Shown: in pieces, positions 1 through 62,153 of the stretch | How positions within the stretch are numbered: the first letter of the stretch is position 1 | How the letters are laid out: the number at the start of each line of letters is the position of its first letter | Origin: an uncultured bacterium | GTDB lineage: Bacteria; Zixibacteria; MSB-5A5; JAABVY01; JAHJOQ01 | NCBI GenBank assembly: GCA_965369655.1 | Contig: CBDUQR010000013.1 | Coordinates: forward strand, 1 to 62,153 | Length of the DNA stretch: 62,153 nt | Reading direction: 5' to 3' | Position numbers and translations under genes: made by a program | The notes under the pieces: generated by a model | The model's database searches: none | Seen by the model: the letters and a program-made list of their open reading frames with translations, nothing else | What the model was told of the DNA's origin: nothing

Positions 1-206
1 AGCGACTGCAAACACTATCTTCTTAACATGTCCGTTATAGCGGGGGAAGATCAATCCTGGCTTAGGCGGCTTCGGTTCGCTTTCCAAACAAGCACTTAAT
101 CTCCAACCATAGCGCAATCGCATCTCATTGTATTTCAGCATAATAGGGGGTTGAACGGCCCCCTATGCCACCTGAATTGGCAGCTTAGTATGTGTGACTG
201 ATTACC

Positions 207-222
207 TGGCAAGTCGATTGCT
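207..222 (+). promoter_or_regulatory. sigma54 (-24/-12) promoter of the redox/glutamate synthase operon
   Basis: TGGCAAGTCGATTGCT matches TGGCACG-N4-TTGCW with exact GG-N10-GC spacing. Confidence 0.7.
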
Positions 223-309
223 AAATGCAAGACCTGAGGAGTCCTTTCACGCTGACAAAGAGCTATGACAAGGACTTGCTTACTCAAGCAATGATGAGGG
301 AGGAATAAA

Positions 310-405
310 TTGAGAGCTCGCATCACTCACTCCAAGCCGAGGAAATACCCTAAACCTCGGACCGGGCTTTTCGGAGATATGTCCTCCCTTTTCAAAAAAA
401 CATAA
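310..405 (+). CDS. putative 31-aa leader/small ORF (MRARITHSKPRKYPKPRTGLFGDMSSLFKKT)
   Basis: GGGAGG SD at ~298-303, TTG start at 310, TAA at 403-405; below ORF-track cutoff. Confidence 0.3.
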   Translation: MRARITHSKPRKYPKPRTGLFGDMSSLFKKT

Positions 406-438
406 TCAGTTTAGGAACAAGACACTGGAAGGTTTGTC

Positions 439-735
439 ATGTTGAGCGTAAGTAAAATCAGTTCGGTTGGTCTCTGTTCGACTTGCAATAATTCGACTTC
501 GTGTGTATATAGGAAGAAACGTGGGATGGATGCCATCTACTGCGAGATGTTTGATGGCTATGCTCTGCCGGAAAGCAGGGATAATGGAGATCATGATAAA
601 GAGACAGCGTTACCGACGACAGAGACAACAGTACAGTCAAATTTCAAAGGACTTTGCATCAACTGCGATAACAGGGACTTCTGTACTCTTCCACGACCAG
701 AAGGGGGTGTGTGGCACTGTGAGGAGTACTGTTAG
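439..735 (+). CDS. small Cys-rich protein with two CxxC-x5-C-x11-C repeats
   Basis: LCSTCNNSTSCVY...IYCEMF and LCINCDNRDFCTL...WHCEEY; first gene of operon. Confidence 0.75.
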   Translation: MLSVSKISSVGLCSTCNNSTSCVYRKKRGMDAIYCEMFDGYALPESRDNGDHDKETALPTTETTVQSNFKGLCINCDNRDFCTLPRPEGGVWHCEEYC

Positions 736-780
736 TCCGTTTCGCGGATGTCTGACCACTCAAGAATAGGAAATCTTAAA

Positions 781-1632
781 ATGAACTCCCAAGAGAACGA
801 ATCTGTTGTTGCTAATGCTATAGATAATTACGGTGGATTGATAGCGGTCCTTGAAGAGATTCAGGCCAAGTATGGATATTTGCCAGAGAAAGTCTTGCGC
901 GAAGTATCGGAGGAAACCGGGCGCTCGCTGGTTGACATATATGGAGTCGCGACGTTTTACAGAGCGTTCAGCCTGGAACCTCGTGGCAAGCATCTCGTTT
1001 CGGCATGTCTTGGGACGGCCTGTCACGTGCGCGGCGGGCCGGCAATCGCAAAGGAGATCGAGCGTCAGCTCGGCATCAGAGCTGGCGAGACAACTGCGGA
1101 TAAGGAGTTCACTTTCGAGACTGTGAATTGCCTCGGTGCATGTGCCTTAGGTCCTGTCATTGTTGTCGATGGCCATTACTTTCCCAAGGTGAAAACTTCC
1201 CAGATCACTGATATCCTCAGGAAAGCCAGCGAAGGCATCGACAAGATCGAAGTTGAAACCGACCAGCGAGTCTTCCCACTTGATGTGAGTTGTGCTCGCT
1301 GCAATCACAGTCTGATGGACCCTCGACACATTATTGATGGTCATCCTCCCATTCGCATAACAGTTTCATTTGAGGATAAACATGGCTGGATGACTCTGTC
1401 CAGCCTTTATGGCAGTTATCAAGTGGATTGCGAGTATACGATTCCTCCTGATACCATCGTTCACGTGTTCTGTCCTCATTGCCATGCTGAGCTGATAGGT
1501 GGCGCAAAATGTCCGGAGTGTGCAGCTCCAATGATTCCGATGATTGTTCGTGGTGGCGGTGTAGTTCAGATATGCAGCCGAAGAGGATGCAAAGGACATA
1601 TCCTGGACCTTGGTGGAGCATCAATTGATTGA
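781..1632 (+). CDS. NuoE/HydC-like [2Fe-2S] subunit with C-terminal Cys-rich domain
   Basis: GVATFY, CLGTACHVRG, NCLGACALGP motifs; extra CxxC motifs in the C-terminal ~115 aa; alternative start 748. Confidence 0.9.
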   Translation: MNSQENESVVANAIDNYGGLIAVLEEIQAKYGYLPEKVLREVSEETGRSLVDIYGVATFYRAFSLEPRGKHLVSACLGTACHVRGGPAIAKEIERQLGIRAGETTADKEFTFETVNCLGACALGPVIVVDGHYFPKVKTSQITDILRKASEGIDKIEVETDQRVFPLDVSCARCNHSLMDPRHIIDGHPPIRITVSFEDKHGWMTLSSLYGSYQVDCEYTIPPDTIVHVFCPHCHAELIGGAKCPECAAPMIPMIVRGGGVVQICSRRGCKGHILDLGGASID

Positions 1633-1667
1633 CCCGCGAATGACTTGCGAGCAGGAGAGAAGGAAAA

Positions 1668-4600
1668 ATGGAAAAGTCCTTATCAGTTAAGGAATTCAGC
1701 AGATTTCGTCAGCGTATACTGAGCGAAAGAGACACGGAATACGATAAACCTACACTCGTAATATGCGCTGGTACAGGTGGACTAGCCAGCGGATCCAACG
1801 ACGTCATTCGCGTGATCAAGCGGTACATCCTGGAAAGGAGCATGCAATACAAGATACAGCTTCGGATAACGGGGTGCCAGGGATTTTGCGAGATGGACCC
1901 GTTTATTCTTGTAGAGCCCGGGAGACAACTGTATCCAAAACTGAAGATGGAAGATGTGCCTCGAGTGATCGAAGCAGCAGTCGGAGGCTATATCGTCGAT
2001 GAATTGATTTACAAAGATTCACGCGATCAAAAATGCTATCACTGTCAGAACGATATTCCCTTCTTTGGGAAGCAGACACGGACTATCCTGGGAAACAACG
2101 AGCATCTGGACCCAATTAGAATATTCAACTACATCGAAGTAGGTGGTTACTCGGCGTTGGAGAAGGTTCTGAGTAGCCCTGATCCTGACCGTATCATCGA
2201 AGAGGTCAAGAAATCACAGATCAGAGGCCGTGGAGGTGCTGGTTTCCCCACTGGCAAGAAGTGGGAGCTTGCCAGAGCTTCGAAGAGCCCGGATGGACAG
2301 AAGTTCATCGTCTGCAATGCTGATGAAGGCGATCCGGGTGCGTACATGGACAGGAGTCTTCTGGAGGGTAATCCGCATGTAATCATCGAGGGGATGATAA
2401 TAGCTGGTATTGCTATCGGAGCTACTCAGGGTCTCATCTATGTACGAAGTGAATATCCCCTGGCAATCAAGCATGCATTGATTGCTTTGCGACAAGCCCG
2501 TGATATGGGCATTCTCGGAGAGAATATCTTAGGCACTGGCATTGACTTCGATATAGAAGTGGTCAGAGGCGCCGGAGCATTCGTCTGCGGAGAAGAGACT
2601 GCTCTGATCAAGTCGATCGAGGGGTTCATGGGCGAGCCCAGACAGCGCCCGCCATATCCGATAGAGAAAGGCATAAGAAATCGGCCAACGTGCATAAACA
2701 ATGTCGAAACATTAGCCAATATACCTGTCATCATTGACAAGGGCGCAGAGGAGTATATCAAGGTAGGGGTTCCGGGAAATACGGGGACCAAGATATTCTC
2801 GCTCGTCGGAAAGATACGAAACACGGGACTGGTTGAAGTTCCTCTTGGCATGAAGATAAGCGAAGTGGTCTATGACATAGGCGGCGGAGCTGTCGGCAAG
2901 GCCAGGATCAAGGCCGTACAGACCGGCGGTCCTTCGGGAGGATGTATCCCCGCCAGTATGTTCGATATGCCGATAGACTATGACAGCTTGGCGGAGGCAG
3001 GCTCCATCATGGGTTCCGGCGGCATGATCGTCATGGACGAAAACACGTGCATGGTTGATATGGCGAAGTATTTCATGAGTTTTCTGAAAGACGAATCCTG
3101 CGGGAAATGCTTCACCTGCCGCAAGGGAACTCAGCGGATGTATGAGATACTTGATGACATATCAAAGGGCAAAGCGACGCTGAAAGATCTGGATCTTTTG
3201 GAAGAGCTCGCTTATGCGGTCAAAGACACTACCATGTGTGGTCTCGGGCAGTCGGCTCCGAATCCAGTGCTCAGTACCTTAAGATATTTCCGAAAGGAAT
3301 ATGAACGACACATAGTAGATAAGAGATGTGATGCGTTTGTGTGCAAGGACCTGGTCGGGGCGCCGTGCCAGTCCGCATGTCCGGTGGGGACACAAGCCTG
3401 GCGTTACGTCGCTCACATAGCTCGCAACGAGTATGAAGAGGCTTACAGTGTAATACGGGAAGCGAATCCATTCCCGTCGGTATGTGCTCGCGTGTGCGAC
3501 CACCTTTGTGAGGAAAGATGTCGCCTTGGAACGAGCGGCGATGATCCTGTGGCAATACGAGCGCTGAAACGCTTCGTGACTGATCGGATTGATCCATCGA
3601 CCTATGTACCTGCCAGAAAACCATGGCCATCCGATAGTCCTCCTTCCGTCGCGGTTATCGGTTCCGGCCCGGCTGGATTGACTACTGCTCATTATCTCTC
3701 GCTGCATGGGTGTAAGGTTACGGTCTTTGAGGCAGAGAGCGAACCCGGCGGAATGCTCTACTGTGCCATACCTTCATACAGATTGCCGCGCGATATTATC
3801 AGGAAGGAGATCGAGAGCCTGCTTGACGAGAATGTAACACTCAAGTGTAACAGCGCACTGGGACGGGATTTCACTGTTGCAAAGTTGCTCGATGGTGGTT
3901 ACAGTGCGGTTCTGCTTGCCATGGGAGCTCACAAGAGTCGGCCGCTCCAGCTTGAGAACGAAGATGCTGACGGCATATATCCTTCTATCGAATTCCTGAA
4001 AGCGTTCAATCTCAGGGACGAGCAACTTGCCAAAGGTCGCGTTGGCGTAATCGGAGGAGGAAACTCTGCGATTGACGCCGCACGGATGGCAACGCGACAG
4101 AAAGATGTTGACAGCGTAGCTATCCTCTACCGAAGGACTCGCGAAGAGATGCCGGCATTTTCCGAAGAGATCGAGGCTGCGGAGCAGGAAGGTGTGGAGA
4201 TCAAGACGCTGTTGACTCCAAGGAAAGTCCTGACGACAAAGGGTCATCTCTCCGCTCTGGAATGCGTCAGGAATGAGTTGGGTGACACCGATTCGAGCGG
4301 GCGGCGCAGACCGGTTCCGATTGAGGACACTGAACACACAATCGAACTCGACACCCTGATTGTGGCAATAAGTGAAGACAGCGGTACGGACTGCATATCT
4401 CCGGCCAAGTCAAGTGGAATCGAGATTACCAAGTGGAATACTGTTCAGATCGATGCCAAAACCATGCAGACGAACAAGGCAGGAGTGTTTGCAGCAGGCG
4501 ATGTTACGACTGGTCCCAATACTGTTATCGAAGCAATAGCAGCCGGCAAGAAAGCGGCATTCATGATTGAAAGGTATCTCCTGGGAGGAGAGCTGGCCCA

Positions 4601-4862
4601 ACCCGTTGAGCCGACCTTGCCGAAAGTCTATGTCGAGCCTGCAAGTGCGGACATGGTCGAAGCACAGGAAGGCGGTCGGGTCGAGACGCCCCGCGCATCG
4701 GTTGATTGGAGAAAGCGGAATTTCGCAGAAGTTGAGGTATCTTTGTCTGCTCAGGAGGCTACTCGCGAAGCCTGCAGATGCCTCAGATGCGATCTGGAGT
4801 TTACCAAGCCCAAAGAGAGCGAAGAGCAACATGCCGAACCGGCAGCCGTCGGAGGTAAGTGA
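1668..4862 (+). CDS. NuoF/HydB-like FMN/NADH subunit fused to a GltD-like FAD/NADPH oxidoreductase domain
   Basis: RGRGGAGFPTG, ADEGDPG, GAGAFVCGEET, GGPSGG, ESCGKCFTCRKG; then APCQSACP, CARVCDHLCEERC, GSGPAG, GGGNSAID, YRR, FAAGD. Confidence 0.92.
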   Translation: MEKSLSVKEFSRFRQRILSERDTEYDKPTLVICAGTGGLASGSNDVIRVIKRYILERSMQYKIQLRITGCQGFCEMDPFILVEPGRQLYPKLKMEDVPRVIEAAVGGYIVDELIYKDSRDQKCYHCQNDIPFFGKQTRTILGNNEHLDPIRIFNYIEVGGYSALEKVLSSPDPDRIIEEVKKSQIRGRGGAGFPTGKKWELARASKSPDGQKFIVCNADEGDPGAYMDRSLLEGNPHVIIEGMIIAGIAIGATQGLIYVRSEYPLAIKHALIALRQARDMGILGENILGTGIDFDIEVVRGAGAFVCGEETALIKSIEGFMGEPRQRPPYPIEKGIRNRPTCINNVETLANIPVIIDKGAEEYIKVGVPGNTGTKIFSLVGKIRNTGLVEVPLGMKISEVVYDIGGGAVGKARIKAVQTGGPSGGCIPASMFDMPIDYDSLAEAGSIMGSGGMIVMDENTCMVDMAKYFMSFLKDESCGKCFTCRKGTQRMYEILDDISKGKATLKDLDLLEELAYAVKDTTMCGLGQSAPNPVLSTLRYFRKEYERHIVDKRCDAFVCKDLVGAPCQSACPVGTQAWRYVAHIARNEYEEAYSVIREANPFPSVCARVCDHLCEERCRLGTSGDDPVAIRALKRFVTDRIDPSTYVPARKPWPSDSPPSVAVIGSGPAGLTTAHYLSLHGCKVTVFEAESEPGGMLYCAIPSYRLPRDIIRKEIESLLDENVTLKCNSALGRDFTVAKLLDGGYSAVLLAMGAHKSRPLQLENEDADGIYPSIEFLKAFNLRDEQLAKGRVGVIGGGNSAIDAARMATRQKDVDSVAILYRRTREEMPAFSEEIEAAEQEGVEIKTLLTPRKVLTTKGHLSALECVRNELGDTDSSGRRRPVPIEDTEHTIELDTLIVAISEDSGTDCISPAKSSGIEITKWNTVQIDAKTMQTNKAGVFAAGDVTTGPNTVIEAIAAGKKAAFMIERYLLGGELAQPVEPTLPKVYVEPASADMVEAQEGGRVETPRASVDWRKRNFAEVEVSLSAQEATREACRCLRCDLEFTKPKESEEQHAEPAAVGGK

Positions 4863-4864
4863 GA

Positions 4865-5542
4865 ATGATCACACTCAAGATTAATGGTCTCAAGGTCACT
4901 GTCGAACCGGGCACCACTCTACTCGAAGCTGCAAAATATGTCGGATTTCCCATTCCGACGTTATGCCACATGGAGGGACTTTCGCCGTACGGGGCGTGCA
5001 GGTTGTGCGTCGTTGAAATAGGAGAAGGCTCAAGGTCCCGACTGGTATCTTCCTGCACTTATCCGGTCGAGGAGGGTCTGGTAGTTCGCACAGCCTCTTC
5101 ACGCGTTTTGAGAGCTCGCAGGATGGTAATAGAGCTGCACCTCGCTTCATGTCCACAGTCAAAAGTGATCCAGGACCTGGCCGCGAAGCATGGCGTCCAT
5201 CAGCAGCGATTCCATCAGGAATACGAAGACTGCATCCTGTGCGGACTATGCGTTCGGATGTGCGAAGAACAGATGATGGCGAAGGCAATAGGATTCAGGG
5301 GACGTGGAGAGAATCGCAGCATCGGGACGCCATTTGATATCCAGTCGGATGTTTGCAGATTGTGCGGTGGCTGCATTTATGTCTGCCCCGCTTGCACTCT
5401 CAGGTGTACATACAATGAACCCGAGAAGGCGGTCTGCGGCGCGTGCGCAAACCTGCGGCCCCCATGTGTTGAAAAAGATGAATTTGATGATATGATGTGT
5501 TACATGGACCCATGTGTTGCATGTGAGATAAAGAAAAACTGA
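4865..5542 (+). CDS. NuoG/HydA N-terminal-like Fe-S subunit ([2Fe-2S] + 2x[4Fe-4S]) with Cys-rich tail and no catalytic domain
   Basis: IPTLCH, GACRLCVVE, SC; CILCGLCVRMC and CRLCGGCIYVCP. Confidence 0.88.
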   Translation: MITLKINGLKVTVEPGTTLLEAAKYVGFPIPTLCHMEGLSPYGACRLCVVEIGEGSRSRLVSSCTYPVEEGLVVRTASSRVLRARRMVIELHLASCPQSKVIQDLAAKHGVHQQRFHQEYEDCILCGLCVRMCEEQMMAKAIGFRGRGENRSIGTPFDIQSDVCRLCGGCIYVCPACTLRCTYNEPEKAVCGACANLRPPCVEKDEFDDMMCYMDPCVACEIKKN

Positions 5543-5564
5543 ATTTGCTAACGGAGGAAGAGGG

Positions 5565-7154
5565 ATGTCAATTACGCTCTCAAAAATAAACGCTACCGCC
5601 GCAACCCTCACAAAGAATCGGACGGAAGGATCGGTTTGTCCCAACTCGGGAATGTGTGTTACGTGCGTGGATGGCTGCATCGGGATGTGCGAAATCGGCA
5701 AGTCGGCCTACAGAGGTCACGAAGTAATCTATCCGCAACCATTCGGTGTCATCACGACAGCTTCTGAAAAGACCTACCCGGTAGACTATTCTCACTTTAA
5801 CATAATGGGAACTGCCGTCGGAGCGAAGGGCATCAAGGCCGACAGCGATGTAGCAATCTTTCCGAACGTCAACCTTGAAGTGGCTTTTGGTCGGGATAAG
5901 GGCTTGAAATACCGTCTCCCGCTGATTATTCCAGGGATAGGATCTACGGACATTGCAAAGAATAACTGGGAAGGCCTGGCGATAGGGACCGCTCTTGCGG
6001 GAACCGGCCTGACAATCGGCGAGAACGTCGTTGGAATGGACCCCGAGGCGACTTTCAAGAATGGTCGTGTAGTCGATACGGTGGACCTCAAGCGACGGGT
6101 GAAGCTGTTCACGGACCATCAGCGTGACGGATACGGCGCAATCATTGTGCAGGCGAACATAGAGGACACGCGACTCGGCGTGCAGGAGTACGCGATCGAG
6201 AAGCTTGGCGTAAAAATTGTCGAGATGAAGTGGGGTCAGGGCGCGAAAGATATCGGGGGCGAGGTGAAGGTCAAGAGCCTCAAGAAAGCCCAGATGCTCT
6301 ATGACCGGGGATATGTGGTGCTGCCCGATCCGACAGACCCTGATGTAATCAAGGCTTTCGAACGCGGGGCTTTCAAGGAGTTCGAGAGACATTCTCGTGT
6401 TGGGATGGTCGAAGAGGAAGCCTTTGCCAAACGAGCCGAAGAATTGCGCGCTGCAGGAGCAAAATACGTGTCGTTGAAGACTGGCGCGTATACCCCGGCG
6501 GATCTTGCACGGGCGATTAAGTTCTCTTCAAAGTATGGTATTGACTATCTGACGGTTGATGGCGCCGGGGGTGGCACCGGCATGAGTCCGTGGAGAATGA
6601 TGAACGAATGGGGAGTTCCTCCTGTTGAGTTGCATTCGCTGCTCTACCAATATGCGAAGCGCCTCGCAGACAAAGGAGAGTATGTACCTGATCTCATTCC
6701 GGCGGGTGGGTTCACTTTCGAGGATCAGATGTTCAAGGGATTGGCTCTGGGTGCTCCTTATGTGAAACTCATCGGAATGGCACGCAGTCCGATTGCAGCA
6801 GCGATGGTTGGAAAGACCATTGGAGCGGCTGTCAAGGCCTACGAGTTACCGGTATATATCGAGCGTTTTGGTACCAGTCTTGACGAGATATTCGTCACGT
6901 CGGGCGAACTTCGAAAGGAACTCGGAGACAAGGAATTCGAAGCTCTGCCAGCCGGTGCAATCGGCTTGTACACTTACTACGAGCGTCTTGCCCAGGGACT
7001 GAAGCAGCTTATGTGCGGCAGCCGTAAGTTCAGCCTTGAGTACATTGAAAGAACCGACATCGCAGCCCTGACGCACGAAGCGGCTGAAATAAGCGGCATT
7101 CAGTATATCATGGACGCAACAAAAGATGAGGTCGACACGATTCTCGATAGCTGA
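5565..7154 (+). CDS. FMN-binding glutamate synthase family protein (stand-alone synthase-type domain)
   Basis: EMKWGQGAKDIGG, DGAGGGTG, KGLALGA motifs; N-terminal CPNSGMCVTCVDGCIGMC. Confidence 0.85.
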   Translation: MSITLSKINATAATLTKNRTEGSVCPNSGMCVTCVDGCIGMCEIGKSAYRGHEVIYPQPFGVITTASEKTYPVDYSHFNIMGTAVGAKGIKADSDVAIFPNVNLEVAFGRDKGLKYRLPLIIPGIGSTDIAKNNWEGLAIGTALAGTGLTIGENVVGMDPEATFKNGRVVDTVDLKRRVKLFTDHQRDGYGAIIVQANIEDTRLGVQEYAIEKLGVKIVEMKWGQGAKDIGGEVKVKSLKKAQMLYDRGYVVLPDPTDPDVIKAFERGAFKEFERHSRVGMVEEEAFAKRAEELRAAGAKYVSLKTGAYTPADLARAIKFSSKYGIDYLTVDGAGGGTGMSPWRMMNEWGVPPVELHSLLYQYAKRLADKGEYVPDLIPAGGFTFEDQMFKGLALGAPYVKLIGMARSPIAAAMVGKTIGAAVKAYELPVYIERFGTSLDEIFVTSGELRKELGDKEFEALPAGAIGLYTYYERLAQGLKQLMCGSRKFSLEYIERTDIAALTHEAAEISGIQYIMDATKDEVDTILDS

Positions 7155-7345
7155 GTTGAGATAATGTGAATTATTCAACTCTAACAAGAGCTTGAGCAAG
7201 GAGTGTGCTCTGGGAACTGAAGAAGCTGCCGGTTCGAAGATAGCTCCTGAATAGTGGAATGACTGGCACTATCAGGCTGTCCTCCTTCGGATGGATGTTG
7301 ATATTGAGGTAAACCCACCCGACGCTGCGCTTTGGATGGGCTACC

Positions 7346-7582
7346 GGCTACCCGAACCAATTCAACCCACTGACTGATATCACGATACATCTACCTGAAG
7401 AGATGGAGTGGAAACTCGAGATCTACAACATTATGGGACAGATGGTTGAGAGCTTCTCGGGTCGTGATGTCGGCGAGGTGACCGTGACCTGGGATGCCAC
7501 GACCAAAGCTTCCGGCATGTATTTCTACAAAGCTACGGCAGGAGATTACGCTGAAACCAGAAAGATGGTGCTGATGAAATAG
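7346..7582 (+). pseudogene. orphan T9SS type A/FlgD-like C-terminal sorting domain remnant
   Basis: Manual translation GYPNQFNPLTDITIHLPEEMEWKLEIYNIMGQMV...WDATTKASGMYFYKATAGDYAETRKMVLMK*; in-frame stop at 7310-7312 upstream. Confidence 0.75.
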
Positions 7583-7592
7583 ACTTCATATC

Positions 7593-7626
7593 ACGGGGCT
7601 GCTGCAATGGCAGCCCCGTCGCTTTT
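7593..7626 (+). terminator. intrinsic terminator-like hairpin
   Basis: ACGGGGCTGC-N7-GCAGCCCCGT followed by CGCTTTT. Confidence 0.6.
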
Positions 7627-7925
7627 CTGGTAGAGCTTTACACATTGCTCACTTCAATCTACGCCTATTATCATTTGATCAAATCGAGATTCTGCATACA
7701 CAAAGTCGAGCATAGTTTCATACGGGGAGATTGCAATGGATCGAGCAATATCGACATCGATACCGTATGCATAATGCAGGAATCTTCACCGCTGTGTGTG
7801 ACATAAGAAAAGCGCCGGAGTTGCCCCCAGCGCAATTCTGACGACATCCTGTCCTGTGGCTGATTGTGCCCCTGCTGCCCAGTGTCGTCTGTTCGTGAAA
7901 TCGATGCGGCTAACGCCCCATGTGA

Positions 7926-8696
7926 TTAGCCCTGTACCAGCCCCAGCACCGATTTCGACATCAGGTTGCCTTGCGCAAGCAGAGCAGTGCCGATATTGAC
8001 CTTCAACTTCTGCGCAACAAGCTCGGTCTGAAGCTTCGCCATGTCTGCATCCCTAATTACCGATTCCGATTCAGTCAAATTCTGATGAGTGACAGCCAGG
8101 TTCCTGCGCATGGACTGAACCTCGTACGCAGATTTCGCACCAAGTTTGCCATGGACACTGTGCAGCTCAGCAAGCTTGTCATCAATCTTTTCGACAGCCT
8201 GCTGCGCCTGCTCGGGATCCGACAGATCGAACGTCGAGAGTTCATCGATATCCGCGACACTCCCCTCGGAGCCATCGAACAGTTCAGTATTTCCGAACGA
8301 GGCCTCATCAGCTATCCGGTTGACCGACCGGACAGTGTCATTCATAACCGACTCATACGTCTCGATCATGCTCTCGTCGGCATAACCGGTCGACAATGCA
8401 GCGACTGCCACCTCGCGCATATTGATGAGCTGCTCCTCCATCTGCATCAGGTGGGAATCGGCAGTCCTGTTTTTCGCGAGAACTAAGTCGAGATTTGTGA
8501 TCTCCTTCGCGATCGACCCGATCTGGGCACGCATATTCTCCGATATGACCAACCCTGCAGGGTCATCCGATGCCCTGTTAATCTTCTCCCCGGAAGACAA
8601 CTTCTCCATTGTCTTCCTCATCGACCTGTGCATGGTCGACAGATTGCGAACGGTGTTCAGAGTCCCCAGATTTGTGTTAATTGACAATCCCATCAT
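7926..8696 (-). CDS. minimal flagellin-family protein (D0/D1 only)
   Basis: INTN...LSSGEKINRASDDPAGLVISE N-terminus; SESVIRDADMA...ALLAQGN C-terminus; 256 aa. Confidence 0.88.
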   Translation of the reverse strand: MMGLSINTNLGTLNTVRNLSTMHRSMRKTMEKLSSGEKINRASDDPAGLVISENMRAQIGSIAKEITNLDLVLAKNRTADSHLMQMEEQLINMREVAVAALSTGYADESMIETYESVMNDTVRSVNRIADEASFGNTELFDGSEGSVADIDELSTFDLSDPEQAQQAVEKIDDKLAELHSVHGKLGAKSAYEVQSMRRNLAVTHQNLTESESVIRDADMAKLQTELVAQKLKVNIGTALLAQGNLMSKSVLGLVQG

Positions 8697-8725
8697 ACCG
8701 GAGTCCTCCTTCTGACGGATTACGT

Positions 8726-8741
8726 TGCAAGATAGATGCCC
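8726..8741 (-). promoter_or_regulatory. sigma54-type promoter of flagellin gene
   Basis: Minus strand GGGCATCTATCTTGCA (GG-N10-GC) just upstream of AAGGAGGA SD. Confidence 0.55.
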
Positions 8742-8954
8742 GGAGTAAATTGTACTGTAAGTTGTAGTAGCGTAAGTGATTAAGTTAATCCATGCGCGGA
8801 CACACCTGTCGGCATCCTGTGAATACTATCGGATGCTGTCAATAGTTATGCGAGAGCGACCCATCTTATGCGCGTGCTGCTGTTCAAATGTTGAACAGAG
8901 ATCGCATTCGCTTTTTGGCTTGCGTGCGAGTAGTTGCCTCGTTAGATTGACCAC

Positions 8955-9425
8955 ATGGCGCTCAGTGAAATTGATATACAAAAGATTATCGACCTTGTGT
9001 CGGGTCAGGTCAGGGATCGCGATCTCCCGCCGAAGGTACTGCGGCAGGTGATCCTGCAGGTTGTAGATCGTCTCGAAGGACGAATCGTGCCGCAGCCATC
9101 GACGCCTGAATTAAAATCGACCGGGCTCTATGATTCTATCGAGAAGACGAATTCGAGCCGTGTGATTATTTCGGCATTCGGCAAAGATCGCCCCGGCGTT
9201 GTCGCCGCAATTGCGAATACGCTCGCAGACGGGAATATCACGATTCAGGATATTCAGCAGAATATCATGCAGGAGTTTTTCGGCATGATAATGATCGCGG
9301 ATATGTCGGGCGCCACGATCTCATTCGACGACCTCAAATCATCCTTAGACGAAATCGAATCCTCCCTCGGCTGCAAAATCCTCACTCAACACGAGGATAT
9401 TTTCAGGTATATGCATAGGATATAG
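8955..9425 (+). CDS. ACT domain protein (UPF0237-like) with N-terminal extension
   Basis: GKDRPGVVAAIA...IQDIQQNIMQEFFGMIM...QHEDIFRYMHRI. Confidence 0.8.
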   Translation: MALSEIDIQKIIDLVSGQVRDRDLPPKVLRQVILQVVDRLEGRIVPQPSTPELKSTGLYDSIEKTNSSRVIISAFGKDRPGVVAAIANTLADGNITIQDIQQNIMQEFFGMIMIADMSGATISFDDLKSSLDEIESSLGCKILTQHEDIFRYMHRI

Positions 9426-9427
9426 GC

Positions 9428-11290
9428 TCAGAGCGGGAGATCATCAACATTGTCAGTGCTTCTTCTCCCTGACTCTTCACCTTCAGGTATCATCTTCAGT
9501 TCCAAGCTAGGCAATTCTGGTAGTGATGCCCCGACTATTCCCTGCATATCACCATATATAGTGGATAGATTCAAGAATATTCCATTCATTTGCTTCTCGC
9601 GCTTACTCCAAAGCCTTTGCATTGCCCGCTTCTCTTTGTCCAGCTCGGCCTTCATATTTACAAAAGTGTCAAGGGCGGCACTGAATTTACGTCCGAATTC
9701 GGGTCCGGATAAATACATGTAGAGCAGTTCCATTTTCTGAGACTTACCCTCCATTGAAGCTGTTGCATGCGCAACTTCAATAATGCCAGCCCGCAGTGCC
9801 GTGGTCAATCCAATAGCTGAGCTCCACGTTGTCACCCAGATGCCATCTATCTCACCAAAGCTCTCAATGGATTTTGGAAGTGTCTTCGTAACGATTATCC
9901 CGATGGAGGCTTTGGCGGAAAGTTGATCATTCTTCAGTTTCTCAATCCAGGCGTTACTCCAATTGCTCGTTCTCTTCGATTCCCACAAGATGAGGCCGCA
10001 CTTTTTTCCCGATGGAGAAAATACAACCTGCGTAACATCGGCTCCCTTCCTACCCGCGGGCACGGGATCAATGTCGTCTTCAGGAAATGCTGCTCGTAGA
10101 ATATCCTCAAGTTCTAACTCCTGTAGTTCCCCATGAAGCTGCTCGGAACCCCTATCTGCGCGCTTTCTAGTCTCTTCAAGCTGCTTGGTTAGGTCCTCCA
10201 TATTTTTCTGGTATTCCCGCTTTTCAATCCTGCGTTGTTCTTCAACTCTCTTCACAGCTGTCTCTTCAATCCGGCCTCGCCCTTTCTCAAGTTTGCGTGC
10301 CACAGATAGCTCGACTTCTTTCTTTTCTTCCTCCAACTCGCTACTCTTCTTTATCAGTTCCAGTTCACGCTTCCTGAAAGTACCCAACTTAGCCGATTGA
10401 TCCTTCACTTGCGTTCTGAGACTCTCCAGTTCAGTTCCTGTTTCTCCAGCAATTTCCTCCCGAAGTGACTTCTCCAATTCCGCCTTCTTTTTGGCCAGCT
10501 CATCAGCGACCAATTTGTCGAATGACTCCCTCTCAATCACCAGTGCTTCTTTCCGTTTTTCGATTGCCCTCTTCTCTTTTTCGAGTTGTCTTTCCTTCTC
10601 CAAGACTGGAGCCTCTAATTCGGATCGCAATTGCTTCTTCAACGTCTTTTCTATCTGAGATCGCTCCTCATCCACCTTCCTTGCCACTGTCAGACCAATA
10701 TCTTTCTTCTCTTCTTCGAGCTTTTGTTTTGCAGTTCTCAATTCAAGCTCTTTGTTCCTGAAATCTTCAATTCTAGTTGCCTGCTCTTCCAGTTGCTCAT
10801 GGAGATCGTCGACTTCGGATCGCAGTTGCTTTTTCAATGTCTTTTCTATCTGAGCTCGCTCCTCATCCACCTTTCTTGCCACTGTCAGGTCAATCTCTTT
10901 CTTCTCTTCTTCGAGCTTCTGGTTCGCAGTTCTCAATTCAAGCTCTTTCTTCCTGAAATCGTCAAGCTTGGCAGCCTGATTCTCAACCTGAGTCTGGAGA
11001 CTTTCAACCTCTGAATTGACTTCTTTCTCTATCTTCTCGCGAAGTTCTCTTTTCAGTTTTTCTTTTTCCTTGGATAATTCTGTGACTTTGAATTCATCAA
11101 ACGACTTCATATCAGCCGCAAGTTCGCTTCTTTGCTCCTCGATATTCTTCTTTTCCTGTTTAACCTCCTCTCGCAATTTCAGAGTTGGCAACTCCAATTC
11201 AACCCGCATTTCTTCTCTGACTTTTTCCATCAGAGCTTCAGACATTTGGAATTCATTATGACATAGCGGGCAAGTAATCAGGTCGGACAT
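9428..11290 (-). CDS. DUF2130-like coiled-coil protein with N-terminal CxxC and C-terminal PD-(D/E)xK-like region
   Basis: ITCPLC; GSEQLHGELQELELE, GADVTQ, ILWESKRT. Confidence 0.8.
   Translation of the reverse strand: MSDLITCPLCHNEFQMSEALMEKVREEMRVELELPTLKLREEVKQEKKNIEEQRSELAADMKSFDEFKVTELSKEKEKLKRELREKIEKEVNSEVESLQTQVENQAAKLDDFRKKELELRTANQKLEEEKKEIDLTVARKVDEERAQIEKTLKKQLRSEVDDLHEQLEEQATRIEDFRNKELELRTAKQKLEEEKKDIGLTVARKVDEERSQIEKTLKKQLRSELEAPVLEKERQLEKEKRAIEKRKEALVIERESFDKLVADELAKKKAELEKSLREEIAGETGTELESLRTQVKDQSAKLGTFRKRELELIKKSSELEEEKKEVELSVARKLEKGRGRIEETAVKRVEEQRRIEKREYQKNMEDLTKQLEETRKRADRGSEQLHGELQELELEDILRAAFPEDDIDPVPAGRKGADVTQVVFSPSGKKCGLILWESKRTSNWSNAWIEKLKNDQLSAKASIGIIVTKTLPKSIESFGEIDGIWVTTWSSAIGLTTALRAGIIEVAHATASMEGKSQKMELLYMYLSGPEFGRKFSAALDTFVNMKAELDKEKRAMQRLWSKREKQMNGIFLNLSTIYGDMQGIVGASLPELPSLELKMIPEGEESGRRSTDNVDDLPL
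10621..10970. repeat. 195-bp (65-aa) period tandem duplication within DUF2130-like gene
   Basis: CGGATCGC...TCTTTTCTATCTGAG...GCAGTTCTCAATTCAAGCTCTTT recurs at 10621 and 10816. Confidence 0.85.
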
Positions 11291-11675
11291 GGTAGGTACC
11301 TCCTAAACGTTCCCCACGCAGCTCATTCAAGGAGCTGCACTTACAAACAATGCACTGGACTGTACTTAGGGCAAAATATACCGCAAAAACGGAGGATGTC
11401 AAGAGAAGAGCAAGTGTCCTTTAGTCCAAATCGCCGCAGTTAGGTCAGGTACCCATTCATTCCGAATCCAGCAGCGTATGCAGGTAAGTGGTCGGACAAG
11501 ATCGAACACTTGCGACATGCTTCGGAAAGATTCGAATCGGTCTTGTGTGATTTGAATGTCAGATAATCCATGTTGTTTGTTGCGGTGTCGTACAAGGAAC
11601 CGTCGCGGTGGATGTTCAGCAAGCTGTGGGGCACCCCAAGATCATTAGTCCAGATTGATGGTCTTTCAACATGCC

Positions 11676-11747
11676 CCTGCGCGGGAATGACCTCGCTTTC
11701 TTTCGCAAACGTGACCACCAACCTTACATGACTTTTGGGACAACCTC
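11676..11747 (-). mobile_element. partial MITE copy (one TIR plus half REP)
   Basis: Ends CTTTTGGGACAACCTC; internal part is the reverse complement of 15205-15236. Confidence 0.65.
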
Positions 11748-11764
11748 CATATCACTGTCGTGCA

Positions 11765-12211
11765 TCAACCGGCAGTTGAGCTTTTCCTCTCGTCATCCGG
11801 GTCAACTAACTTGTAGTCATAAGTGATATTAGCACTCTTCTTCAGCATAGCCGACACACTGCAGTATTTGTTTTCACTCAGCTCTATTGCTTGTTCAACA
11901 TCAGAGGGGCGGATGTCTGTTCCCGTGAATATATATCTGAGCTTGATGTTGGTGAATACCCTGGGGTGCTCCAACGCTTGTTCTGCCTCGACTTCCATGT
12001 GAAAGTCATTCAGCTTGACACGTTTCTTTCTCAGTATCGATACTACATCCATGGCCGTGCAGCTTGCCAGGCCCATAAGCAGCAATTCCATTGGACGAGA
12101 TCCAGCCGAAAAACCGCCGAACTTTTCGGGGCCATCCGTAGTGACCCAGTGCCCTGAATCGCTGACCGCAGCCATGGCAAGTCCACTGATTTGCTTTAGT
12201 TTCACTTTCAT
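11765..12211 (-). CDS. OsmC/YhfA family protein
   Basis: RPMELLL, ASCTAMDV, KYCSVS; start moved to MKVKLK behind GAGGA SD. Confidence 0.88.
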   Translation of the reverse strand: MKVKLKQISGLAMAAVSDSGHWVTTDGPEKFGGFSAGSRPMELLLMGLASCTAMDVVSILRKKRVKLNDFHMEVEAEQALEHPRVFTNIKLRYIFTGTDIRPSDVEQAIELSENKYCSVSAMLKKSANITYDYKLVDPDDERKSSTAG

Positions 12212-12269
12212 GTTGCTTTCCTCACTTCTCTGGTTGGCTATGTGCCAGGATATGAACGGCACATGATCT

Positions 12270-12333
12270 GAGGTTGTCCCAAAAGGTCTGACAGGTTGGT
12301 GTTCATGCTTTTCGGATCTTTTGGGATAGCCTC
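12270..12333. mobile_element. minimal 64-bp MITE
   Basis: TIRs GAGGTTGTCCCAAAAG ... CTTTTGGGATAGCCTC. Confidence 0.7.
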
Positions 12334-12416
12334 TGGACACGAGTCCTGAGCTTCGAAGGATCTGCCGCTCACAACATGTTTTCTCCGTTGTTTGAAAGAT
12401 ATAAACTGAGCGCAGA

Positions 12417-14621
12417 TTACCTGACTGTAATAATACCGAGACCTCTTGCTTCAGCCTGACCGATTATCGTGGCATCGAGAACACCGGCGTCGTGGAGCGC
12501 CTTTACTGCTTTCTCGGCCTGATTCGGTTCTATCGCAGCGAGCAGGCCACCCGATGTCTGCGCATCGCAGATCAGCGCCTTTGTGGCATGATCCAGCGAC
12601 TGTGGCCATTCGACTTTGCCTTCCACATATTCCATATTCGAGACAGTGCCACCCGGAATCGCGCCCGTAACCGCAACCTCGCGCGCACCATCGATGAACG
12701 GTATGCTGCTGCTCTCCAAAGTCATGTCGACACCGCTCGCTACAGCCATCTCGTGGAGATGACCGGCGAGACCAAAACCTGTCACATCGGTGCAGGCATG
12801 AATCTCGAATCGAGACAGCACATCGGCCGCCGTCTTGTTGAGAGTCGACATAAGATTGAGTAGAATATCTGCTACCTCGGGACCGACAGTGCCCTGCTTG
12901 GCTGCCGTGGCGAGCAGCCCGGTGCCGATAGATTTCGTCAGGATAATCCTGTCGCCGGGCCTGGCGCCGCGATTTGTCCAGATGCGTGAGGGATCGACTA
13001 TTCCTGTCACAGCGAGTCCATACTTCGGCTCTGTGTCATCGACTGTATGCCCACCGATAATGCTTATGCCAGCTTCTTTCGCTTTGTCGTGCGCTCCTCG
13101 CAGGATATCGACGAGAACCGATTGCGGCAGCCTGTTCGATGGAAAACAGACGACCGACAGCGCAAAGAGCGGTTTTGCACCCATAGCGTAGATGTCCGAA
13201 AGCGAATTGGCAGCCGCGATCTGACCGAATCCGTATGGATCATCCACTATCGGAGTGAAAAAATCGACTGTCTGCACAATAGCTGTCTTCTCATCGATCA
13301 GGTAGACCGCAGCGTCATCAGATGATTCGGTACCGACAAGCACATTCTCATCATCAGACGACGGCAGCTTGCTGAGCACTTCTTCGAGCATCTGCGGTCT
13401 CAGCTTGCATGCGCAACCGAGACCATGAGTAAACCTGGTTAGCTTGTATTCGCCCGACTCCGCCTCGACGGATGCAATGCCTGTGGCAGTTTCGCTCAGG
13501 CTGCCGACGACGCGTCGCAGTTCATCGAATGCTGCGTCGATATCGTCGTCTGTCGTCCCGCGACCTGTCGAGATTCGCAGAGTACCCATCGCTATATGTT
13601 CGGGCACTTCCATCGCAACCAGCACATGAGAAACATCCACCGAGTCGGTATGACACGCCGCGCCAGCCGATACCGCAATGCCGACAGCTTCAGAGATTAT
13701 CGTATTCGCTTCGACATTCGGAAAGCTCACGCTCAACGTGTTGGGCAGCCGCTTCTCGATATGACCGTTTATTTTCATCTGTGGGAACTCGTCAACGAGA
13801 AGCTGCTGCATTCTGTCGCGCGTCCGGGACATGTTCGCCGAGTATTCATTCAGATTCATGCCTGCAAGCCGACATGCCGTGCCCAATCCGACGATTTCAA
13901 GGACATTTTCCGTACCGGCGCGGCGATTTGCTTCGTGATCCGCACCGAACATGAATTTTTCGAGGTCGATCCCGCGACGAATATAGAGCGCGCCGATGCC
14001 CTTGGGAGCATATAGCTTATGACCGGCGATGCTGAGCATGTCTACACCGAGATCATTCACGCGGGTCGGGATCTTGCCGACAGCCTGCGCGGCATCCGTA
14101 TGCAGGCATATAACCCTGTCCTTCAGGATCTCCGCAATCTCCGAGATCGGCTGCAACGTTCCGACTTCGTTGTTGGCCAGCATCACTGTCACGAGAATCG
14201 TATCGTCGCGGATAGCCTTCTCGAATTCATCGAGGCGTATGATCCCATCTTTGTCGACCGAGACATACGTTACATCGAAACCGTAGCCTTCGAGATACCG
14301 GCAGACCTCGAGCACCGCAGGATGTTCGATCTGCGATGTGATAATATGCCTGCCCTTCTGTCGGTTCGAGAATGCGTAACCGCGAATTGCGTAGTTGTTC
14401 GACTCGGTGCCACCGCTTGTGAAAACAATTTCATCGGGACCGCAGCCGAGCATATTCGCCACCTGCGAACGCGCCGTCTCGATGGCGGCACGGGTACGGA
14501 ATCCATAGTAGTGGCCGGACGATGGATTGCCGAAATCTTCCTTCAAATATGGAAGCATGGCATCAGCCACTTCCGGATCAATCGGCGTCGTAGCGTTGTA
14601 ATCGAGGTATATCGGTTTCAC
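12417..14621 (-). CDS. selD: NifS-like cysteine desulfurase/selenocysteine lyase fused to selenophosphate synthetase
   Basis: IYLDYNATTP, FTSGGTES, AGHKLYAPKG, SAGAACH; then GLGCACKL, DDAAVY, QTVDFFTP, TDVTGFGL, DAQTSGGLL; probable GTG start 14621 (track 14672). Confidence 0.9.
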   Translation of the reverse strand: MKPIYLDYNATTPIDPEVADAMLPYLKEDFGNPSSGHYYGFRTRAAIETARSQVANMLGCGPDEIVFTSGGTESNNYAIRGYAFSNRQKGRHIITSQIEHPAVLEVCRYLEGYGFDVTYVSVDKDGIIRLDEFEKAIRDDTILVTVMLANNEVGTLQPISEIAEILKDRVICLHTDAAQAVGKIPTRVNDLGVDMLSIAGHKLYAPKGIGALYIRRGIDLEKFMFGADHEANRRAGTENVLEIVGLGTACRLAGMNLNEYSANMSRTRDRMQQLLVDEFPQMKINGHIEKRLPNTLSVSFPNVEANTIISEAVGIAVSAGAACHTDSVDVSHVLVAMEVPEHIAMGTLRISTGRGTTDDDIDAAFDELRRVVGSLSETATGIASVEAESGEYKLTRFTHGLGCACKLRPQMLEEVLSKLPSSDDENVLVGTESSDDAAVYLIDEKTAIVQTVDFFTPIVDDPYGFGQIAAANSLSDIYAMGAKPLFALSVVCFPSNRLPQSVLVDILRGAHDKAKEAGISIIGGHTVDDTEPKYGLAVTGIVDPSRIWTNRGARPGDRIILTKSIGTGLLATAAKQGTVGPEVADILLNLMSTLNKTAADVLSRFEIHACTDVTGFGLAGHLHEMAVASGVDMTLESSSIPFIDGAREVAVTGAIPGGTVSNMEYVEGKVEWPQSLDHATKALICDAQTSGGLLAAIEPNQAEKAVKALHDAGVLDATIIGQAEARGLGIITVR

Positions 14622-14757
14622 ATCGGCTCCCGAGGTTGGGATTAGAGCTTGTCCAGGACTCCCTGGAGACATTCATAAGCTTTTAATGTGTATTCCATTT
14701 TAGCCATTTTCCCCCCAGAGGAATCAGAATATGTTCACACAGATTGTACAATCATTA

Positions 14758-14860
14758 TCGACCGCGATTATCTTGATATTCGGGTTTTCTCCTTCAGAAA
14801 TCTCCCGACACCGGAAACCGTACCGCCGGTGCCGATACCTGCAACGAAGTAATCGATGCG
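14758..14860 (-). pseudogene. frameshifted fragment of a PLP-dependent cysteine synthase/CBS family gene
   Basis: Manual translation [25 protein letters not shown], one-base shift, then (N)PNIKIIAVD. Confidence 0.75.
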
Positions 14861-15007
14861 ACTCTCATGGTCTCCATCCGCAGTTAGATTTCGTAGTCCA
14901 CGCCGGTCAATATAGCAAACAAAACGCACAGAGCCAAATGTTCCGCGCAGTCAACAGGAAGTGTGTGTTCATCAGACCGTGGACCGTGGGCGGCAGACGT
15001 CCTCGCA

Positions 15008-15049
15008 AAGTCCTGAGCCTCGAAGGGCAAGTCCTGAGCCTCGAGGGGC
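15008..15049. repeat. 21-bp tandem dimer of the GTCCTGAG-N-CGAAGG micro-module
   Basis: AAGTCCTGAGCCTCGAAGGGC AAGTCCTGAGCCTCGAGGGGC. Confidence 0.8.
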
Positions 15050-15164
15050 CTGCCCTAATTACCTGCCGGTCGATAGTCAGGTCTCAGGTCACACTTGCGC
15101 TTTGCGCAATCAAGACCTGACACAACAAGAAACGATCACTGATTTCATGGACGGCAGATGTGGA

Positions 15165-15305
15165 GAGGTTGTCACAAAAGGCCTGATAGGTTGGTGTTCA
15201 TGCTTGCGAAAGAAAGCGAGGTCATTCCCGCGCAGGCACTTCGCTTTGCTCAGGATATCACGGGAATCCATTGAATGCGTTATAGTTAAATAGATTCCCG
15301 CCTCC
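15165..15305 (+). mobile_element. MITE carrying a REP doublet, truncated by IS1182 remnant
   Basis: Starts GAGGTTGTCACAAAAG; internal GTCATTCCCGCG...GGGAATCC matches copies at 22967 and 33765. Confidence 0.7.
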
Positions 15306-16256
15306 GGGCTTGTTGAGAAACCTCTGTTTTTGCCGAACGCGTGTCAGATGCATCGGAATTGGACGGTTGATTCTTGTTTTCGGCAAATATATCCCAGAAT
15401 GAACTCCAATAGGGTCCAGAGAACTCTCAGGAGTGATTTGATAGTGCATTTCAGGCCAATAAAGCGGGCCATCAGCCGCTTCAGGTTGATAACCGTCGCT
15501 ATCAACAGACTCTGAACCAGCATCTTAGACAAACCGTGCTTCCAGGCTCTTCCCAAACCATGCCACTGCTTCGCCTCAGCAAAGACTCCCTCGATTACCG
15601 GAGCACGTGCCCTGTACAATCGCCTGAAACTGCCTGTCCTGCTGTCAGCACGCAAACGAACCAAAGATTCATGATGAACCCCTACTGTCGTGTCCCGGAT
15701 ATATGTTCATATATTCTTTTGTAGTAGCACGGGTATCCTGCCCGTGAATCATGGGCAAGATGCCCATGCCACGATTTAATATGCCGCTTTTTATTGTGAA
15801 TGGATTCCTGGGACATGATACTACATTCAAATGACGGCATCTGCCAGGTGCACAAGAAGCCTTCAGTGCACAATCCCTGTCCCTCAGGATCCCCTCTCCC
15901 ACGGGATCCCGGAGGGAGAAGATCGGGGTCAATGACGGGATCAGCGACCGACACATGACGCATCAACTCACGCACGTGGGAGATGCCATCCATCGCCTGG
16001 ATCAGGAACAGCCGGACGATAACTTCAGGATCAATCGATGGACGACCGTTATCCTGGCAGTACCGATCGCGTACGAAATCGTGGATGAAACTCAGATCAA
16101 GTACACGATTCAGGCGATAAAGATAATGATCCTTAGGAATCAAACTCTCCAACGGCGGGAGGAGCGTCATCTCCTGTTGAAATTGCTCTCGTTTTGTTTG
16201 CATAGCCACAATCAACACTATTCAACGCTGATCTAAAGGACTTTTTCAACAAGCCC
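15306..16256 (-). mobile_element. internally deleted IS1182-family element (transposase pseudogene)
   Basis: TIRs GGGCTTGTTGAGAAA / TTTTTCAACAAGCCC; N-terminal part LIPKDH...GRPSIDP (to 16218) and C-terminal IEGVFAEAKQWHGL...INLKRL (15344-15664); middle replaced by unrelated DNA. Confidence 0.85.
15724..15772. repeat. GTAG-type REP doublet inside IS remnant
   Basis: GTAGCACGGGTATCCTGCCCGTG and CATGGGCAAGATGCCCATGCCAC hairpins in inverted arrangement. Confidence 0.65.
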
Positions 16257-16540
16257 GAAGGCGGGTGCCATCTTCATTTTGTATTCAGGTCATCGCCGCA
16301 ATGATAGGATGCAAAACCAGCCATCGAAGGAAAGCGAAGATGGATTCCGGCGGGTCCTGAGCAGAGCGAAGGGTTTGCACCGGAATGACATGATTGACCG
16401 TCGTCATTGCCAGCGAAGCGAAGCAACCTCAGCTCTGCCAAGAGATCACCACGTCTCCTTCGCAGCTCAGGACTGGGCTGTCGCTCCTCGTGATGACGAG
16501 TCTGCAGGCAATGCCTGTTACGGGGTTTTTCAACAAACGC
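16257..16540. repeat. cluster of GTCA-type palindromic repeats with micro-inserts and an extra IS1182-like end
   Basis: GGATTCCGG...CCGGAATGAC, GTCATTGC..., ...CTCCTCGTGATGAC; GGGGTTTTTCAACAAAC at ~16522. Confidence 0.65.
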
Positions 16541-16576
16541 TCAGCCCGGCATCTCAATTGGCTGAGAGATCATAGT

Positions 16577-16603
16577 AAAAGCCGGGCATGGACTCCCGGC
16601 TTT
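16577..16603 (-). terminator. intrinsic terminator after rplY
   Basis: AAAAGCCGGG-N8-CCCGGCTTT. Confidence 0.65.
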
Positions 16604-16644
16604 CGATATGTGTAGTGATCGACTTAAGCGATCGAGAATGATTG

Positions 16645-17343
16645 CTATTCTTTCTTCTTCTCTTTGATAACCTCGGGTTCTTTTTGCTCTCCACCTTCAC
16701 CTTCGGCTTCAGCCTCGGCCTCTTCGCCTTCGACGCCTTCTTCGGCCTCACCTTCAACTTCTGCCTCAACCTCTACCTGGACTGTCGGTGCGGCTATCGT
16801 AATGAGAACCTGGTCGGGGTTGGTCAGGACTTCAAACTGCGGGAGGTCAAGATCACTGACATGAAGCGAGTCCCCGATAACCAATTCGGTAACATCGATC
16901 TCGATGTAGTCCTCAATGTCGTTTGGCAGGCAGGCGACAGATATTTGTCTCTGCACGAACTCCAGAATGCCTCCCATCGTCTTGACGCCCTCGGCTGTGC
17001 CGACGAGGCGGATGGGAATATCGATGGTGATCTTCTTTGTCAGGGATATCTGCTGGAAGTCAATGTGCAGCACAGCGCTGTCGATAGGCTCTCTCTGCAC
17101 TTCCTTAATCATCACCTTGAGAGGATCTTTATCCTCACCCTCTATCGAAAGGTCAACGAGTATGTTCATGGACTCTGACGTCCTGAACATCTTCAACACT
17201 TCGCGCTCATTGAGAGCAATAGCCCTCGGATCGATCTCGGGTCCATAGACAACTGCCGGGATCATTCCGTCAGCCCGAAGTTTCCTCGCGACGCCCTTGC
17301 CGGAGTCTGCGCGCGCTATAGCAGTCAGCGATTTCGTTTCCAA
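16645..17343 (-). CDS. rplY: 50S ribosomal protein L25 (Ctc type)
   Basis: GKGVARKLRADGMIPAVVYG, HIDF, acidic tail. Confidence 0.95.
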   Translation of the reverse strand: METKSLTAIARADSGKGVARKLRADGMIPAVVYGPEIDPRAIALNEREVLKMFRTSESMNILVDLSIEGEDKDPLKVMIKEVQREPIDSAVLHIDFQQISLTKKITIDIPIRLVGTAEGVKTMGGILEFVQRQISVACLPNDIEDYIEIDVTELVIGDSLHVSDLDLPQFEVLTNPDQVLITIAAPTVQVEVEAEVEGEAEEGVEGEEAEAEAEGEGGEQKEPEVIKEKKKE

Positions 17344-17367
17344 CTTATTCTCCTTAGTATTCCTGTT

Positions 17368-18303
17368 CTAATCAAAAAGTATTGAGATCGATTCTTTGTT
17401 TGATATTCTTCTGATAGTCTCTCCGAACAGTTGCGCTGTCGGCACTATTTTTATTTTAGATGAAAGCTGACGTTTGCTCAGGTCGAGGCTGTCAGTCACC
17501 CAAAGCTCACTTATGGGCGACTGGTTGATTCTCTCGATGGCGTTACCTGAGAACAGGCCGTGAGTGCAGCATGCAACAACTTCTTTCGCGCCTCGATCCA
17601 TCACTGCCTGTGCCGCATCGGCCAGCGTACCGGCCGTGTCGCACATGTCGTCGCGGATGATCACGGTCTTGTCTTTGACGTCGCCGATGACATTCAGGAT
17701 TTCGGACTTGTTGTAGTCGGGCCGCCTCTTGTCGACTATTGCGAGCCCGCAGTGCAGCTTCCTCGCGAACGACCGCACCATCTTGACTGAGCCGATATCC
17801 GGGGCGAGCATCACAGGATCATCGAGGTGTATCGCCTCAAACCGTGCGTAGAAGACCGGGTTGGCGAACAGGTGATCCGACGGGATGTCGAAGAAACCCT
17901 GAAGCTGCGGCGCATGCAGATCTAAAGTCACAACTCTGTCCGCACCTGCCACCGAGATCAGATTCGCCACCAGTTTGGCGGTTATGCCGACACGCGGGCG
18001 ATCTTTCCTGTCCTGTCGCCCGTAACCGTAATATGGAACAATGGCGGTGACAGTTTCGGCGGAGGCTCTCTTCGCTGTCTCGATGAGCATCAGGAGTTCG
18101 AGAATATTCTCGGCTGGCGGATTTGTGCTCTGAATGATGAACACGTCAGAACCGCGCACATTCTCTTTGATCTGAACGCGGAACTCACCATCCATGAAAT
18201 CGGTGATCTCGACTCTGGTCATGCCTATTCCGAGGTAGTTGGCAATCTTGTCAGCCAGCGGGCTGTTCGATCTTCCTGAGATAAGCTTTATTGGTCCGGG
18301 CAT
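17368..18303 (-). CDS. prs: ribose-phosphate pyrophosphokinase
   Basis: PYYGYGRQDRK, DLHAPQ, DDMCDTAGTL. Confidence 0.95.
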   Translation of the reverse strand: MPGPIKLISGRSNSPLADKIANYLGIGMTRVEITDFMDGEFRVQIKENVRGSDVFIIQSTNPPAENILELLMLIETAKRASAETVTAIVPYYGYGRQDRKDRPRVGITAKLVANLISVAGADRVVTLDLHAPQLQGFFDIPSDHLFANPVFYARFEAIHLDDPVMLAPDIGSVKMVRSFARKLHCGLAIVDKRRPDYNKSEILNVIGDVKDKTVIIRDDMCDTAGTLADAAQAVMDRGAKEVVACCTHGLFSGNAIERINQSPISELWVTDSLDLSKRQLSSKIKIVPTAQLFGETIRRISNKESISILFD

Positions 18304-18391
18304 AGTCTATTTGCACTCCGTCGTGAACGAAATAAATCGAGAATATACCGAAAACTCGCCGAAAAGCAACCGAAAAATAGTGCCGGGCAAC

Positions 18392-18420
18392 TTGACATCG
18401 TCTCGCACGTATCGTACAAT
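18392..18420 (+). promoter_or_regulatory. sigma70-type promoter
   Basis: TTGACA-17 bp-TACAAT upstream of S9 peptidase. Confidence 0.7.
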
Positions 18421-18455
18421 GGCGCAATGTTAAGAATAAGCTTTCAGGAGGTTCT

Positions 18456-20324
18456 ATGAGAACGGCACTAATTGCTTCCCTGTCACTTTTGATCGCGGCT
18501 TCGAGCCTGTTCGGGATGGACCTGTTCGGCGGTGATTCGACTTATGTCCCGGATATCGAGACTTTCATGCAGATCGGCTGGGCTGCTGATGGATCGATCT
18601 CGCCCGACGGCAAGACGATTCTGTTTACGGCATCATTCACCGATGCCAACCAGATATTTCGACTGACTGACGATGGCTGGCCGTACCAGTTGACAATGTT
18701 CGAGGACGGCATCGAATGGTACTCGCCGTCACGTGATTTCAAGTATGCGATTGTCGGCGCAGCCACAGGCGGCAATGAGGATGCCCAACTATACCTGATG
18801 GATATCAAAACAGGGAGACTGGAGCAACTGACCGACAATCCGGAAGTCAGATATGATTACCCGATCTGGACGCGTGATAACAAGACCCTCTACTTCCGGT
18901 CAAACAGGACGAACGGCAAGGATTTCCAGGTCTGGAAGATGGATTTACCCGACGGCGAGGAGATACTGGTCCAGGACAAGCCCGGCTACAACGGTCCGGC
19001 GGGACTTTCCCGTGATGGTAAATATCTGCTTACATACTTATACAACTCAAATGTCGATAACAATTATTTCCTGTTCGATCTCGAATCGGGCGAGGAAACC
19101 CTCCTGACGCCACACGATGGCGACGCTACGTTCAGCTCGTTCAATCTGACTCCGGATGCCCTGATGGCATATCTGATTACTAATTACAACGACGACGGCA
19201 TCGCACGTCTCGCGACAATCGACATTGCCACACAGAAACTCGAATTCATCGACACGGATTCCAAGTGGGAATATGAAGGATGCATTCTCTCTGAAGATGG
19301 CCGGTACCTGGGCTGGAGAGTGAATGAGGATGGATTCACGAAAGTATATCTCAAAGACCTCCAGACGGGTGAAATGCTTCCTACGCCTCCGCTCGATGGG
19401 ATGTACAGCGGCGAATGGATGACAGAAGTCGGGAGTTTTCTGTTCTCTTTCAATTCACCGACTAAGGCTCCCGATCTCTGGCTCTGGAACTGGGAGACTC
19501 AGGAACTGAAGCAGATCACTCACTCGACCTATGCGGGCATCGATCCGGCATTGTTCAATGAACCTCAGTTAATTCGATACAAGTCATTCGACGGTGTGGA
19601 GATTCCGGCGTTTCTGTTTCTGCCGGCGGGCTATGATGGCGGCAAAATCCCGTTCATTATCCACGCGCACGGCGGCCCTGAAGGTCAGTATCGCCCGTCA
19701 TTTGCCCGTCATTTTCAGTATTTGATGCTGAATGGCTATGGTATACTCGCTCCCAATCCGAGGGGATCGAAAGGATACGGCAGCGAATATATGGCTATGG
19801 ATAATTACAAGATGCGGCTGAATTCGATCAAGGACTACGCATGGAGCGCTAAGTGGCTGATCAGGAATGGTTACACCGACGAGAGCATGCTCGGCATCAA
19901 GGGAGCGTCGTATGGCGGCTATGCCGTCATGGCGTCTCTGACCGAGTATCCGAGCCTTTATCGTGCCGGTATCAATCAGGTCGGAATAGTCAACTTCGTG
20001 ACTTTCCTGCAGAATACGAGAGCCTACAGGCGTGCCCTGCGCGAATCTGAATATGGTCCGCTGTCGGATTCAGCTTTTCTCGAATCAATCAGCCCGATAC
20101 ACAAAGTCGACAAGATTAAAGCGGCGCTGATGGTCGTTCATGGCGAGAACGATCCGAGAGTGCCGGTGGGCGAGGCGCGCCAGATTATCGAGGCGATGCA
20201 GGCGAGAGGCGCCGAGGTGGAAAGCCTAATATTCCCGGACGAAGGTCACGGTATCGGGAAGCTGTCCAATCGCCTGATGTATTACGGCAGCATGGTTGAT
20301 TTCTTCGACAAGTATCTCAAATAG
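18456..20324 (+). CDS. secreted S9 (prolyl oligopeptidase/acylaminoacyl peptidase) family peptidase
   Basis: Signal peptide, propeller-like region, HGGP, GASYGG, HGENDPRV, DEGHG. Confidence 0.9.
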   Translation: MRTALIASLSLLIAASSLFGMDLFGGDSTYVPDIETFMQIGWAADGSISPDGKTILFTASFTDANQIFRLTDDGWPYQLTMFEDGIEWYSPSRDFKYAIVGAATGGNEDAQLYLMDIKTGRLEQLTDNPEVRYDYPIWTRDNKTLYFRSNRTNGKDFQVWKMDLPDGEEILVQDKPGYNGPAGLSRDGKYLLTYLYNSNVDNNYFLFDLESGEETLLTPHDGDATFSSFNLTPDALMAYLITNYNDDGIARLATIDIATQKLEFIDTDSKWEYEGCILSEDGRYLGWRVNEDGFTKVYLKDLQTGEMLPTPPLDGMYSGEWMTEVGSFLFSFNSPTKAPDLWLWNWETQELKQITHSTYAGIDPALFNEPQLIRYKSFDGVEIPAFLFLPAGYDGGKIPFIIHAHGGPEGQYRPSFARHFQYLMLNGYGILAPNPRGSKGYGSEYMAMDNYKMRLNSIKDYAWSAKWLIRNGYTDESMLGIKGASYGGYAVMASLTEYPSLYRAGINQVGIVNFVTFLQNTRAYRRALRESEYGPLSDSAFLESISPIHKVDKIKAALMVVHGENDPRVPVGEARQIIEAMQARGAEVESLIFPDEGHGIGKLSNRLMYYGSMVDFFDKYLK

Positions 20325-20351
20325 AGTAGATTTCCAGTCGAGTCTGGACAG

Positions 20352-20375
20352 AAGGGCGGGTTCATCCCGCCCTTT
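20352..20375 (+). terminator. intrinsic terminator
   Basis: AAGGGCGGG-TTCAT-CCCGCCCTTT. Confidence 0.6.
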
Positions 20376-20394
20376 GCTGTTGCGAGATTGCGGC

Positions 20395-20625
20395 GGTAGC
20401 AGGTCACGCCCACTTGCATAGTCCTGAGTTTGACGAAGGAGGGTGTGACGATAGATGTCCATGCTTGTCGGGGCTGTGGCCCGACGAAATGCGCAGGAGC
20501 ACAACTCCTGCGGGCACGGGAAGATAGATTCCGGTGGGTCCTGAGCAGAGTGAAGGGCTTTCGCCGGAATGACGTGTTTGAGGTTATGGTCATCGCGAGG
20601 AGCGACAGCGACGTGGCGATCTCTC
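20395..20625. repeat. palindromic repeat cluster related to 16340-16500
   Basis: GATTCCGGTGGGTCCTGAGCAGAGTGAAGGGCTTTCGCCGGAATGAC; GTCATCGCGAGGAGCGACAGCGACGTGGCGATCTC. Confidence 0.65.
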
Positions 20626-20813
20626 TGCGAAGACGGAGGCGGCAGACGTCCTTGTTGTTCAGTGTCGAGACATAGTTACATTTTATGTCAGGTTCCAGGT
20701 AAGCCAGGCCCACTCATGGGACAAACTCTATTCTGCATGAATTCTTTTGCTTGACAGGTGTATACAGTTAGGATAATCTCTCTTATGGAACTCCTGTCAA
20801 ACTCTCAAATGGA

Positions 20814-22109
20814 GTGTATGGAATGAAGACGATAATTTGTTCAGCTATAATCCTGCTGCTTATCATGAGTGCGGCTGTCGCACAATCATCGTTATCCGAG
20901 CGACAGGTAACGATTCTCGATATCGATGGCGCGATCGGACCGATTGCGGTCAAATTGATCGAGCGAGCGATAGTGGAGGCCGAGGACAATGGCTCCAACG
21001 CTCTCGTGATTCGACTGAACACACCGGGCGGATTGACCAATTCGACCTGGAAGATAACGACCGCGATACTCAACGCCGACGTCCCGGTCATTGTCTATGT
21101 CTGGCCATCGGGAGCGCGAGCCGGATCGGCGGGGGTGTTTATCACATACTCGGCGCATGTTGCGGCGATGGCGACCGGAACAAACATCGGCGCGGCCACT
21201 CCAATTCAGATGGAGGGCAAGATGGATTCGACTCTCGCGAAAAAGGTGACCAACGACGCGGTCGCGAATCTCAGATCGATTGCCGAAAAGTGTGGAAGGA
21301 ATCAGGACTGGGTCGAGCGCGCCATTCGTGATGGCGAATCGATCACCGCATCGCAGGCACTCGATTCCAACGTGATAGAATTCATTGCAGATGACATAAC
21401 GGAGCTTCTGGTGTTGGTTCACGGCTACGAGGTTACGCTTCAGAGAGGAGTTGACACTCTAGAAACTGAGGGCGCGTCTACTATCAAGATAGAGAGAACC
21501 TTCTCGGAGAAAATCCTCGAGGTCATCTCCGATCCCAATATCGCGTTCATTCTGTTTACCCTCGGTTCCCTCGGACTCGTGATGGAACTCTACAATCCCG
21601 GAGCGATTGTGCCGGGTGTCGTCGGTGGAATCTGCATCATCCTGGCGTTTTTCTCGTTCCAGACTCTGCCGATCAACTACGCCGGGGTCGCACTCATCAT
21701 CTTCGCGATAGTGCTATTCCTGCTCGAAATCAAGGTGGTATCATTCGGCGTCCTGTCGATCGGGGGTGTTATCTCACTTGCATTGGGCGGGCTTTTCCTG
21801 ATCGATTCGCCCGGCCCATATCTTGCGGTATCAAAAGGAGTGATCGCCTCAGTTGTGGGTATTACCGCCGCGTTTTTCCTGTTTGCGCTCAGGTATATTC
21901 TCAAAGCACGGAAGAGGCAGGTGGCCACTGGCGGGGAAGGACTGGTCGGACAGGCCACCGTCGTGAAGCAGAGGATCGATCCGGACGGCATGGTCTATGT
22001 CGCCGGTGCACTCTGGAAGGCTGTCGCTGACGAGCCGATTGAAGAAGGTAGCAAAGCTGTGGTCGTTTCGGTCGATGGTATGATTCTGAAAGTTCAAAGA
22101 GAGGTATAG
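20814..22109 (+). CDS. NfeD family membrane-bound ClpP-like serine protease
   Basis: LNTPGG, AGSAG, NIGAATP, TM helices, C-terminal OB domain; true start may be 20823. Confidence 0.9.
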
Positions 22110-22123
22110 TCTGGAGGTACACG

Positions 22124-22873
22124 ATGAGTATTTTTTCCGCGTATGGGATCACGATTGTCATACTTGCCCTGTTCATACTTGCGAATGCCGTCAGGATTCT
22201 GAGAGAGTATGAACGAGGAGTAGTATTCAGGCTGGGTCGAGTCATCGGGGTGAAGGGTCCCGGGCTGATCCTGCTGATACCGATCGTCGATAAGATGGTG
22301 AAGGTGTCGCTTCGGACGATCACGATGGATGTCCCGCCACAGGATGTGATCACAAAGGACAACGTGACCATAAAGGTCAACGCAGTTATCTACTTCGCGG
22401 TGCTGGATGCAAACAAGGCGATCATCAACGTTGAAGACTTTATGTATGCAACATCGCAGATCGCCCAGACAACGCTGCGGTCTGTTCTCGGTGAAGTCGA
22501 GCTTGACGATCTGTTAACAGAGCGAGAATCGATAAACCAGAAACTTCAGCAGATTATCGACGATCAGACCGAACCATGGGGAATCAAAGTCTCGGTTGTC
22601 GAGGTCAAGAATGTCGATCTGCCTGAGTCGATGACCCGCGCTATCGCCAGGCAGGCCGAGGCCGAGCGTGAGCGCCGTGCGAAGGTTATCCACGCCGAAG
22701 GCGAATTCCAGGCTTCTCAGAAGCTGGCGGATGCGGCGAGCATAATTAACGCGCAGGCTGGCACGCTGCAGTTGCGTTATTTGCAGACTCTGACGGAAAT
22801 ATCGAGCGAACGCAATTCGACGATCATATTCCCGATTCCGATCGAGATGTTCGAATCGTTGATGAAGAGATAA
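22124..22873 (+). CDS. SPFH/stomatin-like (slipin) protein
   Basis: [37 protein letters not shown]. Confidence 0.93.
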
Positions 22874-22915
22874 TTCGGCGCTGGCTCTGATACACGAGAG
22901 TCTATCAGTGAATAG

Positions 22916-22949
22916 ATCCGGAGTGACGGAAGTTGCTCCGGATTTTTTT
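22916..22949 (+). terminator. intrinsic terminator
   Basis: ATCCGGAGTGAC-GGAA-GTTGCTCCGGAT then T6. Confidence 0.8.
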
Positions 22950-22966
22950 AGCCCGGCAGATGTCCA

Positions 22967-23165
22967 GAGGCTGTCCCAAAAGACTCGAAAAGCAGGTAAT
23001 CATGTTTGCGAAAGAAGGTGGTGTCATTCCCGCGAAGGCCCTTCGCTGTGCTCAGGATATTACGGGAATCCATTGAATGCGTTACCGTTGAATAGACTCC
23101 CGCCTCCGCGGGAGTGACATGGTCGGCTTCTCGCTTGAGTTGAATAGCACTTTTGGGACAGCCTC
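22967..23165. mobile_element. complete ~200-bp MITE with internal REP doublet
   Basis: Perfect 16-bp TIRs GAGGCTGTCCCAAAAG / CTTTTGGGACAGCCTC. Confidence 0.8.
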
Positions 23166-23267
23166 TTCTTATCTGCCCCAACATAAAGTGCAATTGAACG
23201 GGCAGACCGAGAGGTCTGCCGCGCACGCACCTCTTCATGCTTGCAATTGTGTATAAATAGCCAGATT

Positions 23268-23356
23268 GTAGGTCAAGCGGCCTGCCCGCTTGACGTGGCT
23301 TTTAATTGTCAAGCGCCCTTCGCAATGCTCAGGACAGGCGAGCGCGCTTGACCTAC
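23268..23356. repeat. GTAG-type REP doublet with micro-insert
   Basis: GTAGGTCAAGCGG...CCGCTTGAC ... GTCAAGCGC[insert]...GCGCTTGACCTAC. Confidence 0.7.
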
Positions 23357-23461
23357 ACGGATTTGAGGAGTGCCCGGAAAGTGTCCTGTTGCGTATTCTT
23401 GTTGATTTTCGTGCCGATACAGGGTAATGGGGAGTACACAAGCTGAAGAAGGAGATGATAC

Positions 23462-24787
23462 GTGGCGCTTACAAAAGATGATGTCCTCAAGCAGATCAAA
23501 AAGAACGGCGTCAAGTATATACGGCTCTGGTTTACCGACATTCTCGGACAATTAAAGGGAATGTCGATCACCCTGAGTGAGATCGAGAACGTACTCAACG
23601 ACGGGCAGGGGTTCGACGGATCATCGATCGAGGGTTTCGTGCGAATCGAGGAATCTGATCTGATGGCGTGGCCCGATCTCGATACATTCTACATCTTCCC
23701 GTGGGATATGGGCGGCGAGAAGGTGGCGATGATGTTCTGCGACATCAAGAATCCCGATGGCACTCCATACGACGGTGATCCAAGATATTGCTTGCGGAGA
23801 AACCTCGAGGCGGCATCCAAGCTCGGATTGACATTCTATGTCGGGCCGGAGCTTGAGTATTTCTACTTCAAGAGCAGCAAGAATCCGGAGACGATGGATA
23901 CCGGCGGTTACTTCGACTACTCGACTGTGGATGATGGCGTACGGCTCAGGAAGAAAACAGTCAAGTTCCTCGAACAGGTCGGTGTTCCTGTCGAATGTTC
24001 GCATCACGAAGTTGCTCATAGCCAGCACGAGATCGATCTGCAGTACCAGAGCGCCTTGAAGATGGCCGATTTTGTGCAGATATATCGCCTGATTGTCAAA
24101 GAAGTCGCGCAGCATGACGGCTTCTACGCCACTTTCATGCCGAAGCCTATTTTCGGTCAGAACGGCAGCGGCATGCATGTTCATCAATCGCTCTTTAATG
24201 GCGACAGGAACATATTCTTTGCACCGGGCAACGACTACAACCTCTCGGATGATGCAAAGTACTATATGGCCGGACTGCTTCGTTATGTGAAGGAATTCGC
24301 TCTCGTCACCAACCAGTGGGTCAACTCATACAAGCGGCTCGTGCCCGGATACGAGGCTCCGTGTTATATCTCGTGGGGCAGGCGGAACCGGTCATCACTA
24401 TTAAGGGTGCCGATGTATCGGATCGGCAAGGAGAAGGCGACTCGAATCGAGCTTCGCAGCCCCGATCCTGCATGCAACCCATATCTCGCGTTTTCGGTTA
24501 TGCTGGCGTCGGGACTCAAGGGCATGCGTGAGAAGTATGAACTGTCTGAACCTGTCGAGAAGAACATATTCCACATGACCGAGAAGGAGAAAGAAGCGCT
24601 GAAGATTGATGTGTTGCCTAAGAATCTCCTCGATGCCATCTGGGCGGCTGAGGAATCTGCGCTGATGAAAGAAGCACTCGGCGATCACATATTCTCATCT
24701 CTGATCGCGAACAAGAAGGTCGAGTGGGACGCTTACAGGACGCATGTATCACAGTACGAGCTTGACAAGTATTTGCCCATGCTGTAA
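23462..24787 (+). CDS. glnA: glutamine synthetase type I
   Basis: FDGSSIEG, HHEVA, TFMPKP, NGSGMHVH, RIELRSPDP. Confidence 0.95.
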   Translation: MALTKDDVLKQIKKNGVKYIRLWFTDILGQLKGMSITLSEIENVLNDGQGFDGSSIEGFVRIEESDLMAWPDLDTFYIFPWDMGGEKVAMMFCDIKNPDGTPYDGDPRYCLRRNLEAASKLGLTFYVGPELEYFYFKSSKNPETMDTGGYFDYSTVDDGVRLRKKTVKFLEQVGVPVECSHHEVAHSQHEIDLQYQSALKMADFVQIYRLIVKEVAQHDGFYATFMPKPIFGQNGSGMHVHQSLFNGDRNIFFAPGNDYNLSDDAKYYMAGLLRYVKEFALVTNQWVNSYKRLVPGYEAPCYISWGRRNRSSLLRVPMYRIGKEKATRIELRSPDPACNPYLAFSVMLASGLKGMREKYELSEPVEKNIFHMTEKEKEALKIDVLPKNLLDAIWAAEESALMKEALGDHIFSSLIANKKVEWDAYRTHVSQYELDKYLPML

Positions 24788-24796
24788 CATCCTCTG

Positions 24797-26251
24797 ATGA
24801 AGCCTGAAGAGCTTTCCGCACGCGAGATTCAGCGAAAGACTATCGCGGACGAGCTTGATCCGGTCGAGACTGCCGAGTATTGCTGCGCAAGAATAACCGC
24901 TGCGGATTGCCACAACTGTTTCACTTCCATCACTCGTGATCTTGCAATCGAATCTGCCGAGAAGCTTCGGGAGCGGCTTGCTGGCGACAGTATCTCGCCT
25001 ATTATGGCCGGTGTGCCTGTCGCGATCAAGGACAACATCTGCATCAAAGGCTACCGGACGACCTGCGGCTCCCGGATGCTCGAGGATTTCATCCCGCCTT
25101 ACAATGCTACAGTTGTCGACAGTTTAATCGAAGCCGGTGCGCTGATCATCGGCAAGACCAACATGGACGAGTTCGCGATGGGATCGACCAGCGAAACAAG
25201 CAGCTTCGGCGCAGTTCGCAATCCGCACAACCCAGAGTACAGTCCGGGTGGTTCGTCGGGCGGCTCTGCTGTCGCTGTGGCCGCGTGCCAGGTTCCGGTC
25301 GCGCTCGGATCGGATACTGGCGGATCGGTCAGACAACCTGCCGCGCTGACAGGAGTGGTCGGTCTCAAACCGACATACGGCTCTGTGTCTCGCTACGGAT
25401 TGATCGCGTACGCCTCATCGTTCGATCAGATCGGACCGATCGCCGGAAATGTCGAGGATGCTGCGCTGATGCTGAATGCGATCTCATTCCATGATCCGCG
25501 CGATTCGACCAGCGCATTATTCAATCGACCCGATTATCTCGCTGAGATCGACGAGTTTCGACCTGTGACAATCGGCGTACCGAGAGAGTATTTCGCTGAT
25601 GGCGTTGAGTGCGATGTTGTCCGCGCAGTTGAACTGGCAATCGATTTGCTCGGCTCGGAAGGATGTCGTGTCGAAGAAATCACGCTCCCGAGGGTGGATC
25701 AGGCGATTGCGGCATATTATGTGATCGCAACCGCCGAGGCATCATCGAACCTCGCACGGTATGACGGCGTTGCATTCGGCTACCGGTGCGACGACGCTTC
25801 ATGTCTCGAAGAGATGTACACCGAATCGCGCACGGTCGGCTTTGGAACCGAGGTCAGGCGCAGGATTATGCTCGGTACATACGTGCTGTCGTCCGGCTAT
25901 TATGACGCCTACTATCGCAAGGCGATGCAGGTGAGGGAGATTATCAGGCGCGACATGCGGTGGGCGTTCGAGAAAGTTGACGTGATCATCACGCCGACAT
26001 CCCCGACCGCTGGGATCAGGTTGGGCGAGAGACTCAATGATCCTCTCGCGATGTATCTCGCGGATGTTTTTACGGTGTCGGCGAATCTGACAGGCACCTG
26101 CGCGATCTCGGTTCCCTGTGGTTGCGACCGAAACGGCCTGCCGATTGGAGTCCAACTCATCGGGAGACATTTCGATGACGCAACGCTCCTGAAAATCGCG
26201 CACAGGCTCGAATCTATTCTGACATCAGAATCGGGCGGCAGCGATGCCTGA
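24797..26251 (+). CDS. gatA: Asp/Glu-tRNA amidotransferase subunit A
   Basis: KTNMDEFAMGS, PGGSSGGSA, GSDTGGSVRQPA. Confidence 0.95.
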   Translation: MKPEELSAREIQRKTIADELDPVETAEYCCARITAADCHNCFTSITRDLAIESAEKLRERLAGDSISPIMAGVPVAIKDNICIKGYRTTCGSRMLEDFIPPYNATVVDSLIEAGALIIGKTNMDEFAMGSTSETSSFGAVRNPHNPEYSPGGSSGGSAVAVAACQVPVALGSDTGGSVRQPAALTGVVGLKPTYGSVSRYGLIAYASSFDQIGPIAGNVEDAALMLNAISFHDPRDSTSALFNRPDYLAEIDEFRPVTIGVPREYFADGVECDVVRAVELAIDLLGSEGCRVEEITLPRVDQAIAAYYVIATAEASSNLARYDGVAFGYRCDDASCLEEMYTESRTVGFGTEVRRRIMLGTYVLSSGYYDAYYRKAMQVREIIRRDMRWAFEKVDVIITPTSPTAGIRLGERLNDPLAMYLADVFTVSANLTGTCAISVPCGCDRNGLPIGVQLIGRHFDDATLLKIAHRLESILTSESGGSDA

Positions 26252-27686
26252 GTACGAACCTGTCATCGGACTTGAGGTCCACGCCCAGCTCAGGACAGAA
26301 TCGAAGCTCTTCTGCGGTTGTTCGACCGCGTTCGGATCACCTGAAAACTCGCAAACATGTCCGGTCTGTCTCGGCCTTCCGGGTGCGTTGCCTGTTCTCA
26401 ACGGGAAAGCTGTCGAATTTGCGATGATGGTAGTTCTCGCAGTCGGAGGTACTGTCAACAAACGCTCTCTCTTTGCCCGCAAGAACTATTTCTACCCTGA
26501 TCTTCCCAAAGGGTACCAGATTTCGCAGTACGAATATCCGCTCGCTGAGGGTGGAGAAATAGAGTTTGTGTCGGATGGTCAGGTGAGGCGGGTCAGCCTC
26601 GCGAGGATTCATATCGAGGAAGATGCCGGTAAGTCTGTTCATATTGATTCGGATGAGAGCGAACAGAAAAGATCGCTCATCGATCTCAATCGGTGTGGAA
26701 TCCCGCTTGTCGAAATCGTCTCGCTGCCGGAGATCAGGAGCCCGAAAGAAGCTCATCGCTATCTTGCGAGTCTGAAGCAGATTCTTCAGTACCTCGGCGT
26801 CTGTACCGGCGATATGGAGAAGGGCGCTCTCAGGTGTGACGCAAACATTTCGGTCAGGCAGAGCGGCAGTTCAGAGCTTAACACCCGAACGGAACTCAAG
26901 AATCTTAATTCGTTCAGATTCATCGAACGCGCCCTGAAGTATGAAATCGACAGGCAGATCAGGATATTGAAATCCGGTAGGAGTGTTTCTCAGCAGACTC
27001 TTTACTGGGACGAAAACGCAGGAAAGTGTGCGCCGATGCGCCCCAAAGAGGAATCCAAAGACTATCGGTATTTCGTCGAGCCGGACCTTGCACCGCTCGA
27101 AATCAGCGCCGATTGGATATCCCGGCAGTCCCTGCCTGAGTTGCCGCGCCAGAAGTTCTTGAGATTTCGATCCCAGTATGGGCTGTCATCCAGCGATGCC
27201 GAGGCGCTGATAACGACTCGCGAACTCGCCGATTACTTTGAGACGACTGTCAGAACCTGTGACGATCCAAAGAAAGCCTCAAACTGGATCATGTCCGAGG
27301 TCCTGCGGCATCTTAAAGAGTCCGGCGATCATATTGAGCAGCTTGCGGTTAAGCCAAATCAACTCGGGGAGTTGCTAAAAGCGGTTGACAATGGCGCAAT
27401 TTCTGGCAAAATGGCTAAGTCGATCTTTGCCGAAATGGTTGAGTCGGGTGACGATCCATCGGCGATTATCGAGAGGCATGGACTCAGATTGATAAGCGAT
27501 GAGGACGAGTTGAAACCGATCATCGCCGATGTCATGCTTGCTAATGCTGAGAATGTTGAGAAATACAGGGATGGAAAGACGCAGCTTTTCGGCTTCTTCG
27601 TGGGACAGGTAATGAAGGCGACTGATGGCATGGCTGATCCGGAGCTGACCGGCAGACTGGTGAGGAAATATCTGGATGATTCGTAA
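26244..27686 (+). CDS. gatB: Asp/Glu-tRNA amidotransferase subunit B
   Basis: IGLEVHAQL, RKNYFYPDLPKGYQISQ, EEDAGK. Confidence 0.95.
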   Translation: MPEYEPVIGLEVHAQLRTESKLFCGCSTAFGSPENSQTCPVCLGLPGALPVLNGKAVEFAMMVVLAVGGTVNKRSLFARKNYFYPDLPKGYQISQYEYPLAEGGEIEFVSDGQVRRVSLARIHIEEDAGKSVHIDSDESEQKRSLIDLNRCGIPLVEIVSLPEIRSPKEAHRYLASLKQILQYLGVCTGDMEKGALRCDANISVRQSGSSELNTRTELKNLNSFRFIERALKYEIDRQIRILKSGRSVSQQTLYWDENAGKCAPMRPKEESKDYRYFVEPDLAPLEISADWISRQSLPELPRQKFLRFRSQYGLSSSDAEALITTRELADYFETTVRTCDDPKKASNWIMSEVLRHLKESGDHIEQLAVKPNQLGELLKAVDNGAISGKMAKSIFAEMVESGDDPSAIIERHGLRLISDEDELKPIIADVMLANAENVEKYRDGKTQLFGFFVGQVMKATDGMADPELTGRLVRKYLDDS

Positions 27687-28284
27687 GGTGAGAGTTGCGG
27701 TGTTTGTCTCGGGCAGCGGCACGAACCTGCAGTCGCTAATCGACAATTGCGCCGATGAGTTATTCCCTGCTGAGATCGTGTGTGTAGTATCGAGCAAGAT
27801 GAAAGCTTACGGTCTTGAACGGGCACGGCAGCATTCGATCACAGCCGTGTGCCTCAGACGAAAGGACTTCGACACCGACGACCGTTTCGTGCAGGCTATG
27901 CTCGATTTTCTGCATGAACATCGAATAGAGATGATCTGTCTTGCAGGATACCTGAAGTTGATCCCAGGGCGCGTGGTGGAACGATTCAGGGGTCGTATAC
28001 TAAACATACATCCGGCGCTTCTGCCGCGTTTCGGCGGCGACGGCATGTACGGCATGCGAGTGCACGAGGCGGTGCTCGCATCGGGCGAGACCGAATCCGG
28101 CCCGACAGTTCATCTTGTCGATGAGATTTACGATCATGGCAATATTGTCATGCAGGCGAAAGTCCCCGTGATGCCGGACGATACGCCGGAATCGCTGCAG
28201 AAACGCGTGCTCGAAGCTGAACACGAGTTGTATCCGCTGGCGCTGAAGCAATTCGCCGAGAAAATAATATCTGAAGAAGGATAG
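27676..28284 (+). CDS. purN: phosphoribosylglycinamide formyltransferase
   Basis: SGSGTNLQ, NIHPALLP. Confidence 0.95.
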   Translation: MIRKVRVAVFVSGSGTNLQSLIDNCADELFPAEIVCVVSSKMKAYGLERARQHSITAVCLRRKDFDTDDRFVQAMLDFLHEHRIEMICLAGYLKLIPGRVVERFRGRILNIHPALLPRFGGDGMYGMRVHEAVLASGETESGPTVHLVDEIYDHGNIVMQAKVPVMPDDTPESLQKRVLEAEHELYPLALKQFAEKIISEEG

Positions 28285-28293
28285 GAATGCAGT

Positions 28294-29196
28294 ATGGCTG
28301 AATCGAAATGGGAATTCGAGATAAGCGAGTACCCGAAATACGCTCGCGGCAAGGTTCGGGAAATCTACGATCTCGGAGAGCAACTGCTGTTTATTGTATC
28401 CGATCGAATTTCCGCGTTCGACGTGATCCTACCGACGCCCATTCCCGACAAGGGAAATGTTCTGACGTCGATCTCGCTTTTCTGGTTCGACTTCCTGAAG
28501 GATGTTGTCCCAAACCACTTCGTCACTGCGAATGTAGATGAGTATCCCGAGCCGCTCCACAAGCATAGAGAAATGCTCGAAGGCCGCTCGATGATCGTCA
28601 CCAGGTGCGAGCGGATCGATGTGGAGTGCATAGTCCGGGGATACATCGCCGGATCGCTGTACAAAGAGTACATGACAGAACTCGAAGATTCATTCGGGGA
28701 TGTCACTGTCAACGGCATATCGTTTCCGGATGATCTTCGTGAATCGGACAAGCTGCGCGAGGCGATTTTCACGCCGTCAACGAAAGCCGAGACCGGTCAC
28801 GATGAAAACATTTCGTACGATGAGATGGCGAAAATCACCGGAGACGACATGGCCGAAAAGATCAGGAAGACATCCATTGAATTATACACCCGTGCTGCGG
28901 ATTACGCTCGCACACGCGGGATTATCATCGCCGACACCAAATTCGAGTTTGGCACCCGGGACGGTCAGCTTGTTCTTATCGATGAAGTGTTAACTCCCGA
29001 TTCGTCGCGGTTCTGGCCTGCCGACGAGTACGAGCCGGGAAGATCGCAGAAGAGTTTTGACAAACAGTTCGTCAGAGATTACCTGAGCCAGTCGGGATGG
29101 GACAAGAAGCCGCCTGCGCCGATGCTGCCGGATGATATCGTGAACAGGACGGCGGAGAAATACAGACGGGCTTACGAGATTCTTGCAAAGGTCTGA
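28294..29196 (+). CDS. purC: SAICAR synthase
   Basis: GKVRE, SDRISAFD, DTKFEFG, TPDSSRFW. Confidence 0.95.
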   Translation: MAESKWEFEISEYPKYARGKVREIYDLGEQLLFIVSDRISAFDVILPTPIPDKGNVLTSISLFWFDFLKDVVPNHFVTANVDEYPEPLHKHREMLEGRSMIVTRCERIDVECIVRGYIAGSLYKEYMTELEDSFGDVTVNGISFPDDLRESDKLREAIFTPSTKAETGHDENISYDEMAKITGDDMAEKIRKTSIELYTRAADYARTRGIIIADTKFEFGTRDGQLVLIDEVLTPDSSRFWPADEYEPGRSQKSFDKQFVRDYLSQSGWDKKPPAPMLPDDIVNRTAEKYRRAYEILAKV

Positions 29197-29221
29197 GCAG
29201 CCAATCGTGAAAGAGGAAATT

Positions 29222-30820
29222 ATGGAATCGAATAAGAAGAATGGATTCGTGAGAGTGCAACGGGCGCTTCTGAGCGTCTCTGATAAAACGCAGATTATCG
29301 AGTTTGCCGAGAAGCTTGCACAGTTCGGCATCGAGATAATATCGACCGGCGGAACAAAGAAAAAACTCAAAGATGCCGGAATCCATGTCGTGCCCGTATC
29401 GTCATTCACCGGTGCGCCGGAGATTCTCGATGGTCGTGTCAAGACACTGCACCCGGCCGTCCATGGCGGGATTCTTCACATGCGGAATAACCCCGCGCAT
29501 GTGCAGGAAATCAAGGAGCACGACATCAGGCCGATCGATATGGTCGTCGTCAACCTGTACCCATTCGAGCAGACGGTCGCGCGCGAGAATGCAACAGACG
29601 ACGAAATCGTCGAGAATATCGATATCGGTGGACCGTCGATGGTCCGTAGCGCAGCCAAGAACCACAACGATGTCGTCGTGATTACAAACCCTGAGCAGTA
29701 CGCGGAAATCCTCGAGGAGATGGCTGCGTCTGATGGCAGCGTCTCGTTCGAGACTCGATTGAAACTTGCCCGCAAGGCGTTTGAGTTGACATCGCGCTAT
29801 GATTCTGCGATAGCTCGGTATTTCATCGGTCGAACGGCTGCCCCCGGTGACAATGACGACGAGGGCTTCGCTTCCTCCGTCGATTATGGCTACACACTTC
29901 ACGACAGTCTGCGATATGGGGAGAATCCGCATCAGAAGGCCGCGATCTATGCCGAGATTGGACGCAGCGGACCATCTCTCGTCGATGCCGAGATTCTATC
30001 TGGTAAGGCATTGTCGTATAACAACTACAATGATATCGAAGCCGTGCTCGGAATGCTGATGGATTTTGAGGAGCCATTTGCCTGCGTGGTCAAACATACG
30101 AATCCATGCGGCGCGGCGGTGGCCGACACATGCCCGGAGGCGTACAGGCTCGCGTATGAATCCGATCCGATGTCGGCGTATGGTTCGATCATCGGTCTGA
30201 ATCGTCCGGTCGATATCGAGACAGCGAGGCTTCTGCACGAGACTCCGTTTGTCGAGTGCATTCTCGCGCCATCTTATTCCGATGAGGCTTTCGCGTTGAT
30301 GAAAAAAAAGAAAGCCCGCAGGCTTCTCGCGCTTCCGTCGATCGAGACCGGTGATCCGCCGGACTGGTATGGGCGGAGCTACATTCGAGGTGGGATGCTT
30401 GTGCAACAACCTGACAAGTACAGGGTTTCGCGTGACGACCTGACAGTTGTCACCGAGGTGAAGCCGACCGATGAGCAGATCGAGTCGATGCTGTTCGCAT
30501 TTCGGATCGTGAAGCATATCAAGTCGAATGCTATCGTGTTAGTCCAGGGGAGACAGACGGTTGGCGTCGGGTGCGGGCAGACCTCGCGCGTGGAGGCATC
30601 GTTCCTGGCCGCTTACAAGGCAGGAGACAGGGCGAAAGGTTCTGTGCTGGCTTCCGACGCGTTTTTCCCGATGCGCGACGGCGTGGATAAAGCGGCCGAA
30701 TCCGGGGTCTCCGCAATCATCCAGCCGGGTGGATCAAAGCGCGATCAGGAAGCCATTGATGCCGCAAACGAACATGGAATTGCAATGGTGTTTACCGGCA
30801 TCAGACACTTCAAACATTAA
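29222..30820 (+). CDS. purH: bifunctional AICAR transformylase/IMP cyclohydrolase
   Basis: [39 protein letters not shown]. Confidence 0.96.
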
Positions 30821-30881
30821 GTTTTTTTGGCTTGCGTGGCGGTTTCAGATGTAGTAAATTTCAACTAACTGTGGAGGACGA

Positions 30882-31349
30882 TTGGGCGACAGGATTCTCG
30901 AAATAGTCTTCTATCTGGTTCAGCATGTCCGTTCTCACGACGGCTCGCTGGCGCATCTTGAGGATATCTCCAAGTCGTTGAAAAATCTTGGGTTCACCGA
31001 AAGTGAGATTTCATCGGCTTACGGGTGGTTTCTCGAAGAAGTGCAGTCTCGAAGCGAGAAGTTTATCTTTTCGAGCGATCTGGAAGACAACCCCCCACGC
31101 CTGTTTTCGGAGATCGAGAAGCAGCAGATTTCGCCTGACGCTCAGGGTTACTTGATTCAGATATACTGCATGGGACTCCTTAACCTCGAGGAATTCGAGT
31201 TGGTGCTGGAGAGAGTGATGATGATGGCTCCCGAGCCGATAGATCTCTCCACCATGAAAATGATCGCTTCCACGGTTCTTTTCGGCAGCGCCACCCCAAC
31301 CCTGGACCTCAACTGGTTTAACGTCTCCGGAGAAGAGACGGCCAATTGA
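30882..31349 (+). CDS. DUF494/Smg-like protein
   Basis: LGFTESEISSAYGW, RLFSEIE, AQGYL pattern. Confidence 0.7.
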   Translation: MGDRILEIVFYLVQHVRSHDGSLAHLEDISKSLKNLGFTESEISSAYGWFLEEVQSRSEKFIFSSDLEDNPPRLFSEIEKQQISPDAQGYLIQIYCMGLLNLEEFELVLERVMMMAPEPIDLSTMKMIASTVLFGSATPTLDLNWFNVSGEETAN

Positions 31350-32554
31350 CGCCAGTGCGTTTATCCGGCAAAAAGATTCTACTTGGCGTCACGGGATGTA
31401 TTGCGGCTTACAAGGCCGGGTACCTGTTGCGCGCCCTGATTCGCGAAGGTGCAGAGGTGCGCGTCGTGATGACAAAATCGGCGTGCGAATTCATAACGCC
31501 GCTGACATTTGAATCTCTCTCAGGGCAGCCGGTGGGGGTGGAGATATTCCCGCAGGATCGATTCGTCTCGGTGCATCATGTGTTCTCCGCAGAATGGGCG
31601 GACCTGATCCTTGTCGCTCCGGCTACCGCCAACACGATTGGCAAGGCGGCGTCGGGAATCTGTGATGACCTGCTTTCCACGACCATCTGTGCTGCTCAGA
31701 GCCCGATCATGTTCTCGCCGGCGATGAATTCGTTCATGTGGACAAACACGATCGTTCAGGGGAATGTCGAGAAACTTAGAATTCATGGCTGTCATATTAT
31801 CGAACCAGCCGAGGGTGATCTGGCGAGTTGGGCGAAAGGTCCGGGGAGATTTCCCGAGCCAGAAGTCATCGTCGAAGAGGTAGTTCGCATTCTCGATATA
31901 TCTACCGACATGTCAGGGCAGAGAATTCTTGTGACCGCTGGGCCGACACATGAGTTTATCGACCCGGTCAGGTTCATTGGAAATCCATCGACCGGCGCGA
32001 TGGGGTATGCGATTGCCGATGCCGCTACCGCGCGGGGCGCCGACGTAGTTTTGGTCTCAGGACCATCGCAGCTTGATCCACCTCGAGTTTCCGAATTCTG
32101 CTCGGTTGTTTCGACAGAGCAGATGGCTGAGGCTGTGATGTCGCGGCTGGAGGGTTGCGGAATTGTGATAATGGCAGCGGCGCCATCGGACTACACACCT
32201 GAGATATCTTACAGCAAGAAGATCAAGAAGTCGGGCAAGACGCGCTCGCTCAAACTCAATCCAACAATCGACATATTGCAGGAAGTTTCCAGGTCTGATG
32301 GCGACAGGATTCTGGTCGGCTTTGCCCTCGAAACGGACAGCGAGATCACGAATGCGCGCAAGAAAATGCGGAACAAGAAACTCGACATGATAGTCGTGAA
32401 CAATCCGAAAGTAGCCGGTGCAGGATTCGGGAAAGGGACTAACAAAGTATCGATCATAATGGGCAGTGGCAAACCGATCAAGTTGCCACTGATGTCCAAA
32501 CGCGAGCTTGCGGACAAGATACTTGATCATATCAAGTCACTGATGGCGAAATGA
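31346..32554 (+). CDS. coaBC: phosphopantothenoylcysteine decarboxylase/ligase
   Basis: GVTGCIAAYK, APATAN, PAMN, DPVRFIGN, GFALET. Confidence 0.95.
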   Translation: MTPVRLSGKKILLGVTGCIAAYKAGYLLRALIREGAEVRVVMTKSACEFITPLTFESLSGQPVGVEIFPQDRFVSVHHVFSAEWADLILVAPATANTIGKAASGICDDLLSTTICAAQSPIMFSPAMNSFMWTNTIVQGNVEKLRIHGCHIIEPAEGDLASWAKGPGRFPEPEVIVEEVVRILDISTDMSGQRILVTAGPTHEFIDPVRFIGNPSTGAMGYAIADAATARGADVVLVSGPSQLDPPRVSEFCSVVSTEQMAEAVMSRLEGCGIVIMAAAPSDYTPEISYSKKIKKSGKTRSLKLNPTIDILQEVSRSDGDRILVGFALETDSEITNARKKMRNKKLDMIVVNNPKVAGAGFGKGTNKVSIIMGSGKPIKLPLMSKRELADKILDHIKSLMAK

Positions 32555-33258
32555 CAGACAAACAGGAAACGCGTCGGATCGCGGCGATGGCGGCAAAAGC
32601 CCTGACTCAATCGAGTGAGATCGGGGTCGGTGCGCCCGAAATCGACAAAGAAACTCTCGATTCGTTTGCGACCAGCCCCGGCTCCAGGGAAAAAGCGGAG
32701 CTTCTGCATCAGTTCAGCAGCGAGATCGAAAACTGCACGATGTGCAAGCTTCACGAGGGCAGAAACAAGTTCGTGTTCGGTGTGGGCAATCCCGATGCGG
32801 ATGTGCTGTTTGTCGGCGAGGGACCCGGTCGCGACGAAGATTTGAGAGGCGAGCCGTTCGTCGGCAGGGCTGGCCAGCTTCTCGACAAAATACTGGCCGC
32901 AATCGAATTCGACCGATCAATTATTTACATTGGCAATATTGTCAAATGCCGACCTCCCGGAAATCGCGATCCTCAGCCTGATGAAATGGCGACATGCATG
33001 CCGTTTCTCATGCGTCAGATCGAGATCATTCAGCCTAAGCTGATCTGCTGCCTCGGCAGGATTTCGGCTCAGGCGCTCCTTCAGACCACAACTCCGCTCG
33101 GCAAATTGCGCGGAAGATTCCACGATTTCCACGGCGCAAAGCTAATGGTGACATACCATCCCGCCGCACTCCTCAGATTTCAGCAGTATAAACGGGACAC
33201 GTGGGAGGATGTGAAAATGCTTCGCGCGGAGTACGACAGGCTACAGTCCGGCGAATAG
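32551..33258 (+). CDS. family 4 uracil-DNA glycosylase ([4Fe-4S])
   Basis: [27 protein letters not shown]. Confidence 0.92.
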
Positions 33259-33383
33259 AATCTGATCCCACAGCAAGCTACGGAGCACCCCAAGTAATAT
33301 ATTCTGTTGAATGACTTGCGTTTATGTTTGTGATGTGCTATATTAAAATAAATTCATTGTAACAGTAATGAGGGAGGATTATC

Positions 33384-33713
33384 ATGGAGCAGATCTTCCT
33401 GAAGATCAGGTCAGATGATCCCACGCTGCCGGATTTCATATCTGCCAAACTCGGCAACCGTGGTATCGTGTATGTCCCGTTCTCCCGATTCAGACAGACT
33501 CTTTCTGACGACAACATCGATATTCTGCTGGCTCTCGATTCAGAAAACGTCATTCCGGGACTCCACAGGATACTTAGCGGATTCATCGAGAGCAAATCGG
33601 GTCGAGAATTGACGCTGGAGCGCGAGAACGTCAAGTTGACTTTGAAAGCGTCATCGATGCCAACTGAGAATGATTTCGTCAGGCAGTTTTCTGAGATCGA
33701 GACGATCGGCTGA
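33384..33713 (+). CDS. hypothetical protein (109 aa)
   Basis: Strong GGGAGG SD and AT-rich upstream region. Confidence 0.6.
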   Translation: MEQIFLKIRSDDPTLPDFISAKLGNRGIVYVPFSRFRQTLSDDNIDILLALDSENVIPGLHRILSGFIESKSGRELTLERENVKLTLKASSMPTENDFVRQFSEIETIG

Positions 33714-33764
33714 AAAAGAGTCGCTTGTGTACGCGAGTCCGGCCCCGGTCCGGGCGGAAGTATT

Positions 33765-33940
33765 GAGGTTGTCCTAAAAGACGCGAAAGGAAGTAGCGTC
33801 ATTCCCGCGAAGGCGGGAATCTATTGAATGCGTTATTGTTAGATAGACTCCCGTGGTATCCTGAGCAAAGCGAAGGGCCTTCGCGGGAGTGACGTGCCCA
33901 GCTTTCCACTTGAGTCAATTGGCACTTTTGAAACAGCCTC
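33765..33940. mobile_element. complete MITE copy with internal REP doublet
   Basis: GAGGTTGTCCTAAAAG ... CTTTTGAAACAGCCTC; internal similarity to 22967 copy. Confidence 0.75.
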
Positions 33941-33987
33941 TATTCGTGTGCAGACGCAGAGACGGTCCTGTCCAATTTGGCGTTAGC

Positions 33988-34016
33988 TTGACTCCAGTAC
34001 GATATTGTGTTATTGT
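33988..34016 (+). promoter_or_regulatory. possible sigma70 promoter of dnaB
   Basis: TTGACT-17 bp-TATTGT with TG extension. Confidence 0.4.
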
Positions 34017-34046
34017 CGGCTGACGGAGATTAGCAAGGAAGCATCG

Positions 34047-35447
34047 ATGGTTGATACGCATAAGCAGCCCCCTCATTCGATAGAAGCCGAGCAGGCGGTT
34101 CTTAGTTCTATTCTGAATTATCGGGACGCGATACATGAAGTCGCGGAGATTCTGACGCCGGATAGCTTTTACGACGGGCGGCACATGGTGATCTATGAGG
34201 CGGCAATCAGCCTGTACAACGATAGCATCCCGATAGATCTGATAACGATCTCCGAACAACTCAAGAAAACCAATCGTCTGGACAAGATCGGCGGCTTGGA
34301 GTTCCTCGGCGAACTTCTCAGGGTTGTATCGTCTTCTGCGAATGTCGGCCACCATGCTCAGATCATCTATCAGGCGTACTTGCTTCGCAAGCTTAAGGGA
34401 GCTGCGATGGAGATATCCGACCAGGCGGATCGCGCCGAGCAGAGCGCCGAGGTGATCTTAAACGATGCCGAGAACAGGATATTCCAGATTAGCCAGGGAA
34501 GGCTTGGGCGAGGATTCGTTTCAATATCAGAGATTCTTCCGGGAACATTCGATGAGATAGAAAGCTACAGGCAGCGCAAAGGTTCGGTGATCGGCATTCC
34601 GACCGGATTCTATGAGTTCGACGCTCTGACCTCCGGTTTTCAGAACAACGATTTCATAGTCATTGCGGGTCGGCCCTCGATGGGCAAGACTGCGCTCGTG
34701 CTGAATATATGCGCGCATGTCGCGATGGAGGAGAAAACGCCGGTCGGGATATTCTCTCTTGAGATGTCAGCAAATCAAGTTGCCCAGCGTATGCTTTGCA
34801 CTCGCGCGCATATCAGCCCGCACAAACTCAGGACCGGAACTCTTCCGCTCGAGCAGTACACTCGTCTCGGCGACGCCGTTGGCTATCTCAGCGAAGCGCC
34901 GATATTTATCGATGACTCTCCCAATATCGGTATCCTGGAGCTTCGTTCTAAGGCGCGCCGTCTGAAAGCTCGCCATGATATCGGAATGATCGTCGTCGAC
35001 TATCTTCAGATGATGCACTCCGGCGGGTCGCATGAAAGTCGCCAGCAGGAGATTGCATACATATCGCTGTCGCTGAAAGGTCTCGCAAAGGACCTCGGCA
35101 TTCCTGTTGTGGCATGCTCACAGCTTTCTCGCGCTCCCGAGACTCGCGGCGGGGATCGACGACCGCAGCTTGCTGATCTGAGAGAATCGGGCGCTATCGA
35201 GCAGGATGCCGACCTTGTTGCGTTCGTATACCGCGAGGAGTACTATCTCGAAAGGACGTCTGAAGGGTGTCCACCTGACAAACAGGGCAGAGCAGAGATT
35301 CTCGTGTCGAAACAGAGGAATGGTCCGACGGGGACAGTCAGGTTGACATTCCTGAAGGACTACATCCAGTTCGTTAATCCTGAATTCGATCGACGCCAGC
35401 CGGCAGGGATTCCTGTCGACGACGACATGGGAGACGTGCCATTCTGA
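34047..35447 (+). CDS. dnaB: replicative DNA helicase
   Basis: PPHSIEAEQ, GRPSMGKT, SLEM, DYLQ, LRESGAIEQDAD, KQRNGP. Confidence 0.96.
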   Translation: MVDTHKQPPHSIEAEQAVLSSILNYRDAIHEVAEILTPDSFYDGRHMVIYEAAISLYNDSIPIDLITISEQLKKTNRLDKIGGLEFLGELLRVVSSSANVGHHAQIIYQAYLLRKLKGAAMEISDQADRAEQSAEVILNDAENRIFQISQGRLGRGFVSISEILPGTFDEIESYRQRKGSVIGIPTGFYEFDALTSGFQNNDFIVIAGRPSMGKTALVLNICAHVAMEEKTPVGIFSLEMSANQVAQRMLCTRAHISPHKLRTGTLPLEQYTRLGDAVGYLSEAPIFIDDSPNIGILELRSKARRLKARHDIGMIVVDYLQMMHSGGSHESRQQEIAYISLSLKGLAKDLGIPVVACSQLSRAPETRGGDRRPQLADLRESGAIEQDADLVAFVYREEYYLERTSEGCPPDKQGRAEILVSKQRNGPTGTVRLTFLKDYIQFVNPEFDRRQPAGIPVDDDMGDVPF

Positions 35448-35482
35448 TTTTATTTCGATACCTCGGAAGAATCGCGACTGAG

Positions 35483-36217
35483 TTGTTTTCGGACCTCGGC
35501 GGTCTTGTCATCATGTTGTTGCAGGTGATACGGTCGCTGCCTTCGCAGTTCAGACATCTCCGTCTTATCTCCGACCAGATGCTGGCGATGGGCGTCAATT
35601 CGCTCCCGCTTATATTGCTGACATCGACATTCATTGGTGCTGTATCAGCGTGGCAGGCGGCATATCAGTTCAAGGGCTATGTCCCGCTCAGGTATATTGG
35701 CACGGCGGTCTCGAAGGCCGTATTCATAGAGCTCGCTCCTGTCCTGACCGCGCTTGTCGTCGCGGGGCGCGTCGGAGCGGCGATTGCCGCGGAACTCGGA
35801 ACGATGCGCGTAACCGAACAGATCGATGCGATGGAGACGCTCGCGATCGATCCTGTCGGCTACCTTGTCACACCGAGAGTGATCTCGGGGATAATCATGC
35901 TGCCGGTGCTCGTCATTTTTGCGGATGTCATCGCCATATTCGGTGCGATGGGGGTCTCGGTCCTGCTGGTCGATGTCGAGCCTGAGACATTCTGGAACGG
36001 CGTGAAGGCTTTTTTCCAAGTGAGCGATGTCATATCCGGACTGATAAAGGCGGTCGCATTCGGCCTGGCAATATCGTTCCTCGGTTGCTTCCATGGATTC
36101 AAAGCGACCGGCGGCGCAGAGGGAGTCGGAAAGGCGACGATGAGGGCGGTGGTGACATCATCGGTGATGATCTTAGTCTCCGATTTCGTGATAGCGACAT
36201 TCCTGTTCAGCGTCTGA
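35483..36217 (+). CDS. mlaE: MlaE family ABC permease (start uncertain)
   Basis: ELAPVLTA, AELGTMRVTEQIDA, GAEGVG. Confidence 0.88.
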   Translation: MFSDLGGLVIMLLQVIRSLPSQFRHLRLISDQMLAMGVNSLPLILLTSTFIGAVSAWQAAYQFKGYVPLRYIGTAVSKAVFIELAPVLTALVVAGRVGAAIAAELGTMRVTEQIDAMETLAIDPVGYLVTPRVISGIIMLPVLVIFADVIAIFGAMGVSVLLVDVEPETFWNGVKAFFQVSDVISGLIKAVAFGLAISFLGCFHGFKATGGAEGVGKATMRAVVTSSVMILVSDFVIATFLFSV

Positions 36218-36227
36218 GGTCTGTATC

Positions 36228-36950
36228 GTGATTCACATAGAGAATTTGCACAAGAGCTTCGATGAGAACCACGTGCTGCGCGGGATTGATCTCGAAATTC
36301 CGCAGGGCGAGGCTACGGTGATTCTCGGACCGTCTGGCTGCGGTAAGAGCGTGCTGCTCAAGCACATCATCGGCCTGATGACTCCGGATCGGGGGAAAGT
36401 GGTTGTCAACGGCACTGAGATATCATCGCTCTCCAGAAAAGATATGTATGCTGCGCGGCGCAGTTTCGGCATGCTGTTTCAGTCGGCTGCCCTGTTTGAT
36501 TCGATGACTGTCTACGAGAATGTTTCTCTCGGACTCACGGAACACACAAAATTGTCTCATGCCGAAAAGCAGGACATTGTGGCGCGGAAACTTGAACTCG
36601 TCGGTCTCGAAGGAACTGAAGAGATGTTTCCGTCGGAGCTATCAGGGGGAATGCGGAAACGGGTCGGGCTGGCGAGAGCGATTTGTCTCGATCCGGCTGT
36701 CGTCCTCTACGACGAGCCGACCACCGGCCTGGACCCTGTGATCGGCGACACGATCAACGACCTGATCGCAAGGCTTCAGGAGCGATTGAACATAACGTCG
36801 GTCATCGTGACTCACGATATGAGGTCAGCTTTCAAGATCGGCGACAAGCTTGCTATGCTGAGCGATGGAAAGATCAGATTCGTGGGCACGCCTGATGAAA
36901 TGCAGGCAAGCGATGACCCTGTTGTGTCAGAATTCCTGTCTCACAGATGA
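36228..36950 (+). CDS. mlaF: MlaF family ABC ATPase
   Basis: GPSGCGKS, FQSAALFDS, LSGGMRKR, YDEPTTGLDP. Confidence 0.88.
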   Translation: MIHIENLHKSFDENHVLRGIDLEIPQGEATVILGPSGCGKSVLLKHIIGLMTPDRGKVVVNGTEISSLSRKDMYAARRSFGMLFQSAALFDSMTVYENVSLGLTEHTKLSHAEKQDIVARKLELVGLEGTEEMFPSELSGGMRKRVGLARAICLDPAVVLYDEPTTGLDPVIGDTINDLIARLQERLNITSVIVTHDMRSAFKIGDKLAMLSDGKIRFVGTPDEMQASDDPVVSEFLSHR

Positions 36951-36972
36951 TTAGCTCGTTGGTTGGTTTCTG

Positions 36973-38355
36973 ATGGCGCGAAGAGTTGACATGAGCAAAA
37001 GCGATTCCATCGTATATGTTTGCCAGAGCTGCGGCGCCGTTCACCCGAAATGGTCCGGCAAGTGCGCTCAGTGCGGAGAATGGAACAGCATAGTACAGGA
37101 GACCGTTAATCGCTCGAGCCGGAAGCGAGCCGACAAGATAGACATCGCTTCGATAGCCGTGAAGCTCGATGAAATCGAACCGAACAACGATTTCCGCGTG
37201 CCGACCTCCATGCGCGAATTCGACAGGGTGATCGGTGGCGGGCTGGTCGCCGGATCATCGCTGCTTCTCGCGGGCGATCCGGGCATCGGCAAATCCACAC
37301 TGTTGTTGCAGGCTGCGGGCGCTCTCGCTGGCGCACATCACAGCGTTCTCTATGTCTCAGGTGAGGAATCTCCTCAGCAGACGAGAAACAGGGCTGATCG
37401 GCTCGGCATATCGACCGATCTGATCACGGTTGCCGCAACTGCTGATCTGTACGAGATACGAGCGATCATCGAGAAAGAGTTCTATTCGTTCGTTGTGATC
37501 GATTCAATTCAGACTCTCAGGTCGCGGGCATTCGAATCCTCGCCCGGCACTGTAACGCAGATTCGAGAGTGTGTTGCCGACTTGCAGGACCTCTGCGCTG
37601 TTCGCGGCACAGGTCTCCTGCTGATCGGCCATATCACCAAAGAAGGCGCAATAGCTGGACCCAAAGTGCTCGAGCACATGGTCGATGTGGTGCTCTATTT
37701 CGAAGGTGAGAAGAGCCATTTCTATAGAATTCTGAGGTCTCAGAAGAACAGGTTCGGGCCGACGTCCGAGATTGGGATATTTTCGATCGGCGAGCGTGGG
37801 CTTGCGGCAGTCGAGAATCCATCGGAGCTTTTTCTCACCGAACGCACCTGCGGCATATCCGGGCAGGTAGTTGTCTGCTCGCTTGAAGGTGCACGGCCGA
37901 TACTCTTTGAATTGCAGGCGCTGGTGACCGATTCGACTTACGGCGTCCCGCAGCGGGTCTCATCCGGATTTGATCAGAAACGGCTGAATCTGCTACTGGC
38001 AATCCTCGAAAAAAAAGAAAAGTTCAGACTTGCGGCAAAAGATGTTTTCATAAACCTGGCGGGCGGACTGAGGCTTGTCGAACCCGCGCTCGATTTGGGT
38101 GTGGTGACTGCAGTTATTTCGAGTTACGAGGATGCACCTGTGCGGGACGACACGGTCATCGTCGGAGAGGTCGGTCTCGGCGGCGAAATCAGGTCCGTAC
38201 CGAATACCGAGGCGCGAATTGCGGAGGCGTCGAGTCTCGGATTCAAGCGGATAATCCTGCCGGAACGGAATGCCCGGACAGTGGGAACAAAGACTGACAT
38301 CGAGATTGCATCCGTGTCGCATCTTACAGATGCGTTTTCAGCCGCATTCAAGTGA
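36973..38355 (+). CDS. radA: DNA repair protein RadA/Sms
   Basis: CQSC...CAQC, GDPGIGKS, KNRFG. Confidence 0.95.
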   Translation: MARRVDMSKSDSIVYVCQSCGAVHPKWSGKCAQCGEWNSIVQETVNRSSRKRADKIDIASIAVKLDEIEPNNDFRVPTSMREFDRVIGGGLVAGSSLLLAGDPGIGKSTLLLQAAGALAGAHHSVLYVSGEESPQQTRNRADRLGISTDLITVAATADLYEIRAIIEKEFYSFVVIDSIQTLRSRAFESSPGTVTQIRECVADLQDLCAVRGTGLLLIGHITKEGAIAGPKVLEHMVDVVLYFEGEKSHFYRILRSQKNRFGPTSEIGIFSIGERGLAAVENPSELFLTERTCGISGQVVVCSLEGARPILFELQALVTDSTYGVPQRVSSGFDQKRLNLLLAILEKKEKFRLAAKDVFINLAGGLRLVEPALDLGVVTAVISSYEDAPVRDDTVIVGEVGLGGEIRSVPNTEARIAEASSLGFKRIILPERNARTVGTKTDIEIASVSHLTDAFSAAFK

Positions 38356-38370
38356 GAAAAGGAATCGATT

Positions 38371-38940
38371 ATGGCCAAAGTATCTATCAAACCTCAGGGA
38401 TTCATGGTTCCATTGCCTGCGGTGATGCTCACCTGTGCAAAGCCGGGTGAAAGACCTAACATCATCACGATGTCCTGGGTCGGTGTCCTTTGCAGCGAGC
38501 CGCCCCTGATAGGCGCGGGAATCAGACCCGAAAGATTCTCGCATGACATTGTGAAAGCGACCGGCGAATTCGTCATCAATGTACCGGGCGAGGATCTCGC
38601 CCGCGCTGCCGATTACTGCGGCCATGTCTCCGGTCGGGACAAGAACAAGTTCGAAAAATGCGGACTTACCGCAGTGCCGGGTTCTAAGGTTGCCGCTCCG
38701 CTAATTCAGGAATGCCCCGTAAATATCGAATGCCGGATCACGCAGTCGCTGATGCTCGGAACGCACGAGCTGTTCATCGGGGAGATTCTGGCGATTCATG
38801 TCGATGAAGAATGTCTCGATGACTACGGCAAACTCGATATTACGAAAGCGGCGCCATTTGTCTATGTCCCTGGAGCGAGCAAATACGTAGGCGGGTTATC
38901 TAAACTGCTCGGTTGCGGTGGTTTTTCTCTAAAGAGATGA
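38371..38940 (+). CDS. flavin reductase/flavoredoxin family protein
   Basis: NIITMSW, GEFVINVP, ECPVNIEC, GTHELFIGE. Confidence 0.88.
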   Translation: MAKVSIKPQGFMVPLPAVMLTCAKPGERPNIITMSWVGVLCSEPPLIGAGIRPERFSHDIVKATGEFVINVPGEDLARAADYCGHVSGRDKNKFEKCGLTAVPGSKVAAPLIQECPVNIECRITQSLMLGTHELFIGEILAIHVDEECLDDYGKLDITKAAPFVYVPGASKYVGGLSKLLGCGGFSLKR

Positions 38941-39030
38941 TCGTCAGCTCCGGTTCGAGTTGCGACGGCGAAATTGCAAGCTGAGCAAGCGAATCTTCAC
39001 CGCATCAAGCTAAGATTACTTCACTGTTTC

Positions 39031-39059
39031 TTGACAAGGTGTCTTCAACCCGATATAAT
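39031..39059 (+). promoter_or_regulatory. consensus sigma70 promoter of the envelope operon
   Basis: Perfect TTGACA-17 bp-TATAAT; implies the track start at 39039 is too far upstream. Confidence 0.75.
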
Positions 39060-39068
39060 CGAAGAACC

Positions 39069-39998
39069 TTGAGTGATAAGATAATCAAATCCCGAATTGG
39101 TCTCAGGATACTCCAGGTCCTCCTGATCGCTGTCCTGCTCTACTTCATCGGCAGTCGTATTGTCTCGAACTGGGGTGAGATCAGTGACCATGAGTGGCAT
39201 GTCAACTATGCGCTGCTGGTGCTGTCGCTTCTCGTCATGCTTCTCGCTCTCGGTGTGATGAGTTCTGTTCTGTCCAGAATCATTGCCTGCTTCGGTAAAG
39301 AAATCTCATACACCAAAGCATTCAAGATTGCCTACCTGTCGCAGCTTGGACGATACATCCCCGGCAAAATATGGCAGGTTCCGGCGATGGTCTACCTTGC
39401 GGGCAAAGAAGGAGTGGGGAAAGGCGAAGCTGTGACTGCGTTCGCACTCGCGCAGTTGTTCGCGACATCTCCTGCGATTCTGGTTGCTGTGCCGATGCTG
39501 CTGTTCTCCGGCGGTGCGGTCGGAGAGTCAATCGACTTGCGGGCAGTCGGATATATGCTTGCGCTGGTTGTTATTGTGTCGATCGCTATTCTCCTGAAAC
39601 CGGAATGGCTGAGTCGTCTGATGAATTTCGTATTGAAAAAACTCGGCAAAGACAGCGTCGAATTTCGTGTCGAAAAAAAGAGTGGCGGGCTGATCCTTTT
39701 GATGTATTATATCGGCTGGAATCTGTATGGCCTGGCGTTTTACCTGTTTCTGATCTCTGTTTCAGGCTTTCCGACAGGTCATTTTTTGCAGGCGTCAGGG
39801 ATTTTTTGCGTCGCGTATTTAATAGGATACTGGAGCATATTCGCTCCCGGCGGCATCGGGGTGCGAGAGGTAGTGCTGGTCGTATTACTCTCACCGTACC
39901 TCGGACCCGGAATGTCGGCTGCTGTCGCGGCTGCTGCGAGACTCTGGTCGATTGTCGGTGAACTGATTGCATCGGCGATAGCATGGCGAGTGAAATGA
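39069..39998 (+). CDS. flippase-like (LPG synthase TM domain) membrane protein
   Basis: SQLGRYIPGKIW, APGGIGVRE, multiple TMs. Confidence 0.8.
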   Translation: MSDKIIKSRIGLRILQVLLIAVLLYFIGSRIVSNWGEISDHEWHVNYALLVLSLLVMLLALGVMSSVLSRIIACFGKEISYTKAFKIAYLSQLGRYIPGKIWQVPAMVYLAGKEGVGKGEAVTAFALAQLFATSPAILVAVPMLLFSGGAVGESIDLRAVGYMLALVVIVSIAILLKPEWLSRLMNFVLKKLGKDSVEFRVEKKSGGLILLMYYIGWNLYGLAFYLFLISVSGFPTGHFLQASGIFCVAYLIGYWSIFAPGGIGVREVVLVVLLSPYLGPGMSAAVAAAARLWSIVGELIASAIAWRVK

Positions 39999-40009
39999 GA
40001 GGAGATTGA

Positions 40010-42460
40010 TTGGCTAAGAAGATGAAGAAAGCGACAGACGTTTCAAAGAATGTTCGTCCTGCACGCATGCCGAAGCTCGACAAGTTGTTCGAGTCGAAGT
40101 ATTACTTTGCATTCTACGCCATCGCTATCGCAGTTCTGACCATAATCCTCTTCAGAGAATTCGTCTTCTCCAACCTGATGTTGTTCGGTTCCGACACTCT
40201 TCTCGCCGGTGTATTTTTCAGAGATTTTTTCGTCGAGTATTTCAAAGCCCACGGTTCGGTGCCGCAATGGAATCCGTACATATTTGGCGGTATGCCGTTT
40301 GTCGATGCTTTCCACGGCGATATATTCTATCCGATCAGCTTTGTTTTCAAGATGATCTTCCCTCTATTCAGGGCGCTCGGCTGGGTTCTCGTCTTCCACG
40401 TTTTCCTCGCAGGCATCAGCATGTTCATGTGCGCGCGAGCGTTCAAGTTCGGGAATCTGGCGTCGTCGATAGCCGGTATCTCGTATATGTTTGCTCCGTA
40501 CATCGTGTCGCTGGTAGCTCCCGGGCATGACGGCAAGATATTCGTTACGGCGCTGTTTCCTTTCGCCATGATGTTCCTCGAACGGGGTATGGAGCGGAAA
40601 TCATATCTCGATTTCATCGGGCTCGGCACGGTGATCGGACTGATTATACTGACACCGCATCCCCAGATGGCGTATTTTTCACTCTGGGCGATCGGTTCCT
40701 ATTTCATTTTCAAACTTGTCGTTCGATACCGCAAAGAAAAATCTGCACGGTCCGCGGGAATCCTGACAGCGTTCTTCGTCCTCGCCATCCTGACCGGGCT
40801 GGCTTTGTCTGCCATTCAGTTCTATCCGGGCTACAAGTATGTCAAGGAATACTCCCCTCGCGCCGGCGAAGGGCGCGGCGGGTACGAATGGGCAACATCA
40901 TGGTCGATGCATACTGAGGAAGCGGTCGGCATGCTGATTCCGCTATTTGCAGGTACCGACAGCGCCGAAGGCAGGCTCTATTGGGGGCGGAATCTATTCA
41001 AAGATAATACCGAATATGTTGGTATTTTTCCAATCCTGCTGGGTGTGCTTGGACTGATATTCTACAGAGATACCAGAAAGTGGTACTTCCTCGGACTTGG
41101 AATTATGTCGCTGATATATGCCCTGGGTGCGACTACGCCATTGTTCTATCTTTTCTATTATTTGCTGCCCAATGTAAAATCAATGCGTGCACCGTCGATG
41201 ATCATGTTCCTGTTTTCATTCTCATTCGCACTCCTGAGCGCAGCGGGAGTTCAGTACATTCTGTCCGGTTTCCTGTCGGACAAACCGGATCGACGGCGCA
41301 GGCTGCTCAAGATCCTGATGATTATAGCGATTGCATATATAGCCTCTGCGCTTCTCTGGACAATCGCGAGCACGGGGATGCTCGACTTGTACCGAAGCAT
41401 TTTCTATTCCGATATCGCTCAGGCGAAGCTTACAACGGCAGCGGGGAATCTGGATACCATAGTCGTGAGTTTGTGGCTGATGGCTGTATTGATCGGCGCG
41501 ACATTCCTGATCGTGAAGATGATTGCCGCCAGGAAGCTGGTGCCGATTGCGATTGGCATTGTTGCCCTGTTCGCAGTTGTCGATGACTGGCGGATCGACT
41601 CGAAGTATATCCACACGCTCAATTCTCAGGAGAGATTCGCAAAGCACCGTTCTGTGAAGTACCTGGAGCAGAATTTTGGTTACGATCGGATTCTCGACAT
41701 GACTTTCCGGATGTTCAGATCGCAGGACTACTACGCATATTTCGGGATTAACCAGGTGGCCGGCTATCATGGGAATCAGCTTGCGGTGTATGACAGGCTC
41801 ATGGGCGGACTGGAGAAATCGAATCTTCACGACCGTTATGGGATACCGCGATTGCCTATCCTGAATCTTCTCGGCGCGAGGTACTTTGTTTATGATGCCG
41901 GTTACCCAATGCCAGACAGCACCCTTCAGAAGGTGTACGACATGGATCAGATAACAATCTACAGGAATCCGCACGCTTTGCCGCGCTCTTTCATTGTCCA
42001 TCACTACGGAGTAGTAACGGATCTCGATTCTATCGTCGATATCGCCGCCAGCCCGAGATTCGATCCAAGGCGATTCGTACTTCTCGAAGAAGAACCCGGA
42101 TTTACACCTGAGGAACCGCTCATGGATCGAGTCGAGGAGTGTGAGATCATCGATTATGAGCCGGAGTATGTCAAGATTGTCGCCATGCTGAAAGCGCCCG
42201 GGTTTGTCTGCCTGAGTGATCCGCACTACCCGGCATGGAAGGCGTATGTCGATGGCGAGCAGACCGAAATCTACAGGGCGTATGGGGCACTGCGGGCGAT
42301 TGGCGTTCCCGAAGGCGAACATGTAATCGAGTTCGTCTACAAGTCAGAGCAGTATCAGATATCGAAGATGATTTCCTATGCGACAGTTGTTTTCATTGTT
42401 ATCTCTGTCGTCGGCGGAACTGTCCACTCTCGAATGAAACGGAAGAAAGAAAATGGCTGA
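40010..42460 (+). CDS. YfhO family (GT-C fold) membrane glycosyltransferase
   Basis: PQWNPYIFGGMPF, many TMs, ALPRSF, YPAWKAYVDG, VPEGEHVIEF. Confidence 0.8.
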   Translation: MAKKMKKATDVSKNVRPARMPKLDKLFESKYYFAFYAIAIAVLTIILFREFVFSNLMLFGSDTLLAGVFFRDFFVEYFKAHGSVPQWNPYIFGGMPFVDAFHGDIFYPISFVFKMIFPLFRALGWVLVFHVFLAGISMFMCARAFKFGNLASSIAGISYMFAPYIVSLVAPGHDGKIFVTALFPFAMMFLERGMERKSYLDFIGLGTVIGLIILTPHPQMAYFSLWAIGSYFIFKLVVRYRKEKSARSAGILTAFFVLAILTGLALSAIQFYPGYKYVKEYSPRAGEGRGGYEWATSWSMHTEEAVGMLIPLFAGTDSAEGRLYWGRNLFKDNTEYVGIFPILLGVLGLIFYRDTRKWYFLGLGIMSLIYALGATTPLFYLFYYLLPNVKSMRAPSMIMFLFSFSFALLSAAGVQYILSGFLSDKPDRRRRLLKILMIIAIAYIASALLWTIASTGMLDLYRSIFYSDIAQAKLTTAAGNLDTIVVSLWLMAVLIGATFLIVKMIAARKLVPIAIGIVALFAVVDDWRIDSKYIHTLNSQERFAKHRSVKYLEQNFGYDRILDMTFRMFRSQDYYAYFGINQVAGYHGNQLAVYDRLMGGLEKSNLHDRYGIPRLPILNLLGARYFVYDAGYPMPDSTLQKVYDMDQITIYRNPHALPRSFIVHHYGVVTDLDSIVDIAASPRFDPRRFVLLEEEPGFTPEEPLMDRVEECEIIDYEPEYVKIVAMLKAPGFVCLSDPHYPAWKAYVDGEQTEIYRAYGALRAIGVPEGEHVIEFVYKSEQYQISKMISYATVVFIVISVVGGTVHSRMKRKKENG

Positions 42461-43175
42461 AAAAGCACTTGTACTGTTGCCGACCTACAATGAAAAGGAG
42501 AACATCGAGAGGATCATCCCTGAGATTCTGAAACAGGATGAGCGGCTTTCGATTCTCGTCATAGATGACAATTCGCCTGATGGTACCGGCGAGATTGCCG
42601 ACAGGATCGCAGGTGAGAATCCTCGCGTCATGGTGCTCCACAGGAAGAACAAGGAGGGGCTGGGGCAGGCGTATATCGCGGGATTCAAATGGGCGCTCGA
42701 TCGGGAGTACGATCTCGTTTTTGAGATGGACGCTGATTTCTCGCACGATCCGGTTTTCCTGAAGGATTTCCTCGAGCATATCAAAGAGAACGATATTGTT
42801 CTCGGTTCGAGATATATATCCGGCGTCAACGTTGTCAACTGGCCGATGATGCGCCTGCTGCTGTCGTACTATGCCAATGTGTACTCCCGGATAGTGACAG
42901 GTCTGCCTCTTCGCGATGCGACCAGCGGATTCAAGTGTTTCAGGAGAGAAGTGCTTGAAGCTATCGATCTCGACGATGTGCGCTCGAACGGCTATTCTTT
43001 CCAGATCGAGATGAGCTTCAGGGCGTGGAAAAAGGGATTTAAGATCAAGGAAATTCCGATCGTATTCGTCGATAGAACCGCCGGGCAATCGAAGATGTCG
43101 AAAAAGATAATACGCGAGGCTGTCGTCATGGTGTGGCGGCTGAGGCTCTGGAGCATCCTAGGCAAGTTCAGGTAG
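42453..43175 (+). CDS. polyprenol monophosphomannose synthase-like GT2
   Basis: PTYNEKEN, DDNSPDGT, MDADFSHDP, GYSFQIE. Confidence 0.9.
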   Translation: MAEKALVLLPTYNEKENIERIIPEILKQDERLSILVIDDNSPDGTGEIADRIAGENPRVMVLHRKNKEGLGQAYIAGFKWALDREYDLVFEMDADFSHDPVFLKDFLEHIKENDIVLGSRYISGVNVVNWPMMRLLLSYYANVYSRIVTGLPLRDATSGFKCFRREVLEAIDLDDVRSNGYSFQIEMSFRAWKKGFKIKEIPIVFVDRTAGQSKMSKKIIREAVVMVWRLRLWSILGKFR

Positions 43176-43185
43176 GCGCTCCGCG

Positions 43186-44028
43186 GTGCTCTCCATCATA
43201 ATCGTCAACTATAACACCCGCGGTCTGACTCTCGAACTGTTGCAATCATTGTATGAACAGATCGACCGGCCTGATGTCGAAATCATTGTGGTCGACAATG
43301 CGTCAATCGACGGTTCGGCTCGCGCGATCTCGATACGATTTCCACAGGTCCAGCTCATAAGTCTGCGGAGAAACATCGGGTTCGGCAGGGCTGTCAACCT
43401 CGCAGTGACATGTTCTTCGGGGGATTACATTTGGCTGCTCAACAGCGACTGTCGTATCGACGGCGATGTCGCTTCGTCGATGATCGCTTACCTCGATTCG
43501 CATCCGCAGGCGGCCATCGTGACAGGCAGGCTTGTCAACGAGGATGGTTCGTTTCAGGCGTCCTGCAGGAGATTTCCCACGTTCGGGAATATACTGTTTT
43601 CCCGGCAGTCGCCAATCTCCAGGTTTCTTCCGGGGGATGATGCTTACACGTTGCCCGATTACACCGAGCCAACAGCGGTGGAGTCGTGTTCGTGCACCAG
43701 CACTATGATTCGTAGGAGTTGTTTCGATGATGTGGGCGGATTCGATGAGCGTTTCTTCATGTACTGCGAGGATACTGACCTGTGTCGAAGGTTCGGTGAG
43801 AGAGGATGGGACATAGTCTTTCTGCCATCGGCCACTGTTATGCATCGATGGGCGAAGAGCTGGGGTAGCGGTTCATGGATGAGGTTCTATCATCATCATC
43901 GTTCCATGTGCAGGTATTTCCGAAAGCATTATGCCGGAAACCGGATTCGACTGACAGCGTTCGAGTTTTTGCTCGCGGCGGGAGTCGGGATCAGGGCGAT
44001 GTTATCGCTGATCCGGAGGCGGGGGTAG
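43186..44028 (+). CDS. GT2 family glycosyltransferase (rhamnosyltransferase-like)
   Basis: VDNASIDGS, NIGFG, LLNSD, FDERFFMYCEDTD. Confidence 0.88.
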   Translation: MLSIIIVNYNTRGLTLELLQSLYEQIDRPDVEIIVVDNASIDGSARAISIRFPQVQLISLRRNIGFGRAVNLAVTCSSGDYIWLLNSDCRIDGDVASSMIAYLDSHPQAAIVTGRLVNEDGSFQASCRRFPTFGNILFSRQSPISRFLPGDDAYTLPDYTEPTAVESCSCTSTMIRRSCFDDVGGFDERFFMYCEDTDLCRRFGERGWDIVFLPSATVMHRWAKSWGSGSWMRFYHHHRSMCRYFRKHYAGNRIRLTAFEFLLAAGVGIRAMLSLIRRRG

Positions 44029-44029
44029 A

Positions 44030-45094
44030 ATGATTCTGTATCTACCGCTGTTCGTCCTCGCTGTGCTGGTAAGTCTTGGCATGTCGCATCTCGTAATGAG
44101 ATTATGCGTCAAATATGGCATATTCGACTACCCGGATCACAGGAAACTCCATGCGAAACCTACTCCACACCTTGGCGGAATAGCGTTGTTTGTCTCCTTC
44201 TGGATTCTGTTCCTGCTTGCTTCTCTGCATTTCGATGCGATCAATCTGGAACTGTCGGGCAGGATGTGGGCGCTATTTCTGGCTTCAGCCGTGATACTGG
44301 TGACCGGAATCGTGGACGACCTGAAGAATCTCAATTTCGTCGGAAAGCTCTCCGGCCAGTTGATAGCCGCCGGGATAATCATAGCCGCTGGGTTTACGAT
44401 ACCGAGATTCTACATCCCGTTCTGGGGATCGCTCGAACTCGGGTGGCTTTCATACCCGATGACCGCCGCCTGGATCATAGTCCTGTCGAACAGTATCAAC
44501 CTGATCGACGGCCTGGACGGACTCGCCGGCTCGGTGTCGGTATCGGTCTGTTTCGGGATGTTTGTGACCGGATTGCTCCTCGGTGTGGAGACTGTCATCG
44601 CTACAACAGTCTGCCTGTCCGGTTCCATTGTTGGCTTCCTGATCCTGAATCGTCCTCCGGCAAGGCTGTTTATGGGCGATTCGGGAGCGCTTTTTATCGG
44701 GTTCATGTTCTCTGTTCTCGCGGTCATCTGTCCCGTCAAGAGCTACACTGCCGTTGCGATGTTCGTGCCGTTAGTCGCTGTGGGCGTGCCGCTTATCGAG
44801 GTCGCCGTAACGCTGGTGCGAAGGACGGCGTCGGGTCAGAGATTCTATGTGGCCGACAACAGGCACATCCATAACTACTTAGTCAACCTGGGATTCTCGC
44901 GTGAAAGAACAGTCATGATCCTGACTTGCATATCCCTCGCCCTTACTGCCTTTGTGCCTGCCCTTTTTTGGTTTGACCGCAAGAGAGTTTTTTCTATATT
45001 CATAGCGTTTCTGTTGATACTGTTTGTTTCATTCTTTGTGCTGAGGTTGAAGCACGAACAGGACCGAGTCGATGGCAAACGGAATAGTACTTGA
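44030..45094 (+). CDS. WecA/TagO-like undecaprenyl-phosphate GlcNAc-1-P transferase
   Basis: [30 protein letters not shown]. Confidence 0.88.
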
Positions 45095-46034
45095 TTTTGA
45101 AAAGCCGATTTTAGAGTTGGAGAAAAAGATTCTCGAAATGCGAGAATTCGCCAGCGGTGAGTCGATTGAACTGAATAGCGAAATCGAGAGCCTTGAACGC
45201 AAGCTCGAAAAGCTGACACGAGAGATATATTCGGGTTTGTCTCGCTGGCAGCGCGTACAGCTTGCACGCCATCCGAAACGACCATACACTAACGACTATA
45301 TCGAGCGCATGACGGAGGGGTTCGTCGAGTTGCATGGTGACCGTGGCTTTGCGGACGACAAGGCAGTCGTGTGCGGTCCGGCAGTGTTCCATGGTCGCAA
45401 GGTTATGATTATCGGTCAGCAGAAGGCTCGCGATACGAAATCGAAACTGTATCGCAACTTCGGGATGATGCATCCGGAGGGGTATCGTAAGGCGCTGAGG
45501 ATGATGAGACTTGCTGAGAAGTTCAGTCTTCCGGTGCTTATCTTTATTGACACACCCGGCGCGTATCCGGGGGTCAGCGCCGAGGAGCGCGGACAGGCGG
45601 AGGCGATAGCTTTCAATATCAAGGAGATGGCGAGGCTTCGGGTTCCGATTATTATATCGATCATCGGCGAGGGTGCGTCCGGCGGCGCGCTCGGTATCGG
45701 TGTGGGCGATGTCGTGCTGATGCTGGAGAACTCCTGGTACTCGGTTATCTCGCCTGAGGGATGCGCTGCTATCCTGTGGCGAGACGCGGCAATGGCTCCC
45801 GAAGCCGCCGAGGCACTCAAACTTACCGCGCCGGATTTGCTCGAACTTGGCGTGATCGACAGGATACTGCCCGAGCCTCCGGGTGGAGCACACAGAGATC
45901 ATGATGGCGCCGCCGAGATTCTTGGCGCAGCAATCGAGGAGCACTTGTTATCCATACTGGAAATGACAACTGAGGAAATGCTCTCGAAGAGGCTCGAAAA
46001 GTTCAGGAATATGGGAGTCTTTTACCACGAGTAG
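45072..46034 (+). CDS. accA: acetyl-CoA carboxylase carboxyltransferase alpha
   Basis: [36 protein letters not shown]. Confidence 0.96.
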
Positions 46035-46042
46035 GAGTTGAC

Positions 46043-46207
46043 GTGCTTTCTGACGAAATGCTGAATATCCTGGCGTGCCCGAAATGCAAAGGACCGCTCG
46101 AATACAAGAAAGATAAAGACGAATTGGTCTGCAACAGTTGCAGGCTAATCTACAAGATCAAAGACGACATCCCGGTGATGCTTATCGATGAAGCCGAGAG
46201 CTTCTAA
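46043..46207 (+). CDS. Trm112/YcaR family protein (54 aa, absent from track)
   Basis: Manual translation [19 protein letters not shown]...[35 protein letters not shown] start. Confidence 0.88.
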
Positions 46208-46228
46208 ACCGCCCTAAAGGAGAATGAA

Positions 46229-46681
46229 ATGAGACTGTCGAAATTCTCTTCCGAAGAGTTGATTGCGTTCGATCTGAAAAGCACCAGCAAGAACGACATT
46301 ATCCGAGAACTTGTCGACATGGCTGCGCAGTCGAATCTGGTCAGAGACGGGGAGGAGTTGTATCGTGATGTCGTAGAGCGCGAGAATCTCGTCACCACCG
46401 GAGTTGGTTACGGTGTGGCGTTTCCACATGCCAAAACGCGCGCTACCAGAGGGATTTTAATAGCATTCGGACGTTCAAACGCCGGTGTGGATTTCGACGC
46501 CATGGACAAGAAGCCTGTTCACCTCTTTTTCCTCATTGCCGCGCCCGAGGATGCTATCGGCGCTCATCTGAATGTCATGGCTCGTCTGTCGTTCATCATG
46601 AAGAGTGAGGAGAATCGCCAGAAGCTCATGGAAGTGCAAAGCCCGGGAGAACTTCTGCAGATTATCGACACAGTAGAATGA
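46229..46681 (+). CDS. PTS IIA (Ntr/fructose-type) domain protein
   Basis: RENLVTTGVGYGVAFPHAK, DKKPVHLFFL. Confidence 0.88.
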   Translation: MRLSKFSSEELIAFDLKSTSKNDIIRELVDMAAQSNLVRDGEELYRDVVERENLVTTGVGYGVAFPHAKTRATRGILIAFGRSNAGVDFDAMDKKPVHLFFLIAAPEDAIGAHLNVMARLSFIMKSEENRQKLMEVQSPGELLQIIDTVE

Positions 46682-46688
46682 CCATGTA

Positions 46689-47480
46689 ATGAAATGGATT
46701 TCGCCTCTTCTAACCAGACAGAAGGCGTTTAGAACAAGCCTCGTACTTGTCGGAATCAGCGTCGCCTGTTTTCTTCTTCCCGTTGACGCTAAGACATATA
46801 TCTCCGGCAAGCTGATAACCGCGTATGCGCCATTCTACGGCATTTCAAACAAGATCGACGATGCCTTCGAGGTCTATGACATAAACCGTCAGTTGCGTAC
46901 GACCATCACCGGACAGATGCTTGAACTGACGGTCCTGCGCGAGCAGGAAAGAGAGAACGACCGTCTCAGGGAACTCCTCGGTTTCAAAGAGTCTGTCGAG
47001 TACGACTTAATTCCCGCCGAGATAATTGCCCTCGACCCGAAACGCAGGCAGAACGCGGTGATTGCCGAGATCGGACACGATGCACAGGTCGCCGTCGACC
47101 TGCCGGTCGTCAATGTCGATGGCCTTGTCGGCAAGACCACGTCGGTCCTCGGAGATCTTGTGACCGTGGAGTTGCTGACCTCGCCCAACTGCAGGGCAGC
47201 CGCAAGGGACGCGAACACGAGAGTGCTCGGCATCGTTCGATGGACCGGCGGCAAGAGGCTTCTCCTGGATAACGTGTCGATTTCGGATACGGTAGCTGTC
47301 GGGGATACCGTGATAACATCAGGGCTTGGCGGTGTGTTTCCCGAGGGTCTTCTTGTCGGGACCATAATCAGCGTAGTGACAGGAGAGTCGCCGTTCTTCA
47401 AGAGCATCACCCTTGAACCGTTTGTTGATTTCGGAGCACTCGAGGAACTCATAGTGCTCAAGAAAAGCGGTGGTTTGTAA
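46689..47480 (+). CDS. mreC: rod shape-determining protein MreC
   Basis: ENDRLRELL, GLVGK, ITSGLGGVFPEG. Confidence 0.92.
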   Translation: MKWISPLLTRQKAFRTSLVLVGISVACFLLPVDAKTYISGKLITAYAPFYGISNKIDDAFEVYDINRQLRTTITGQMLELTVLREQERENDRLRELLGFKESVEYDLIPAEIIALDPKRRQNAVIAEIGHDAQVAVDLPVVNVDGLVGKTTSVLGDLVTVELLTSPNCRAAARDANTRVLGIVRWTGGKRLLLDNVSISDTVAVGDTVITSGLGGVFPEGLLVGTIISVVTGESPFFKSITLEPFVDFGALEELIVLKKSGGL

Positions 47481-47971
47481 TGGCGAGAAACGTGCTGTTT
47501 TTCATCGGGCTTCTGTTCTGCGTAGTCGTATTCCAGGCTTTGCTGGCTGATATTATTTCTATTGGACTTGCGCGACCGGATATTATCCTTGTGCTTCTCG
47601 TATGGCTTACATTGACCAAAGACTTGACGTGGGGGATGTCGTTTGGATTCGCCGCAGGACTTTTTGAGGATTCACACAGCCCGCAGCTGCTCGGACTCGG
47701 CGCTTTGCTCAAGATCGCATCCGCGCTGGCGGTTTTCCTGATATCGCACCGAGTCAGGACCGACAGCCTTGTTATCAGGATCGCTGTTGTAGCGGGAGTG
47801 GTCATATTGCACGACCTGATTTATTTCCTCGTAGCCTTCTCATTCGATGCTCGCCTCGACGCCATGATTCTCGTCAATATAATAATCCCGTCGGCGTTGT
47901 ACACATCGATCATTGCAGCCGGAGTGCTGTATCTCTCCGACAAACGTTTGACGCTAAGGTTTGAGTCGTGA
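47480..47971 (+). CDS. mreD: rod shape-determining protein MreD
   Basis: PDIILV, GFAAGLFED, hydrophobic, synteny. Confidence 0.85.
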   Translation: MARNVLFFIGLLFCVVVFQALLADIISIGLARPDIILVLLVWLTLTKDLTWGMSFGFAAGLFEDSHSPQLLGLGALLKIASALAVFLISHRVRTDSLVIRIAVVAGVVILHDLIYFLVAFSFDARLDAMILVNIIIPSALYTSIIAAGVLYLSDKRLTLRFES

Positions 47972-49800
47972 CAGTTGGTGGCTATACCAGAGCGTTGCGG
48001 GCGAACTTGCTCGCAGGTTTCCTCCTGACCGTGATCCTCCTGCTGATCGTTCGCATGTTTTACATGCAGACCTTTCAACATGAGGCTTATCTCGAAATAT
48101 CGGAGAAGAACCGCATTCGTGTTGTTCCCGAAATAGCTGTCAGGGGGAGAGTTTTCGATCGCAACGGAATACTATTGATTGACAACCGACCGTCATACGC
48201 CGTCGCGGCAGTTCCGAGCGAGATTACGAATCTTAACGCAGTGTCGAGTGATCTCTCCGAACTGCTTGGAGTGCCCGAAGAACGAATTCAGCAAAAGATC
48301 AGGAAGAGCAGGTATCGCCGGTACGAGCCGGTCAGACTCAAGAGAGACGCTTCCTTCGATGTCGTATGTCGCATCGAGGAGGCGTCGGATCATTATCCCG
48401 GCATTGTCCTCCAGTTGGATCAATCGAGAAACTACCCCGAACATGGCTCCGCTGCGCACCTTCTCGGCTATCCTTCCGAGATTACCGAAGATGAGCTTGA
48501 TAGACTTCGTGGCAAGGGATTCCGTTCCGGTTCGCTGATCGGTCGCAAGGGTATTGAACGTTCATACGATCATTACCTGCGGGGCATCGATGGGACCAGG
48601 CATCTCGAAGTCACCGCCGAGGGCAAGATAGTCGGTCCGCTCGACGAACGTGCTCCGATTATGCCGACAGCAGGATTCGATTTGACGCTCACGATCGATT
48701 ATGATCTGCAGTTGCTTGGCGAGTCGCTTTTCGGGGATTCACTCTCCGGCGCGCTGGTGGCAATGGATCCGAACACAGGCGGTATTCTGGCTTTCGTGTC
48801 GCAACCGACTTTCGACGCAAATCTTTTTACCGGCCCACTCTCGACAGAGGATTGGAAACGTCTGTCGACAGATCAACAACACCCACTCCTGAACAGATGT
48901 ATCCAGGCGACATATCCGCCGGGTTCTAGCTACAAACTTATTGTGGCTGGTGCTGCCCTCGAATCCGGAACTGTAACGACGGAAACGCGTTTTCTCGGGT
49001 GCACGGGTGGGTATCGGTATGGGAATCGGGTGTTCAAGTGTCATAAACTGTCGGGACATGGTGTCCTCACGCTTGTCGACGCCATTGCCGCTTCCTGCAA
49101 TGTCTACTTCTATCAGCTCGGCAAGAAACTGGGGCTGGAGAAATTCTCCGAGTACTCACGAGCATGCGGGTTTGGAAAGCGGCTGGGAATCGATCTCGGC
49201 GATGAAGTGCCCGGCCTTGTTCCGGATGCCGATTATTACGACAACAGGTATGGCGAGAGGAAGTGGCCGAAATCTGTCATTCTGAATCTGACAATAGGAC
49301 AGGGAGAATTACTGGTCACCCCACTCCAGATGGCGACCTTCTATTCGGCTCTGGCCAACGGCGGAAGACTTCTCAGACCCCATGTGTTGCGCGGTCTGGA
49401 GACCGTGGAAGGAGCCATAAGCATGGATACTGAAGAGATCAGGAGACTTCCATTCTCCCCGGAAACTATAGCCGTTCTTCAGAAAGCGGCATTCGAGGTC
49501 GTCAACGGCGTACTCGGGACGGCGCGTCGCGCTCGGATCGACGGGACTACTGTCGCAGGCAAGACCGGCACGGCTCAGAATCCCCATGGCAATGAACATT
49601 CGTGGTTCTGCGCATACGCTCCAGCGGATGATCCTGTGATTGCGGTCGCATGTATTGTAGAAAACGCCGGACATGGCGGCGCGGTGGCTGCGCCTATAGT
49701 GGCGAAAGTGATCGAACGATATCTGCAATCGAACGGAATCATCCCGGAGGTTCCTCAGCCTGAGTTGCCAATGGAGGAGATTGTCGATGCAACTCTTTAG
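47968..49800 (+). CDS. mrdA: penicillin-binding protein 2
   Basis: RGRVFDRNG, PGSSYK, SCN, KTGTAQ. Confidence 0.93.
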   Translation: MTVGGYTRALRANLLAGFLLTVILLLIVRMFYMQTFQHEAYLEISEKNRIRVVPEIAVRGRVFDRNGILLIDNRPSYAVAAVPSEITNLNAVSSDLSELLGVPEERIQQKIRKSRYRRYEPVRLKRDASFDVVCRIEEASDHYPGIVLQLDQSRNYPEHGSAAHLLGYPSEITEDELDRLRGKGFRSGSLIGRKGIERSYDHYLRGIDGTRHLEVTAEGKIVGPLDERAPIMPTAGFDLTLTIDYDLQLLGESLFGDSLSGALVAMDPNTGGILAFVSQPTFDANLFTGPLSTEDWKRLSTDQQHPLLNRCIQATYPPGSSYKLIVAGAALESGTVTTETRFLGCTGGYRYGNRVFKCHKLSGHGVLTLVDAIAASCNVYFYQLGKKLGLEKFSEYSRACGFGKRLGIDLGDEVPGLVPDADYYDNRYGERKWPKSVILNLTIGQGELLVTPLQMATFYSALANGGRLLRPHVLRGLETVEGAISMDTEEIRRLPFSPETIAVLQKAAFEVVNGVLGTARRARIDGTTVAGKTGTAQNPHGNEHSWFCAYAPADDPVIAVACIVENAGHGGAVAAPIVAKVIERYLQSNGIIPEVPQPELPMEEIVDATL

Positions 49801-51010
49801 GGGCAACATCTCCAAGTCGGCTCTGCTGCTGTTTGCCGCCGCGCTGTTCCTCACGTCGGTCGGCATTGTGATAATTCAAAGTGCCATGTTCGCTGCGCCA
49901 ACTCAGTATGAGCAGGATTATTTCAAGCGACAGATGATCTGGACGGTGGCTGCGCTGTTCCTTTTTGTAATAGTCGTCTTCGTGCCGATGAGGTTTTTCG
50001 AAGTGTTTGCGTACGTGTTTTTTGGCGTAGTCGTGATTATGCTTGCGGGATTGCTCTTCAAAGGAGGGGGGAGGGCAGCGCGATGGTACAATCTCGGCTT
50101 CTTCAACCTGCAGGTAGCTGAACTTGCGAAAATAGCCGTAGTCTTTGTTCTGGCGCGCTACCTGACCTACTCGCGCAGGCCGGCGAACTCGGTGCGCAGA
50201 TTTGCTTCTGTATTGATTCTCGTAGCGATCCCGATGCTGATGGTGTTGAAGCAGCCTGATCTCGGGACCTCGATCGTGTTTGTTGCGGTGCTGATAACTG
50301 TCCTCTACTGGTCCGGGCTTCCGGCCACATATATGTTGCTCCTGATAACGCCTGTCGTGAGTCTGATAGCGTCCTCCCACTGGATATCCTGGATAGTATT
50401 CTTTGTGCTCGTGCTCGTGCTCCTGCAGATGATCAAACCCGGCACGCTTTTTTCAATTGCCACGATCGGCGTGAATCTGCTTTCGGGGATGATAATGCCG
50501 TTCATCTGGAACAGGCTCCAGGACTATCAGAAAATGCGGATACTCGTGTTTCTCGATCCAGGCCGAGATCCGCTGGGTGCCGGTTACCAGATTATTCAGT
50601 CGAAAGTTGCGGTCGGCTCCGGTGGGTTGTGGGGCAAGGGCTACATGGCGGGAACTCAGACGAATCTCGCATTTATCCCGGAACGACATACTGACTTCGT
50701 GTTCTCGGTGATCGGGGAAGAATTCGGGTTCTGGGGCGGACTGCTGATTCTGATAGCGTTTGTCGGAATCATACTCCTCGGGATACGAATAGCACTCAAA
50801 TGCCGCAACAGGTTCTCGTCATTCGTCGTTATCGGAGGTGTGACAATCATCGCGTTTCAACTCGTGGTGAATGTCGGGATGGCCTTGGGTCTCATGCCGG
50901 TGACGGGCCTGCCGTTACCGTTCATCTCTTATGGGGGATCGTCTCTGCTGATGAGTTGGATGATCCTCGGTCTGATCGTCAACTCCGAACTCAACTGGCA
51001 GGAGTACTGA
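49787..51010 (+). CDS. rodA: SEDS peptidoglycan polymerase RodA
   Basis: QPDLGT, GYQIIQS, HTDFVF, PFISYGGSS. Confidence 0.93.
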   Translation: MQLFRGNISKSALLLFAAALFLTSVGIVIIQSAMFAAPTQYEQDYFKRQMIWTVAALFLFVIVVFVPMRFFEVFAYVFFGVVVIMLAGLLFKGGGRAARWYNLGFFNLQVAELAKIAVVFVLARYLTYSRRPANSVRRFASVLILVAIPMLMVLKQPDLGTSIVFVAVLITVLYWSGLPATYMLLLITPVVSLIASSHWISWIVFFVLVLVLLQMIKPGTLFSIATIGVNLLSGMIMPFIWNRLQDYQKMRILVFLDPGRDPLGAGYQIIQSKVAVGSGGLWGKGYMAGTQTNLAFIPERHTDFVFSVIGEEFGFWGGLLILIAFVGIILLGIRIALKCRNRFSSFVVIGGVTIIAFQLVVNVGMALGLMPVTGLPLPFISYGGSSLLMSWMILGLIVNSELNWQEY

Positions 51011-51012
51011 CA

Positions 51013-52347
51013 ATGTCTTCTCCGATTCGCAGATTCTTCAGGATTGACGAGTCGGGAACAAGCATCGGGACGGAGACATCCGCCGGAATCACTACGTACC
51101 TGACAATGGTCTACATTGTCTTTGTCCAGCCGGCAGTCCTCTCGCAGGCCGGGATGGATCATGGCGCCGTGATGATGGCCACCTGTCTGTCGGCTGCTTT
51201 CGCATCTATCTTAATGGGATTGCTTGCCAATTACCCGATAGGACTCGCTCCCGGCATGGGGGAGAATTTCTTCTTCGTATTTACGGTCGTGATCGGGATG
51301 GGGGTTAGCTGGGAAGCGGCGTTAGCCTGCGTGTTCGTTTCAGGTGTGGTCTTCATCATCCTCTCTTTCGTGAGAATCCGCGAGATGATTATCGACGCGA
51401 TACCTCCATCCATGAAAGCAGCCATAGCTGGAGGGATCGGCCTGTTCGTAGCATTCATCGGGCTCGTTCAGGGAGGGATTATCGCGCGGCCTCCCTCCGG
51501 GATAGTTGCTCTCGGCAATCTGCACACAGCGCCCGCAATACTGACGGTCATCGGGCTGCTTCTGATCTCGATCATGATGTGTTACAAAATCAGAGGAGCG
51601 ATCCTGATCGGTATGATTGTCACACTCGTTGCTGCCCTTATCGCGGGAGTGGTGGAATACAGTGGAATAGCTTCGCTGCCGCCTTCGATTGCACCGACAT
51701 TTTTCAAGCTCGATTTCGCTGCATTAGTCGAATGGAATATGATTGCGGTGATCGTGATCTTTCTGTTCATGGATATGTTTGACACAACCGGCACGCTTAT
51801 CGGAGTGAGCCAGCAGGCGGGTTTGCTGAAAAACGGGAAACTGCCGCGAGCATCGCGGGCGCTTCTTGCCGATGCGTTTGGAACGACATTCGGAGCCGTG
51901 ACAGGAACATCAACCGTCACGAGCTTTATCGAGAGCGTCGCGGGCGTTCAAAGCGGCGGCCGAACAGGGCTGACTGCGGTCGTGGTCGGAATCCTGTTTC
52001 TCCTGACCATATTTTTCTATCCACTCATCAAGATGGTTGGTTCTGGGGTACCCATTGATGACGGAACACTGCTCTACCCGATTACAGCGCCTGCGCTCAT
52101 CGTGGTCGGCAGTCTCATGCTGCGCAGTGTCAGGGACATCGACTGGGACAACGTCGCCGAGTCTGTGCCGGCTTTCCTGATTCTGATCGGAATCCCCCTG
52201 ACATATTCTGTTGCCGACGGGCTGGCTTTCGGGTTCGTCAGTTATCCGATATTGATGCTGTTCGCGGGAAAAGGCCGCAAGGTCGCGCCGCTTGCATATA
52301 TACTCTGTGTGCTTTTCCTTGCGAGGTACATATTCCTGCAGTTGTAA
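51013..52347 (+). CDS. NCS2/AzgA family purine permease
   Basis: APGMGENFFF, DMFDTTGT, IESVAGV..GGRTGL; start moved to MSSPIRR. Confidence 0.9.
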   Translation: MSSPIRRFFRIDESGTSIGTETSAGITTYLTMVYIVFVQPAVLSQAGMDHGAVMMATCLSAAFASILMGLLANYPIGLAPGMGENFFFVFTVVIGMGVSWEAALACVFVSGVVFIILSFVRIREMIIDAIPPSMKAAIAGGIGLFVAFIGLVQGGIIARPPSGIVALGNLHTAPAILTVIGLLLISIMMCYKIRGAILIGMIVTLVAALIAGVVEYSGIASLPPSIAPTFFKLDFAALVEWNMIAVIVIFLFMDMFDTTGTLIGVSQQAGLLKNGKLPRASRALLADAFGTTFGAVTGTSTVTSFIESVAGVQSGGRTGLTAVVVGILFLLTIFFYPLIKMVGSGVPIDDGTLLYPITAPALIVVGSLMLRSVRDIDWDNVAESVPAFLILIGIPLTYSVADGLAFGFVSYPILMLFAGKGRKVAPLAYILCVLFLARYIFLQL

Positions 52348-52363
52348 CAAGGAGACTGTTTTC

Positions 52364-54199
52364 ATGAGACACTGTCTATTAGCCGGCTTGCTTCTATTCT
52401 CGATAGCCGTTAGTCTTAACGCTCTGACTCTGGATGAAGTCATGGATCGGCACATCGAGGCTCTCGGCGGCCTCGACAACATCCGCAACATAATATCCGC
52501 CAGGACTGTCGCGACTGTTGAGACTGCCGGAATGGTGGGCGAACTTACCATCAGTTATGTCTATCCGGACAAGATCAGAAATGATATTGTGCTGCCAATG
52601 GCGAAACTGATTCAGGCTGCTGATGGCGACAATATGTGGACAGTCGATCTCAATGGACAGCCTCGCAAGATGTCCGGCGACGAGAAGAAGGAGATGGTGT
52701 CGACTCTGTTTCTTGCATCCGGTAAGTATCTGGAGGCGAAATACCGAGGCGATGCCGTTTCGTACAAGGGCGAACTCAAGGTCGATGAAACGACATATCA
52801 TGTCCTGGCGATAGAGCCTGAAAACGGCTTGCCGATGACGATGTTCATCGATCCTGAGACATATCTGATAAGCTTCACAGAAGCGAAAGTGCAGATGTTC
52901 AATATCCGGGTCCGGCAGGATGACTACCGGGAAATAGATGGCGTCATGGTGGCGTTTCATTCGAAGCAGGAGACCGGTGTGGCGATACTCGATATGGAGT
53001 TGACGACGACATCCCACGAGTTCAATGTCGCGATTGATGACGGTGCCTTTCGATTTCCGAGGGATGAAGTCATCGACTATTCGATATTGGATGGCGGTCC
53101 TTCGCGAGTGAATTTCAAGCTGAGCGGAAACCATATCTACATTCCCGTGAAGATCAATGGTGCGGGGCCGTACAGTTTTGTGCTCGACAGCGGCGCCGGC
53201 TTGACGGTTGTCGGCAGCAATGTCGCATCTGATCTCAAACTTCCTGTGACAGGCGAACTGCCTGCGGTCGGGATGGGGGGCGTCGAGGTGGGAAGTTTCG
53301 CCGAAGCTGACTCCATAACCGTAGGTGACGTCGTGATCAGGAATCTGGTTATCGGGAAGATCGATCTCGAAGGGTTGAATCGTTTCACTTCGGAAAGGGT
53401 CGATGGCATTCTCGGATACGATATCTTCACAAGGTTTGTGGTCCGGATAGACTACTATGATTCTGTGTTGACTATCTTTCTGCCCGACGACAGCAGCGCA
53501 ATTGCGGACGGCTGCGTACTCGGTATTGAGATCGAAATGAATCACCCGATGATAACGGGGGTCGTCAACGACTCGATCCAGGGACGGTTCAGAGTTGACA
53601 CCGGAAGCATGAGCTATCTCGACCTGAACAGCGAAATCGTTCGGAAGTACGATCTTGTCGCGCAGTCACGCACAGAACCAGTTGAGTTGCACTTGCGAGG
53701 CATAGGCGATGAGACCATCACATCGCTTGCGGGAAGGCTTGCATCGCTGAAGCTCTGCGACTTCGAGCTTACGGATATCCCGTGCGGATTCACACTCTCC
53801 GATTCCGGCATACTGGCGATAGAATCCGTTGACGGAAACATCGGAAGCGGAATCCTCTCACAGTTTATATGCACGTTCGACTACAGCCGAAACAGGCTGA
53901 CGCTTAGTCCGAACCCGGATTTCAGCGAGCCGATCGAAATACTTTCTACCGGTCTCAGATTGATGATGGATGAGGACCGGTTTATCGTCGTCGATGTTAT
54001 CTTCGGCTCATCTGCCGCCGATAAGGAGATCATGGCAGGTGATGTCGTGGTTTCGATAGATGGCAGCGATCTGAGCGAGTTGGGATTGTTTGAGGTCATG
54101 GAATTGTTGGAACCGCCCGACCGCGAGTCTGTTGAAATCGTTATCTCGAGGGACGGGGAGAGGAAGAAAATCAGACTTGACAGGCGAATTCTGTTTTAG
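52364..54199 (+). CDS. secreted two-lobe retropepsin-like aspartic protease with PDZ domain
   Basis: Signal peptide; FVLDSGA + DGILG; FRVDTGS + GNIG; C-terminal PDZ (AGDVVVSIDG). Confidence 0.8.
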   Translation: MRHCLLAGLLLFSIAVSLNALTLDEVMDRHIEALGGLDNIRNIISARTVATVETAGMVGELTISYVYPDKIRNDIVLPMAKLIQAADGDNMWTVDLNGQPRKMSGDEKKEMVSTLFLASGKYLEAKYRGDAVSYKGELKVDETTYHVLAIEPENGLPMTMFIDPETYLISFTEAKVQMFNIRVRQDDYREIDGVMVAFHSKQETGVAILDMELTTTSHEFNVAIDDGAFRFPRDEVIDYSILDGGPSRVNFKLSGNHIYIPVKINGAGPYSFVLDSGAGLTVVGSNVASDLKLPVTGELPAVGMGGVEVGSFAEADSITVGDVVIRNLVIGKIDLEGLNRFTSERVDGILGYDIFTRFVVRIDYYDSVLTIFLPDDSSAIADGCVLGIEIEMNHPMITGVVNDSIQGRFRVDTGSMSYLDLNSEIVRKYDLVAQSRTEPVELHLRGIGDETITSLAGRLASLKLCDFELTDIPCGFTLSDSGILAIESVDGNIGSGILSQFICTFDYSRNRLTLSPNPDFSEPIEILSTGLRLMMDEDRFIVVDVIFGSSAADKEIMAGDVVVSIDGSDLSELGLFEVMELLEPPDRESVEIVISRDGERKKIRLDRRILF

Positions 54200-54286
54200 C
54201 TCTTTCGGCGAAGGCGGAGCCGCTGCCTGAGAGATTTCTCGCAGGTCAGATATCGTAATGGAACCCGGTTTGCAACGGAGGAATTC

Positions 54287-54964
54287 TTGAAGCTCACACT
54301 CCTGCTGATTGCGACGATCGCTCTATGTGCGTCTACTGCTTCTGCGCAAGATACCGAGCAGTCGGAGGACAACAGCGCACTGCAGTACATGGGGGTGAGA
54401 ATCGGTCTCTATCACACGACTTCGACCGATAAGTCGGTGTTTGTCGGTTTACCGGTCACTTCGAGCATTGGCCGCAACGCATTGTCCGCTGAGTTCTTTT
54501 ACAACTATTTTTTCCTCGATCAGATTGGATTCGAAATCATCCTCGGCAGTATCAGCAGGGGAGATATCGAGTTTGAGGATGATTTCGATCACAGGCTTAT
54601 CGGGTCGGCGAATATTTACCCGATGGCGATTGGACTGAAGCTGACACCTCTGTCCGGAATCACATCAAGAAAATTTCGACCATACATACATGGTGGCGGG
54701 TCGCTTGTGGTGACTCGGGAATTGTATGAGGGCGGTCAATTGGCGGGACAGTATAACGATCTGTACGCATTCCGGTCGCGGTCCGAGACTGATTTCGGAT
54801 GGTGGGCAGGCGGCGGACTGGAATCGTTCGTGTCGTCGTCGGTGTGTATTACATCGGATTTCAAGTATCAATCTATTAAGCATGGCGAGTACATAGCGGG
54901 ATACAAGGATCATTCAGGGTATCAGATTACCTTTGGAGTCGGATACATTTTGGGAAAACAATAG
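54287..54964 (+). CDS. OmpW/OmpA-like outer membrane beta-barrel
   Basis: Signal peptide, RPYIHGG, terminal alternating strand ITFGVGY. Confidence 0.7.
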   Translation: MKLTLLLIATIALCASTASAQDTEQSEDNSALQYMGVRIGLYHTTSTDKSVFVGLPVTSSIGRNALSAEFFYNYFFLDQIGFEIILGSISRGDIEFEDDFDHRLIGSANIYPMAIGLKLTPLSGITSRKFRPYIHGGGSLVVTRELYEGGQLAGQYNDLYAFRSRSETDFGWWAGGGLESFVSSSVCITSDFKYQSIKHGEYIAGYKDHSGYQITFGVGYILGKQ

Positions 54965-54984
54965 GCTTCTTCCAGGGAGGAGAA

Positions 54985-55986
54985 ATGGGATTCAAGGTTG
55001 CGATCAACGGTTTCGGCAGAATCGGGCGGCTCGTGCTTCGTTCGGCGCTGAAGAAGAATTCGAGTCTCGAATTCGTTTCGATCAACGATATCACCGATGC
55101 GAAAACTCTTGGCCATCTGTTCAAGTATGATTCCGTGCATGGCATCTTCGACGGTGAAGTCGCAGTCGACGGCGACAATCTTATCATCAACGGCAAAGCC
55201 GTACAGGTGACCGCCATACGGAATCCTGCCGAGCTTCCACACAAGGCAAACGGCGTTGATATCGTCATCGAGTGTACGGGCATATTCCGTGACAAGGCAG
55301 GCGCAGGCAAACACATCGAGGCTGGCGCGAAGAAAGTCCTGATATCCGCACCGGCTAAAGATCCGGATGGAACTTTCGTGCTCGGCGTCAACTGTGCCGG
55401 TTACGACAAGAGCAAGCACAACATTATTTCGATAGGTTCCTGCACTACGAATTGCCTCGCGCCGGTTGTCAAAGTGCTGAATGATTCTTTCGGTCTCGAA
55501 CATGGTCTTATGACGACGATTCATTCCTACACTAACGATCAGCGAATTCTCGACCTGCCGCACAAAGATTTAAGGCGTGCGCGTTCCGCCGCAGTTTCGA
55601 TGATCCCAACCACGACTGGCGCAGCTAAAGCCATATCTCTGGTGATACCTGAGGTGGCGGGCAAGCTCGATGGACTCTCTATCCGCGTGCCGACACCGGA
55701 TGCGTCGATAGTCGATCTTGTTGCGGTTCTCGGGAAGGATGTGACTATCGACGATGTCAACGGTGCGATGAAAGCGGCATCGGAGAGCGGATCGCTCGTC
55801 GGCTTCCTTCAGTACTGCGAAGATCCTGTCGTGTCGACCGACATCATCGGCAACCCGTACTCGTCTGTGTTCGATTCGTTGCTGACATCTGTAATAGCAA
55901 AGCGAATGGTCAAGGTGTTCTCATGGTATGACAACGAGTGGGGATTCTCGAACCGCATGGTAGATATGATGGAGAGAATGCTGTAA
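54985..55986 (+). CDS. gap: glyceraldehyde-3-phosphate dehydrogenase
   Basis: NGFGRIGR, SCTTNCL, WYDNE. Confidence 0.97.
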   Translation: MGFKVAINGFGRIGRLVLRSALKKNSSLEFVSINDITDAKTLGHLFKYDSVHGIFDGEVAVDGDNLIINGKAVQVTAIRNPAELPHKANGVDIVIECTGIFRDKAGAGKHIEAGAKKVLISAPAKDPDGTFVLGVNCAGYDKSKHNIISIGSCTTNCLAPVVKVLNDSFGLEHGLMTTIHSYTNDQRILDLPHKDLRRARSAAVSMIPTTTGAAKAISLVIPEVAGKLDGLSIRVPTPDASIVDLVAVLGKDVTIDDVNGAMKAASESGSLVGFLQYCEDPVVSTDIIGNPYSSVFDSLLTSVIAKRMVKVFSWYDNEWGFSNRMVDMMERML

Positions 55987-56017
55987 CGCCGTCAACTCCG
56001 CAGGAAAGAGTTCGAGT

Positions 56018-57214
56018 ATGAATAAGCTGATTGTAGACGACCTTGATTTAATCGGCAAGCGTGTACTTATGCGAGTTGATTTCAATGTTCCGTTGACATC
56101 CGACGGCGATGTTGCGAACGATCTTCGAGTGCAAGCCGTGCTGCCGACGATCAGGAAGATTATCTCATCCGGCGGCAAACCTGTGCTGATGTCGCATCTC
56201 GGGAGACCGAAGGGAGAGCGAAAGCCTGAGTTCTCGCTCGAACCGATTGCGGCGTGTCTCTCCGGCTTGCTGGGGAGTCCCGTAACATTCGCGTCCGATT
56301 GTATCGGAGATGAGATCGTCGAGCAGTCAAAGGCGCTCGAAGCAGGCGAGACCATGCTCGTCGAGAACGTGCGGTTCTACAAGGGTGAAACCGACAACGA
56401 CGATGGTTTCGCGAAGAGCCTGTCCGAGCTGGGTGATCTCTATGTGAACGATGCATTCGGCACCGCTCACAGGGCGCACGCATCCACAGTCGGAGTGACG
56501 AAGTATTTCGATAGATGCGCTGCGGGTTACCTGATGCAGAAGGAGATTCAGTATCTCGTCGGTGCGCTCGACAAACCGGCCAGGCCGTTTGTCGCGATCC
56601 TTGGCGGTGCGAAAATCTCTGGCAAGATCGATGTGATCAAGAACCTCTTTGACAAAGTAGACGCTATTCTGATCGGCGGCGCCATGATGTTCACGTTCTT
56701 CAAGGCGATGGGCTATGAGACAGGTGAGTCGCTCGTCGAGGACGAGAGGATCGACGTGGCGAAATCGGTTCTCGAAGATGCGAAGGCACTGAGCGTGGAT
56801 CTTGTTCTGCCGGAGGATGTCGTGGTATCCGAGGCTGCTGATGGATCGGCGGCAATACGTACAGTGGACGTCAGGAGTATCCCGGCAGGTTTCAAGGGGC
56901 TCGATATTGGAGAGAAATCGATCGATAAGTTTAGAAGTATCATCTCGAATGCGAAGACAGTAGTCTGGAATGGTCCGATGGGTCTCTTTGAGGTCGAGCA
57001 GTTTGCTGCCGGTACAAACGCCATCGCGCAGGCGCTGGCCGATCTGACTTCGAGCGGAGCGGTCACGATTGTCGGCGGCGGCGACTCGGCTGCCGCTGTG
57101 GCGAAGTCGGGTCTGCAGGAAAGGATTACACATATTTCGACAGGCGGCGGCGCAAGCCTCGAACTCCTCGAAGGCAAAACACTCCCGGGACTTGCGGCGT
57201 TAACGGATAAGTAA
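56018..57214 (+). CDS. pgk: phosphoglycerate kinase
   Basis: RVDFNVP, NDAFGTAHR, STGGGASL. Confidence 0.97.
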   Translation: MNKLIVDDLDLIGKRVLMRVDFNVPLTSDGDVANDLRVQAVLPTIRKIISSGGKPVLMSHLGRPKGERKPEFSLEPIAACLSGLLGSPVTFASDCIGDEIVEQSKALEAGETMLVENVRFYKGETDNDDGFAKSLSELGDLYVNDAFGTAHRAHASTVGVTKYFDRCAAGYLMQKEIQYLVGALDKPARPFVAILGGAKISGKIDVIKNLFDKVDAILIGGAMMFTFFKAMGYETGESLVEDERIDVAKSVLEDAKALSVDLVLPEDVVVSEAADGSAAIRTVDVRSIPAGFKGLDIGEKSIDKFRSIISNAKTVVWNGPMGLFEVEQFAAGTNAIAQALADLTSSGAVTIVGGGDSAAAVAKSGLQERITHISTGGGASLELLEGKTLPGLAALTDK

Positions 57215-57240
57215 TATCTCCGAATCGACAGGAAAGAGCT

Positions 57241-57996
57241 ATGAGACGATATATCATTGCAGGCAACTGGAAGATGCACAGGGACAGCAAGGAAACGGTC
57301 GAGCTTTGCGAAGCGATCAGGAAAAATCATACTCCCGACAGTCGCTTCGAGTTAGTAGTATGTCCGCCGTTCACCTCGATCGCTAAAGCGGTCGAATCGC
57401 TCTCCGGGACCGATATCGCTGTCGGCGGTCAGAACATGTGCTGGGAGAGTGAGGGGGCGTTTACCGGTGAGGTGAGCGCAGCCATGCTCTTGACAACAGG
57501 CTGCAAATATGTTATCTTAGGGCACTCTGAGAGACGGCAGTACTTCTCAGAGAGCGATCAGTTGATCGGCAGGAAAGTTCAACTGGCGCTGTCTTCCGGA
57601 CTTCTGCCAATCGTCTGCATGGGCGAAGTAATTGAGGACCGGGAGGCGGGCAGGACGGAGGATGTCGTCGTCGGTCAGTTCGACGGCATTTTTGCCGAGA
57701 TTGACAAGGCTGGTTTCGATAAGTGCGTCATAGCGTACGAACCGGTTTGGGCAATCGGCACCGGCAAGACTGCAACGCCTGAGATGGCGGAGGAGGTACA
57801 CGGGTTTATCAGAGGCAGGATTGCTTCGAAGTATGGAGATCAGAGCGCTGAAGATATGAGAATCCTTTATGGCGGGTCGATGAAACCGTCGAATTCTGCT
57901 GAGTTGCTTGCGCAGCCAAACATCGACGGCGGCCTGATCGGAGGAGCATCATTGAAAGCGGAAAGCTTCCTTGGAATATCATCAACTGTAAAATAG
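57241..57996 (+). CDS. tpiA: triosephosphate isomerase
   Basis: AGNWKM, GHSERR, AYEPVWAIGTG. Confidence 0.97.
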   Translation: MRRYIIAGNWKMHRDSKETVELCEAIRKNHTPDSRFELVVCPPFTSIAKAVESLSGTDIAVGGQNMCWESEGAFTGEVSAAMLLTTGCKYVILGHSERRQYFSESDQLIGRKVQLALSSGLLPIVCMGEVIEDREAGRTEDVVVGQFDGIFAEIDKAGFDKCVIAYEPVWAIGTGKTATPEMAEEVHGFIRGRIASKYGDQSAEDMRILYGGSMKPSNSAELLAQPNIDGGLIGGASLKAESFLGISSTVK

Positions 57997-58032
57997 GGCG
58001 TTCAAGTTGGGCGCTCATCCGGAGGAACTTAG

Positions 58033-58485
58033 TTGTTCACGATCTTAATTACTATTCACATTTTCGTTTCGATTGGGCTGATTATAGCGGTCCTGATGCA
58101 GTCCTCGAAGGGTGAAGGCCTTGCAGGAGCGTTCGGCGGAGGCGGAGTATCCGGCGCAGTATTCGGTGGAAGAGGCGCCGCGCCGTTTCTGTCAAAGGCA
58201 ACCACCGTATTGGCGATCACATTCATGGGAATGTGTATACTGCTGACACTTGTGACTGGCGGCGGTCGTCAGGCCGCATCATCTGCAGGATCGGCGGTTC
58301 AGGACTACGCGCGCGAACAGTCCGAGCAGGTCACACCGGCTGATGTTCAGGAGATAAATGTCGGTCAGGGTGCTGCGGAAAGCCAGGGTGAATTGCCTGT
58401 ACGAATTGTACCGACCGATCAGCAGCCGACGCAGAATGAGGGCACGCAGACCGATCAGCAGCCGGACGAAGGCTCAGGCGGCTGA
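58033..58485 (+). CDS. secG: preprotein translocase subunit SecG
   Basis: VLMQSSKGEGLAGAFGG, two TMs, follows tpiA. Confidence 0.92.
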   Translation: MFTILITIHIFVSIGLIIAVLMQSSKGEGLAGAFGGGGVSGAVFGGRGAAPFLSKATTVLAITFMGMCILLTLVTGGGRQAASSAGSAVQDYAREQSEQVTPADVQEINVGQGAAESQGELPVRIVPTDQQPTQNEGTQTDQQPDEGSGG

Positions 58486-58547
58486 CGAGTCTGACGCTGT
58501 TTCCTGACTGTACTGTTATCATGGATGATAATCATGACGGTATTCAT

Positions 58548-58629
58548 GCCGAGGTGGTGGAATTGGTAGACACGCTATCTTGAGGGGGTAGTGAGGCAAC
58601 TCGTGCGGGTTCAAATCCCGCTCTCGGCA
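58548..58629 (+). tRNA. tRNA-Leu(GAG)
   Basis: GCCGAGG acceptor, GGTAGAC D-loop, anticodon loop TTGAGGG, long variable arm, TTCAAAT; CCA not encoded. Confidence 0.93.
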
Positions 58630-58631
58630 TA

Positions 58632-58679
58632 TAGATATGAGGTCTGTAAGTCATGGATTTACAGGCCTTTCTGTATCTA
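58632..58679 (+). terminator. hairpin downstream of tRNA-Leu
   Basis: AGGTCTGTAA...TTACAGGCCT followed by TTCT, outer TAGATA/TATCTA. Confidence 0.45.
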
Positions 58680-58900
58680 TTCTAAAGGGGCGCTTGAGCG
58701 CGTGGATGTGTTTGTGAACGACAGATTCCTTCGAGGATCAGCACTCGTGTCCATATCTGCCGATGCCAGTTATGACATAAGTATAAACTGTTGTGCATAC
58801 CTTGCCGACCAGAACTGGCCGCAGTGTGATTAGATAGGAAAAAGGATGCAAACCCACCAGACGCTCCGCTCTTGGCGGGCTACCGGGTAAATTAGAAGAG

Positions 58901-58946
58901 TGTCGAAACCGCCCTTCGCAGGCTCAGGACAGGCAGGTGTTTCGAC
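58901..58946 (+). repeat. left copy of 46-bp inverted repeat flanking cytochrome cassette
   Basis: 42/46 identical (manual count) to reverse complement of 61997-62042. Confidence 0.8.
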
Positions 58947-58989
58947 ATTGTATATTGTCTACTCAACTGGGAGGATATCCAAAACAATA

Positions 58990-60516
58990 TCAAGGTGACA
59001 GTTCTACGACATCGCCTTGCTTAATATCATCAAATGATTTCAAGAACTCATCTTGCAGATATTGATGCATCTGGAAGTCAATATCTGCCGAATCGGCTGG
59101 CTGCAGGAATTTGAATGGTTCCTCATGGCCATTGGCCAGTATTGAGTGACACAGAGCACAGTCGCTGGAAATAGCTCTGCCATTTTCGTCCACCATACGA
59201 GAGTTATGGCAACTGAAACATCCGCCATCGCCTACGTGACCAATATTACTGGAGTAAGTTCCCCAGCCGATATTCATCTCAGGATGTATATTGCGATTAT
59301 AAATATCCTGCAGAACAGTGATAGCTGAGTCAATTAGTATCGACTTGCTCATTACTAATTCGGGATGATTACGCTGGTAGTAGCCATACAGGTGGTTGGA
59401 GATCCCTTCCATGGCAGCCTGCTTGTCAGGATAGCCAACCGTGATCGCATGAAGAGCCTCTCGCTTGAGAAATGGCAGTGATTTATCAAGGACGCCTCGC
59501 TTGATACGATAATCTATAGCTTGCTCGGGATTCTCGTATATATGGGTGGCACGGTTATGGCAATCAACACAATCCATTGTCCGAACAGATGAAACCTGGT
59601 TCTCTGAAGCGAATTTATCCCCTGACGAGTAGCGGTGGTAGCTCCCATCGGACCGACGTACTTCTACCCATAGGATCTTTTCCCGCATATCATCGACAGA
59701 AGAGTACCTGACTTCGTTTTCCTTCGCAACATGCCAGTGTATACCGGCCCTGGAGTTGGCCGAGCCGGCATCAACTTTCAGATTCAGTGTTGTGTACAAA
59801 GGAGTTGATGCTGAATCGTTCTGGTAATGCGCAATGGTTTTCAGTCGGGTGCCGTAGAACTTTTCCGGCCAGTGGCATTTCTCGCAAGTTTCCCGGGCCG
59901 GTCGCAACTGGTGTACGGGAGTGGGAATTGGTCGTTCAAACAGATCAAACGTCACAGAGATCATCTGCCAGATCCCGTTGAGTTTGCTGTCAATCAACGC
60001 CCGCTCACCCTCACCCACGTGACACTGCACACAGGCTACGCGGGAGTGCGGTGATTGCTGATATGTAACCCACTCAGGGTTCATCACACTGTGGCAGGCC
60101 GTCCCACAGAACTCCGGTTCATCCATAAAATGGAGCATACGCATACTGATACTAATGAGGAAAACAAGATTGATGATTGTCAGCAGTACGATGGTTCGCC
60201 CCAACCGTGACCCCATAAAACCACTCTTTACAGCGTTGCTATCGAAGCGTGTTTCAATCAGTTCCCTGGCTGATTTCCCGGTTTTTTTCTTGACGCGATG
60301 CCAGCCGACAGGGATGAGAATCAATCCAATCACAAACAGCGCCGGAAACAGCAAGTATGTTACAAGGCCTATGTAGGCATTGGTAATTATCCCAGATATC
60401 CGCGCCAGCTCCAGAATAACCAGACAGACAAACGACGAGATGGTCAGGACCACTCCCAGCCTACAGGTTTGGCAGATTGAAATGCCACGAATGAATTTGA
60501 GGTATCTTGCTAACAA
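58990..60516 (-). CDS. NapC/NirT-family membrane-anchored multiheme cytochrome c (about 6 hemes)
   Basis: Three N-terminal TMs; CGTACH, CVQCH, CEKCH, CVDCH, CFSCH, CALCH. Confidence 0.85.
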   Translation of the reverse strand: MLARYLKFIRGISICQTCRLGVVLTISSFVCLVILELARISGIITNAYIGLVTYLLFPALFVIGLILIPVGWHRVKKKTGKSARELIETRFDSNAVKSGFMGSRLGRTIVLLTIINLVFLISISMRMLHFMDEPEFCGTACHSVMNPEWVTYQQSPHSRVACVQCHVGEGERALIDSKLNGIWQMISVTFDLFERPIPTPVHQLRPARETCEKCHWPEKFYGTRLKTIAHYQNDSASTPLYTTLNLKVDAGSANSRAGIHWHVAKENEVRYSSVDDMREKILWVEVRRSDGSYHRYSSGDKFASENQVSSVRTMDCVDCHNRATHIYENPEQAIDYRIKRGVLDKSLPFLKREALHAITVGYPDKQAAMEGISNHLYGYYQRNHPELVMSKSILIDSAITVLQDIYNRNIHPEMNIGWGTYSSNIGHVGDGGCFSCHNSRMVDENGRAISSDCALCHSILANGHEEPFKFLQPADSADIDFQMHQYLQDEFLKSFDDIKQGDVVELSP

Positions 60517-60525
60517 GCTTGTCTC

Positions 60526-61863
60526 CTACTGCTGTTTGAACAGTCCTTCGTAGACTCTCTGTAGTTTACCAGAGTGTATGCTCTCCTTGAGTTCTCCTGT
60601 CGGAGTTGTCAGCCAAGCGTGCATAGGATTGTCTTTGATCAATTCGTCAAGATACGCATTCAACTCGGGATCGTTGAACTTGCGTGCCTCGGGCAGCATT
60701 TTGAAATAGAAATGCTGGGCTACGTCATAGATGCCGTGCCACCATGTGTAGTCCGGTCCCATCATAGCGGCGCCGTGTCTGGCGCGCCGACCCTCATGGT
60801 GCCACAGTTCCCAGTATGTCCACTCTATCTTGTTGCCAAAAGCAGCCGGACTCTTCATGAGTTTGCGTTCCTTGACGATCTTCATGATCTCCCCGGCTGG
60901 CTTTGCGAACTTCTCGTTGTAGAGCTTCACAAGGGCATCAAACTGGAAATAGTGACCGTCAGCAAAAGTGCTGCTGTGACACGTTTTACACACTGCCATC
61001 ATATTGGCGCGCTTGGTCTGCCACTCGTCCTTGTGCTTCGATACGGGCGGTCGCAGTGTCCAGCTTATTCTTTCGCCAACGTCATGTGTCACTGCTGTAG
61101 ATGCAGTCGCAGACATATGGCAGGTGGCGCAGGTGGGCGCTTCAAAGTAGTCAACGCCAACAACCCAGCGATCAGAATCGATATTCATGTCATCAATGTG
61201 CGTGTAGTAAGCATTGCCATGCTTGGACTCCTCATATATCTCTTTCTGAGGGTGATCCGGGCCGAGGTGACACTTCGAGCATGCCTCGGGTTGTCTGGCC
61301 TGAGCAACTGAGAAAGAGTGCCTGGTGTGACAGGCGTTGCATGACCCTTTGGAACCATCAGGATTGAGCCGTCCGATCCCGGAGTTGGGCCAGGACTTGG
61401 TAGAAAGGCGGTTGAGCGAATTCGGATCGATCTCCACCTTGCCACCATGACAGCTTTCACAGCCAGTGATAGCTACCGGCGCGCCACCGGCCACATGAGC
61501 CAGATAAGCATCTGCGGACTCGAGAATCTCGCCGGCATGAGCATGATAGGAGTTTTCAACTTCCGTAGCCTCTTTCTGATGGCAAGCACCACAGTCTTTG
61601 GGTGTCACAAGCGTGGCGATAAACCCGCCCTCGTGCATAAACCCGTCTTTGTCCCCTTTCTGGGCTCTATGACAGTCAATACATGTCACCTTGTGCATGG
61701 CGTGCTGGGACATAAACCACTGCTGATAAAGACCTGGGGATTTCTCTTTGTGGCAAGTCATACACTTACCTGCAACCTGAGCCTCCGTTAGTGCAGGGTT
61801 GGCATAGGCAAGCAACGAAAATGACAACATCAACAGCACAATACCTGTAATTCGTTTCATCAT
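60526..61863 (-). CDS. octaheme HAO-family cytochrome c
   Basis: Signal peptide; eight CxxCH (CMTCH, CIDCH, CGACH, CESCH, CNACH, CSKCH, CATCH, CKTCH); GPDHPQKEIY, WHHEGRR, GPDYTWWHG. Confidence 0.88.
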   Translation of the reverse strand: MMKRITGIVLLMLSFSLLAYANPALTEAQVAGKCMTCHKEKSPGLYQQWFMSQHAMHKVTCIDCHRAQKGDKDGFMHEGGFIATLVTPKDCGACHQKEATEVENSYHAHAGEILESADAYLAHVAGGAPVAITGCESCHGGKVEIDPNSLNRLSTKSWPNSGIGRLNPDGSKGSCNACHTRHSFSVAQARQPEACSKCHLGPDHPQKEIYEESKHGNAYYTHIDDMNIDSDRWVVGVDYFEAPTCATCHMSATASTAVTHDVGERISWTLRPPVSKHKDEWQTKRANMMAVCKTCHSSTFADGHYFQFDALVKLYNEKFAKPAGEIMKIVKERKLMKSPAAFGNKIEWTYWELWHHEGRRARHGAAMMGPDYTWWHGIYDVAQHFYFKMLPEARKFNDPELNAYLDELIKDNPMHAWLTTPTGELKESIHSGKLQRVYEGLFKQQ

Positions 61864-61996
61864 GTAGCTCCTGTTATGGTCATCAAGATTCAATCATATA
61901 TACTTTACTCCAGCGAACCAGTCCAACAAAAAATCCCGACCGTCACATCGAAAAGATTCTATCTGAATGTGAGCGCGCCGATGAACGGTCGAGTAG

Positions 61997-62042
61997 GTCG
62001 AAACCCTTGTCTGTCCTGAGCCTGCGAAGGGTGGTTTCGACA
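61997..62042 (-). repeat. right copy of 46-bp inverted repeat flanking cytochrome cassette
   Basis: GTCGAAACCCTTGTCTGTCCTGAGCCTGCGAAGGGTGGTTTCGACA, preceded by GTAG. Confidence 0.8.
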
Positions 62043-62082
62043 TTCTATCCGATCTCAACTCGATTTATGTAATAGGCTATTT

Positions 62083-62153
62083 TGGTAGCGGGGGCAGGAT
62101 TTGTCGCAGATGCTGAGCGAGCGAAGTGAACCTGCGACCTTCGGGTTATGAGC
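62083..62153 (-). tRNA. 3' half of initiator-type tRNA-Met(CAT) with a 25-nt insertion in the T-loop; cut by window edge
   Basis: Minus strand GCTCATAACCCGAAGGTCGCAGGTTC[ACTTCGCTCGCTCAGCATCTGCGAC]AAATCCTGCCCCCGCTACCA. Confidence 0.85.

Follow-up and report, generated by a model that had tools for sequence, protein, structure and literature searches.

Bfu enzymes are a recently recognised energy-saving route of anaerobes. To our knowledge, the third substrate of the characterised members is always H2, NADPH, or an aldehyde; formate, CO, and others are predicted third substrates. With a glutamate-synthase-type third module, a member would connect electron bifurcation with the central metabolism of nitrogen and amino acids. 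In the solved Bfu enzymes, the low-potential branch exits through the ferredoxin-like domain of BfuB. The tungsten aldehyde oxidoreductase WorABCSL of Acetomicrobium mobile (PDB 9MQX) is a Bfu enzyme in which, as outlined in PMC12318220, the Cys-rich C-terminus of WorA links it to additional catalytic subunits. NfnABC and StnABC are Bfu-type NADH/NADPH/ferredoxin transhydrogenases (PDB 9BOV, 9N5U, 8OH5; PMC10482914, PMC12018979), and ferredoxin binding in NfnABC is reported at the C-terminal ferredoxin-like domain of BfuB. In GltBD (PDB 1EA0, 2VDC, 6S6S), GltD is the natural partner of GltB, as summarised in PMC8097209, and FGltS is a putative F420-dependent glutamate synthase of methanogens that was proposed from genomes (PMC3448663).

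Here, we analyse an operon in a 62,153-nucleotide stretch of DNA from an uncultured member of the Zixibacteria (the window), which begins at a contig end upstream of the operon. We tentatively read the locus, with a confidence a little short of even, as an uncharacterised Bfu-type complex whose catalytic FMN subunit probably interconverts 2-oxoglutarate plus NH4+ and glutamate. Its current annotation is piecemeal, as NADH dehydrogenase subunits and an 'FMN-binding glutamate synthase family protein', and metabolic reconstructions that rely on it can wrongly arrive at complex I or GOGAT. A preliminary description of this DNA had called the system undescribed, and no paper describing the operon was found in the literature.

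Gene order and Bfu-type subunits

Five co-oriented, closely spaced genes in the ORF list occupy positions 439-7154 of the + strand, with gaps of 12, 35, −4 (an overlap), and 22 nt in gene order. A small Cys-rich protein (439-735) is followed by the subunits E, F, and U and by an FMN protein. The tight row of E, F::GltD, NuoG-N-like, and FMN-synthase genes that had been described from the letters alone is confirmed by the ORFs and Pfam, and, as had also been noted, neither Pfam nor NCBIfam matched an H-cluster or molybdopterin domain in any of the five proteins. The downstream neighbours encode flagellin (opposite strand), an ACT-domain protein, and a DUF2130 protein. The first terminator-like hairpin downstream on the + strand, a match from a consensus scan only, lies at 7593-7619 with 12 pairs and a T-rich tail.

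E (748-1632, + strand, 294 aa) is a NuoE/HydC/BfuC-like [2Fe-2S] subunit with a 2Fe-2S_thioredx domain of the NuoE type (Pfam, E 2.4e-44), and its best PDB match is HydC (8a6t_C, 147 bits). It carries the [2Fe-2S] site (C1) of a BfuC-type subunit; C87, C92, C128, and C132, together with the cysteines from C182 to C281, are 98-100% conserved among 54 relatives. Compared with WorABCSL, E has an extra domain, a zinc-ribbon-like C-terminal extension of about 130 aa with eight invariant Cys.

F (1668-4862, + strand, 1064 aa) joins a NuoF/HydB/BfuB-like FMN/NADH subunit to a GltD-type module, with Pfam matches to Complex1_51K (6.7e-45), NADH_4Fe-4S (3.4e-34), Fer4_20 (6.3e-24), and Pyr_redox_2 (1.2e-31). 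Residues 25-567 match NiFe-HydB (7t2r_B, 634 bits), HydB (7q4v_B), WorB (9mqx_B, 615 bits), and NfnB (9n5u_B), and include the NuoF-type FMN/NADH domain and the B1 [4Fe-4S] site of BfuB (C478, C481, C484, and C524, 100% conserved). Residues 565-1042 match NfnA (9bov_A/9n5u_A) and StnC (8oh5_C) with 292-357 bits. This GltD module, with two [4Fe-4S], FAD, and NADPH, has GxGxxG, GGGxxA, and YRR columns that show 100% conservation across an alignment of 48 fused relatives, and it sits where the BfuB ferredoxin-like domain would be: the ferredoxin-type domain that carries the B3/B4 pair of [4Fe-4S] at the BfuB C-terminus (IPR017896 in Schut et al.) is absent from the window's F, and Fer4_20 and FAD/NADPH regions stand there instead. 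Of 75 relatives, 60 have the F::GltD fusion, and the remaining F proteins (15/75) are unfused, with the BfuB architecture and its C-terminal 2x[4Fe-4S] domain. The proposal of both NADH and NADPH sites therefore holds for the window, where NuoF and a conserved GltD module are both present, but the NADPH module is optional across the family. At its N-terminus, F has a thioredoxin-like (B5) region with a weak 2Fe-2S_thioredx match (residues 27-103) and three of the four Cys of the B5 [2Fe-2S] site; one of the three, C33, occurs in 38% of relatives. In the active NfnABC of T. sibiricus, zinc is reported at this site in the NfnABC/StnABC papers (PMC10482914, PMC12018979).

U (4859-5542, + strand, 227 aa) is a short BfuA-like, NuoG-N/HoxU-like Fe-S subunit with Fer2_4 (4.1e-18) and 4Fe-4S dicluster matches in Pfam, and its motifs specify one [2Fe-2S] and two [4Fe-4S]. 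Its best PDB match is WorA (9mqx_A, 247 aa; 127.5 bits over residues 4-192), and the N-terminal [2Fe-2S] plus [4Fe-4S] domain of BfuA is present, matching the N-termini of WorA and HydA. The C-terminal tail of U holds eight further invariant Cys, and all listed U cysteines are 94-100% conserved among 52 relatives. NCBIfam agrees with these assignments (NuoE/HoxE for E, NuoF plus GltD-type for F, HoxU/NuoG for U).

The closest solved relatives of E, F, and U are thus the electron-bifurcating Bfu enzymes NiFe-HydABCSL, HydABC, NfnABC/Stn, and WorABCSL, which bears out the HydABC-like character first ascribed to them. The locus shares with WorABCSL a BfuBC core and a short BfuA (about 230-250 aa) without a large C-terminal catalytic domain and a Cys-rich BfuA C-terminus that feeds separate catalytic subunits; the partner here is an FMN TIM barrel and there a tungstopterin WorL/WorS pair, and F has the GltD module in place of the ferredoxin-like domain. 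With NfnABC/StnABC it shares a HydBC-type core and a GltD-like NADPH/FAD module with two [4Fe-4S]. In those enzymes, however, the module is inserted in BfuA (StnC/NfnA) on the mid-potential path and the BfuB ferredoxin-like domain is kept, whereas here it forms the C-terminus of BfuB (F) and U has none.

These matches bear on a plainer reading, namely a non-bifurcating, ammonia-dependent NAD(P)H glutamate synthase in which NADPH (through GltD) and/or NADH (through NuoF) would supply electrons to the FMN subunit along a linear, energetically uncoupled path. Such a chain has a precedent in NADPH-GltS, which runs FAD - 2x[4Fe-4S] - [3Fe-4S] - FMN (PMC8097209); NuoEF modules also occur in non-bifurcating enzymes, Nqo1 being the non-bifurcating outgroup in Schut et al., and the N-terminal BfuB cluster site is incomplete. 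We consider it unlikely, as F and E score 560-634 bits against bifurcating HydB/NfnB/HydC and 280-380 against NuoF of complex I or FdsB, the low-potential branch keeps its ferredoxin-like domain in unfused relatives, and a linear reductase would have no need of two pyridine-nucleotide sites in one enzyme.

The FMN protein and its distance from GltB

The presumed catalytic subunit is a Glu_synthase-family FMN TIM-barrel protein of 529 aa (5565-7154, + strand), assigned from Pfam, fold, and alignment. Its PF01645 match scores 49 bits (cut-off 20.4) and covers residues 281-402 only, and NCBIfam has no model for it. Alignment by hhalign with nine canonical GltB gave a probability of 84.8% (E 6.5e-6) over residues 199-461. 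Within this region, the KxGQGAK..GGE and GGTGxSP motifs are conserved and aligned with GltB, where QGAK..GG belongs to the active site and GGTGxSP binds the FMN phosphate. Across the family, K222, W223, G224, A227, and E233 hardly vary. The likeness to GltBD thus comprises the PF01645 barrel with its motifs and the GltD-type NADPH/FAD/2x[4Fe-4S] electron-input module.

The differences are as plain. The protein lacks the class II amidotransferase domain (PF00310, GATase_2), the central domain, and the GXGXG domain (PF01493) of GltB, and none of them was found in the 99.5%-complete genome. No Cys stands at the aligned place of the GltB [3Fe-4S] motif Cx5Cx4C; an N-terminal Cx2Cx3Cx3C is found instead, and its C31, C34, C38, and C42 are the only invariant Cys. 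A NuoE/NuoF/BfuA module is interposed, and sequence similarity to GltB exists at the profile level only. A phmmer search of 1.84 billion representatives returned only 1086 matches (E <= 0.001), so that canonical GltB lies mostly beyond its reach. The earlier label of an FMN glutamate-synthase-family protein therefore stands as to domain and motifs, and needs the qualification that the protein is a distant relative of GltB in which several GltB-defining features are missing.

The fold is equally near to IDI-2 and 2-hydroxy-acid oxidases (Z 26-28, ties) and hence leaves the substrate unfixed. The same complex and architecture could act on another substrate, either a 2-oxo/2-imino acid or an unrelated small molecule, with only an indirect link to glutamate. 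We judge this somewhat unlikely. The weak, partial Pfam match, the short reach of the phmmer search, and the fold ties speak for it, as do paralogs beside RidA, Haem_oxygenas_2-family, and LarA-N-like genes and the 69 of 80 loci that lack a glutamate dehydrogenase (GDH) gene; against it stand the motifs aligned with GltB, the GltD fusion at 60 of 75 loci, and a GDH gene that adjoins both the main family and a paralog. With the QGAK motif, the GDH neighbours, and the GltD partner in its favour, glutamate/2-oxoglutarate is a plausible substrate of the FMN subunit.

In P0268, a barrel of this family that shares the Cys, QGAK, and GGTGMSP motifs is fused to an FrhB-type F420 module. This FrhB-like::barrel fusion fits the putative FGltS of methanogens, which would likewise pair a stand-alone glutamate-synthase-type subunit with a non-GltD input module; the input there is an F420-binding FrhB/FdhB-type module, and here it is a Bfu core. 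The barrel thus looks like the catalytic part of a system whose electron-input modules can be exchanged.

Conservation and the glutamate context

At least 594 species-level genomes, mostly of uncultured bacteria, carry the operon, and the FMN protein has matches in more than 8000 protein clusters (90% identity). The carriers belong to sediment phyla (Zixibacteria, Planctomycetota with an anammox genus among them, Ignavibacteriota, Acidobacteriota, and Latescibacterota) for which physiology has been deduced mostly from annotation. The preliminary description had asked for a synteny survey and had taken non-conservation of the synthase gene beside E, F, and U as evidence against it. Among the best 80 of the at least 594 loci, the FMN gene adjoins these genes at every locus that could be judged: U at 75/75, F at 65/65, and E at 60/60 with enough upstream DNA. 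Gaps between U and the FMN gene are about 20-30 nt in relatives. The FMN protein is 78-90% identical across these 80 loci, which carry at least a dozen phylum names, and this cross-phylum identity of about 80% implies strong constraint. The conserved core is E, F, U, and the FMN protein.

A further reading holds that E, F, and U alone form an Nfn/Stn-like NADH/NADPH transhydrogenase, with the 529-aa protein a co-transcribed but separate enzyme. E, F, and U do hold all NfnABC/StnABC module types (NuoE, NuoF, NuoG-N, GltD). Nfn and Stn have three subunits, however, and here the fourth gene adjoins at 75 of 75 loci across those short gaps; it is also present in the 15 relatives that lack the NADPH module, the conserved 8-Cys tail of U has no partner but its product, and the fused form lacks the ferredoxin-like domain that Nfn/Stn use for ferredoxin. 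We regard this reading as very unlikely.

As to glutamate, a GDH gene lies beside the operon at 11 of the 80 loci, and the one neighbour tested is the NADP-specific GdhA (NCBIfam). A GDH gene also stands beside a 49%-identical paralog of the FMN protein that has no E/F/U. The host genome has two GDH genes. Among 201 Planctomycetota genomes, 32 have the FMN protein, 67 have canonical GltB (GATase_2), 3 have both, and 105 have neither; GATase_2 occurs in none of the 11 genomes with an FMN-protein copy at least 69% identical. This anticorrelation (Fisher p 0.0017, uncorrected for kinship) could be no more than an effect of lifestyle and kinship. In a sample of 151 genomes from the window's own phylum, none, whether among the 69 operon carriers or otherwise, has a real GATase_2 match, and so the operon is not needed there as a GOGAT replacement.

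Proposed reaction and control of the operon

We infer from the sequences that E, F, U, and the FMN protein form one complex, and likewise its substrate, direction, and any bifurcation. The complex would be a soluble iron-sulfur flavoenzyme of the Bfu (HydABC-type) family, with E (BfuC-like) and F (BfuB-like) as the NADH/FMN core and U, a short BfuA of the WorA kind, as the electron relay between this core and the FMN subunit. The FMN TIM barrel, an amidotransferase-less relative of the GltB domain with its own four-Cys cluster motif, would be the catalytic module, converting 2-oxoglutarate and NH4+ reversibly to glutamate via 2-iminoglutarate. Three couples would be linked in the window's complex, NAD(H), NADP(H), and 2-oxoglutarate/glutamate; in the 15 relatives with a ferredoxin-like domain, NADP(H) would be replaced by ferredoxin.

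Confurcation or bifurcation by such a complex is plausible. The potential of the 2-oxoglutarate/glutamate couple lies above that of NAD+/NADH, and the couple could therefore not be a mid-potential donor like the third substrates of characterised Bfu enzymes. One possibility, which we regard as rather doubtful, is an energy-coupling glutamate synthase, in which the strongly exergonic reduction of 2-iminoglutarate by NADH would power the uphill transfer of a further electron pair, to NADP+ in the window's complex and to ferredoxin in unfused relatives; in reverse, a low-potential donor would pull glutamate oxidation. If this is true, many anaerobic phyla would have a direct coupling between their supply of low-potential reductant and either nitrogen assimilation or amino-acid catabolism. 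The natural exchange at the low-potential exit, where an NADPH module stands in for the ferredoxin-like domain, could also be used to test how Bfu enzymes work.

The small Cys-rich protein at the head of the operon (98 aa, + strand) contains two Cx2Cx5Cx11-12C repeats, and neither Pfam nor NCBIfam gave a match to it. Of 56 related loci, 38 carry a homolog upstream of E, and the Atlas neighbours of the protein are all 'hypothetical protein'. This ORF falls within the region delimited by the preliminary description, which did not mention it.

Upstream, a promoter-like site of the sigma-54 type (-24/-12), TGGCA-N6-TTGCT, matches the general consensus pattern at 207-222 on the + strand, 217 nt 5' of the first ORF; the window contains two such matches, with 0.28 expected. 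Among 56 related loci, 33 have a comparable site (at least 9 of the 11 specified positions) in the upstream region, against 0 of 56 control stretches within the F gene. The operon may thus be transcribed from a sigma-54 promoter. A sigma-54 activator gene lies upstream at 33 of 52 loci, accompanied at 30 by a kinase gene, and in these relatives an adjoining histidine kinase/sigma-54 activator pair would control the operon.

Layout and conservation of the operon

The operon at 439-7154 consists of five plus-strand ORFs with intergenic gaps of 12, 35, -4, and 22 nt. The first ORF encodes a 98-aa protein with two Cx2Cx5Cx11-12C repeats that belongs to no Pfam or NCBIfam family. It is followed by E (294 aa), a NuoE-type [2Fe-2S] protein whose C-terminal extension of ~130 residues has weak zinc-ribbon matches in Pfam, and by F (1064 aa), which combines a weak N-terminal thioredoxin-like domain, the NuoF FMN and [4Fe-4S] domains, and a complete GltD-type unit (Fer4_20 plus Pyr_redox_2; Pfam and NCBIfam). 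U (227 aa) is a NuoG-N/HoxU-like protein with one [2Fe-2S] and two [4Fe-4S] motifs (Pfam). The last gene (5565-7154) encodes a 529-aa protein with a partial Glu_synthase match of 49 bits (cut-off 20.4), confined to residues 281-402, and no NCBIfam model. Neither a hydrogenase (H-cluster) nor a molybdopterin domain was found in the five proteins with Pfam and NCBIfam, and the hydrogenase and formate dehydrogenase readings were rejected on this ground. The preliminary description, which had listed E, a NuoF::GltD fusion, U, and an FMN synthase-family gene without either domain, is thus correct as to gene content.

A sigma-54-type site, TGGCAAGTCGATTGCT, is found by pattern match at 207-222, and a hairpin scan places a strong terminator-like hairpin at 7593-7619. 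The window starts at the contig end, which leaves any regulators farther upstream outside the sequence. The sigma-54 pattern has one further exact match in the window, at 25635-25650, within the ORF (24797-26251) that follows a glutamine synthetase gene. The genes 3' of the operon encode a flagellin (7926-8696, minus strand), an ACT-domain protein (8955-9425, plus strand), and a 620-aa DUF2130 protein (9428-11290, minus strand), none of which is a conserved neighbor when 80 related loci are compared. The sequencing runs with matching DNA are marine sediment metagenomes, with no RNA run listed.

In a protein collection clustered at 90% identity, over 8000 entries are related to the 529-aa protein. 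Identity is 80-90% for the 120 best, and those with a name are annotated as 'FMN-binding glutamate synthase family protein' or 'glutamate synthase domain-containing protein 2'. When a single genome per species was scanned, at least 594 loci were obtained, and the synteny counts refer to the best 80 of these, the closest orthologs at 78-84% identity. These 80 loci come from Zixibacteria, Planctomycetota (including Candidatus Scalindua), Ignavibacteriota, Acidobacteriota, Bacteroidota, Latescibacterota, Chlorobiota, Krumholzibacteriota, Coatesbacteria, Neomarinimicrobiota/Fidelibacterota, Desulfatiglans, and others. Among those with enough DNA, U lies directly upstream of the 529-aa gene in 75/75, F is upstream in 65/65, and E in 60/60; the small Cys-rich gene is upstream in 38/56. 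The earlier proposal would have been contradicted by a synthase-family gene not kept beside E, F, and U; in the close family, this survey finds it kept there. Eight loci were also fetched for homologs of 43-61% identity, and E/F/U occur only beside the one 70% copy; the fixed partnership is therefore a property of the close family only. Phyla are freely mixed in a quick F-core tree, which fits horizontal spread.

Relationship of E, F, and U to Bfu enzymes

Residues 25-567 of F match the PDB entries of the electron-bifurcating Bfu family with 634 bits for NiFe-HydABCSL subunit B (7t2r), 633 bits for HydB (7q4v/8a5e), 615 bits for 9mqx_B, and 599 bits for NfnB (9n5u); the NuoF subunits of complex I or formate dehydrogenase score 280-380 bits. 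Residues 565-1042 match the GltD-like part of NfnA and StnC with 292-357 bits, and the Stn paper describes this part of StnC as the NADPH entry. Across 48 aligned fused relatives, the FAD GxGxxG, GGGxxA, and YRR...EMPA columns of the GltD module are 98-100% conserved. The YRR motif is a mark of NADPH preference. The N-terminal [2Fe-2S] site of F is poorly conserved and has only three Cys in the window; the NfnABC paper reports zinc at the N-terminal BfuB site of the active enzyme.

In PDB searches, E is closest to HydC and U to chain A of 9MQX, the WorABCSL complex (PMC12318220). WorA is described there as a short BfuA without the A3 cluster that contacts extra catalytic subunits via a C-terminal zinc finger and a helix. 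Besides its three cluster motifs, U has eight further invariant Cys in its last 50 residues (residues 179-222), and the zinc-ribbon-like extension of E (residues 165-294) likewise has eight. These extensions have no counterpart in solved HydC, and the WorA zinc finger is only loosely similar. E, F, and U would together form a Bfu core with a WorA-like connector.

The F subunit occurs in two forms, with the GltD module in 60 of 75 loci and ending after ~616 residues in the other 15, one of which (locus L069) is a contig-edge fragment and possibly mislabelled. The one short F tested, from locus L022, carries a C-terminal 2x[4Fe-4S] ferredoxin-type domain, the same architecture that Schut et al. 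define as canonical for BfuB. At least five changes of form are required by the quick F-core tree. In T. sibiricus NfnABC, the low-potential path is described as running from C1 through B3/B4 to ferredoxin, with a ferredoxin docking site between the BfuC C-terminal domain and the ferredoxin-like domain. The NADPH/FAD module of the window therefore takes the usual place of the ferredoxin exit. The unfused forms also bear on a reading in which E/F/U are a transhydrogenase and the 529-aa protein an unrelated neighbor; because these forms keep the 529-aa protein, this reading is the weakest of the rivals and very improbable.

In locus L064 (Bacteroidota), an unfused operon is directly followed at L064:10426-15815 by a second gene set consisting of a NuoE-like gene, a NuoF::GltD fusion gene (48% identity), and a gene for a NuoG-like protein of 834 aa, which may be an Nfn/Stn-like or a formate dehydrogenase/hydrogenase-type paralog.

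Full-text literature searches turned up no account of a glutamate-synthase-type subunit in a Bfu/NuoEF complex. Glutamate synthase, GltB, and GltD are absent from the main text of Schut et al. 2022, in which 17 BfuB clades stay unassigned; the supplementary tables of that paper may list this clade. Judged from sequence, the novelty would lie in the catalytic module of a Bfu enzyme and in where its NADPH module is placed.

The 529-aa barrel protein and its possible reaction

The 529-aa protein is predicted to be an FMN TIM barrel (AlphaFold model from a 53-row alignment, pLDDT 84.9, N-terminal 30 residues unmodelled). With this model, Foldseek returns IDI-2, Fd-GOGAT, lactate monooxygenase, and glycolate oxidase at similar E, and in VIA-align IDI-2, flavocytochrome b2, and glycolate oxidase tie at Z 26-28. 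Given these ties, the modelled fold alone leaves the substrate unnamed, GltB not being separable from IDI-2, flavocytochrome b2, and glycolate oxidase, and a substrate other than glutamate or 2-oxoglutarate is a minor but real possibility. A PDB sequence search with the protein gave nothing below E 0.17. The family profile hits only de novo designed TIM barrels in the PDB, via one beta-alpha unit, and GltB at E 0.3, and was judged uninformative.

A relationship to GltB is suggested by a profile-profile alignment with nine canonical GltB proteins from Planctomycetota genomes (probability 84.8%, E 6.5e-6), which spans barrel residues 199-461 and GltB residues 959-1217. In this alignment, GltB IKIAQGAKPGEGG pairs with barrel VEMKWGQGAKDIGGE and GltB GGTGASP with barrel GGTGMSP. 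In GltS structures, 2-oxoglutarate is contacted by the Gln and Lys of QGAK and by an Arg ~20 residues later. The nearly invariant R248 of the barrel lies at most one position from that Arg in the alignment. The [3Fe-4S] Cys triplet of GltB has no aligned counterpart in the barrel; C31, C34, C38, and C42 of the barrel are invariant.

The barrel family is compact: of 1.84 billion representatives, only 1086 are hit at E <= 0.001, and roughly a dozen clusters are full-length, at 31-57% identity. No fused form of 927-2645 aa was found at E <= 1e-20, a negative that is weak evidence. P0268, an 800-aa protein among the representatives hit, carries an F420-binding module of the FrhB/FdhB type, bearing two 4Fe-4S motifs, on the N-terminal side of a barrel-family domain with the same motifs as the 529-aa protein, and is a candidate F420-dependent version. 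This fusion resembles the putative F420-dependent glutamate synthases that were proposed from methanogen genomes (PMC3448663). With an F420 module on the same barrel, the barrel looks like a catalytic end fed by exchangeable electron-input modules.

In the proposed mechanism, the barrel FMN would reduce 2-iminoglutarate, formed from 2-oxoglutarate and free ammonia, or would oxidise glutamate. The 2-oxoglutarate/glutamate couple, at about -0.14 V, is more positive than NAD+/NADH, so NADH would be the donor whose electrons are split. The first branch would run via U to the barrel, and the second from C1 through the GltD clusters and FAD to NADP+, with ferredoxin as its end in unfused forms. Similar roles are proposed by Schut et al. 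for third substrates of high potential, among them peroxide and quinones. A linear NAD(P)H-dependent, ammonia-dependent glutamate synthase is an unlikely alternative to this branched scheme.

Glutamate and nitrogen context

Glutamate dehydrogenase (GDH) genes occur in 11/80 loci, mostly adjacent and co-oriented, compared with a rough chance expectation of ~1% of random 17-kb stretches; the one tested by NCBIfam is an NADP-specific GdhA, above cut-off. Four Planctomycetota paralogs without E/F/U (43-53% identity to the 529-aa protein) have neighbors of several kinds: GDH and a GAF-sigma-54 activator in L090 (49% identity), a GltD-like gene and canonical gltBD in L092, RidA and a Haem_oxygenas_2-family protein in L093, and Haem_oxygenas_2-family and LarA-N-like proteins in L094. 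With the glutamine synthetase of the window as query, none was found beside the operon in 80 loci.

A REC-sigma54-HTH activator is encoded upstream in 33 of the 52 loci whose upstream DNA extends for 3 kb, accompanied in 30 by a histidine kinase. Sigma-54-type sites (>= 9/11 positions) are present in 33/56 upstream regions vs 0/56 controls, and the strict pattern in 8/56 loci. The best NCBIfam rows of the activator are AtoC and NtrC, each below cut-off, and its identity as NtrC is putative only.

In the window's genome (99.5% complete), GATase_2 and GXGXG domains were not found, and the best PF01645 match is the 529-aa protein itself. GDH and glutamine synthetase are each encoded by two genes in this genome; one glutamine synthetase gene lies at 23462-24787 of the window (Gln-synt_C, 406 bits), ~16 kb downstream of the operon. 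GATase_2 is also missing in 5/5 other carriers checked. GATase_2 is absent throughout a sample of 151 genomes from the window's phylum (two weak hits), and the operon protein is present in 69 of them; the operon therefore does not decide glutamate synthesis in this phylum, and the absence of GOGAT was rejected there as an argument for replacement because it is uninformative. Among 201 Planctomycetota genomes, GATase_2 is present in 67, the protein in 32, both in 3, and neither in 105 (Fisher p 0.0017, with kin not independent); in the three genomes with both, the protein copies are merely 45-62% identical. This anticorrelation supports GOGAT replacement weakly at best. The genome further encodes, at G000:C37:5559-5891 and G000:C7:57515-57751, a GltD/NfnB-like protein of 489 aa that stands alone (Fer4_20, 154 bits) and an ORF of 1497 aa with a Fer4_20 domain.

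Follow-up and report, generated by a model that had tools for sequence, protein, structure and literature searches.

The last 71 bases of the window, read on the minus strand, hold the 3′ part of an initiator tRNA-Met gene split in its T-loop by 25 nt, and comparison with related sequences makes it probable that this piece is a non-functional half copy of the gene, of att type and situated at the border of an island, with a small REP-apex-like insertion at the tip of its T-arm. The window is the entire contig C13 (62,153 bp) of a 2.99-Mb Zixibacteria MAG, G000, which has 100 contigs and is 99.5% complete. In annotation, the piece would be better entered as an att-type fragment marking an island border than as a tRNA gene. 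The features on which the argument turns are these:

62083..62153, minus strand: 3′ part of an initiator tRNA-Met with a split T-loop (27 + 21 nt aligned to the intact initiator on contig C46)
62104..62128, minus strand: 25-nt insert between T55 and C56/A57 of the T-loop (placed by alignment to C46)
62113..62126, plus strand, opposite the tRNA: motif CTGAGC-GAG-CGAAG within the insert, matching the apex of REP hairpins in G000
61988..62042, plus strand: full GTAG-tagged REP hairpin (GTCGAAAC...GTTTCGAC) that shares this apex motif and lies 41 nt past the tRNA 3′ end
60526..61893, minus strand: multihaem cytochrome c gene, 3′ of the tRNA piece and on the same strand, listed for context (Pfam Multi-haem_cyto, 1.9e-29)

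The piece spans the anticodon stem and loop to the CCA end, with the minus-strand order GCTCATAACCCGAAGGTCGCAGGTT, 25 nt, CAAATCCTGCCCCCGCTACCA from 62153 to 62083. Without the insert, its 46 tRNA bases show one difference from the intact C46 initiator (G, not A, at position 42), and both the sequence and this alignment bear out the preliminary description, which had recognised an initiator-type tRNA-Met with a 25-nt insert in the T-loop; as it had also stated, removal of the insert restores a canonical T-loop, with GGTTCAAATCC regained. Because C13 is the whole window, the tRNA gene is truncated at the contig end, and the 5′ half had been correctly placed beyond the window, as the contig ends inside the anticodon stem. 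Neither ARAGORN nor Rfam (at E <= 1) made a call on 62083-62153, and Rfam likewise returned no family for the insert-bearing copies found in relatives. After the CCA, the flank at 62043..62082 (minus strand) is identical at 20 of its first 29 nt to the flank of the intact tRNA-fMet gene in G001, a genome of the same genus, and shows no likeness beyond them. Synteny was also sought through the cytochrome gene, of which seven relatives have a homologue, none with a tRNA beside it. Two large multihaem cytochrome genes (58990-60516 and 60526-61893, both on the minus strand) lie between the tRNA-fMet piece and a tRNA-Leu(GAG) at 58547-58630, and a REP copy (58897-58946) is found approximately 270 nt downstream of this tRNA-Leu.

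The exact insert 25-mer and its 17-mer core each occur once in G000. The dinucleotide TG is present at both edges of the insert, so that the coordinates 62104-62128, 62103-62127 (those of the preliminary description) and 62102-62126 are equally valid. The 7-nt complementarity between GTCGCAG and CTGCGAC noticed earlier does form a stem in the predicted fold of the insert region, and it is the only one; the further proposal that it could refold the T-arm did not survive comparison with shuffled sequences, since the fold on the tRNA strand reaches −7.6 kcal/mol against −6.09 ± 1.97 kcal/mol for shuffles (z −0.77, with 42 of 200 shuffles as good) and the fold on the opposite strand has a z of +0.31. 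We accordingly rejected T-arm refolding as a signal carried by the insert.

Contigs assembled from reads argue that the insert is real. Logan contigs from two runs (X2 record 15 and X3 record 23) are identical to the window over 62082-62153, the insert is also spanned by two variant contigs (X1 record 7 with 5 differences and X3 record 22 with 3), and no contig at this locus lacks it; the runs are from marine sediment and may be the source samples of the assembly, so this support is not independent. An assembly artefact, in which the insert or its junction would be a chimera formed at a repeat near the contig end, could draw on the position of the piece as the final 71 nt of a MAG contig adjoining repeats and on the fall of depth in run X1 to 0 at 62052-62067, and is nonetheless very improbable given these Logan contigs and the finding that 10 other Zixibacteria genomes and 10 metagenome loci have homologous inserts in the same place. 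One of the contigs (X3 record 23) reaches 138 nt past the end of C13. No other G000 contig overlaps that end or terminates in arm repeats, and a 37-nt query had no exact match among JGI metagenome contigs.

ARAGORN identified 44 tRNA genes in G000, three of them with anticodon CAT, and a check for other tRNA-fMet genes found an intact bacterial initiator on C46 (c[2460,2536]) with C1xU72, three G-C pairs in the anticodon stem and A11:U24; G000 thus has a working initiator gene besides the C13 piece. Short tRNA-fMet fragments (approximately positions 22-53) are also present on C22, C89 and C16, where they adjoin GTCTGGTGTT and TTTCTAAC repeats. A decayed full-length tRNA-fMet pseudogene at C64:7238-7310 has the anticodon AAT and combines the host-type T28 with G42, and about 130 nt past it (~7437-7460) the 3′ end of the elongator tRNA-Met at C64:554-629 occurs again.

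Position 42 offers a hint of where the parts of the piece came from. The host tRNA has a T28-A42 pair both in G000 (on C46) and in G001, and G42 is found in the C13 piece, in the C22 and C89 fragments and in element-borne copies of other Zixibacteria. Upstream of tRNA-fMet, G001 is syntenic with C46 (77% over 1.4 kb). Taken together, the G42/A42 pattern, the flank shared with G001 and the C46 synteny suggest that C46 and C13 may be the two sides of one interrupted ancestral locus, that the left part of the C13 piece may have arrived with a mobile element, and that the crossover may have been located 3′ of position 42. These suggestions are weak, because the likeness of the flank is short, tblastx found nothing in G000 for the further 1.5 kb of G001 after it, and the G42 signal could also stem from one substitution; a physical link between C46 and C13 is proposed from G001 synteny only. 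No integrase adjoins the C46, C22 or C89 pieces in G000, and the nearest integrase homologue in this genome is on C32.

Insert-bearing copies recur among relatives. Across 285 genomes of the class, a strict pattern matched in 4 (reversed control, 0) and the left junction alone in 11, of which 2 are spurious coding matches (reversed control, 2 genomes), and an anchor search in which the insert could fall at any point from the anticodon arm to the acceptor yielded 10 matches in 9 genomes (control, 0), six with a T-loop insert and four with a 13-nt variable-loop hairpin instead. In the union of these searches, a homologous T-loop insert is present in 11 of the 285 Zixibacteria genomes. A GTDB-wide scan returned 19 loci, comprising 7 trivial tandem att duplications, 3 Altiarchaeota initiators with T-loop introns, 4 Zixibacteria loci, 2 GC-hairpin plugs (Lentisphaerae and another bacterium) and 3 spurious or unclear cases, and of the 19 loci from JGI metagenomes, 10 have inserts of the Zixibacteria type and 7 have GC hairpins, the other 2 being spurious or unclear. 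Viral contigs and phage records contained 0 insert-bearing matches, and plasmid records held no such match, only the ordinary first 27 nt of tRNA-fMet.

The inserts of the Zixibacteria type share a set of boxes, GGTT-yNCTTCG...CTCAG-SA...CTnnCG-CAAATCC, with no fold beyond that of shuffles, and CTTCG and CTCAG are kept in all 16 of 16 such copies. Unrelated GC hairpins occupy the same T-loop spot in other phyla, and these fold strongly (z −2.7 and −2.9). The 13-nt variable-loop hairpin (CACCT-ATC-AGGTG and variants) was seen in the element-borne halves L085, L086, L089 and L090 (in G062, G083, G178 and G194), and together with a T-loop insert in L079 (G090) and L088 (G170).

None of the comparable copies is a complete tRNA. 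From 29 distinct pattern-defined sequences, we dropped three archaeal and two spurious ones as well as the window copy, which has only 13 nt upstream, leaving 23 bacterial copies. With 60 nt of upstream sequence considered, a tRNA 5′ half is present in 0 of these 23 (0 of the 15 of Zixibacteria type), the best local alignment score for a 5′ half being 13 in the 23 copies versus 23-31 in four intact controls. Many of the copies are also decaying: full T-stem pairing survives in 15 of 23, the stem being broken in the other 8, and only 8 of 23 retain the anticodon loop. By analogy, the C13 copy itself would have no 5′ half.

These observations bear on what the preliminary description had offered as possible explanations, of which the first, an inactivated or att-derived copy, is upheld by the intact gene on C46 and by relatives’ copies that lack the 5′ half, decay and sit behind integrase arm repeats. 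The other two, which amount to a working initiator gene whose 25-nt insert is either tolerated as an enlarged T-arm in the mature tRNA or removed from the transcript as a mini-intron, could appeal to the nearly intact 46 nt outside the insert, to the complementary T-stem and to the true T-loop introns of archaeal initiator tRNAs at the three Altiarchaeota loci. We nevertheless regard a working gene as extremely unlikely, since the genome is bacterial and has its intact initiator on C46, the homologous copies decay and lack 5′ halves, no Rfam family was found, and in one relative (G118) the insert is variably present among homologous halves behind near-identical arm repeats. Neither a tolerated arm nor an excisable mini-intron has support: the fold is not significant, no copy is joined to a normal 5′ half, and inspection of the insert borders showed no bulge-helix-bulge, the start of the 3′ exon lacking any 4-bp partner within the insert. 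To find a bacterial initiator tRNA with a spliced or tolerated insert would be remarkable, and the evidence points against one here.

Comparison with known introns leads in the same direction. Archaeal tRNA introns occur at non-canonical positions, the T-loop included, and are cut at bulge-helix-bulge motifs. The C13 piece resembles such genes in having a short T-loop insert in an initiator tRNA, and three Altiarchaeota genes matched the same pattern, but it differs in that G000 is bacterial, no bulge-helix-bulge was seen and the bacterial copies lack 5′ halves. The Altiarchaeota loci (L027, L032 and L037, from three MAGs) are initiator tRNAs with T-loop inserts of 33-34 nt and apparently more inserts upstream, and their T-loop inserts can be presumed to be genuine archaeal introns. 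In bacterial tRNA genes, group I introns are structured, approximately 200-300 nt long and situated in the anticodon loop. Like them, the insert interrupts a bacterial tRNA gene, whereas its 25 nt lie in the T-loop and have no significant fold; a group I intron was rejected because 25 nt is far too short, the site is in the T-loop and Rfam gave no match at E <= 1.

Tyrosine-integrase islands and prophages at tRNA genes leave half-tRNA att repeats. Such repeats were reportedly described by Reiter et al. in 1989, sublocation classes for integration at tRNA genes are said to have been set out by Williams in 2002, and Islander is said to cover islands at tRNA genes. The C13 piece fits this picture in that it extends from the anticodon loop of the tRNA to its 3′ end and an intact gene exists elsewhere in G000, and its relatives fit in that their copies lack the 5′ half, have an integrase and arm-type repeats alongside and form tandem island arrays. 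It departs from the picture in that the repeat is split in the T-loop, that neither an integrase nor the other island border is on C13, and that G42 in place of A42 points to a crossover 3′ of the anticodon loop or to a left part brought by the element.

The island arrays of relatives illustrate how such halves are arranged. In G028, the intact tRNA-fMet is followed by three half copies, each running from the anticodon loop to the CCA, whose T-loop inserts of 48, 25 and 24 nt are homologous to that of the window; the halves separate small gene sets with no integrase between them. In G118, the intact tRNA is followed by a truncated integrase, HsdM and AbiE genes and then four more junctions, where halves with and without the insert alternate. 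Conserved arm repeats precede each half, and after most halves come a terminator and more arm repeats; among homologous halves behind near-identical arm repeats, the insert is present in some and absent in others. In G090, three paralogous halves carry the same doubled 25-nt unit, the first unit being nearly identical to the window insert, and each half stands behind an arm repeat. These paralogues show what would be a duplication of plugged halves along with element ends. At locus L062, an 8.4-kb island without an integrase separates the tRNA from an insert-bearing half.

An integrase together with arm-type repeats was found beside att sites in G118, G236, G232/L041 and G240. The arm-type repeats have the form GTCTGGTG...TGTT.GG plus approximately 12 nt, and a tRNA-fMet 5′ half would have the form CGCGGGGTGGAGCAG...GCTCGT. 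We also considered an integrase tail, since the insert would break the TGA stop of the G118 integrase; the idea was dropped because the ‘tail’ matches arm regions that have no integrase and the frame is not conserved among inserts. The truncated integrase ORF in question (L024 12519-13172, G118:C10) runs antisense through the terminator and the tRNA 3′ end and takes its TGA stop from the T-loop.

A rival to the att reading is that the 5′ half lies just past the contig end, so that the piece would belong to a whole tRNA-fMet pseudogene with a loop insertion. We consider this improbable, given that 0 of 23 copies with this kind of insert and 0 of 15 of Zixibacteria type have a 5′ half and that the closest relatives of the window insert (L055/L062 and G090) sit behind integrase arm repeats; in favour of it, the contig end hides the 5′ side, G000 does contain the decayed full-length pseudogene on C64, and G274 provides a precedent, a copy that follows an intact gene and a GIY-YIG ORF and has a hairpin in its D-loop as well as in its T-loop. 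This G274 copy is the one full-length copy with a T-loop hairpin among the genomes of the class and counts against the att reading; it is an implausible tRNA too. At that locus (L093, G274:C65, 1124-1553), an intact tRNA-fMet is followed by an 86-residue GIY-YIG ORF and, about 250 nt behind the gene, by the full-length copy, in which the same 15-nt hairpin TCCGCC-nnn-GGCGGA occupies both loops and which the last codons of the ORF enter.

The best clue to the origin of the insert is the micro-module CTTCG..GCTCAG that the preliminary description had singled out. It does recur: its complement CTGAGC-N3-5-CGAAG has 112 copies in G000, of which the insert site is one, versus 10 for a scrambled control. 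The motif is enriched in relatives too (81 versus 6 for the control in G118, 64 versus 4 in G236, 25 versus 9 in G028, 17 versus 5 in G090 and 11 versus 4 in G001). Several families of dispersed hairpin repeats in G000, all with a GTAG tag, have this motif as their conserved apex (23 copies of one family were aligned), and in them different stem sets, namely ATTCCCG/CGGGAAT, GTCGAAAC/GTTTCGAC, GTCAGGAG/CTCCTGAC and GTCAAGCGG/CCGCTTGAC, share the one apex TCCTGAGC-N3-GCGAAGGG. In that strand, the apex motif can pair as a stem with tandem G-A mismatches. Within the window, the motif starts at 15253, 16357, 23055, 23332, 33861, 58927 and 62016. The REP family of the hairpin next to the tRNA piece (61988-62042) has at least 20 dispersed copies in G000, including the one at 58897-58946, and Rfam gave no match to the REP copies of the window.

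REP/REPIN hairpin repeats are moved by RAYT (Y1) transposases, and Di Nocera et al. in 2013 are reportedly the authors to name for this association. Three things connect the C13 insert with them: the apex motif itself, five Y1_Tnp (PF01797) matches above the cut-off in G000, and the full REP located 41 nt past the tRNA 3′ end. Unlike a REP, the insert is only 25 nt long and single-copy, and the T-stem or the GTCGCAG/CTGCGAC pair would need to act as its stem. It shares only the 14-nt apex motif with REPs and has neither REP stems of its own nor a GTAG tag, and for this reason we refer to it as REP-apex-like rather than as a REP. The features of REPs considered here were the GTAG tag and the presence of Y1 genes only; by the definition of a REP/REPIN as a GTAG-tagged imperfect palindrome with many dispersed copies, the 25-mer is not one. 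The GC-hairpin plugs of two genomes from other phyla were also considered as high-copy REPs, and they have 11 and 12 sites against 3 and 0 in the control; since they are not high-copy, ‘REP-derived’ may not be a general explanation.

We propose that tyrosine-integrase elements targeting tRNA-fMet would carry or leave 3′ halves of the gene as att repeats at their borders, and that the end of C13 is probably the far border of at least one island between C46 and C13. The insert would then be a small DNA insertion, not an intron, at the apex of the T-arm palindrome, with the REP apex motif opposite the tRNA, and it may have arrived through the Y1 transposases that act on single-strand hairpins and move REPs. 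Similar loop plugs recur in Zixibacteria tRNA-fMet half copies and would be duplicated with the arm repeats of the element, persisting because the copies are dispensable as tRNA.

The plugs might alternatively be functional parts of att sites or decoys, with loop-plugged tRNA-fMet mimics maintained by selection: a plug might split the 45-bp att repeat and so counter recombination, shut out competing integrases whose crossover falls in the T-loop, or provide a safe landing pad so that the single essential initiator gene is left untouched. The indications in favour are that CTTCG and CTCAG are kept in 16 of 16 copies of Zixibacteria type as compared with 8 of 23 for the anticodon loop, that plugs are duplicated with arm repeats in G090, that certain insert-bearing units (family f15, below) lie directly behind the intact gene and are pushed away by islands together with a clean half, and that unrelated hairpins occupy the same loop in other phyla. 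We hold selection for such a role to be unlikely, as the T-stem is broken in 8 of 23 copies and the Zixibacteria-type inserts fold no better than shuffles; moreover, related copies are non-independent, so that the kept boxes may reflect shared descent or repeated insertion of the REP type.

Under the preferred reading of a non-functional att-type half copy, what goes beyond textbook att scars is that spare tRNA-fMet copies of several phyla repeatedly carry plugs, whether in the T-loop, in the variable loop or, in one case, in the D-loop. A more far-reaching idea, which we put forward tentatively and think rather doubtful, is that loop-plugged tRNA-fMet copies at island borders form a class of their own across several phyla, in which hairpin or REP-apex modules enter T-, variable and D-loops site-specifically, placed there by an insertion process that targets hairpin loops or retained by selection as part of an att site or decoy. 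Site-specific placement, if real, would be relevant to the choice of targets by REP-like sequences and to the way in which island arrays are stabilised at a single-copy essential gene. A full-text literature search found no description of interrupted tRNA fragments or loop-plugged spare halves. PMC9897764 describes tRNA gene fragments left by mobile elements, and the word ‘interrupted’ occurs in it 0 times.

Family f15 (G228, G236, G240 and metagenome loci) presents a distinct arrangement, in which tRNA-like units that bear inserts follow the intact gene immediately; at loci with an island, a clean half has been displaced together with these units. Downstream of the E. coli tyrT gene, repeats associated with RtT RNA form tandem units that each repeat the tRNA 3′ end. 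The f15 arrays, to which this comparison applies rather than to the C13 copy, are similar in forming tandem units behind a tRNA gene but differ in that they keep most of the 3′ two-thirds of the tRNA, with the loops plugged. Tandem units of approximately 133 nt were observed behind tRNA-fMet at L025/L077 (G236:C47, ~855-1325), L071/L080 (G228), L072 (G229), L074/L081 (G240), L049 and L058; each consists of what is left of the D-arm, a GC hairpin where the anticodon arm would be, the variable loop, the T-arm with its insert, the 3′ acceptor strand and a T-run.
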